Source: a candidate division WOR-3 bacterium (GTDB lineage: Bacteria > Hydrothermota > Hydrothermia > B15-G9 > WFZT01). From it: DNA of 14,367 bases. The notes beneath the pieces are model-generated. The model searched no databases, was not told the origin of the DNA, and worked only from the letters and a program-made list of their open reading frames with translations. The DNA lies in assembly GCA_027053075.1 (NCBI GenBank), contig JALUEE010000050.1, positions 1 to 14,367 of the forward strand. The letters are read 5' to 3'. This document shows positions 1-14,367 of the stretch, one piece after another. Made by a program: the position numbers and the translations under genes. The first letter of the stretch is position 1. Each line of letters begins with the position of its first letter.

Positions 1-47
1 ACCTTGAGTTTGAAGGCTTCGGTATAATGTTTGTTGTTATCAGGCAT
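1..47 (-). CDS. N-terminus (runs off window) of a probable transposase/OrfA-type HTH protein, IS3/IS481-like
   Basis: Minus-strand ATG at 47, preceded by strong SD GAAAGGAGGT (55-64). Translates MPDNNKHYTEAFKLK(V), resembling the 'Y(S/T)xEFKLxxV' start of IS HTH proteins. Only ~15 codons visible. Confidence 0.5.
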   Translation of the reverse strand, partial: MPDNNKHYTEAFKLK

Positions 48-123
48 ATAAGTGACCTCCTTTCAGGGTTTTATAATCATCCACGTGGGGAGTTGTACTG
101 TAAACATATATCAGGACGGGACA
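1..123 (-). mobile_element. Probable left end of an IS3/IS481-like insertion sequence
   Basis: Minus strand begins TGTCCCGTCCTGATATATGTTTACA at 123 (5'-TG/TGT terminus), 76 nt upstream of the transposase-like start. The other end is outside the window. Confidence 0.4.
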
Positions 124-285
124 GAATGTCCAACGGAAAGTATTGAGATGGATATAAACATATTTTAGGCAGAAAGAAAAAAACAAGGTTTTACCCAGCT
201 GTTTAGTAGGTAGCAAGGGGTAATATTGTCAAAAATCTCATAGGCCATAGAAAGCAATGGTAAAAACGTTATACGATAATAGCAA

Positions 286-323
286 TATCAGATTTTATGA
301 CACTGTTGTTATCAATCTTGACA
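286..323. promoter_or_regulatory. Tandem GlnR/TnrA-like boxes upstream of glnA
   Basis: TGTTA-TCAATCT-TGACA (307-323) matches TGTNA-N7-TNACA exactly. TATCA-GATTTTA-TGACA (286-302) has one mismatch and is offset by 21 bp. Confidence 0.35.
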
Positions 324-337
324 AACATTATTGTTAT

Positions 338-380
338 CTCCCCCCACGCACAAAGTGCGTGGGGGAAGGAGAGGAGGGAG
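338..380. repeat. GC-rich REP-like palindrome
   Basis: CCCCCACGCAC-AAA-GTGCGTGGGGG (341-365) plus purine tail. Near-identical to the copy at 11611-11645. Confidence 0.75.
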
Positions 381-637
381 AATTTTCGGACAAGCTCAGA
401 ACTCAATTTGATCATCTCCCAGTAGGAGAAAAGAGTGAGTTTGATCATTCCATTTAACCATTGAGATATGTGACCTCTCTCCTTTGAGCCTCTCCACACC
501 GTTTGAAAATTCAATAGGTGTGCCTTTATCATATTTATCGGTTCTTTGTGAATAAATATTCCAAGAGGGGGATCCTGGATACGAAAACCCATTTAAATTT
601 TTCAATAATTTAAAATTCAATGGGAGGAGTGTTTGAT

Positions 638-1957
638 ATGGTCGAATCAGATCTCAGGCATATAATAAAAAGTGAGAAGGTTGAAGCCATAAGGCTATGG
701 TTCGTGGATATCCTCGGCCAGATAAAAGGATTCACCATCTCGGTTTCGGAACTGGACAGGGCACTTGAGGAGGGAATCGGCTTTGATGGTTCATCTGTTG
801 AAGGATTTGTCAGAATTGAGGAATCTGACCTCATTGCAAAACCGGATATAAATACATTCTTCGTTCTCCCCTGGGAAGTCGGGGGTGTAAAAACAGGTGT
901 TATGATCTGTGATATATACTACCCTGACGGAAAGCCCTTTGAATCCGACCCGAGGTATGTTCTCAAGAAAAATTTAGAAAAAGCGGCAAAGAAAGGATTT
1001 ACATACTATGTCGGGCCTGAGCTCGAATACTTCTATTTCCCAAATGACAAAGAGCCTTTACCTCTTGACAAGGAAGGTTACTTCGATGTCTTCCCCTTTG
1101 ACGAAGCGTCATATGCCCGTGAGGAGACTTTTCTTGTACTAAAGGATATTGGAATCGAGCTTGAGGCCATTCACCACGAGGTGGCGAATTCCCAGCACGA
1201 AATTGATTTTAGATACAAAGACGCGCTCAGGATGGCGGATCAGCTCATTATTACAAAGGCTATTGTTAAAGAAATCGCGAGGAGACACGGACTTTACGCA
1301 ACATTTATGCCTAAACCAATATTCGGAATGAACGGAAGTGGTCTTCATACACATCAATCGTTATTCAAAGATGGGGACAACGCATTCTACTCGCCTGATG
1401 ACCAGTACAATCTATCTGAGGTCGGCAAAGGCTTTCTTTCAGGCTTACTCACACATGCAAAGGAGATTACTGCAGTGACTAACCAATGGGTAAATTCATA
1501 CAAGAGACTCGTCGTGGGCTACGAGGCACCGGTTTACATTTCATGGGGTAGAAAGAACCGTTCGGCGCTTGTCAGGGTGCCTGCCTTCAAGCCTCAGAAA
1601 CACAAGTCCTGCAGACTTGAGTATCGCTCACCTGATCCGGGTACCAATCCTTATTTTGCATTCTCTGTTATGTTGGAAGCAGGTCTTGATGGCGTGGAGA
1701 AACAGTATCCTTTACCTGAGCCTATTGAAAAGGATATTTTCCATTTGAGCGAGGAAGAGAAAAAAGAGCTTGGAATTGATTCTCTCCCCGGAAATCTATA
1801 CGCAGCCATTCAGGAGATGGAGAAAAGTGAGGTGGTGAAAGAGGCCCTCGGTGAGGTTGTTTTTGAGAAGTACATAAAGAACAAAAAGGCAGAATGGGAA
1901 GCCTACCGGATACAGGTGACGGATTACGAGATTAAGACGTATCTTCCCAAGCTGTGA
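638..1957 (+). CDS. glnA: Glutamine synthetase type I (GSI-alpha size)
   Basis: Motifs FDGSS, EESD, GPELEY, HHEVA..QHEIDF, TFMPKP..NGSGLHTHQS, NSYKRLVVGYEAP, NRSALVRVP, RLEYRSPDP. Start moved from 620 to ATG 638 because SD GGAGGAG (623-629) precedes it. Confidence 0.95.
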   Translation: MVESDLRHIIKSEKVEAIRLWFVDILGQIKGFTISVSELDRALEEGIGFDGSSVEGFVRIEESDLIAKPDINTFFVLPWEVGGVKTGVMICDIYYPDGKPFESDPRYVLKKNLEKAAKKGFTYYVGPELEYFYFPNDKEPLPLDKEGYFDVFPFDEASYAREETFLVLKDIGIELEAIHHEVANSQHEIDFRYKDALRMADQLIITKAIVKEIARRHGLYATFMPKPIFGMNGSGLHTHQSLFKDGDNAFYSPDDQYNLSEVGKGFLSGLLTHAKEITAVTNQWVNSYKRLVVGYEAPVYISWGRKNRSALVRVPAFKPQKHKSCRLEYRSPDPGTNPYFAFSVMLEAGLDGVEKQYPLPEPIEKDIFHLSEEEKKELGIDSLPGNLYAAIQEMEKSEVVKEALGEVVFEKYIKNKKAEWEAYRIQVTDYEIKTYLPKL

Positions 1958-2763
1958 AGGCATTTAACCGGGTGGTCGGGGAGTTCGTAGAACTCCCCGA
2001 CCACTCTCAAAGAATAGTCTCCCTTGCCCCAAGCATAACCGATGCACTTTTCAGGCTCGGGGTGCAGGATAGGGTCGTTGGACTCTCTGGATTTTGCCAT
2101 AGACCACCTGAAACAAAGAACTACCCTAAAGTAGGCTCATACCTCTACGTAAACTACAAAAGGCTCGACAGCCTCAATCCTGATCTTATCATCACAACGG
2201 GGGGAGTGGAAACAAAAATAGCAAAAGAACTCTTTGAGAAAGGCTATCCAGTATTTTCCCTTCAACTTCCAGCTGATCCGTGGGAGATTTTATCAGGTGT
2301 ACACCTTCTGGGTGTTATTTTAGGCGTGCAAGATAGAGCGAGAGAGCTCATTTTTGAGATTGAAAATAAGTTTATCTCTCTCAGAAACCGCTTCCCGCAG
2401 ATAAAAACTTATGTAGAAATTGACCTCGGTGACGCGATAAGTGTCGGGGGACCAAGCTATATAAGTGCTGGACTCAACTGGATGGGACTACAAAATATTT
2501 ATAGCGATAGAGATGAAGCATACTTCGTTCCTGACGATAGTGAGACTATAAAAAGACAGCCCCGGATTGTCCTCTACGACCCCAAACCCCACAAAGTCCC
2601 ATCTTTTGAGGAAGTCAGGAATAAATTGATCAAACGCGGAATCCTGAAGGAATGGGTAGGGTTAATAGTAACTCAAGGGGACTGGCTCGCCCACTACGGT
2701 CCTTCTTTCCTTGATGTCATCCTTCCCGACATAGCAGAGAAAGTCAGAGCTGCCCTTGATTAA
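1954..2763 (+). CDS. Helical-backbone metal receptor (BtuF/cobalamin-Fe-siderophore binding protein family), no signal peptide
   Basis: RIVSLAPSITDALFRLG, RVVG.S..C..P, 'L.PDLII' family motifs. GTG start overlaps the glnA TGA (GTGA). Confidence 0.8.
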   Translation: MKAFNRVVGEFVELPDHSQRIVSLAPSITDALFRLGVQDRVVGLSGFCHRPPETKNYPKVGSYLYVNYKRLDSLNPDLIITTGGVETKIAKELFEKGYPVFSLQLPADPWEILSGVHLLGVILGVQDRARELIFEIENKFISLRNRFPQIKTYVEIDLGDAISVGGPSYISAGLNWMGLQNIYSDRDEAYFVPDDSETIKRQPRIVLYDPKPHKVPSFEEVRNKLIKRGILKEWVGLIVTQGDWLAHYGPSFLDVILPDIAEKVRAALD

Positions 2764-2826
2764 AAAATCGTGTTACTCAATCTTGGTCCCGTATCAAAAA
2801 TTTCAAGATGTTGCCCCTTACCTTTA

Positions 2827-2861
2827 TCCTCTCCCCGCAAGGAATTTATGCGGGGAGAGGA
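2827..2861. repeat. REP-like palindrome; possible terminator for the glnA transcript
   Basis: TCCTCTCCCCGCA-9nt-TGCGGGGAGAGGA, 13-bp stem. Near-identical copy at 11953-11986. Confidence 0.7.
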
Positions 2862-3203
2862 AGTTTCATTGGGACCACACATATCTTCTGTGTATAAAAT
2901 GAATCAAAAATTATCCCTGCTGAGTTTGCAGGCATAAAAATTGAAAAAATTACCCCCTTTTCCCCACAAGTATTACTGCGAGGGAGAGGACTTTTTAAAT
3001 GCGGATTCAAACTACTGTCTAAGCTTGTAGGAAATAAATATTTTATTCCTCTGAACTCTACGAATTGCCATCCACATGATTATTTCTCCATTCTCGCGGG
3101 CCAAACTTTATAGACCGAGTCTTTTGAAAATTTTCCAAAAGTCCTGCTTGCGCAACTTAACATAAAAAACTAATTACAAGAAATCTTAAGTCGGTGGAAA
3201 CTT

Positions 3204-3241
3204 TCCCTACCCCACGCAAAGCGCGGGGGAGGGTGACGGGT
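3204..3241. repeat. REP-like palindrome that is the target of MITE copy A
   Basis: CCCTACCCCACGC-AAA-GCGCGGGGGAGGG. Its tail resumes after the MITE (GGGGGTATTCCGCTTGAAA), matching the uninterrupted copy at 11429-11503. Confidence 0.7.
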
Positions 3242-3457
3242 CTGACGTCACCCACGAATTTCTGGAAAATAACACCTCATCCCTTACCACGACTACAAAA
3301 AGGTGTACTACGCTCAATATTTGAACACTCTCTTTATACGGTATAAACGAATATATCCTTCCGGTAAAAGTTGTTGATTTAGTGCGAAAAATTGAATTTC
3401 CCGCCCAGATTGCGTTGTATAAATATACATGAAAAGCAAAAACATGGGTGATGTCAG
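3242..3457 (+). mobile_element. MITE copy A (216 bp, non-autonomous)
   Basis: Terminal inverted repeats CTGACGTCACCCACG / CATGGGTGATGTCAG. 10-bp direct repeat GGTGACGGGT at 3232-3241 and 3458-3467. Reverse complement of 13976-14191 with 2 mismatches by manual comparison. Confidence 0.92.
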
Positions 3458-3706
3458 GGTGACGGGTGGGGGTATTCCGCTTGAAATTTTAGAAGATTCA
3501 ATACATAAAACTTTTCATCGCAAGTATTTCTGCTCGGGAGAAGAAGATTTGGAAGAGATATTTGGCTCTAAGAAATCCTCACATAAATCTTCCCCTTTGA
3601 GCCAATTTTCACCAGTTTCAACGAGTTACTCCAATAAATCCCGTGATTTTGAGAATTAGTATCATTTAAAAATAGGATTTTAGTCTAATTGTTTTTTATA
3701 AAATAT

Positions 3707-3735
3707 TTGACATTATTAATTTAATTACTTAAAAT
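3707..3735 (+). promoter_or_regulatory. Sigma70-type promoter of the arsR-psr operon (likely leaderless or near-leaderless mRNA)
   Basis: TTGACA (3707-3712), 17 nt spacer, TAAAAT (3730-3735). ATG is 9 nt after the -10 element and has no SD. Confidence 0.75.
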
Positions 3736-3744
3736 TTTTGTACT

Positions 3745-4083
3745 ATGGATAAAGAGACTTATCTCAACGAATTGACACACCTACAGGCGGAATTGTGCAA
3801 GGCATTCGTTAACCCTGTGAGAATTGCCATTATAAAGGTTTTATCTGATGGAGAGGAATCAGTTTCTGAGATAGCCTCAAAAGTGGGTGTTCCCATCCAG
3901 AATATTTCACAACACGTGAAGATCCTAAAAGATGCAGGAATTGTCGGGATGAGGCGTGATGGCCACAAAATTTACTATTCACTTGAAGACAAAAGAATTG
4001 TGGAAATCTGCGACTTGATGAAAGATATCCTCATCGAAATTATGAGGAAGAAAGCCAGTATCTTTCATAAGAATATTGAATAG
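3745..4083 (+). CDS. ArsR/SmtB family transcriptional regulator
   Basis: KAFVNPVRIAII..L..GE.SVSEIA..VG....NISQHVKILKDAGIV..RRDG..IYYSL winged-HTH pattern. Two Cys, C18 and C89. Confidence 0.92.
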   Translation: MDKETYLNELTHLQAELCKAFVNPVRIAIIKVLSDGEESVSEIASKVGVPIQNISQHVKILKDAGIVGMRRDGHKIYYSLEDKRIVEICDLMKDILIEIMRKKASIFHKNIE

Positions 4084-4094
4084 GAGGTTTTTTT

Positions 4095-6446
4095 ATGAGT
4101 AATGGGAGGTTAACTCGTAGACAATTTTTGAAAGGAACTGCCCTTGTGGCAGGTACGACCATCCTCCCTACCGGTCTCGTGAGGGCACAGCGCCGGCCCA
4201 CTACCTGGCACGGCAGGGAGCGTGTAACGGAAATTCCCTCTACCTGTGAGATGTGCTTCTGGAGATGTGGAATAATCGGTGAAGTGAAAGATGGAAGACT
4301 GGTGAAGATCAAAGGAAATCCACTTCATCCAAACAACCGTGGAAAAATATGCGCACGTGGTAACGCGGGGCTCAAGACTCTCTACGATCCAGATAGATTG
4401 AAATACCCGCTCATGAGAGTGGGGAAACGCGGTGAAGCCAAGTGGAGAAGGGTTTCATGGAATGAAGCGCTCGATTACATGGTCGATAAACTGAAAAACA
4501 TAAAATCCAAATACGGGCCCGAGGCAATTGCCATGTTCCCCCACGGAGTTTCGTCAAGGCTGCTGAAATCCGTATTTGCCAGCTGGGGAGTTGTTAACTT
4601 TGCCGTTGCATCCTTCAACCACTGTAAAGGGCCAAGAGACGTGGGATTTAAGCTCACTTTTGGCACATCACCTGGCTCTCCTGAACGGCTTGACCTACCC
4701 AATGCGAGCATGATTGTGCTTATAGGCTCACATCTTGGTGAAAATATTCACACAGGGCAGGTGAGAGAATTTGCCGAAGCTATTGGAAGAGGTGCAAAGA
4801 TTGTTGTTGTAGACCCCAGATTCTCCACAGCCGCATCCAAGGCACACTGGTGGCTACCAATAAGGCCAGGGTCTGATATTGCTTTGCTTCTTGCCTGGAT
4901 TAACGTTCTCATTGAAAAAGACCTCTACGATAAAGAATTCGTCAACCGATATACATACGGATTTGAGGAACTTAAAAAGGCAATAAAGCCTTACACGCCG
5001 GAATGGGCAGAAAAAGTCACAGACATCCCGGCCTCAACCATCAGAGAAATCGCTGTTGAGATGGGAATTAGGAAACCGTCTGTCCTTGTCCATCCCGGAC
5101 GACATACGGTGTGGTACGGAAACGATGTTCAGAGATCAAGAGCGATAGCTATTCTGGTTGCACTCCTTGGTTCATGGGGAAAGCCGGGAGGCTATTTTCT
5201 CCCGACCCCTCTTAAAAAATCCAAATGTCCATGCCCTAAACAGGAGAAACCGCCAAAGGATGTTTGTGAGGCCAGTGGCAAAGACATTTATCCATTTCAC
5301 GAGGAAGGTGTGCCATCACAATGTGTGGTAGATGCTACACTAACAGGCAAACCCTATCCGATAAAGGCCTGGATCACCTATGGAACAAACATAATTCAAT
5401 CCATTCCACAGCCCGAGAGGACTATTAAAGCAATTGAAAAACTCGATCTGCTCGTTGCCATCGATATTCTGCCGACCGACCCCTCACTCTACGCCGATGT
5501 TATTCTCCCAGAGGCGACATACCTTGAAAGATATGACCTGCCTTTTGTCGTTTCCAACTGGACTGACCCTTATGTAGCAATTCGTCAGCCTGTTGTAAAA
5601 CCACTATTCCAGTCAAAAGGACCTTTCTGGATTGCCAAAGAAGTATCTAAACGCCTTGGACTCAAAAACTGCTTACCATGCAACAGCGAAGAGGAGATGA
5701 TCGACAAAATCCTTGAACCCTTAAACATTTCACTTGGGGATTTGACCAACAAAGGAGTCCTGAGTTTCCCCGGCAGGCCATATGACACAAGGAATCTCAG
5801 ATTTAGAACCCCAACAGGCAAGATTGAGCTTTATTCAACGAAGCTCGCTGCCAAAGGCTTTAGTCCGATTCCAGTCTTCGAACCAGTTGATGAGCCACCT
5901 AAGGGTTATTTCAGGCTCATTTACGGCCGCTCCCCTGTTCATTCATTCACGAGGACTGTGAATAATGAGTGGCTGGATGAAATTTACCCTGAGAACAGGG
6001 TGTGGCTCAACGAAAAGGCAGCAGAAAAAATGGGCATCAAGGATGGAGACGAGGTCTATCTCGTTAATCAGGACGGTGTCAAAGAAGGTCCGGTAAAGGT
6101 TTTCGTAACACCGGGTATCAGAGATGACTGCGTTTTCATTGTCCACGGATTCGGACAGAAAAATCCCATGATGAGGAGAGCTTACAACAAAGGTATTTCG
6201 GACTCCTTCTTGATGACAAGAATCAAGCCTGATCCAATCGCAGGCTCTACGGGAATGAGGGTGAATTTCGTGAAGATCGAAAAGAATGGCAAGCTCCTTG
6301 AATACACGCCCGAGGGATACGAAGAGCGTCTAAAAGAAATGAAAGCGGCCCATGTGACTCCGACCATAAAGATTCAGAAACCCGCGAATGTCCAGCCCGA
6401 GCAACCTCAGCCACAGGAAGAGGAAGAAGAAGAGGAAGGATGCTAA
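4095..6446 (+). CDS. psrA: Polysulfide/thiosulfate reductase catalytic subunit (PsrA/PhsA-type Mo/W-bisPGD enzyme), Tat-exported
   Basis: Tat motif TRRQFLK; FS0 motif CEMCFWRC-x27-C; YDPDRLKYP; candidate Mo-ligand Cys in SFNHCKGP; HPGRHTVWYG resembles Thermus PsrA; ADVILPEATYLER; SD AGGAGGT. Confidence 0.85.
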   Translation: MSNGRLTRRQFLKGTALVAGTTILPTGLVRAQRRPTTWHGRERVTEIPSTCEMCFWRCGIIGEVKDGRLVKIKGNPLHPNNRGKICARGNAGLKTLYDPDRLKYPLMRVGKRGEAKWRRVSWNEALDYMVDKLKNIKSKYGPEAIAMFPHGVSSRLLKSVFASWGVVNFAVASFNHCKGPRDVGFKLTFGTSPGSPERLDLPNASMIVLIGSHLGENIHTGQVREFAEAIGRGAKIVVVDPRFSTAASKAHWWLPIRPGSDIALLLAWINVLIEKDLYDKEFVNRYTYGFEELKKAIKPYTPEWAEKVTDIPASTIREIAVEMGIRKPSVLVHPGRHTVWYGNDVQRSRAIAILVALLGSWGKPGGYFLPTPLKKSKCPCPKQEKPPKDVCEASGKDIYPFHEEGVPSQCVVDATLTGKPYPIKAWITYGTNIIQSIPQPERTIKAIEKLDLLVAIDILPTDPSLYADVILPEATYLERYDLPFVVSNWTDPYVAIRQPVVKPLFQSKGPFWIAKEVSKRLGLKNCLPCNSEEEMIDKILEPLNISLGDLTNKGVLSFPGRPYDTRNLRFRTPTGKIELYSTKLAAKGFSPIPVFEPVDEPPKGYFRLIYGRSPVHSFTRTVNNEWLDEIYPENRVWLNEKAAEKMGIKDGDEVYLVNQDGVKEGPVKVFVTPGIRDDCVFIVHGFGQKNPMMRRAYNKGISDSFLMTRIKPDPIAGSTGMRVNFVKIEKNGKLLEYTPEGYEERLKEMKAAHVTPTIKIQKPANVQPEQPQPQEEEEEEEGC

Positions 6447-6459
6447 GGAGGATTAGGAA

Positions 6460-7200
6460 ATGACAAAATATGCAATGGTCATAAACGTTGAGAAATGTGT
6501 TGGATGCCATGCCTGTGAACTCGCCTGTAAGGCAGAGTGGGGAGTGGCTGAAAACGAACACAGAACCTGGGTAAAGCCAACCTATCCCCAGTCCCTTGGA
6601 GGAAAAGGATTATTTGATTTAGTCGCTGCTTTTTATGTGGGTCAATGCAATCATTGTGACCATCCTACATGCGTGGAAGCGTGCCCCACTGGGGCAACTT
6701 TTAAACGAGAAGACGGAATCGTGGTAGTCGATTACGACCTTTGCATAGGCTGCGGTTACTGCGTGGAGGCATGCCCCTATGGTGCACGTTACATTCATCC
6801 TACTCTCAAAAAAGTGGATAAATGTGACTTCTGCGCACCAAGACTTGAAAAGGGCCTCGAGCCTGCATGTGTCGAGACCTGTATAACTGGTGCCAAGGTC
6901 TTTGGTGACCTCGAAGACCCCACAAGTGAAGTTTACAAGCTGGTTTATGAGGAGGGTGCGCGCGGTATAACTTCAGAAGAGGTTAATATTGGCCCCAACG
7001 TCTATTACATCGGAGACGAGAAAAAAGTTGACCTGATAATCAATAAGTTCCCGCCGAGAAAGCCCAAGCTGCCAACACCTGCTTCAATATGGGAAAAGCT
7101 CTTGAAACCTCTACTTGGACTCGGAGTGGTAGCCTCCTTCCTTGGAGCATCAGTTGCCTACTTCATCCAGCTTTTCAAAGGTGAAGATAAATTTGAATAA
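6460..7200 (+). CDS. psrB: 4x[4Fe-4S] electron-transfer subunit (PsrB/PhsB/NrfC-like) with C-terminal TM helix
   Basis: CVGCHACELAC, CNHCDHPTCVEACP, CIGCGYCVEACP, CDFC..ACVETC. Hydrophobic C-terminus LLGLGVVASFLGASVAYFI. Confidence 0.88.
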   Translation: MTKYAMVINVEKCVGCHACELACKAEWGVAENEHRTWVKPTYPQSLGGKGLFDLVAAFYVGQCNHCDHPTCVEACPTGATFKREDGIVVVDYDLCIGCGYCVEACPYGARYIHPTLKKVDKCDFCAPRLEKGLEPACVETCITGAKVFGDLEDPTSEVYKLVYEEGARGITSEEVNIGPNVYYIGDEKKVDLIINKFPPRKPKLPTPASIWEKLLKPLLGLGVVASFLGASVAYFIQLFKGEDKFE

Positions 7201-7215
7201 AAGGAGTGGAGAAAA

Positions 7216-7986
7216 ATGAGAAAAGAAATCCTTGAAAAATTCTTACCGTTAACATTTGAGGAGAGGGAAGAGCTCAAGAAAAAGAAGATCAAAAAGCACG
7301 ATATCGCCACCATTTATCTCCACTGGTTCAATGCCACAGTATGGTTTATCGAGCTTATAACGGGCTCAGCCCTCATCATTTCAAAATACTACAAGTTCAC
7401 CCCCCACTTCTGGCAAAAATTGTGGATGGAGATCTTTGGCACGCGGGCAAATATGCTGAAATTCCACATCTTCACAGGAGTTCTATGGATAATCGTCCTC
7501 CTTATCTACGCAGTTTTTGGCTACAAAAATTATCTCTGGGGCTACTTCAAAAACATGCTACTCCTCACTAAAGATGACATCCTGTGGGTTTACTACAAAG
7601 GCATGCAGATACTCGGCAAAAAGGTTCAGCTTCCTCCTCAGGGAATTTATAACGGTGGTCAAAAGCTCTACGCGTGGGATGTTGCCATTGGCACAATTCT
7701 TATAGCCATTACTGGTCCCATTATGGCATTTCACCTTGGAAGTGTCACTCTCGTTAGATGGGCAATAGCTGTCCACTTCCTCGCAGTTGGGCTTGTTCTC
7801 ATGGGACTTTTCGTTCACATCTACATGGCAGCCTTCATGCCCGAGGAACGCCAGTCCTTCTTCTCCATGTTCACCGGGTATGTAAACGAGCTCTATGCCT
7901 ACGAACACCACTACAAGTGGTGGAGAGAGATGGTCAAAGAGCGTGAAAAATGGCTCGAAGAGTATAAGAAAGAGATTGAAAAATAA
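7216..7986 (+). CDS. Diheme cytochrome b membrane anchor (FdnI/PhsC-like)
   Basis: Four TM segments with His in YLHWFNA, KFHIFTG, AVHFL and FVHIY. 'PPQGIYNGGQK' and 'SMFTGYV...A.EHH..W' resemble FdnI. Confidence 0.85.
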   Translation: MRKEILEKFLPLTFEEREELKKKKIKKHDIATIYLHWFNATVWFIELITGSALIISKYYKFTPHFWQKLWMEIFGTRANMLKFHIFTGVLWIIVLLIYAVFGYKNYLWGYFKNMLLLTKDDILWVYYKGMQILGKKVQLPPQGIYNGGQKLYAWDVAIGTILIAITGPIMAFHLGSVTLVRWAIAVHFLAVGLVLMGLFVHIYMAAFMPEERQSFFSMFTGYVNELYAYEHHYKWWREMVKEREKWLEEYKKEIEK

Positions 7987-8021
7987 CTTCAAGAGGCATG
8001 AATTTGCCTGGAGGTGATAAT

Positions 8022-8567
8022 ATGAAATGGAAACTGTCTCTCCTTCTCCTCCTCATAGGTGGTGTGGCATTTGCCGGCTATTCTGAGTTTTACAGAAATG
8101 CCGGTGATTTTCTCAACACCATCGGAGGAAATTTCAAATACGAGGTAACTCCAACAGGGCTGAAAGCGATGCTCGCAAGCGGCTCGAACGGTATCCTCAT
8201 TATCGATCTGAGACCTGCATCGCAGTACAAAAAAGGGCACATACCGGGAGCGATAAATATTCCTTACCGTGAACTCTTTTCACCCCAGTACATAAACAAC
8301 CTGCCGAAGGACAAGAAGATCATCATTTACTGCCCCGACGAATCCATATCACCCTACATCCTGGCCCTGCTAAGGGCAGCCGGATACGATGCCTGGCAGC
8401 TCAAGGGAGGCTACAGGGCCTGGCTGCATGGTGGTGCAGTAGCAAAAGCACCTGCCGCACCACCTCAAATCAAGAAGACAGAGAGGAAACAACCTGTAAA
8501 GGTACAGGTGCAGCAGCCGGAAGAAGAACCCGAAGATGAGGGAGAAGGAGAGGAAGAGGGCTGTTAA
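8022..8567 (+). CDS. Exported single-domain rhodanese with acidic EEEGC tail
   Basis: IIDLR...Y.KGHIPGAINIP, IIIYC, LKGGY.AW. Signal peptide MKWKLSLLLLLIGGVAFA. Start set at 8022 after SD GGAGGT. Confidence 0.88.
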   Translation: MKWKLSLLLLLIGGVAFAGYSEFYRNAGDFLNTIGGNFKYEVTPTGLKAMLASGSNGILIIDLRPASQYKKGHIPGAINIPYRELFSPQYINNLPKDKKIIIYCPDESISPYILALLRAAGYDAWQLKGGYRAWLHGGAVAKAPAAPPQIKKTERKQPVKVQVQQPEEEPEDEGEGEEEGC

Positions 8568-8581
8568 AAGGAGGTAAAACC

Positions 8582-9526
8582 ATGCGTAAGCTAAAATATG
8601 TAGCGTTGATTGGTGTTTTCATGGTCGTGTCTCTTGTTAGGGCACAGACCATACCACCAACCCATATAGTCACCACCGAATGGCTCGCAAAGTACATCAA
8701 CAACCCCAACATCGTGCTAATTGATGTTCGCTCGCAGTCAAGGTATCTCAGGGGTCATCTGCCCGGTGCCGTGAATATTGACTGGAAAGACTTCACAGAT
8801 GATAGAAATGGTATTCCAAGATTCCTGCCCACTCCAGCGAGATTTGAGGAGCTAATGCGTTATGCGGGAGTGAATAACAATTCAATTGTGATTGTTTACG
8901 CCAGCACAAAAGGAACACCAAAGCGGGCAAACGACGCCTCACGCGTTCTCTGGACCATGTACTACTTTGGTATGGACAACATTGCCATTCTTGATGGTGG
9001 AATCACAAAGTGGCTTGACGAGGGACGTCCCATCGAGAAAGGACTTGTAATGAAGAAGAGAGGCACATTCAAAATCACAAAGGTAAGAAGAAACGTCCTA
9101 ACAGTATTCGATGACATACTCGTTGCAAGATACACGGGGCTTCAAATCGTTGATATTCGTCCACCCTGGATGTATATGGGAGAAACAAAAGATGCAAAAG
9201 CTGCAAGGTACGGGCATATTCCCGGTGCTTACAACTACTTTATCGGCAAGATATACAGGAAAGTTGGACATGCCTACTGCTTCCCGACAAAAGATGCGGC
9301 CCTGAAGCTTGCCCAGAAGGTTGGTCTGGACCTCAATAAGCCTATGGCAGTTTACTGTAATGCAGGCCACTGCGGGGCAGGTGGATGGATTATCCTGAAG
9401 TTTATTGCAGGTGCGAAAGACGTTTCGGTTTATGACGGCTCACTCTATGAATACACGAGGATGCCCGTAAATATGAAGCTTGGACCTGCAAGAGGAACAC
9501 TCTGGGAGATTGATAGATTGAAATAA
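8582..9526 (+). CDS. Exported tandem-domain rhodanese/sulfurtransferase (SseA/YnjE-like)
   Basis: IVTTEWL, LIDVR, GHLPGAVNIDW, ILDGG..KW, GHIPGA, active-site VYCNAGHC, VYDGSL.EY. Signal peptide ending VRA. Confidence 0.9.
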   Translation: MRKLKYVALIGVFMVVSLVRAQTIPPTHIVTTEWLAKYINNPNIVLIDVRSQSRYLRGHLPGAVNIDWKDFTDDRNGIPRFLPTPARFEELMRYAGVNNNSIVIVYASTKGTPKRANDASRVLWTMYYFGMDNIAILDGGITKWLDEGRPIEKGLVMKKRGTFKITKVRRNVLTVFDDILVARYTGLQIVDIRPPWMYMGETKDAKAARYGHIPGAYNYFIGKIYRKVGHAYCFPTKDAALKLAQKVGLDLNKPMAVYCNAGHCGAGGWIILKFIAGAKDVSVYDGSLYEYTRMPVNMKLGPARGTLWEIDRLK

Positions 9527-9533
9527 AAGGCCA

Positions 9534-9578
9534 GGGTGGGAGGGGGCTTCGCCCAAAGGGCGAAGCCCCCTCCCACCC
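9534..9578. other. Perfect 21-bp intergenic hairpin (3-nt loop)
   Basis: GGGTGGGAGGGGGCTTCGCCC-AAA-GGGCGAAGCCCCCTCCCACCC. No U-tract; followed by the SD of the next gene. Confidence 0.85.
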
Positions 9579-9607
9579 CGAGAAACCTTTAAAAGGAGGT
9601 AAAAGCC

Positions 9608-10048
9608 ATGAGGTTACACAACAAACTAATTGCAATAGCAATGCTGGGATTCCTTGTGACCGGCCTTAACGCACAGGTGAAATCTCCAAAGAAGCTCGCA
9701 GAAGAGTACTGGCCATCTGTCCACTGGGTGACTCCACAGCAAGCCTACAAGATGATGAAGACCACCCCAAACCTGGTGGTGATCGATATAAGAGAGAGTG
9801 GTGAATACATGCTCGGTCACCTACCAGGCGCCATATTCATTCCACGTGGATTTCTCGAATTCAGGATCGGATTCATTACCAAGGACGCAAATAGGCCGAT
9901 AATTGTGTACTGCCGTAGTGGTCACAGAGCAACTTTCGCGTACGAGCAACTGGTAAGAATGGGCTATAAAAAGGTCTACAACTTGAAGGGTGGGTTCCTG
10001 GGCTGGAAGAAGGCCGGACTGCCCATAAGCAGAAAGCCCAACGGCTGA
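9608..10048 (+). CDS. Exported single-domain rhodanese (PspE/Sud-like)
   Basis: VIDIRE..EY..GHLPGA, VYCRSGHRA, VYNLKGGF.GW...GLP. Signal peptide ending LNA. SD AAGGAGGT. Confidence 0.92.
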   Translation: MRLHNKLIAIAMLGFLVTGLNAQVKSPKKLAEEYWPSVHWVTPQQAYKMMKTTPNLVVIDIRESGEYMLGHLPGAIFIPRGFLEFRIGFITKDANRPIIVYCRSGHRATFAYEQLVRMGYKKVYNLKGGFLGWKKAGLPISRKPNG

Positions 10049-10054
10049 ATTGGA

Positions 10055-10099
10055 GTTGGGGGTGGGGTGGGCGCCGAAGGCGCCCACCCCACCCCCAAC
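10055..10099. other. Perfect 21-bp intergenic hairpin (3-nt loop)
   Basis: GTTGGGGGTGGGGTGGGCGCC-GAA-GGCGCCCACCCCACCCCCAAC. No U-tract. Confidence 0.85.
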
Positions 10100-10120
10100 C
10101 ACGGAAAGGAGGTTATTCCT

Positions 10121-10636
10121 ATGTTCGATGAAGAAAAAAATCTGAATCCTTACATCGGAGGACTTTTGCTTGGCCTCGTTTTACTCGTTACTTTCGTCAT
10201 TTTTGGCCGTGGTCTCGGCGCTTCCGGGGCCGTGGATAGATTCTCCGCATTTATCATCAGTATTTTCGCTCCTAATTGGATTAAGGCCCATCCATACTGG
10301 CATAAATACTATGTTCATGGCCACACACCGCTAAATAACTTTCTCGTATTTCTCCTGATCGGTGTTTTCTTTGGAGGGCTCGTCACAGCCTATTTTCAGG
10401 GCAAGCTAAAGATAAAAGTTCAGCACGGTCCAAGAATTTCCAAAACTCAGAGGTATGTTATCGCATTCATAGGCGGAATGATTCTTGCTATAGCTACAAG
10501 GTTCTCCCGCGGCTGTACCAGCGGTCAGGCATTGACAGGTGGTGCTGAGCTTGCCGTTGGCAGCTGGATTTTCATGATTGCATTTTTCATTTCGGGACCC
10601 ATTACAGCTCTCTTTATTAAAAAATTCTGGAGGTAG
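10121..10636 (+). CDS. YeeE/YedE family sulfur transporter component (first)
   Basis: NPYIGG, GLGASG, 'R...GCTSGQALTG' Cys motif, multiple TMs. Start placed at ATG 10121 after SD AAGGAGG, not GTG 10067. Confidence 0.88.
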   Translation: MFDEEKNLNPYIGGLLLGLVLLVTFVIFGRGLGASGAVDRFSAFIISIFAPNWIKAHPYWHKYYVHGHTPLNNFLVFLLIGVFFGGLVTAYFQGKLKIKVQHGPRISKTQRYVIAFIGGMILAIATRFSRGCTSGQALTGGAELAVGSWIFMIAFFISGPITALFIKKFWR

Positions 10637-10641
10637 AAGAA

Positions 10642-11223
10642 ATGGCACCAATTCTAAAATTTTATCACGTACCGTTTTTCTGGTATTTTGTTCTGACCCT
10701 CATAACAGGCTTCTTTTTCGGGATTACCCTCGCAATTTCAGGATTCTACGACACTAAAAAACTCACCGGAGTGTTCTTTTTTGATGACATGGCCGTTCTC
10801 AAAGTCATGTTCTCTGCCATTGTAGTCGCAAGTATAGGCCTCTACCTTCTCGTGGACCTCGGAACACTTGATTTAACAAGGCTTTACATTCCCAAAACAT
10901 ACTGGATTTCGCAGCTTGTAGGAGGCTTGCTATTTGGTATTGGGTTTATGCTTTCCGGATACTGTCCGGGAACAAGCTTTGTATCCCTTGCCTATGGCAG
11001 TATAGATGCACTTTTCGTAATCCTTGGGATGATCTTTGGGATGTGGGTGTTTGGATTTGGATACAAACTCTGGAAGGGGCTTTATCTGGCTGGCTATCTT
11101 GGGAGAATTACCCTTGATAGATTGTTTGGAATGAACCGATGGATTATCATCGGGGCTGTGTTTGTTATCGCAGTCTTCGCTTTTATCCAGATTGAAATTT
11201 TTGAGCAAAAGAAGAAATCCTGA
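10642..11223 (+). CDS. YeeE/YedE family sulfur transporter component (second)
   Basis: G..FG..L..SG, 'VLKVMFSAI', 'GGLLFGIGF.LSGYCPGT' Cys motif, multiple TMs. Confidence 0.88.
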   Translation: MAPILKFYHVPFFWYFVLTLITGFFFGITLAISGFYDTKKLTGVFFFDDMAVLKVMFSAIVVASIGLYLLVDLGTLDLTRLYIPKTYWISQLVGGLLFGIGFMLSGYCPGTSFVSLAYGSIDALFVILGMIFGMWVFGFGYKLWKGLYLAGYLGRITLDRLFGMNRWIIIGAVFVIAVFAFIQIEIFEQKKKS

Positions 11224-11234
11224 GAGGAAAATGC

Positions 11235-11262
11235 AGGAGGGGCCCGCCGATGGGCCTCCCTT
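11235..11262 (+). terminator. Possible weak terminator hairpin after the operon
   Basis: AGGAGGGGCCC-GCCGAT-GGGCCTCCCTT, an imperfect stem 11 nt after the stop. Poor U-tract. Confidence 0.35.
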
Positions 11263-11428
11263 GAACTTTCAACATGAACAACAAAAATCCGAATTTTACC
11301 GGGCAATGAGAGCCTGTTCAAAAATGGAGGCCTCCTTCTTAAACCGGAAAGTACGTCCGAGATTAAATTACGCCTGTGAAAAAATTCATTTTTATAGTCC
11401 ACATTTGCGAAACAACTGGATCTAAATT

Positions 11429-11503
11429 TGCCCTTTCCCACTTGCTTTGCAAGTGGGAAAGGGCATCGGGAGGGGGTATTCCGCTTGAAAATTAGAAATT
11501 CAA
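11429..11503. repeat. REP-like palindrome plus tail (uninterrupted equivalent of the MITE A target)
   Basis: 17-bp stem TGCCCTTTCCCACTTGC-TTT-GCAAGTGGGAAAGGGCA, then GGGGGTATTCCGCTTGAAA shared with 3468-3486. Confidence 0.75.
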
Positions 11504-11610
11504 GATAAAGACTATATGCCGCGCTGAGTTGAAAAGTAAGTTTTATCTGAGCGTGTTCGAAAAATTTCAAAACCTTTGAATTTTAATGAAAAATTTGCCC
11601 CCCACCTTAT

Positions 11611-11652
11611 TCCTCCCCCCACGCACTTCGTGCGTGGGGGGAGGATGGGAGG
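11611..11652. repeat. REP-like palindrome that is the target of MITE copy B
   Basis: 16-bp stem TCCTCCCCCCACGCAC-TTC-GTGCGTGGGGGGAGGA. Confidence 0.8.
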
Positions 11653-11867
11653 CTGATATCACCCATGTTTTTGCTTGTCATGTATACTTATACAATACAA
11701 TCTGGGCGAGAAATTCAATTTTTCGCAGTAAATCAACAATTTTACCTGAAGGATATATTCGTTTATACCGCATAAAGAGAGTGTTCAAATATTGAGCGTA
11801 GTACACCTTTTTGAAGACCTGGCAAGGGATAAGGTGTTATTATCCAGAAATTCGTGGGTGACGTCAG
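11653..11867 (-). mobile_element. MITE copy B (215 bp, diverged)
   Basis: Ends CTGATATCACCCATG / CGTGGGTGACGTCAG. 10-bp direct repeat GGATGGGAGG at 11643-11652 and 11868-11877. About 16 substitutions and 1 deletion versus copy C by manual count. Confidence 0.9.
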
Positions 11868-11952
11868 GGATGGGAGGGGGGAATTTCCGAACAAGCTCAT
11901 TTTATCTTTCAATTTATCCTGGAGATTTGGAATATTTAGCCCTTCTCTTATA

Positions 11953-11986
11953 TCCTTTCCCCGCAGGTATTTATGCGGGGAGAGGA
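11953..11986. repeat. REP-like palindrome
   Basis: TCCTTTCCCCGCA-8nt-TGCGGGGAGAGGA, near-identical to 2827-2861. Confidence 0.7.
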
Positions 11987-12043
11987 ATCGTTCGCGTTTG
12001 GCTGGATTAAATTTCCCTCGTAAAGGGTTTAAACTAATGCCCT

Positions 12044-13831
12044 ATGTGGGCTATTCTCCTCGCAGTTTCTATAATACTCAGTCTGTGGGTCTACAGGGGT
12101 GCATTTAAGCGAGCCTGGTATCTTGTGTTACTACGTACACTATCGCTATTCCTGCTACTTTTGGTAGCCCTCTCCCCCATCTTCCATAGAAAAAAGGTCG
12201 TGCCCACGGAGGTTGATGTCCTTATCGATAAATCGGGAAGCATGGGCTACCCCGATAAGGCCAAATTTCTAAAAGCTACCCTGGAAGACCTTAAAAATCT
12301 CTCATACAGCGGAATTTCTCTGAGTTTTTTCAGTTTTGACACAACTTTTGATCGAGGCATAAATTTGGACTTTGGGGGCAAAACAAACATTGGGCTTGCC
12401 ATAGATTCGGCAAAATCAAGGTTTATTGTGCTCCTCTCAGACGGTTTGAATAATCGGGGAAGTTTTCCGTCCGTTAAGGGCAAGAAAGTATTGGCCTTTC
12501 CTCCACCAACCTCAAAGGCTCTCATAAAGGAATTTTCCTTCAAGCCTGTGATCGTCGAGGGTGTATCAGATACAATAAGGGTAACCTCCGCCGTCACAGG
12601 GAAAATCGAAATTTATGAAGGTGGTAAGGCTATTTATTCCGGGAAGGTAGCAAAAAATAAACCAGCCGAAATTATTTTAAATCTGAAAACCCCAGGATTT
12701 CATACCCTGCAGATGAAGATTAATGGGAAGATCGCCCGAAAATTTACCGTCAGGGTTATCAAAAGGGGGAAGCGTGTCTTGATTTACGCTTCACATCCTG
12801 ACGTGAACATCAGATTCTTGAGGATGTATATCGAATATGCAGGGAACATTTCGCCAGATTTTGTTGTAAAAACAAAAAAAGGTACACGAGAATACAGGCC
12901 AGACACGGTAATAGACCTAAAAAGTTTTGAGCCTTCCGGGTACGATTTCTACATAATGATCGACCCCTCAATTGACATGATTAAGCCCCTGGAACATGGG
13001 GAAAAAGGACTTGTAATCTTCACAAGGACTCCAGTGGTATTGCCCGAGCTACTTGGCGGTCAGTACCTGCCTTCAAAAATGACCGGGGAACTTTATCCAC
13101 ACTGGAGGGACACCATACTTGCCCCGGTAGGCTATATTTGGGTTCTCAATCGCTATCCACCTGAATCAGAGACCCCGGTCTTTATTAAAGTTGCTAATAG
13201 AAACGTGCCACTTTTGTTTCTAACCGGGCGCCTTGCCTTCCTCATGTCTGGAGACTTCTTCAAGGAGGCACTTTTTGACTTTAAAACCTTTTCGAGGATA
13301 CTCGACCTCGTGTTCTCAAGGCTGATCCCTGAAGGTAGCTTTTTTGTTGAAACACCCTCGAGGCAGTTTGAAAAGGGAGAAAAAATCCCTCTGGTAGCAT
13401 ATGCTTTTGATAAGTTTGGCAACGCTGTGGATACTCTATTCCCATTTGTCAAAATCGGGGATAGAAAGTATCCAATGAATTACGTCGGAAATGGAAAGTA
13501 TGTAACTTCGATAGCAGCAAAAGATACTGGAAAGGTCAAGGCAAGTGTAGTTTTTAAAGGCCCCGGGGGATTTGTTAAAGAAGAGAGGATAACCTTTAGG
13601 ATTCGCTCGATCAGCGAGGAGAAACCCACACCAGAGGTTGACCTGGCATTTTTAAGGTCAATTGGAGAAGTCGTGACATCAAAGAAGGCACTTCACCAAT
13701 TCCTGAAATCTATCAAGCCTACCACTGTAAGAGAGAAAATCAATCTCAGGGACTACCTAGCCCTTATCCTGCTTGCATTTGCACTTCTTGGAGTTGAATG
13801 GTTCCTTCGAAGGTCAAACGGGGTTGTGTAA
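12044..13831 (+). CDS. Membrane-anchored vWA-domain protein
   Basis: Two N-terminal hydrophobic segments; MIDAS-like IDKSGSM...TNIG.AI...LLSDG; C-terminal TM ending 'LLGVEWFLRR'. Confidence 0.8.
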   Translation: MWAILLAVSIILSLWVYRGAFKRAWYLVLLRTLSLFLLLLVALSPIFHRKKVVPTEVDVLIDKSGSMGYPDKAKFLKATLEDLKNLSYSGISLSFFSFDTTFDRGINLDFGGKTNIGLAIDSAKSRFIVLLSDGLNNRGSFPSVKGKKVLAFPPPTSKALIKEFSFKPVIVEGVSDTIRVTSAVTGKIEIYEGGKAIYSGKVAKNKPAEIILNLKTPGFHTLQMKINGKIARKFTVRVIKRGKRVLIYASHPDVNIRFLRMYIEYAGNISPDFVVKTKKGTREYRPDTVIDLKSFEPSGYDFYIMIDPSIDMIKPLEHGEKGLVIFTRTPVVLPELLGGQYLPSKMTGELYPHWRDTILAPVGYIWVLNRYPPESETPVFIKVANRNVPLLFLTGRLAFLMSGDFFKEALFDFKTFSRILDLVFSRLIPEGSFFVETPSRQFEKGEKIPLVAYAFDKFGNAVDTLFPFVKIGDRKYPMNYVGNGKYVTSIAAKDTGKVKASVVFKGPGGFVKEERITFRIRSISEEKPTPEVDLAFLRSIGEVVTSKKALHQFLKSIKPTTVREKINLRDYLALILLAFALLGVEWFLRRSNGVV

Positions 13832-13975
13832 TTCTTATATCAATATTGATTGAATATTGACCTTATGAATATCCAGTCAATTACACAAATATTTCCTGTG
13901 AGGAGTTCGCGTTTAAGTTTAATCGAAGGACGATTTAAAATAGTGTTGGAAATATCCCCATTCTCCCCTTAACCC

Positions 13976-14191
13976 CTGACATCACCCATGTTTTTGCTTT
14001 TCATGTATATTTATACAACGCAATCTGGGCGGGAAATTCAATTTTTCGCACTAAATCAACAATTTTTACCGGAAGGATATATTCGTTTATACCGTATAAA
14101 GAGAGTGTTCAAATATTGAGCGTAGTACACCTTTTTGTAGTTGTGGTAAGGGATGAGGTGTTATTTTCCAGAAATTCGTGGGTGACGTCAG
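13976..14191 (-). mobile_element. MITE copy C (216 bp)
   Basis: Ends CTGACATCACCCATG / CGTGGGTGACGTCAG. 10-bp direct repeat CCCTTAACCC at 13966-13975 and 14192-14201. Confidence 0.92.
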
Positions 14192-14367
14192 CCCTTAACC
14201 CCTCCTCCTCCTATAATGTTTGTTGTTATTTATTATGGTGATCACTCACAATATAGAGAAAAACTTTAGAGGAGGTGGAATGAGTGGTTTTTAGATCTTT
14301 CCCCTCCTTGGGGCTTGACCCCGGTAGGAAGATTGGTCCCTCCACCTGGGGTATAAGCCTGGATTGT

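Follow-up and report, generated by a model that had tools for sequence, protein, structure and literature searches.

Three copies of a short non-coding element lie in the window, that is, in the whole stretch of 14,367 nt from a candidate division WOR-3 bacterium that was analysed here (contig JALUEE010000050.1), and each of them adjoins a palindromic repeat. What moves such an element, and by which property does it find its target? A preliminary description, made from the letters of the window, had proposed a non-autonomous, possibly IS4-derived element inserting at the tails of REP-like palindromes. BoxC or triplex repeats, to which the target turns out to be related, have long been known, to our knowledge without an established function or partner.

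Results

A mobile MITE family

The three copies (Table 1) were present as first described, 215-216 bp long, with 13 of the outermost 15 nt matching between the inverted ends and with exact 10-bp flanking duplications that all differ: GGTGACGGGT (A), GGATGGGAGG (B) and CCCTTAACCC (C). Copies A and C indeed differ at 2 sites. Copy B is 92.6% identical to A, but its supposed greater age found no support, since it lies 1-3 differences from three other genomic copies and represents a second recently spread subfamily. The source genome (G000) contains 23 full copies, 17 of them with exact 10-bp duplications. Because such matches occurred in 17/23 true pairs of flanks and in only 3/506 cross-pairings, they are not due to chance; in 3/23 copies the duplication measured 11-12 bp instead of 10. 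The element is thus a MITE (short, non-coding, multi-copy, with terminal inverted repeats and target duplications), and taken alone it is an ordinary one. Rfam yielded no family match in the window and plasmids no match to the MITE. As a structured RNA it gave z = −2.7, but the long helix consists of the terminal repeats, and we therefore assign the MITE no RNA role of its own. An outward promoter was likewise unsupported: positions 3150-3760 hold 3 promoter-like sites against 1.8 expected, one weak site (9/12) lies inside the MITE and the best one belongs to the ArsR gene.

Table 1. Features of the window. For the MITE, + means that the copy begins with the end matching the partner IS at its left (gene-start) side.
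Feature	Position	Strand	Remarks
MITE copy A	3242..3457	+	216 bp, 38% GC, longest ORF 43 aa
MITE copy B	11653..11867	-	215 bp, second subfamily
MITE copy C	13976..14191	-	216 bp; two other genomic copies identical to it
Left target duplication of A (GG-TGAC-GGGT)	3232..3241	+	centre is loop 2 of BoxC-like repeat
Right target duplication of A	3458..3467	+	followed by remainder of G-rich tail, 3468-3472
Left target duplication of B (GG-ATG-GGAGG)	11643..11652	+	begins inside hairpin arm
Right target duplication of B	11868..11877	+	
Left target duplication of C	13966..13975	+	loop 2 of minus-strand BoxC-like repeat, tail 13956-13968
Right target duplication of C	14192..14201	+	
BoxC-like hairpin targeted by A	3205..3233	+	pyrimidine arm, inner stem, purine arm
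Double-tailed BoxC-like repeat targeted by B	11597..11645	+	hairpin 11611-11645, mirror tail on each strand
Uninterrupted BoxC-like repeat	11429..11476	+	free target
Uninterrupted BoxC-like repeat, another subfamily	2815..2862	-	free target
IS110-family element, left end	14211..14367	+	inserted in stem of the repeat of C

Filled and empty orthologous sites were found among G000, its congener G004 (89% complete, 11 MITE matches) and contigs from runs X2 and X7. Site A is empty in G004, where the 10-mer is present once, and also in the X2 and X7 contigs. Three insertions of G004 are empty in G000, with the repeat already present at two of them. Within G000, identical copies occupy different sites.

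A probable resident IS4-family partner

G000 also carries an IS4-family element of ~1.19 kb with IS10-like CTGA..TCACCCA ends, the same as in the MITE. Its halves lie on C85 and C40, interrupted by an IS630 at a TA, and the same 10-mer flanks both. The two elements have their termini in common at 19/19 and 18/20 positions, and they share the length of the duplication and the target; on these grounds the IS would likely mobilise the MITE in trans. The idea of a non-autonomous, IS4-related element was therefore well founded: a transposase-encoding IS4 with the same ends, 10-bp duplication and target exists in the genome. The interior of the MITE, unlike its ends, had no match in the resident IS or in related loci (best E 0.13), and an origin from this IS by plain deletion was rejected for this reason.

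NF033591 (IS4) was the best profile match for each half of the partner IS, for the full-length relative P0003 (138.8 bits) and for all 7 transposases scanned, whose scores of 92-139 bits stay below the cut-off of 152. The family is characterized by D(60-110)D(100-150)E and Y(2)R(3)E(6)K, as quoted from PMC2266710. P0003 has the catalytic residues D89, D153 and E250 (D-64-D-97-E) together with YREK, in agreement with this signature apart from a second spacer of 97, slightly below the quoted range. The full-length relatives have a single ORF, which, like a duplication of ~10 bp, is in keeping with IS4. Matching 10-mers on paired ends were seen for the partner IS of G000 and, among the distant loci, at only 3/31. 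In G000, whose other IS copies collapse into contig ends, the assembly has no intact transposase gene, and G004 yielded none either.

The relatives, with 37-82% identity, occur across phyla and have their ends in common. With the partner IS they form a compact separate clade of 1175-1213 bp, which may already have a named ISfinder entry. Among annotated plasmid proteins, the closest are IS4 transposases of ~25% identity; the element of one of them has CTGA ends, a length of 1325 bp and a duplication of 9 bp.

A target of the BoxC type

The target is a BoxC/PIT/triplex-type repeat and not a classical REP. It consists of a pyrimidine arm, a loop, the complementary purine arm, a short loop and a mirror purine tail, and it is intergenic. 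G000 contains 478 such motifs, two shuffles contained 0, and 452/478 lie outside long ORFs, which make up 83% of the genome. We file it as BoxC-like because an extra inner stem is present in 294/411 hairpins; the exact TM-ECO consensus with its first loop of 3-6 nt is not matched. A classical REP would demand a cognate Y1 tyrosine transposase with the repeats on its flanks, but no Y1/RAYT gene (PF01797) was found in the G000 assembly (95% complete), and a RAYT partner of the repeats was rejected accordingly. A DUF559 cassette is present. What the preliminary description took for a REP was hence a palindromic repeat, but of another class; its uninterrupted example, placed at 11429-11503, exists with the shorter extent of Table 1. 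In a pattern search the repeats were expanded in G000, G004 and G005 and weakly in G001. Expansion was absent in G002 and G003, and there IS ends abut shorter C-run/G-run hairpins.

Position of the insertions

The insertion point, previously assigned to the tail, could be narrowed to loop 2, between the purine arm and the mirror tail. In 14 of 21 cases the duplication was centred at most 3 nt from the axis of loop 2, mostly no more than 2 nt from it; the C40 and C47 copies, which have no clean duplication, were left out. Chance would give 0.0014 per site, and p is ~3e-24 even with non-coding DNA as the sole available space. Duplications away from loop 2 were otherwise centred on loop 1, the hairpin tip, and at 4/23 copies the palindrome is absent. 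Over the genome, the targeting of palindromic repeats surmised from three copies is supported. By eye, BoxC tails were seen on the flanks of both the C40 and C47 copies. Only 3/21 sites fall inside long ORFs, two of those within an IS3 element.

In the window, the duplications start inside the 3' hairpin arm by 2 nt (A) and 3 nt (B), as had been noted. Copy C, described as lying beside a purine arm, adjoins a minus-strand repeat; its hairpin appears absent because an IS110 element, starting at 14211 in the stem, removes the other arm from the vicinity. This IS110 uses the same BoxC-like repeats as the MITE.

Ends of the relatives behave similarly. With a strict end pattern and a threshold of 5 nt or more in G/C runs over the nearest 20 nt, 37 of 49 distinct ends (30 loci outside G000 and G004) abut G/C tracts, compared to 5.6% in the control; many of the loci are closely related, however, and each insertion contributes two ends that are not independent.

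Discussion

Our favoured explanation, held with moderate confidence, is a non-coding MITE, likely moved in trans by an IS10-like IS4 transposase that likely reads the duplex G-tracts of BoxC/triplex-type repeats. From what is known of the IS4 family, a transposase dimer would excise the element by cut-and-paste and join it to the target with a 10-bp stagger. The target classes suggest that the ideal site would be CCC-N4-GGG lengthened by G-runs, and that one good half-site, with its G-run outward from the centre, may be enough if the other half is a G/C tract over ~20 bp. At loop 2, BoxC repeats would supply such a site (G-run, 3-6 nt, G-run), and short-stem variants would do so at the hairpin tip as well. 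Being intergenic and leaving the hairpin intact on one side, an insertion would usually come at low cost to the host.

Reading of the tracts is supported by the 10-mer classes at the ends of relatives (CC..CC 9, GG..GG 8, CC..GG 8, GG..CC 0) and by off-repeat insertions that retain G-tracts, such as L011 in coding-type DNA. Both tip insertions of G000 are in hairpins whose loop lies directly between pyrimidine and purine tracts (117/411), and none is in the 294 hairpins with a mixed inner stem, a weak difference (p ~0.08). A 10-mer does not suffice, since just 5.8% of (G3 or C3)N4(G3 or C3) sites and 13% of the sites reaching the median score of a 10-bp matrix are at a motif; a longer context is needed. 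A 20-bp matrix placed 200/229 sites in motifs, a circular fit because it was trained on those same sites.

The longer context that the 10-mer requires is, however, exactly what forms a triplex, and triplex geometry predicts the same target classes; both points count against a duplex reading. It is conceivable, though distinctly less probable to us, that the same transposase, with the same MITE and partner IS, captures a non-B fold, either a purine-motif intrastrand triplex or a cruciform with its tail, the integration points being exposed or sharply bent loops. The centring on loop 2, so close to the mirror axis, and otherwise on loop 1 would fit well, as would the mirror symmetry of the consensus on one strand, odd for a two-fold symmetric enzyme, and the insufficiency of local 10-mers. 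The E. coli motif does fold as a triplex in vitro as a single strand, but according to the available part of the same report a triplex was found neither in double-stranded DNA nor in vivo (PMC4666352). Further points against a fold are the tips of long-stem hairpins (294/411), which took no insertion at all, and the off-repeat sites, where G-tracts occur without a third strand. Purine mirrors without a hairpin (116/556) are too few to separate the duplex and triplex models, and counts of mirror triads, being circular, were not used. Use of the repeats by an unrelated IS110 might also hint at structure, but IS110 targeting is normally RNA-guided and so needs none. We can therefore entertain only tentatively the wider proposal that a clade of IS10-like transposases across phyla, and their MITEs, read BoxC as a folded triplex and integrate at its loops. 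If true, each insertion site would record where a triplex had formed in vivo, and BoxC repeats, dispersed by DUF559 cassettes, would serve unrelated transposases as a common landing pad.

A DUF559 nuclease might also act more directly: by binding or nicking BoxC, this protein, whether of the host or selfish, would recruit the transposase or open the DNA for it. One such gene lies in G000 between inverted copies of the target repeat, two further genes in relatives have target-type repeats on their flanks, and the IS of L052 adjoins, by eye, a DUF559-like frame. We nevertheless regard this as improbable: no DUF559 gene was found in the 5 congeners searched (82-96% complete), which include G004 with its MITE matches, and a constant 10-bp stagger is the transposase's own rather than that of a separate nick. 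Least credible is near-random insertion with survival only in harmless intergenic repeats. The scarcity of motifs in long ORFs, in a genome largely made of them, would agree with it, but inside the repeat the insertion point varies by only a few bases, and identical young copies carry the same bias. Moreover, IS3 and IS630 elements of the same genome, exposed to the same selection, have no such target bias: ends abut a G/C tract or hairpin in 39/50 cases for the MITE and 11/11 for IS4, but in 2/8 for IS3 and 1/10 for IS630 (Fisher p 7e-7, with ends that are not independent). Survival bias is thus largely refuted.

A single-protein DDE transposase that inserts within a few bases of one BoxC loop offers a simple assay of sequence versus structure. 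Insertion of MITE and IS in BoxC is one possible cause of the genome variability reported around these repeats. As a tool for integration, a compact transposase that prefers mostly intergenic targets of ~20 bp deserves interest as well.

Comparison with known systems

As far as the available text of Delihas (2011, PMC3184786) describes them, the bacterial MITEs Nezha and Chunjie share with the present family a size of ~200 bp, terminal inverted repeats, target duplications, the lack of a transposase, and orthologous sites that are filled in one genome and empty in another; homing strictly to a single repeat, as seen here, is not described in that text.

The IS10 subgroup, as defined in the available text of De Palmenaer et al. 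(2008, PMC2266710), has one ORF, DDE with YREK and 5'-CT ends, like the partner IS. With its 1175-1213 bp, the clade is borderline, at or below the lower limit of the 1200-1350 bp given there. The subgroup makes a 9-bp duplication, whereas the partner IS and the MITE make one of 10 bp, and we therefore file the IS as IS10-like and not as a member. The part of that text available to us lists no strong repeat targeting for the subgroup.

The target has the C-rich arm, loop, purine arm, 3-6-nt loop and mirror purine tail of BoxC/PIT/TM-ECO and, similarly, is intergenic, in hundreds of copies, with a number very variable between congeners, as far as Holder et al. (2015, PMC4666352) could be consulted. 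The repeats studied here differ from TM-ECO by the extra inner stem in most and by tails on both strands in many. In the part of that paper available to us, E. coli K-12 has 23 TM-ECO motifs and no transposases are reported near the E. coli motif, whereas the present repeats received insertions of two IS families and a MITE.

Targeting of REPs by the IS4 family is already published. ISRm22 (IS4Sa subgroup; Tobes and Pareja 2006, PMC1525189, available in part) likewise has a constant insertion point in an abundant extragenic palindrome, but this point is the axis and the repeats are of 6 bp; the MITE and its partner produce 10-bp repeats and enter mainly where the stem meets the mirror tail. 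The same source lists IS1397, ISKpn1 and ISPsy8 (IS3) and IS621 and ISPpu9/10 (IS110) as further REP-targeting elements. A literature search that covered mainly openly accessible papers found no BoxC targeting by an IS. Compared with ISRm22 and these other elements, the present system is set apart by a target of the BoxC type and by a MITE that has the same habit as its IS.

Results

The three MITE copies, their strands and their differing exact 10-bp flanking duplications, as given in the preliminary description, were confirmed in the window sequence. Copy B measures 215 bp. The terminal repeats are identical at 13 of 15 positions, and the element showed no ORF longer than 43 amino acids and no match to an Rfam family. 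A BLAST search of the 2.44-Mb host genome (G000) with copy A returned 23 full copies and four truncated at contig ends. Exact 10-bp duplications flanked 17 of the 23 full copies, against 3 of 506 cross-pairings; among the remainder were one 10-bp duplication carrying a mismatch, one of 11 bp and two of 12 bp, while two copies lacked a clean duplication. Copies A and C fall in a group of ten differing by at most two positions, and copy B in a second group with siblings one to three differences away. Both subfamilies therefore spread recently, and the proposal that B is older was not borne out.

Among 60 relatives searched, the congener G004 gave 11 matches, with exact 10-bp duplications at 7 of 9 full copies, and G001 a single partial end match. 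Site A is empty in G004, where the 10-mer occurs once, inside an intact repeat, and contigs from two sequencing runs (X2, X7) lack the MITE at the same point. Three G004 insertion sites are unoccupied in G000. The intergenic DNA at sites B and C differs in G004, which limits the empty-site comparison to A.

Searching for similar ends revealed a second element in G000, with 4 left and 7 right ends, mostly at contig breaks. One copy was readable as two halves (contigs C85 and C40), interrupted by an IS630 at a TA, bounded by an identical 10-mer and about 1.19 kb in combined length. The best match of both halves was the IS4 profile NF033591. The database protein P0003, full-length and identical to this transposase across the N-half, has D89, D153, E250 and YREK and scored 138.8 bits against NF033591 (cut-off 152). 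A transposase-encoding element with the MITE ends, envisaged from the window alone, is thus resident in the host: 19/19 bases at the right end and 18/20 at the left are common to both. The MITE interior matched neither this partner nor related loci, so the MITE likely descends from an unsampled relative. An intact partner transposase gene was neither assembled in G000 nor found in G004. Past the IS630, contig C40 continues into unrelated DNA, possibly through an assembly join or recombination.

The partner transposase was matched in four of five congeners and in none of 55 other relatives. A profile search placed it in a small clade separated by a score gap from other IS4 proteins; the closest annotated plasmid proteins show about 25% identity. 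An alignment search added 14 loci from genomes and 18 from metagenomes, most of them 42-55% identical, whose titles name Balneolaceae, Chitinophagaceae, Thermoanaerobaculaceae, Hyphomicrobiales and Atribacteria. Most share CTGACAT(T/C)ACCC ends and a length of 1175-1213 bp. Exact 10-bp duplications were seen at 3 of 31 loci examined, the others having unmatched or missing flanks.

The "REP-like" character first ascribed to the targets held as regards a palindromic repeat and failed as regards REP identity: no Y1/RAYT gene was found in G000, and the layout fits BoxC/PIT/TM-ECO, namely pyrimidine arm, loop, purine arm, short loop and mirror purine tail, as set out in the part of PMC4666352 available. 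With MITEs removed, G000 holds 478 motifs of this plan (two local shuffles gave none), 452 of them outside long ORFs; 294 of 411 hairpins have an additional inner stem. One DUF559 gene lies between inverted copies of the repeat. In E. coli, a BoxC-like repeat marks the 3' end of ycjD, with none within 100 nt on the 5' side.

The association with palindromes extended genome-wide. Among the 21 copies with a duplication (the two without a clean one being left out), 14 were centred within 3 nt of the axis of the second loop, between purine arm and mirror tail, where chance gives 0.0014 per site. Seven insertions are not among these. In one of them, copy C, an IS110 interrupts the repeat; another was placed by eye at the tip of a BoxC hairpin with a short stem, and a third sits in a hairpin of a separate, G-first family. 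Two more fall within an IS3 element, and the last two lie outside any palindrome. With respect to the G-rich strand, insertions occur in both orientations (13 and 8). The G-first family has about 142 members and received only two MITE and IS insertions.

Across the clade, 37 scanned loci yielded 30 with 49 distinct ends, and 37 of these ends, counts that are not independent since the loci include close kin, had G/C runs of at least 5 nt in the neighbouring 20 nt (control 5.6%). Judged by eye, many occupy a BoxC-like hairpin, either at its tip or at its second loop. Of 30 ends from four congeners, 20 satisfied the same test.

An IS110-family element of G000 (14 left and 12 right ends) occurs as two subtypes that differ in their non-coding leader. 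Almost every end lies at a CT within the pyrimidine arm of a BoxC-like repeat, each subtype using a different repeat subfamily. Two of eight IS3-like ends in G000 adjoin BoxC-like hairpins.

Coordinates of features in the window, the host genome and related loci
Location	Feature	Remark
Window 1-123 (- strand)	IS3-like element end	inserted into tail of IS110 copy
Window ~124-339	IS110-family right end	
Window 3242-3457	MITE copy A	~290 bp upstream of ArsR-type regulator
Window 3745-11223	ArsR-type regulator, then TAT-exported molybdopterin oxidoreductase operon, rhodanese-domain and sulphur-transport genes	likely for respiration of polysulfide or thiosulfate
Window 9534-9578, 10055-10099	perfect 21-bp G-first hairpins	past gene ends
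Window 11653-11867	MITE copy B	
Window 13976-14191	MITE copy C	
Window 14211-14367	IS110-family left end	second IS110 copy
G000 C40:294-509, C47:83865-84079	two MITE copies	one flanked by two different repeats (recombination or mis-assembly); the other with 5 additional bases repeating its own end, then duplication
G000 C11:18483-19396	single IS3 transposase gene with two MITE copies, one per subfamily	homologous element in G004 holds a MITE copy
L105:1501-1738, L087:1501-1727, G003 C295:5076-5300	225-238-bp MITE-like elements (three congeners)	clade ends, different interior
L001:1-146, L002:1028-2115	IS630 element within IS4 transposase gene	at a TA
L047:1250-1910 (G000 C26)	DUF559 (YcjD-like) gene, inverted BoxC-like repeats on both sides	likewise L081, L082

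Discussion

The pattern is not accounted for by insertions surviving between genes: under one flank metric, ends of the co-resident IS3 (2/8) and IS630 (1/10) score rarely, whereas those of the MITE (39/50) and IS4 element (11/11) mostly do. From what is known of IS4 elements (PMC2266710, in part), a DDE dimer would excise and insert the element by cut-and-paste, with a 10-bp stagger. The duplicated 10-mer by itself is insufficient to account for target choice. Clade ends show the 10-mer classes CC..GG, GG..GG and CC..CC, and GG..CC is absent, which fits a dimer for which CCC-N4-GGG would be the ideal site and which might make do with a single good half-site if it lies in roughly 20 bp of G/C tract. 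G-tracts kept at off-repeat sites and, weakly, the unhit tips of long-stem hairpins point the same way, and we consider such reading of G/C tracts the probable basis of target choice.

Recognition of triplex geometry would yield the same 10-mer classes; we consider it less likely than tract reading. The part of PMC4666352 available describes no triplex found in duplex DNA or in vivo. That a DUF559 protein, encoded between target repeats in G000, helps direct insertion is less likely still, since no DUF559 was found in the five congeners.

By the tabulation in PMC2266710 (in part), the partner's CT ends and size indicate the IS10 subgroup; its 10-bp duplication, however, differs from the subgroup's 9 bp. 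MITEs of comparable anatomy are common (PMC3184786, in part). No account of BoxC-type repeats as transposition targets came up in the literature searched, and according to the accessible part of PMC4666352 the E. coli motif has no transposases nearby. Targeting of palindromic repeats by the IS4 family is already published for ISRm22 (PMC1525189, in part). The MITE itself is real and ordinary; its target is unusual, clade-wide and testable.

Follow-up and report, generated by a model that had tools for sequence, protein, structure and literature searches.

The operon found at positions 3745-11223 of the window (the whole stretch of DNA analysed, 14,367 nucleotides from a candidate division WOR-3 bacterium) would encode a Phs-type molybdenum reductase which, with rhodaneses and YeeE proteins, reduces sulfane sulfur outside the membrane, C-terminal Gly-Cys arms carrying the persulfide; from the sequence data, this reading is given a probability of about 55%. 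The operon contains nine co-oriented ORFs with intergenic gaps of 5 to 81 nt, as an earlier note on this DNA had described, encoding an ArsR protein, a Mo-bisPGD subunit, a 4x[4Fe-4S] subunit, a cytochrome b, three rhodaneses and two half-length YeeE/YedE proteins. All genes, arms and the promoter are on the + strand. The eight structural genes all show strong SD pairing (-9.2 to -16.6 kcal/mol), which the note had claimed for most of them, and arsR shows none (+0.8 kcal/mol). The note had also placed the genes behind one consensus promoter. The sigma70-type site TTGACA-17-TAAAAT (3707..3735), with 11 of 12 consensus matches, is the top scorer of the window's 22 sites, a number that does not exceed the 23.4 expected by chance, so the scan by itself is no proof; the call is supported because an identical -35/17/-10 layout is kept upstream of arsR in the five operon-bearing genomes of the genus. 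Since arsR starts only 9-10 nt beyond the -10 box, it is nearly leaderless. This gene (3745..4083) encodes an ArsR/SmtB repressor of 112 aa, identified by profile matches and a genus alignment, with Cys18 and Cys89 both present in 5/5 genus sequences. It lacks the alpha-2 Cys of the BigR/SqrR alpha-2/alpha-5 pair, Lys31 being aligned at BigR's position, and reaches 56 bits with the BigR-type model (cut-off 155). The repressor likely keeps the operon silent until its two cysteines are modified. A perfect 21-bp GC-rich hairpin (9534..9578), of a kind that occurs 151 times in the genome, shows no U-run on the + strand, and the hairpin search gave a second one of the same kind at 10055..10099.

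The catalytic subunit gene, psrA (4095..6446), encodes a protein of 783 aa with the domains PF00384, PF04879 and PF01568, which profile, structure-sequence and fold matches and a tree assign to the PsrA/PhsA/SrrA clade of the DMSO reductase family. Tat export, expected in the Psr/Phs/Srr clade, is predicted from the motif TRRQFL at residues 7-12; the PF10518 match (E 4.5e-4, 20.5 bits) is just under the cut-off of 22.7. The FS0 ligands Cys51, Cys54, Cys58 and Cys86 and the Mo ligand Cys177 are invariant across 52 rows and aligned with Thermus PsrA 2vpw, which is the top structure match (E 1.4e-221, 741 bits; runner-up 2e-65, 224 bits) and shows a TM score of 0.83 and 47% identity in the fold comparison. 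Among the family models, PhsA gives 528 bits, DmsA 276, ArrA 166 and TtrA 105, and these scores and the 2vpw match put the protein closer to PsrA/PhsA than to ArrA, TtrA, DmsA or Fdh. The PhsA family NF012032 is its best NCBIfam family, but 528 bits are below the equivalog cut-off of 694. The phylogeny suggested in the note, built by FastTree only, with FdhF-like outgroups only and no named ArrA, TtrA or SrrA rows, groups PsrA in a clade of support 99 with the Thermus-type row, and the PhsA equivalogs form a neighbouring, separate branch.

The PsrB/PhsB-type, FdnH-like subunit (6460..7200) shows 16 Cys for four [4Fe-4S] clusters and one C-terminal TM helix at 218-236. The next gene (7216..7986) encodes a predicted di-haem cytochrome b anchor of the FdnI/PhsC type (PF01292; TIGR01583; 1kqf_C, E 7.8e-11), containing His36, His84, His187 and His201 and NGGQ at 146-149. 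His84, His187 and His201 are aligned with His57, His155 and His169 of FdnI and His36 fits His18 by position; we take these FdnI residues to be haem ligands. Three helices of this cytochrome are above the threshold of the hydropathy scan. An NrfD-type PsrC was considered for this subunit and ruled out by its PF01292 cytochrome b identity with four His; no NrfD match, as expected for the eight-helix cofactor-free PsrC of strict PsrABC, was obtained for it. The anchor would thus carry two b haems like the membrane subunit of PhsABC, and a haem b-type anchor separates Phs from Psr in the part of the literature consulted (PMC12949373). The Psr/Phs assignment of the note is supported for the A subunit, by structure match, fold and tree; the anchor is of the Phs and not the Psr type. 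The predicted wire is complete, from the di-haem cytochrome b through the four Fe-S clusters of B and the one of A to the Cys-ligated Mo site.

FdnH/FdnI architecture conserves energy in the oxidative direction, and its presence in B and C would suit a system that takes electrons from sulfide or protein-bound sulfane sulfur on the periplasmic side and passes them to quinone on the cytoplasmic side, energy-conserving like formate dehydrogenase-N. This direction is scarcely credible, since dsrA was looked for and none was found, and those clade members that have been characterised act as reductases according to the available text of PMC10100899. In the preferred, reductive reading, quinol, probably reduced by the HybOABC-type hydrogenase present in the genome, would give up its electrons at the cytoplasm-side haem, and these would therefore flow outward in a step that, like that of Salmonella Phs, likely spends proton motive force, and polysulfide or thiosulfate would be reduced outside the cytoplasmic membrane. 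The system would be an electron sink or a scavenging system rather than the main energy source. The word respiration used in the note is too strong, given the Phs-type anchor, the homologous cluster of Caldithrix abyssi, which respired neither S0 nor thiosulfate (PMC5317091), and the arsenate-induced psr/phs of Melioribacter (PMC5492636). The C. abyssi result is also a point against sulfur reduction itself, as is the substrate of Psr/Phs clade enzymes, described as not predictable from sequence in the sections seen of PMC13047784 and PMC12949373.

Three rhodanese genes follow. Rhodanese 1 (8022..8567; 181 aa) has a long tail and an atypical acidic active loop, C104-PDESIS; rhodanese 2 (8582..9526), an accessory protein, is of the tandem-domain SseA/TST type with the loop C259-NAGHC; and rhodanese 3 (9608..10048) is a single-domain, Sud-like protein with the canonical loop C102-RSGHR, matching Wolinella Sud 1qxn with E 1.4e-13, two other structures scoring higher. 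Rhodaneses 2 and 3 look catalytically intact. All three, as the note had it, show predicted Sec signals, with cleavage after AFA (before G), VRA (before Q) and LNA (before Q) from inspection of the n/h/c regions, but the hydropathy scan flagged the h-region in only two of them. The three-rhodanese set, which the note held to be unusual, is not a conserved trait of the genus: rhodanese 2 was found in one of five other genus genomes, a third rhodanese being an add-on (one of four sister operons), and rhodanese genes within a reductase operon have a precedent in srrE/srrF (available part of PMC12481199). The last two genes encode YeeE halves of 171 and 193 aa, longer than PmpAB at ~130 aa: a PmpA-like one (10121..10636) covering PF04143 positions 174-306, the C-terminal half, with a single Cys132 in GCTSG, and a PmpB-like one (10642..11223) covering positions 4-150, the N-terminal half, with a single Cys108 in GYCPG. 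Two halves with one Cys each are the definition of the PmpA/PmpB split YeeE (PMC11582611). The self-contained, complete module of the note does not hold, since a TorD-type chaperone gene was not found within the operon (one is located elsewhere in the genome) and a TusA-like YeeD partner (PF01206), as in the YeeE-YeeD system of thiosulfate uptake, gave no match in the source genome, which is 95% complete.

PsrA and rhodanese 1 show a common ending, which the note did not mention, formed by a flexible linker, an acidic run and a terminal Gly-Cys, with tails of 30-45 residues. The PsrA arm (residues 753-783; 6351..6446) contains a Pro/Gln linker, seven Glu and Gly-Cys783, and the rhodanese 1 arm (residues 139-181; 8436..8567) a Pro/Lys linker, an acidic run and Gly-Cys181. 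Only two of 3018 ORFs of at least 120 aa in the genome end in GC, and they are these two. The rhodanese 1 arm is retained in 4/4 sister operons. In the AlphaFold model, the last 14 residues of PsrA (770-783) have pLDDT < 50 and are predicted to be disordered, with the tip unplaced. Among the 120 top homologues of PsrA, the E-G-C ending is found in 22/22 with an extension of at least 46 aa versus 0/97 short ones, while the linker varies freely, and tailed forms belong to at least four named phyla. The codons of the tail vary among homologues (Cys TGC or TGT; stops TAA, TAG or TGA; the Gly codon too), so conservation is at the protein level and the PsrA tail is taken to be under selection. A selenocysteine reading of the tail was rejected on the same varying Cys and stop codons. 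A conserved Cys ending a flexible C-terminal segment is as in carriers of the SoxY, DsrC or MES kind, and the Gly-Cys tail is most likely a persulfide-carrying swinging arm passing sulfur between PsrA and rhodanese 1. The tail cysteines would be charged by rhodaneses 2 and 3 with sulfur taken from polysulfide or thiosulfate; the arm of PsrA would bring persulfide to the Mo site or take sulfur away from it, and the rhodanese 1 arm would shuttle sulfur among rhodaneses, PsrA and the YeeE cysteines. The literature search gave no paper on such a tail fused to a molybdoenzyme.

In 80 related loci, the Gly-Cys tip is found in 13 of 70 complete PsrA, 27/43 rhodaneses, 20/20 ExtJ-like, 7/7 ExtH-like and 6/6 anchor-plus-linker proteins; the last three fractions are inflated because their references were chosen among GC-ending proteins of the same loci, and the related genomes are not independent. 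The tip is nearly absent elsewhere in these loci (PsrB 0/79, cytochrome b 0/69, unrelated ORFs 1/1005), and 79 metagenome loci show the same distribution. Across both sets of loci, searched for the conserved synteny that the note had proposed as a check, a sulfur relay of rhodaneses and YeeE is conserved with the Psr/Phs catalytic subunit in many phyla. Outside the genus, tailed single-domain rhodaneses with a readable loop carry Gly, Ser or Asp in place of the catalytic Cys, so that often no Cys is left in them but that of the tail. This replacement, and the tip on bare proteins of membrane anchor, linker and EGC, fit a mobile carrier better than a structural cysteine, a disulfide staple or assembly tag joining PsrA, rhodanese 1 and partners in the periplasm with no sulfur carried. 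Conserved terminal Cys of exported proteins can make inter-chain disulfides, and the same tip is on several proteins of one operon; the sulfidic periplasm of an anaerobe, however, would tend to reduce disulfides, and the staple is very improbable.

The arms could also serve the YeeE channel, the reductase making or trimming sulfane sulfur and the Gly-Cys tips feeding its import for assimilation, signalling or a cytoplasmic TusA/DsrE/Hdr-like sink. A Gly-Cys protein is found in 31 of 32 well-covered YeeE loci, YeeE in 11/11 tailed-PsrA loci with at least 3 kb downstream and a cytochrome b fused to a YeeE half in 29/67 loci, and in one locus (L098) a YeeE half is joined to a GC-tailed rhodanese-like region. 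Beside the operon of sister genome G001 there are TusA, DsrE, MvhD and FAD oxidoreductase genes, and TusA also adjoins that of G005. Against this, ExtJ/ExtH-type GC proteins are present without YeeE in the stretch read in 10/52 loci, and neither TusA nor DsrE has a match in the source genome, which leaves this alternative rather doubtful. It shares the persulfide arm with the preferred reading and differs in the acceptor alone.

A metalloid oxyanion (arsenate or selenite/tellurite) as the real substrate, the thiols and rhodaneses handling As/Se species, is improbable. SrrA, encoded in an operon with two rhodanese genes, belongs to the same clade, according to excerpts of PMC12481199 and PMC10100899, and psr/phsA of Melioribacter roseus, perhaps an enzyme of this subclade, was arsenate-induced (PMC5492636). 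Tailed PsrAs are present in Melioribacteraceae records, the names ExtH and ExtJ come from selenite/tellurite reduction, and the regulator is an ArsR-family protein. On the other side, the ArrA model scores far below PhsA, the window contains no ars genes, and the alpha-3 Cys motif that marks arsenite sensors is missing from the ArsR. The Geobacter ext cluster is, moreover, now linked to S0 respiration (PMC13510729).

Under the preferred reading, sulfane sulfur reduction with persulfide arms, a wider proposal is made only tentatively and short of even odds: in a lineage of Phs/Psr molybdoenzymes, a portable periplasmic sulfur-carrier tag, linker-[DE]-E-G-C, became fused to the catalytic subunit, whose true substrate would then be a persulfide bound to the enzyme's own arm. 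With the same tip, the rhodaneses, ExtJ/ExtH and bare anchored arms would make up a single covalent relay that links the reductase to the YeeE channel, these two being fused into one membrane complex in many relatives. The enzyme can do without the arm, since a GC ending is rare in PsrA/PhsA at large (1/124 full-length 50%-cluster representatives) and 10 of 52 well-covered loci show neither YeeE nor a Gly-Cys protein within the stretch read; were the arm dispensable, this operon would be one more ordinary case of a cluster type already described. The roles of the partner proteins are called unclear in the literature consulted, and the route of polysulfide or thiosulfate to the buried Mo site and the cargo of adjacent YeeE channels are open in the Psr/Phs field. 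The conserved terminal Cys783 bears on whether Psr/Phs enzymes use tethered persulfides, like Sox and Dsr, and the Gly-Cys tip is a sequence marker for relay parts missed by annotation, such as anchor-plus-arm proteins of 90-130 aa without Pfam match.

SoxY and DsrC are sulfur carriers with swinging arms ending in a flexible Gly-Cys. The tails described here are alike in this end, with no sequence homology claimed, but here an acidic arm is attached to a molybdoenzyme. MES, a DMSO-reductase-family enzyme whose next-to-last residue, Cys1135 of 1136, is essential and has been proposed to pass persulfide on to the Mo/W site, differs in being biosynthetic and supplied by a cysteine desulfurase fused to it, the Cys following that domain and not the Mo module (available text of PMC9516567). 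Homologues of Geobacter ExtH and ExtJ (NF040901, NF040942) ending in Gly-Cys adjoin tail-less PsrA in related loci; they are not in the present operon, and the Geobacter partners are the multihaem reductase MccSep (PMC13510729, PMC5877670). Rhodanese 3 is a homologue of Wolinella Sud (1qxn). Thermus thermophilus PsrABC (2vpw-2vpz) has the closest solved catalytic subunit, with the FS0 Cys and Cys-ligand region aligned, but the 2vpw match stops at PsrA residue 731, ahead of the tail, and its PsrC is a haem-free NrfD-type protein (PMC12949373, in the part seen), unlike the di-haem cytochrome b and the TM helix on B found here. Salmonella-type PhsABC (NF012032), which reduces thiosulfate to sulfide and sulfite, is the best NCBIfam family for A and has a haem b-type anchor in common, but its equivalogs are on a separate branch and the anchor here is FdnI-like, not the five-helix PhsC. 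The srrABCDEF operon of Bacillus selenitireducens shares the catalytic clade and rhodanese genes within the reductase operon, and differs in the chaperone gene srrD, a 43-kDa anchor, selenite as substrate and no YeeE named in the portion of PMC12481199 at hand; the present operon has no TorD-family gene. The layout of phsABC, split YeeE and sulfurtransferase is already published: as far as the available text of PMC9324843 goes, the phsABC-pmpAB-sulfurtransferase clusters of Ca. Electryonea clarkiae and Caldithrix abyssi have the same gene set, with Tat-exported PhsA/PsrA and split YeeE, their function was left open by the authors, and they differ in having one sulfurtransferase, with no tail mentioned there. 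Given this set and the two rhodaneses of the srr operon, the operon layout is of a known kind.

The window is the entire contig C50 of a 2.44 Mb genome that is 95% complete, and shows nine genes on the + strand from 3745 to 11223, with intergenic gaps of 5-81 nt. By Pfam and NCBIfam, they encode an ArsR regulator (3745-4083), a Mo-bisPGD subunit (PsrA, 4095-6446, 783 aa), a four-cluster Fe-S subunit, a cytochrome b, three rhodaneses (8022-8567, 8582-9526 and 9608-10048) and two half-length YeeE proteins (PmpA-like half 1, 10121-10636, and PmpB-like half 2, 10642-11223). All eight structural genes show strong SD pairing, and arsR, which starts 9 nt downstream of the -10 box, has no SD. Gene calls, families, gaps and SDs thus bear out the nine-gene arrangement described in the earlier note. 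Its consensus promoter also stands: a scan of the window gives 22 sites, no excess over the 23.4 expected by chance, but TTGACA-17-TA(A/T)AAT lies upstream of arsR in all five operon-bearing genomes of the genus. We infer that the nine genes are co-transcribed. Intergenic GC-rich REP-like hairpins are located at 338-370, 2815-2862, 9534-9578, 10055-10099, 11429-11465, 11611-11645 and 11940-11987. A terminator role for those inside the operon was rejected, since they show no U-run on the + strand and the genome contains 151 perfect hairpins with arms of at least 16 bp; this reading is also weakened by the sister operons, where gaps of only 14-18 nt follow rhodanese 1.

By sequence, the best match of PsrA among structures is Thermus PsrA (741 bits, next best 224), which is also its best match by fold (TM 0.83). 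Its features include the FS0 cysteines, a Tat motif and, where the ligand is expected, Cys177, and its model scores are 528 bits for PhsA, below the cut-off of 694, and 166 for ArrA. In a FastTree tree of 103 rows with tails trimmed and an FdhF-like outgroup, from which 28 of the 57 tail-less locus rows were omitted and whose deep branching order is unsure because of several long branches, PsrA belongs to a clade of 57 rows (support 100) nested in a clade with a Thermus-type row (99), and three PhsA equivalogs fall outside the latter. Tree, bit scores and fold together place the catalytic subunit in the Psr/Phs clade, as had been proposed. Residues 378-410 contain four extra cysteines (378, 380, 391 and 410) in or near the loop that holds an internal GGC in Thermus PsrA; they are present in the genus homologues and in the homologue P0071, and absent from most relatives. 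The C-terminal end of subunit B is a membrane helix. Unlike in Thermus-type PsrABC, subunit C is not PsrC but an FdnI-like cytochrome b with His36, His84, His187, His201 and an NGGQ motif, so that the claimed Psr/Phs-type ABC set holds for the catalytic clade and not for a PsrC-type anchor. By the anchor criterion in PMC12949373, the predicted complex is of the Phs type.

The genome also encodes a HybOABC-type hydrogenase. Its one TorD-family gene is on a different contig from the operon, and neither dsrA nor TusA, nor DsrE or MvhD, has a match in the 95%-complete genome. With the TorD gene outside the operon and no TusA partner for YeeE, the module is not fully self-contained, contrary to the earlier note. 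A cytoplasmic rhodanese-reductase sink was rejected, the sole other rhodanese domain in the genome being part of ThiI. The Phs complex of Salmonella is said to be pmf-driven, going by the title of a 2012 study by Stoffels. PMC9324843 presents it as an adjunct to fermentation.

Across 272 genomes from the phylum, a close PsrA homologue is found in five, each belonging to this genus, which suggests that the ancestor of the genus acquired psrA. Three sister genomes (G001, G002 and G005) show the same operon without rhodanese 2, which among five other genus genomes is present only in G004, and the three-rhodanese set is thus not a conserved trait. Divergent from arsR, G001 carries a cluster encoding DsrE, TusA, MvhD and an FAD oxidoreductase, which we take to be HdrA-like (locus L149:979-4501, contig C57), and in G005 a TusA gene adjoins arsR (C37:7006-7215). 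The operon flanks vary between sister genomes, G004 excepted. Here (620-2763 and 12044-13831) they encode a glutamine synthetase of type I, a solute-binding protein of the helical-backbone kind in which no signal peptide is evident, and a membrane protein of 595 aa that matches no family in Pfam or NCBIfam. A MITE-like non-coding repeat of about 220 bp is located at 3225-3459, 11653-11867 and 13974-14208. A composite transposon bounded by the first two copies, which are inverted, was rejected, because they belong to a dispersed family (24 copies over 18 contigs, 88-99% alike) absent from the six sister-genome stretches tested.

PsrA ends in ...QPEQPQPQEEEEEEEGC and rhodanese 1 in ...EPEDEGEGEEEGC, in both cases a floppy linker followed by an acidic run and Gly-Cys. 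These are the only two Gly-Cys ends among 3018 genome ORFs of at least 120 aa; since chance alone predicts about one across the genome (0.8 for the 1646 ORFs of at least 200 aa), the weight rests on the shared operon and on conservation. Both tails are retained in four of four sister operons. An extension of at least 30 aa is present in 23 of the top 120 PsrA homologues, and 22 of these end in E-G-C (every one of 46-69 aa, the exception being one of 30 aa), as do none of the 97 short forms. The linker is unconserved and the codons for Gly, Cys and stop are variable; AlphaFold models the PsrA core well, and residues 770-783 have pLDDT below 50. Selenocysteine at the tip was rejected, since Gly-Cys precedes all three stop codons, and no Sec variant appears among the listed ORF ends of related and metagenome loci. 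Tailed PsrAs form two groups in the FastTree tree, with three changes, and their record titles include Ignavibacteriota, Calditrichota, Chlorobiota and Myxococcota. The PsrA tail is a minority trait, present in 1 of 124 full-length 50%-cluster representatives and in 5 of 30 loci read from the class of genome G061. Genomes G069 and G066 show a second operon type, in which PsrA lacks the tail and a rhodanese terminates in DEGC; the anchor is of the NrfD type, as confirmed for G069.

In 80 loci around psrA homologues of other lineages, the Gly-Cys tip is found in 13 of 70 complete PsrAs, 27 of 43 rhodaneses, 20 of 20 ExtJ-like, 7 of 7 ExtH-like and 6 of 6 small anchor-plus-linker proteins, the last three fractions being biased upwards because their reference sequences had been chosen among proteins of these very loci that end in GC. 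By contrast, it is absent or nearly so from PsrB (0/79), cytochrome b (0/69), YeeE halves (1/65), ArsR (1/30) and other long ORFs (1/1005); all these counts include kin and so lack independence. A set of 79 metagenome loci, some of them from the same organisms, has the tip in 7 of 63 PsrA ORFs, 15 of 22 rhodaneses, 13 of 13 ExtJ and 3 of 3 anchor proteins (background 1/521). The tip thus appears portable between proteins. Tailed single-domain rhodaneses outside the genus have Gly, Ser or Asp at the catalytic Cys position, and rhodanese 1 here retains Cys104, in an acidic loop. At L028:5318-5596, L027:6953-7252, L033:6429-6821 and L047:13363-13764 lie genes for proteins of 92-133 aa whose whole chain is made up of a membrane anchor, the motif GYP-x-GG, low-complexity linker sequence and DEGC at the C terminus; no Pfam match (one protein tested), informative NCBIfam match or usable Atlas match (best 0.76) was found. 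In locus L098, an ArsR (6187-6600) and a YeeE-half fusion protein (1609-2853) both end in PRKGGGC, this ArsR being a cytoplasmic regulator and an exception to the exported pattern.

Of the loci that extend at least 1.5 kb upstream and at least 4.5 kb downstream (52 in all), 31 contain YeeE and a Gly-Cys protein, one YeeE alone, 10 only ExtJ/ExtH-type Gly-Cys proteins and 10 neither. In 29 of the 67 cases from the 80 loci that are complete, a single protein combines cytochrome b with a YeeE half (e.g., L034:11007-12470 and L028:3156-4637), pointing to a possible reductase-channel complex. In the YeeE half 2 gene of L030, L034, L038, L064, L066, L086, L100 and L102, and also at 8 of the 79 metagenome loci, an in-frame TGA takes the place of the cysteine codon in GY-C-PG; it probably encodes selenocysteine, and YeeE selenoproteins are listed in PMC9312934.

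Read directly from sequence are the predicted electron wire, the cysteines and the conserved tails. Of the complete sulfur capture, relay and reduction module proposed in the earlier note, a Psr/Phs-clade reductase with rhodaneses and YeeE stands; the relay and reduction we infer. Quinol would drive polysulfide or thiosulfate reduction in the periplasm, probably consuming pmf, and rhodaneses 2 and 3 would capture sulfur. Persulfide on the tail cysteines would be delivered to the Mo site or taken away from it, and handed to the cysteines of YeeE, and Cys18 and Cys89 of ArsR, not at the BigR/SqrR positions, may mediate derepression. Persulfide hand-over by the tail cysteines is the most likely role of the tails, and the 31-residue arm of PsrA (753-783) is estimated to be able to reach across the subunit. 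For the PsrA core (33-740) and rhodanese 1 (19-181), complex prediction scores 0.03 (mark, 0.32), which speaks neither for nor against this scheme. The many PsrA homologues with no arm count against it, as do C. abyssi, which respired neither S0 nor thiosulfate (PMC5317091), and the M. roseus psr/phsA, which responded to arsenate (PMC5492636).

A literature search limited largely to open-access main texts turned up no report of PsrA ending in Gly-Cys. PMC9324843 already describes clusters of phsABC, pmpA/B and a sulfurtransferase from Ca. Electryonea and C. abyssi, and the srr operon has two rhodanese genes (PMC12481199). The cluster type is therefore known, the operon being a new member of it, and the arm on the catalytic subunit appears to be new. 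The nearest tested precedent for a terminal-Cys arm is MES, in which Cys1135 of 1136 residues is essential and has been suggested to pass persulfide on to the Mo/W site (PMC9516567).

Follow-up and report, generated by a model that had tools for sequence, protein, structure and literature searches.

A Cys-tipped C-terminal arm on a Psr-type molybdoenzyme and an exported rhodanese: a probable persulfide carrier of periplasmic sulfur operons

The operon described here lies in a window of 14,367 nucleotides, the whole stretch of DNA that was analysed, from a candidate division WOR-3 bacterium. An ArsR/SmtB-family regulator gene stands at its head, preceded by a sigma70-like site at 3707–3735 (11/12 matches), and the structural genes encode a PsrA/PhsA-type molybdoenzyme with its Fe-S and membrane anchor subunits, three exported rhodaneses and a YeeE/YedE protein split into two halves (Table 1). 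The inverted repeats that flank the operon are copies of a repeat that occurs genome-wide, for which reason a composite transposon was rejected.

Table 1. Features of the operon and their positions within the window
Feature	Coordinates	Strand	Evidence or remark
ArsR/SmtB-family regulator, operon head (BigR-like, below cut-off)	3745..4083	+	profile search
PsrA/PhsA-type bis-MGD molybdoenzyme catalytic subunit	4095..6446	+	783 aa; best PDB match 2VPW, E 1.4e-221
PsrA C-terminal extension, aa 730–783	6282..6446	+	22/22 long-tailed homologues end EGC
PsrB-type Fe-S subunit, 16 Cys, C-terminal hydrophobic helix	6460..7200	+	profile matches, sequence
Cytochrome b561 (FdnI/PhsC-like) membrane anchor, not NrfD	7216..7986	+	PF01292, E 1e-17
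Rhodanese 1, exported single domain with Cys-tipped arm	8022..8567	+	PF00581, E 1.4e-18
Rhodanese 1 arm, aa 137–181	8430..8567	+	6/7 close homologues end EEEGC
Rhodanese 2, exported tandem-domain sulfurtransferase, net +16, without arm	8582..9526	+	profile matches, sequence
Rhodanese 3, exported single domain, canonical CRSGHR loop, net +12	9608..10048	+	profile match
Split YeeE/YedE half 1, Cys132 (GCTSG)	10121..10636	+	PF04143
Split YeeE/YedE half 2, Cys108 (GYCPG)	10642..11223	+	PF04143

The catalytic subunit contains the molybdopterin, Fe4S4 and MGD-binding domains and the Tat leader of the Psr/Phs family, is encoded with a PsrB and a membrane anchor, and has a PsrA as its nearest solved structure. 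The leader is Tat-like (RRQFLK; Pfam TAT_signal, E 4.5e-4, slightly below the cut-off), the 4Fe-4S ligands are Cys51, Cys54, Cys58 and Cys86, and Cys177 aligns with the Thermus thermophilus PsrA cysteine that we take to be the molybdenum ligand. As the PhsA equivalog score of 528 lies beneath the cut-off of 694, the protein is not classed as PhsA proper, and its substrate, polysulfide or thiosulfate, is assumed from family membership. The core aligns with PsrA of the T. thermophilus PsrABC complex (PDB 2VPW–2VPZ) over residues 7–731, but the protein described here has its own 54-residue Cys-tipped extension, the 2VPW chain having been compared minus its last 21 residues.

The exported rhodaneses encoded alongside recall the Psr–Sud system of Wolinella succinogenes and PhsABC, whereas the cytochrome b561 anchor and the split YeeE set the operon apart from PsrABC and PhsABC. 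Rhodanese 1, a protein of 181 residues with an alternative ATG at 7998, carries a hydrophobic, Sec-like leader as read from its sequence, and both it and PsrA are predicted from their leaders to be periplasmic. Its fold is that of a rhodanese (PF00581; the top Foldseek matches are rhodaneses), and Cys104 occupies the active-site position in 8/8 close rows. In Sud/GlpE-type rhodaneses the anion-binding loop is basic/Gly-rich (for example CRSGxR); the rhodanese 1 loop, C(P/Q/E)DESIS in the family and CPDESIS here, has no such character and is acidic and atypical. The single Cys of Sud is given as required for the transfer of polysulfide sulfur in work cited in PMC6378623. Sud works through the Cys of its rhodanese active site rather than through a tail. 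Rhodaneses 2 and 3 had been described as basic from the letters alone, which their net charges bear out. Rhodanese 3 has no arm here, though a similar rhodanese in another locus (L015) ends in one of the EEEGC type. Within the split YeeE, which retains both of the essential cysteines of the YeeE/TsuA–YeeD, PmpAB and SoxT proteins as set out in the consulted part of PMC11582611, Cys132 of half 1 is invariant in 35/35 aligned rows, and Cys108 of half 2 is also invariant in 35/35, but in rows that were selected by the GYCPG motif.

The feature of main interest is the manner in which two of these proteins end. PsrA terminates in KIQKPANVQPEQPQPQEEEEEEEGC and rhodanese 1 in KQPVKVQVQQPEEEPEDEGEGEEEGC, each followed by the stop codon, and the shared architecture of linker, acidic run and EGC that the sequence-only reading had pointed out is indeed present in both. 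The PsrA extension comprises a short strand and a helix (to about residue 752), a Pro/Gln linker and a tip of seven Glu (6417–6437) followed by Gly782-Cys783 (6438–6443), and the rhodanese 1 arm consists of an Ala/Pro/Lys/Gln linker, an acidic run from 8520 and Gly180-Cys181 (8559–8564). Among the 1960 ORFs of at least 150 residues in the genome, eight end in Cys and only PsrA and rhodanese 1 end in Gly-Cys. From composition about 0.95 bare Gly-Cys ends would be expected, so that two are unremarkable, whereas two EEEGC ends against an expectation of 0.0003 are remarkable. The tails are not recent DNA duplicates, a possibility that was rejected because the final 60 nucleotides of the two genes are identical at only 33/60 positions and use different Gly and Cys codons. 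In AlphaFold2 models the pLDDT falls below 50 at PsrA residues 768–783 and rhodanese 1 residues 168–181, with confident cores (PsrA mean pLDDT 86.6); both tips are thereby predicted to be flexible or disordered. That the model shows the PsrA tip as disordered, and not as lodged in the funnel, counts against the swinging-arm idea. An ESM Atlas query with the PsrA tail returned no usable match, and no account of a Cys-tipped arm fused to a Psr-type catalytic subunit was found in a literature search.

A tail of some 50 residues is found in 22/120 PsrA homologues, and every one of the 22 ends in EGC; the remaining 98 have no Cys tip. Likewise, the EEEGC end is kept in six of the seven close rhodanese 1 homologues. 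Conservation of the terminal Cys in close homologues, proposed earlier as a check, is thus borne out in 22/22 tailed PsrA and 6/7 rhodaneses, and by this sequence measure the tip is under selection. No selenocysteine was seen at the arm tip in the loci inspected. A single origin of the tailed PsrA does not follow from the quick trees, on which the label requires two changes and the gathering of tailed rows into one group is rejected (p-AU 0.0097); the tail-less P0109 sits inside the tailed group of the window, which implies at least one tail loss or a second gain. Seven PsrA columns (94, 186, 203, 343, 404, 405 and 435) separate tailed from sister tail-less proteins, but they did not carry over to the SAR324 operons with acidic arms. 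Dividing PsrA by acidic or basic arms gave three more-positive and two more-negative columns, which is more than most of 35 group splits gave but fewer than a split along the NrfD clade. R569/R571 of PsrA are a lead only, from the charge-complementarity comparison.

The arm is not confined to these two proteins. In a scan for the motif across GTDB, from which 80 loci were taken with their flanks, the motif closes an ORF of at least 90 residues in 28, and 23 of these 28 ORFs encode a PsrA, a rhodanese-like protein or a TPR-like protein next to YeeE; the same sulfur-gene seed set matches 0/52 of the other loci. Its hosts include PsrA, several types of rhodanese, a TPR-like exported protein and anchored proteins without a domain, the last forming the second arm in Ignavibacteria and Calditrichota relatives. 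The TPR-like protein is encoded directly upstream of yeeE-tusA-dsrE and ends in DEGC or EEGC in 18/20 complete Desulfobacterota copies. In the commonest separate carrier the rhodanese catalytic Cys is replaced by Ser, Gly or Ala, and some carriers consist of no more than a hydrophobic anchor joined by a linker to DEGC; hence the terminal Cys is the sole chemistry of such proteins. Judged from sequence, the arm is a portable element, its Gly-Cys tip being found on many unrelated scaffolds and almost only within sulfur operons.

The acidity that the sequence-only reading had emphasised did not prove to be the key property, since most separate arms are Lys-rich and end in K-K-K-x-E-G-C or K-L-G-x-G-C-S; what stays invariant in the arm, on these sequences, is something other than acidity. 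This bears on whether the acidic run and Cys form a binding site for a metal or metalloid (As, Se or a metal used in cofactor maturation, for instance), or whether the tail marks the C-terminus for sorting or lipidation. Acidic runs with a Cys can bind metals, the operon is headed by an ArsR-family regulator, and there is a resemblance between one arm carrier and ExtJ, from the selenite/tellurite-linked ext cluster of Geobacter (E 2.6e-9, below the cut-off). However, the Lys-rich residues that precede Gly-Cys in most operons exclude a conserved acidic metal site. In Cys-containing CTERM signals, such as MYXO-CTERM and GlyGly-CTERM, the motif precedes a transmembrane helix and a basic cluster; this layout was sought in the tails and is absent, the Cys being the last residue, and there is no match to NCBIfam models at E 0.05. 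Both forms of this explanation are very improbable.

The linkage between arms and their neighbours was analysed in 68 Psr loci with sufficient flank, which are kin, some of them near-identical, and five of which were chosen through the motif itself. All 49 loci with a tail-less PsrA and YeeE encode a separate protein tipped with Gly-Cys(-Ser/Thr). The search of homologues and operons for co-occurring tails, suggested beforehand, found YeeE and a second arm in 9/9 tailed-PsrA operons, so that a separate Gly-Cys-tipped protein is present in 58/58 YeeE-containing Psr operons. Among the ten loci without YeeE, seven have an arm and three do not, and from these three, which lack both, Psr of this clade can exist armless. 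Rhodanese 2 had been put forward as a loader of the arms, but it is missing from 3/4 congeneric operons and is therefore not required for them.

A disulfide between rhodanese and reductase had also been suggested, and in its general form the terminal Cys would engage in thiol/disulfide redox exchange, or tether two proteins by a disulfide, rather than carry sulfane sulfur. A lone exposed periplasmic Cys is prone to disulfide formation, the second acidic arm of the nine tailed-PsrA operons could be the partner, and a further conserved Cys, present in rhodanese 1 as well as in the TPR-like protein, might serve as the resolving residue. On the other hand, most operons (49) have one arm protein and a tail-less PsrA, which disfavours such a link; moreover, two strongly acidic tips would repel each other, a permanent tether would have no need of a free terminus on a linker of 20–45 residues, and the host proteins have sulfur-transfer folds. 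We consider this explanation decidedly unlikely.

The arm has its most constant neighbour in YeeE rather than in PsrA, and arms also stand beside YeeE-TusA-DsrE where no Psr gene is present in the fetched DNA, so the Mo site is not a universal target. It might be argued that the arm serves the YeeE channel only, in import, export or ArsR signalling, with PsrA and rhodanese 1 as membrane-proximal scaffolds and the Mo site using free polysulfide or thiosulfate. The 58/58 association, the three armless operons that lack YeeE, the position of the TPR-like proteins and the fusion of cytochrome b to a YeeE half in the Ignavibacteria tailed-PsrA operons all fit this idea. Yet an arm protein persists in 7/10 YeeE-less Psr operons, two loci (L067 and L073) have rhodanese-borne arms next to a multihaem cytochrome c and a cytochrome b, YeeE being absent from the fetched DNA, and the PsrA fusion is retained despite a second arm in 9/9 cases. 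An exclusive role at YeeE is unlikely on this balance.

Several known systems offer precedents. In the part of PMC11237559 consulted, SoxY is described as carrying sulfur intermediates between enzymes on a single Gly-preceded Cys of a flexible C-terminal swinging arm. The present tails, by sequence and predicted disorder, resemble it in that an exported protein ends in a flexible arm with one Cys directly behind a Gly; they differ in that there is no SoxY fold, GGCGG or SoxZ, the Cys is terminal, and the arm sits on unrelated proteins, an enzyme included. No SoxY domain was matched in PsrA, rhodanese 1 or the tails (NCBIfam, Pfam), nor was PF13501 found in the genome, which is 95% complete. 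DsrC/TusE provide the case of protein-bound sulfur as the substrate of a membrane redox complex, and a DsrC/TusE-family protein in one scanned locus (L189) has a C-terminal arm ending KGCV. However, DsrC/TusE are cytoplasmic, helical proteins and do not match the tails; PF04358 has no match in PsrA or rhodanese 1, and neither DsrC nor DsrA was found in the genome. The ergothioneine synthase MES of Caldithrix abyssi, as presented in the section of PMC9516567 available, is proposed to feed its DMSO-reductase-family Mo site by an essential persulfide relay through cysteines of the same polypeptide, but it is biosynthetic, is supplied by a fused cysteine desulfurase and has its relay cysteines inside a domain and not on a free arm. 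For SoxT, it has been proposed that a carrier Cys hands its sulfur on to cysteines of the YeeE family, as far as the relevant part of PMC11582611 goes.

We regard the two tails as copies of one portable arm, predicted to be flexible, whose terminal Cys probably bears periplasmic sulfane sulfur as a persulfide, one copy being fused to the Psr-type catalytic subunit in this lineage. Our favoured reading, to which we give a probability of about 0.6, is that these are persulfide swinging arms, similar in action to SoxY and DsrC but of neither family, which relay sulfane sulfur among the rhodaneses, the split YeeE and the Mo site. The sequence-only reading is partly supported: its swinging arm, though not its stress on acidity, gains comparative support from the invariant tip, the unrelated hosts in sulfur operons and the separate tip in 49/49 loci. 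The persulfide chemistry, the partners and the direction of flow are what we infer. Polysulfide or thiosulfate would give up sulfane sulfur to the periplasmic rhodaneses, which would pass it on to an arm Cys. The Cys-S-S- of the PsrA arm would then meet the Mo centre of the same subunit and be cleaved there with quinol electrons arriving via cytochrome b and PsrB, freeing HS- and restoring the arm thiol. The second arm, here that of rhodanese 1, may move sulfur between this pool and the split YeeE channel, at the invariant Cys of each half (no match to TusA was found in the source genome).

A broader and more tentative proposal, which we hold to be doubtful, is that the Psr-type class reduces protein-bound sulfur on a Gly-Cys arm and not free polysulfide, perhaps as a Cys-S-Cys trisulfide linking the two arms found in each tailed-PsrA operon, which would possibly be, by analogy, the periplasmic counterpart of the DsrC trisulfide. 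On the same proposal the arm would also be the missing periplasmic donor or acceptor of YeeE channels, including that of the YTD cluster found in sulfur disproportionators. The portions of the YTD descriptions available (PMC12998232, PMC13047784, PMC13490349) list five to six genes and leave the upstream exported Cys-tipped protein unmentioned; on this proposal the cluster would have one more member, so far overlooked, in the TPR-like DEGC protein. A literature search, in the parts of the papers it returned, found no established periplasmic donor for YeeE-family channels.

The arm bears on how periplasmic sulfur reductases obtain a substrate that is unstable and dilute, and on what donates sulfur to YeeE-family channels. 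The fusion of arm and catalytic subunit is a natural tie of arm to reductase, which a single point mutation could test. Moreover, a terminal x-G-C on an exported protein is a simple sequence marker for likely function, one that reaches Cys-less rhodaneses, the TPR-like protein encoded ahead of YTD clusters, ExtJ-like proteins and anchored peptides with no domain, and that marks unannotated families in Desulfobacterota, SAR324, Ignavibacteria and Calditrichota.

The PsrA-type molybdoenzyme and the first of the three exported rhodaneses in its operon do end alike, as the sequence-only reading had claimed, in QEEEEEEEGC and GEGEEEGC respectively. They are the only two of the 1960 ORFs of at least 150 aa in the genome that terminate in Gly-Cys, where composition predicts about one such end but 0.0003 EEEGC ends. 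The tail DNAs have 33 of 60 nt in common, which rules out a fresh duplication. AlphaFold2 gives both proteins confident cores, with the PsrA extension ordered to about residue 760 (helix at 742–752); pLDDT is below 50 from residue 768, and in the rhodanese 1 tail from residue 168.

Of the best 120 PsrA homologues (of 3165), 22 extend about 50 residues beyond the last core strand, and all 22 tails end in E-G-C, with a freely variable linker and a net charge of -1 to -7 over the last ten residues. The Cys tip is absent from the other 98 of these 120, one of which (P0109) retains a 35-residue tail remnant. Tailed PsrA proteins form two groups inside the cytochrome-b-anchored clade, the tail requiring two changes on the tree, and a single tailed clade is rejected (p-AU 0.0097) because tail-less P0109 falls inside. 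EEEGC closes six of seven close rhodanese 1 homologues, the seventh, on a 700-nt contig, looking frameshifted; GC termini occur in none of 21 distant matches. Within the PsrA core, the window lineage has a CPC...C loop at residues 378–391, absent at that place from most homologues, as well as Cys410, Cys526 and Cys529, and T. thermophilus PsrA aligns an internal GGC at about the loop position. Seven residues beyond conserved Arg336, position 343 (Asn343 here) holds Asn in 19 of 22 tailed rows versus Asp in 52 of 59 tail-less ones.

The operon is compact, with gaps of 5–81 nt, and a search at E 1e-100 detected it in four of five congeneric genomes and not in any of 55 further relatives. Both arms are kept in all four congeneric operons and rhodanese 2 in only one. 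The genome (95% complete) gave no match to SoxY, TusA, DsrA or DsrC, which fits a reductive periplasmic module. Two of the window's three copies of a MITE-like, non-coding 216-nt repeat (about 25 near-full copies genome-wide, 87–99% identical) flank the operon in inverted orientation, and a REP-like 50-nt palindrome has 127 BLAST hits in the genome. Two perfect, GC-rich 21-bp hairpins could set transcript stoichiometry. Unrelated to the arms is a membrane protein of 595 aa that matches nothing in Pfam or NCBIfam and in which a vWA-like DxSxS motif can be made out by eye.

Coordinates of the operon and of related features (L-numbers are loci from other genomes or metagenomes)
Feature	Source	Position	Strand
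arsR	window	3745-4083	+
psrA	window	4095-6446	+
PsrA CPC...C loop	window	5226-5270	
psrB	window	6460-7200	+
cytochrome b561 anchor	window	7216-7986	+
rhodanese 1, exported	window	8022-8567	+
rhodanese 2, exported	window	8582-9526	+
hairpin, rhodanese 2/3 gap	window	9534-9578	
rhodanese 3, exported	window	9608-10048	+
hairpin, rhodanese 3/yeeE gap	window	10055-10099	
split yeeE, first	window	10121-10636	+
split yeeE, second	window	10642-11223	+
216-nt repeat	window	3242-3457	
216-nt repeat	window	11653-11867	
216-nt repeat	window	13974-14201	
50-nt palindrome	window	2815-2862	
50-nt palindrome	window	11940-11987	
595-aa membrane protein	window	12044-13831	
TPR-like protein	L023	339-752	
TPR-like protein	L056	7254-7664	
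TPR-like protein	L063	2302-2721	
TPR-like protein	L071	4160-4579	
TPR-like protein	L008	1073-1462	
TPR-like protein	L080	8004-8504	
TPR-like protein	L069	4781-5308	
minimal arm	L189	15280-15555	
minimal arm	L150	6037-6282	
minimal arm	L195	6429-6818	
ExtJ-like, exported, AGC end	L204	9457-9777	
ExtJ-like, exported, AGC end	L222	9493-9810	
ExtJ-like, exported, AGC end	L202	13484-13780	
tandem-rhodanese lipoprotein, DEEGC end	L067	6984-8021	
tandem-rhodanese lipoprotein, DEEGC end	L073	6987-8021	
two convergent Psr operons	L189	10001-21193	

DNA was fetched around 36 PsrA matches (Ignavibacteria, Calditrichota) and for 76 metagenome loci, and 68 Psr loci qualified (4.5 kb or more downstream, 0.8 kb or more upstream); these are kin, near-identical copies included, and their counts describe a pattern, not independent trials. 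Where tail-less PsrA accompanies YeeE, a membrane sulfur channel, all 49 loci encode a separate hydrophobic-leader protein ending in G-C or G-C-S/T (44 of 44 without five circular cases taken from the motif scan), and all nine tailed-PsrA loci have YeeE plus a second arm. Of ten loci without YeeE, seven have an arm and three none. Typically the separate carrier is a rhodanese whose catalytic position is occupied by Ser, Gly or Ala; in L015 PsrA is armless and a rhodanese similar to rhodanese 3 bears the arm. The sequence-only reading had the arm as acidic: the terminal Gly-Cys is indeed invariant, but in most operons it follows a Lys-rich stretch (KKKKEGC, KKKADEGC, KLKLGRGCS).

Carriers of 82–133 aa, built of a hydrophobic anchor, a Lys/Pro linker and DEGC and with no convincing Pfam domain, occur in Ignavibacteria/Calditrichota tailed-PsrA operons and are the minimal form of the arm. 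The three tabulated genes are the last of their operons, where cytochrome b and a YeeE half are fused. ExtJ-like carriers lie beside psrA in YeeE-less operons (NF040942, E 2.6e-9, below cut-off, one protein tested); this suggests that Geobacter ExtJ, which the available text of PMC5877670 describes as small and without an assigned function, could also carry a Cys arm. The genes for the tandem-rhodanese lipoproteins lie after those for a porin, a multihaem cytochrome c and a cytochrome b; there the arm is paired with a haem enzyme in place of a Mo enzyme. Of the two operons on L189, the one of the tailed PsrA/cytochrome b-YeeE type has acidic arms, and the one of the tail-less PsrA/NrfD type has a basic KREGC pseudo-rhodanese; the opposite charges might keep the two relays apart.

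GTDB species genomes were scanned at the DNA level for [DE]3-E-E-G-C-stop (TAA/TGA only); of the 91 matches, 80 with flanks were counted and 11 short loci excluded. Among the 80, 28 have the motif at the end of an ORF of at least 90 aa. Five of these ORFs encode unrelated proteins (one LysM by Pfam, the others assigned on visual inspection), probably chance matches. The other 23 encode PsrA, rhodaneses, an exported 140-aa TPR-like protein or, in SAR324, a degenerate rhodanese-like protein with a weak fold assignment and, for most copies, no Pfam match; YeeE, rhodanese, TusA or Psr neighbours accompany 18 of the 23. None of the 52 loci outside the 28 matched the same sulfur seeds, which were drawn from the loci collected in this analysis and could miss distant families. 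On such sequence evidence the tail is a portable module.

The TPR-like protein, directly upstream of yeeE(-tusA-dsrE), has, besides its DEGC/EEGC tail, an N-terminal Cys that is conserved, and no Pfam family beyond one weak TPR match. DEGC or EEGC ends 118 of the 120 homologues listed, the profile being biased by containing the tail; the 21 matches in 401 Desulfobacterota genomes include 20 complete copies, 18 of them with such an end. The protein may be a periplasmic component of the YTD cluster of sulfur disproportionators that has so far gone unnoticed.

The best reading of the terminal-Cys tail is an arm that carries a persulfide, since a single Cys ends a variable, predicted-disordered linker, the tip has moved among at least five scaffolds and is kept on proteins without another catalytic residue, and arms occur almost exclusively in operons that handle sulfane sulfur. 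That this lone cysteine instead forms a disulfide or redox arm is improbable, and a metal or sorting role is more doubtful still. In a joint model, given a probability of about 0.6, the rhodaneses would load the arm cysteines, the PsrA arm would bring sulfur to the Mo centre of the enzyme that bears it, to be cleaved reductively to sulfide, and sulfur would be exchanged between the second arm and the YeeE cysteines. Counted against this model are the AlphaFold2 tip, which is not placed inside the funnel, the three arm-less Psr operons and arms without Psr; a role of the arm with YeeE only is unlikely, if the least so of the alternatives.

SoxY is a periplasmic precedent for a swinging arm (available text of PMC11237559), and L189 encodes a DsrC/TusE-family protein with a KGCV end. 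The window's arm would work like those of SoxY and DsrC, yet membership failed, for SoxY in Pfam/NCBIfam tests of proteins, tails and genome and for DsrC in domain tests of proteins and genome. According to the accessible parts of the sources, cysteines are essential for sulfur supply to the Mo site of the ergothioneine synthase MES, of the same enzyme family (PMC9516567), and for SoxT sulfur passage from a carrier Cys along YeeE-family cysteines has been both proposed and doubted (PMC11582611). Full-text searches of a literature set with few subscription titles, and the available portions of PMC12998232, PMC13490349, PMC13047784, PMC11582611, PMC11237559, PMC9516567, PMC5877670 and PMC6378623, yielded no account of a PsrA/PhsA with a Cys-tipped tail or of the arm-bearing families. 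The PsrA and rhodanese 1 tails are real and conserved and belong to a broader module that is so far undescribed, to which the window adds an arm fused to a catalytic subunit, the two-arm rule of tailed-PsrA operons and the link to a YTD-adjacent protein.
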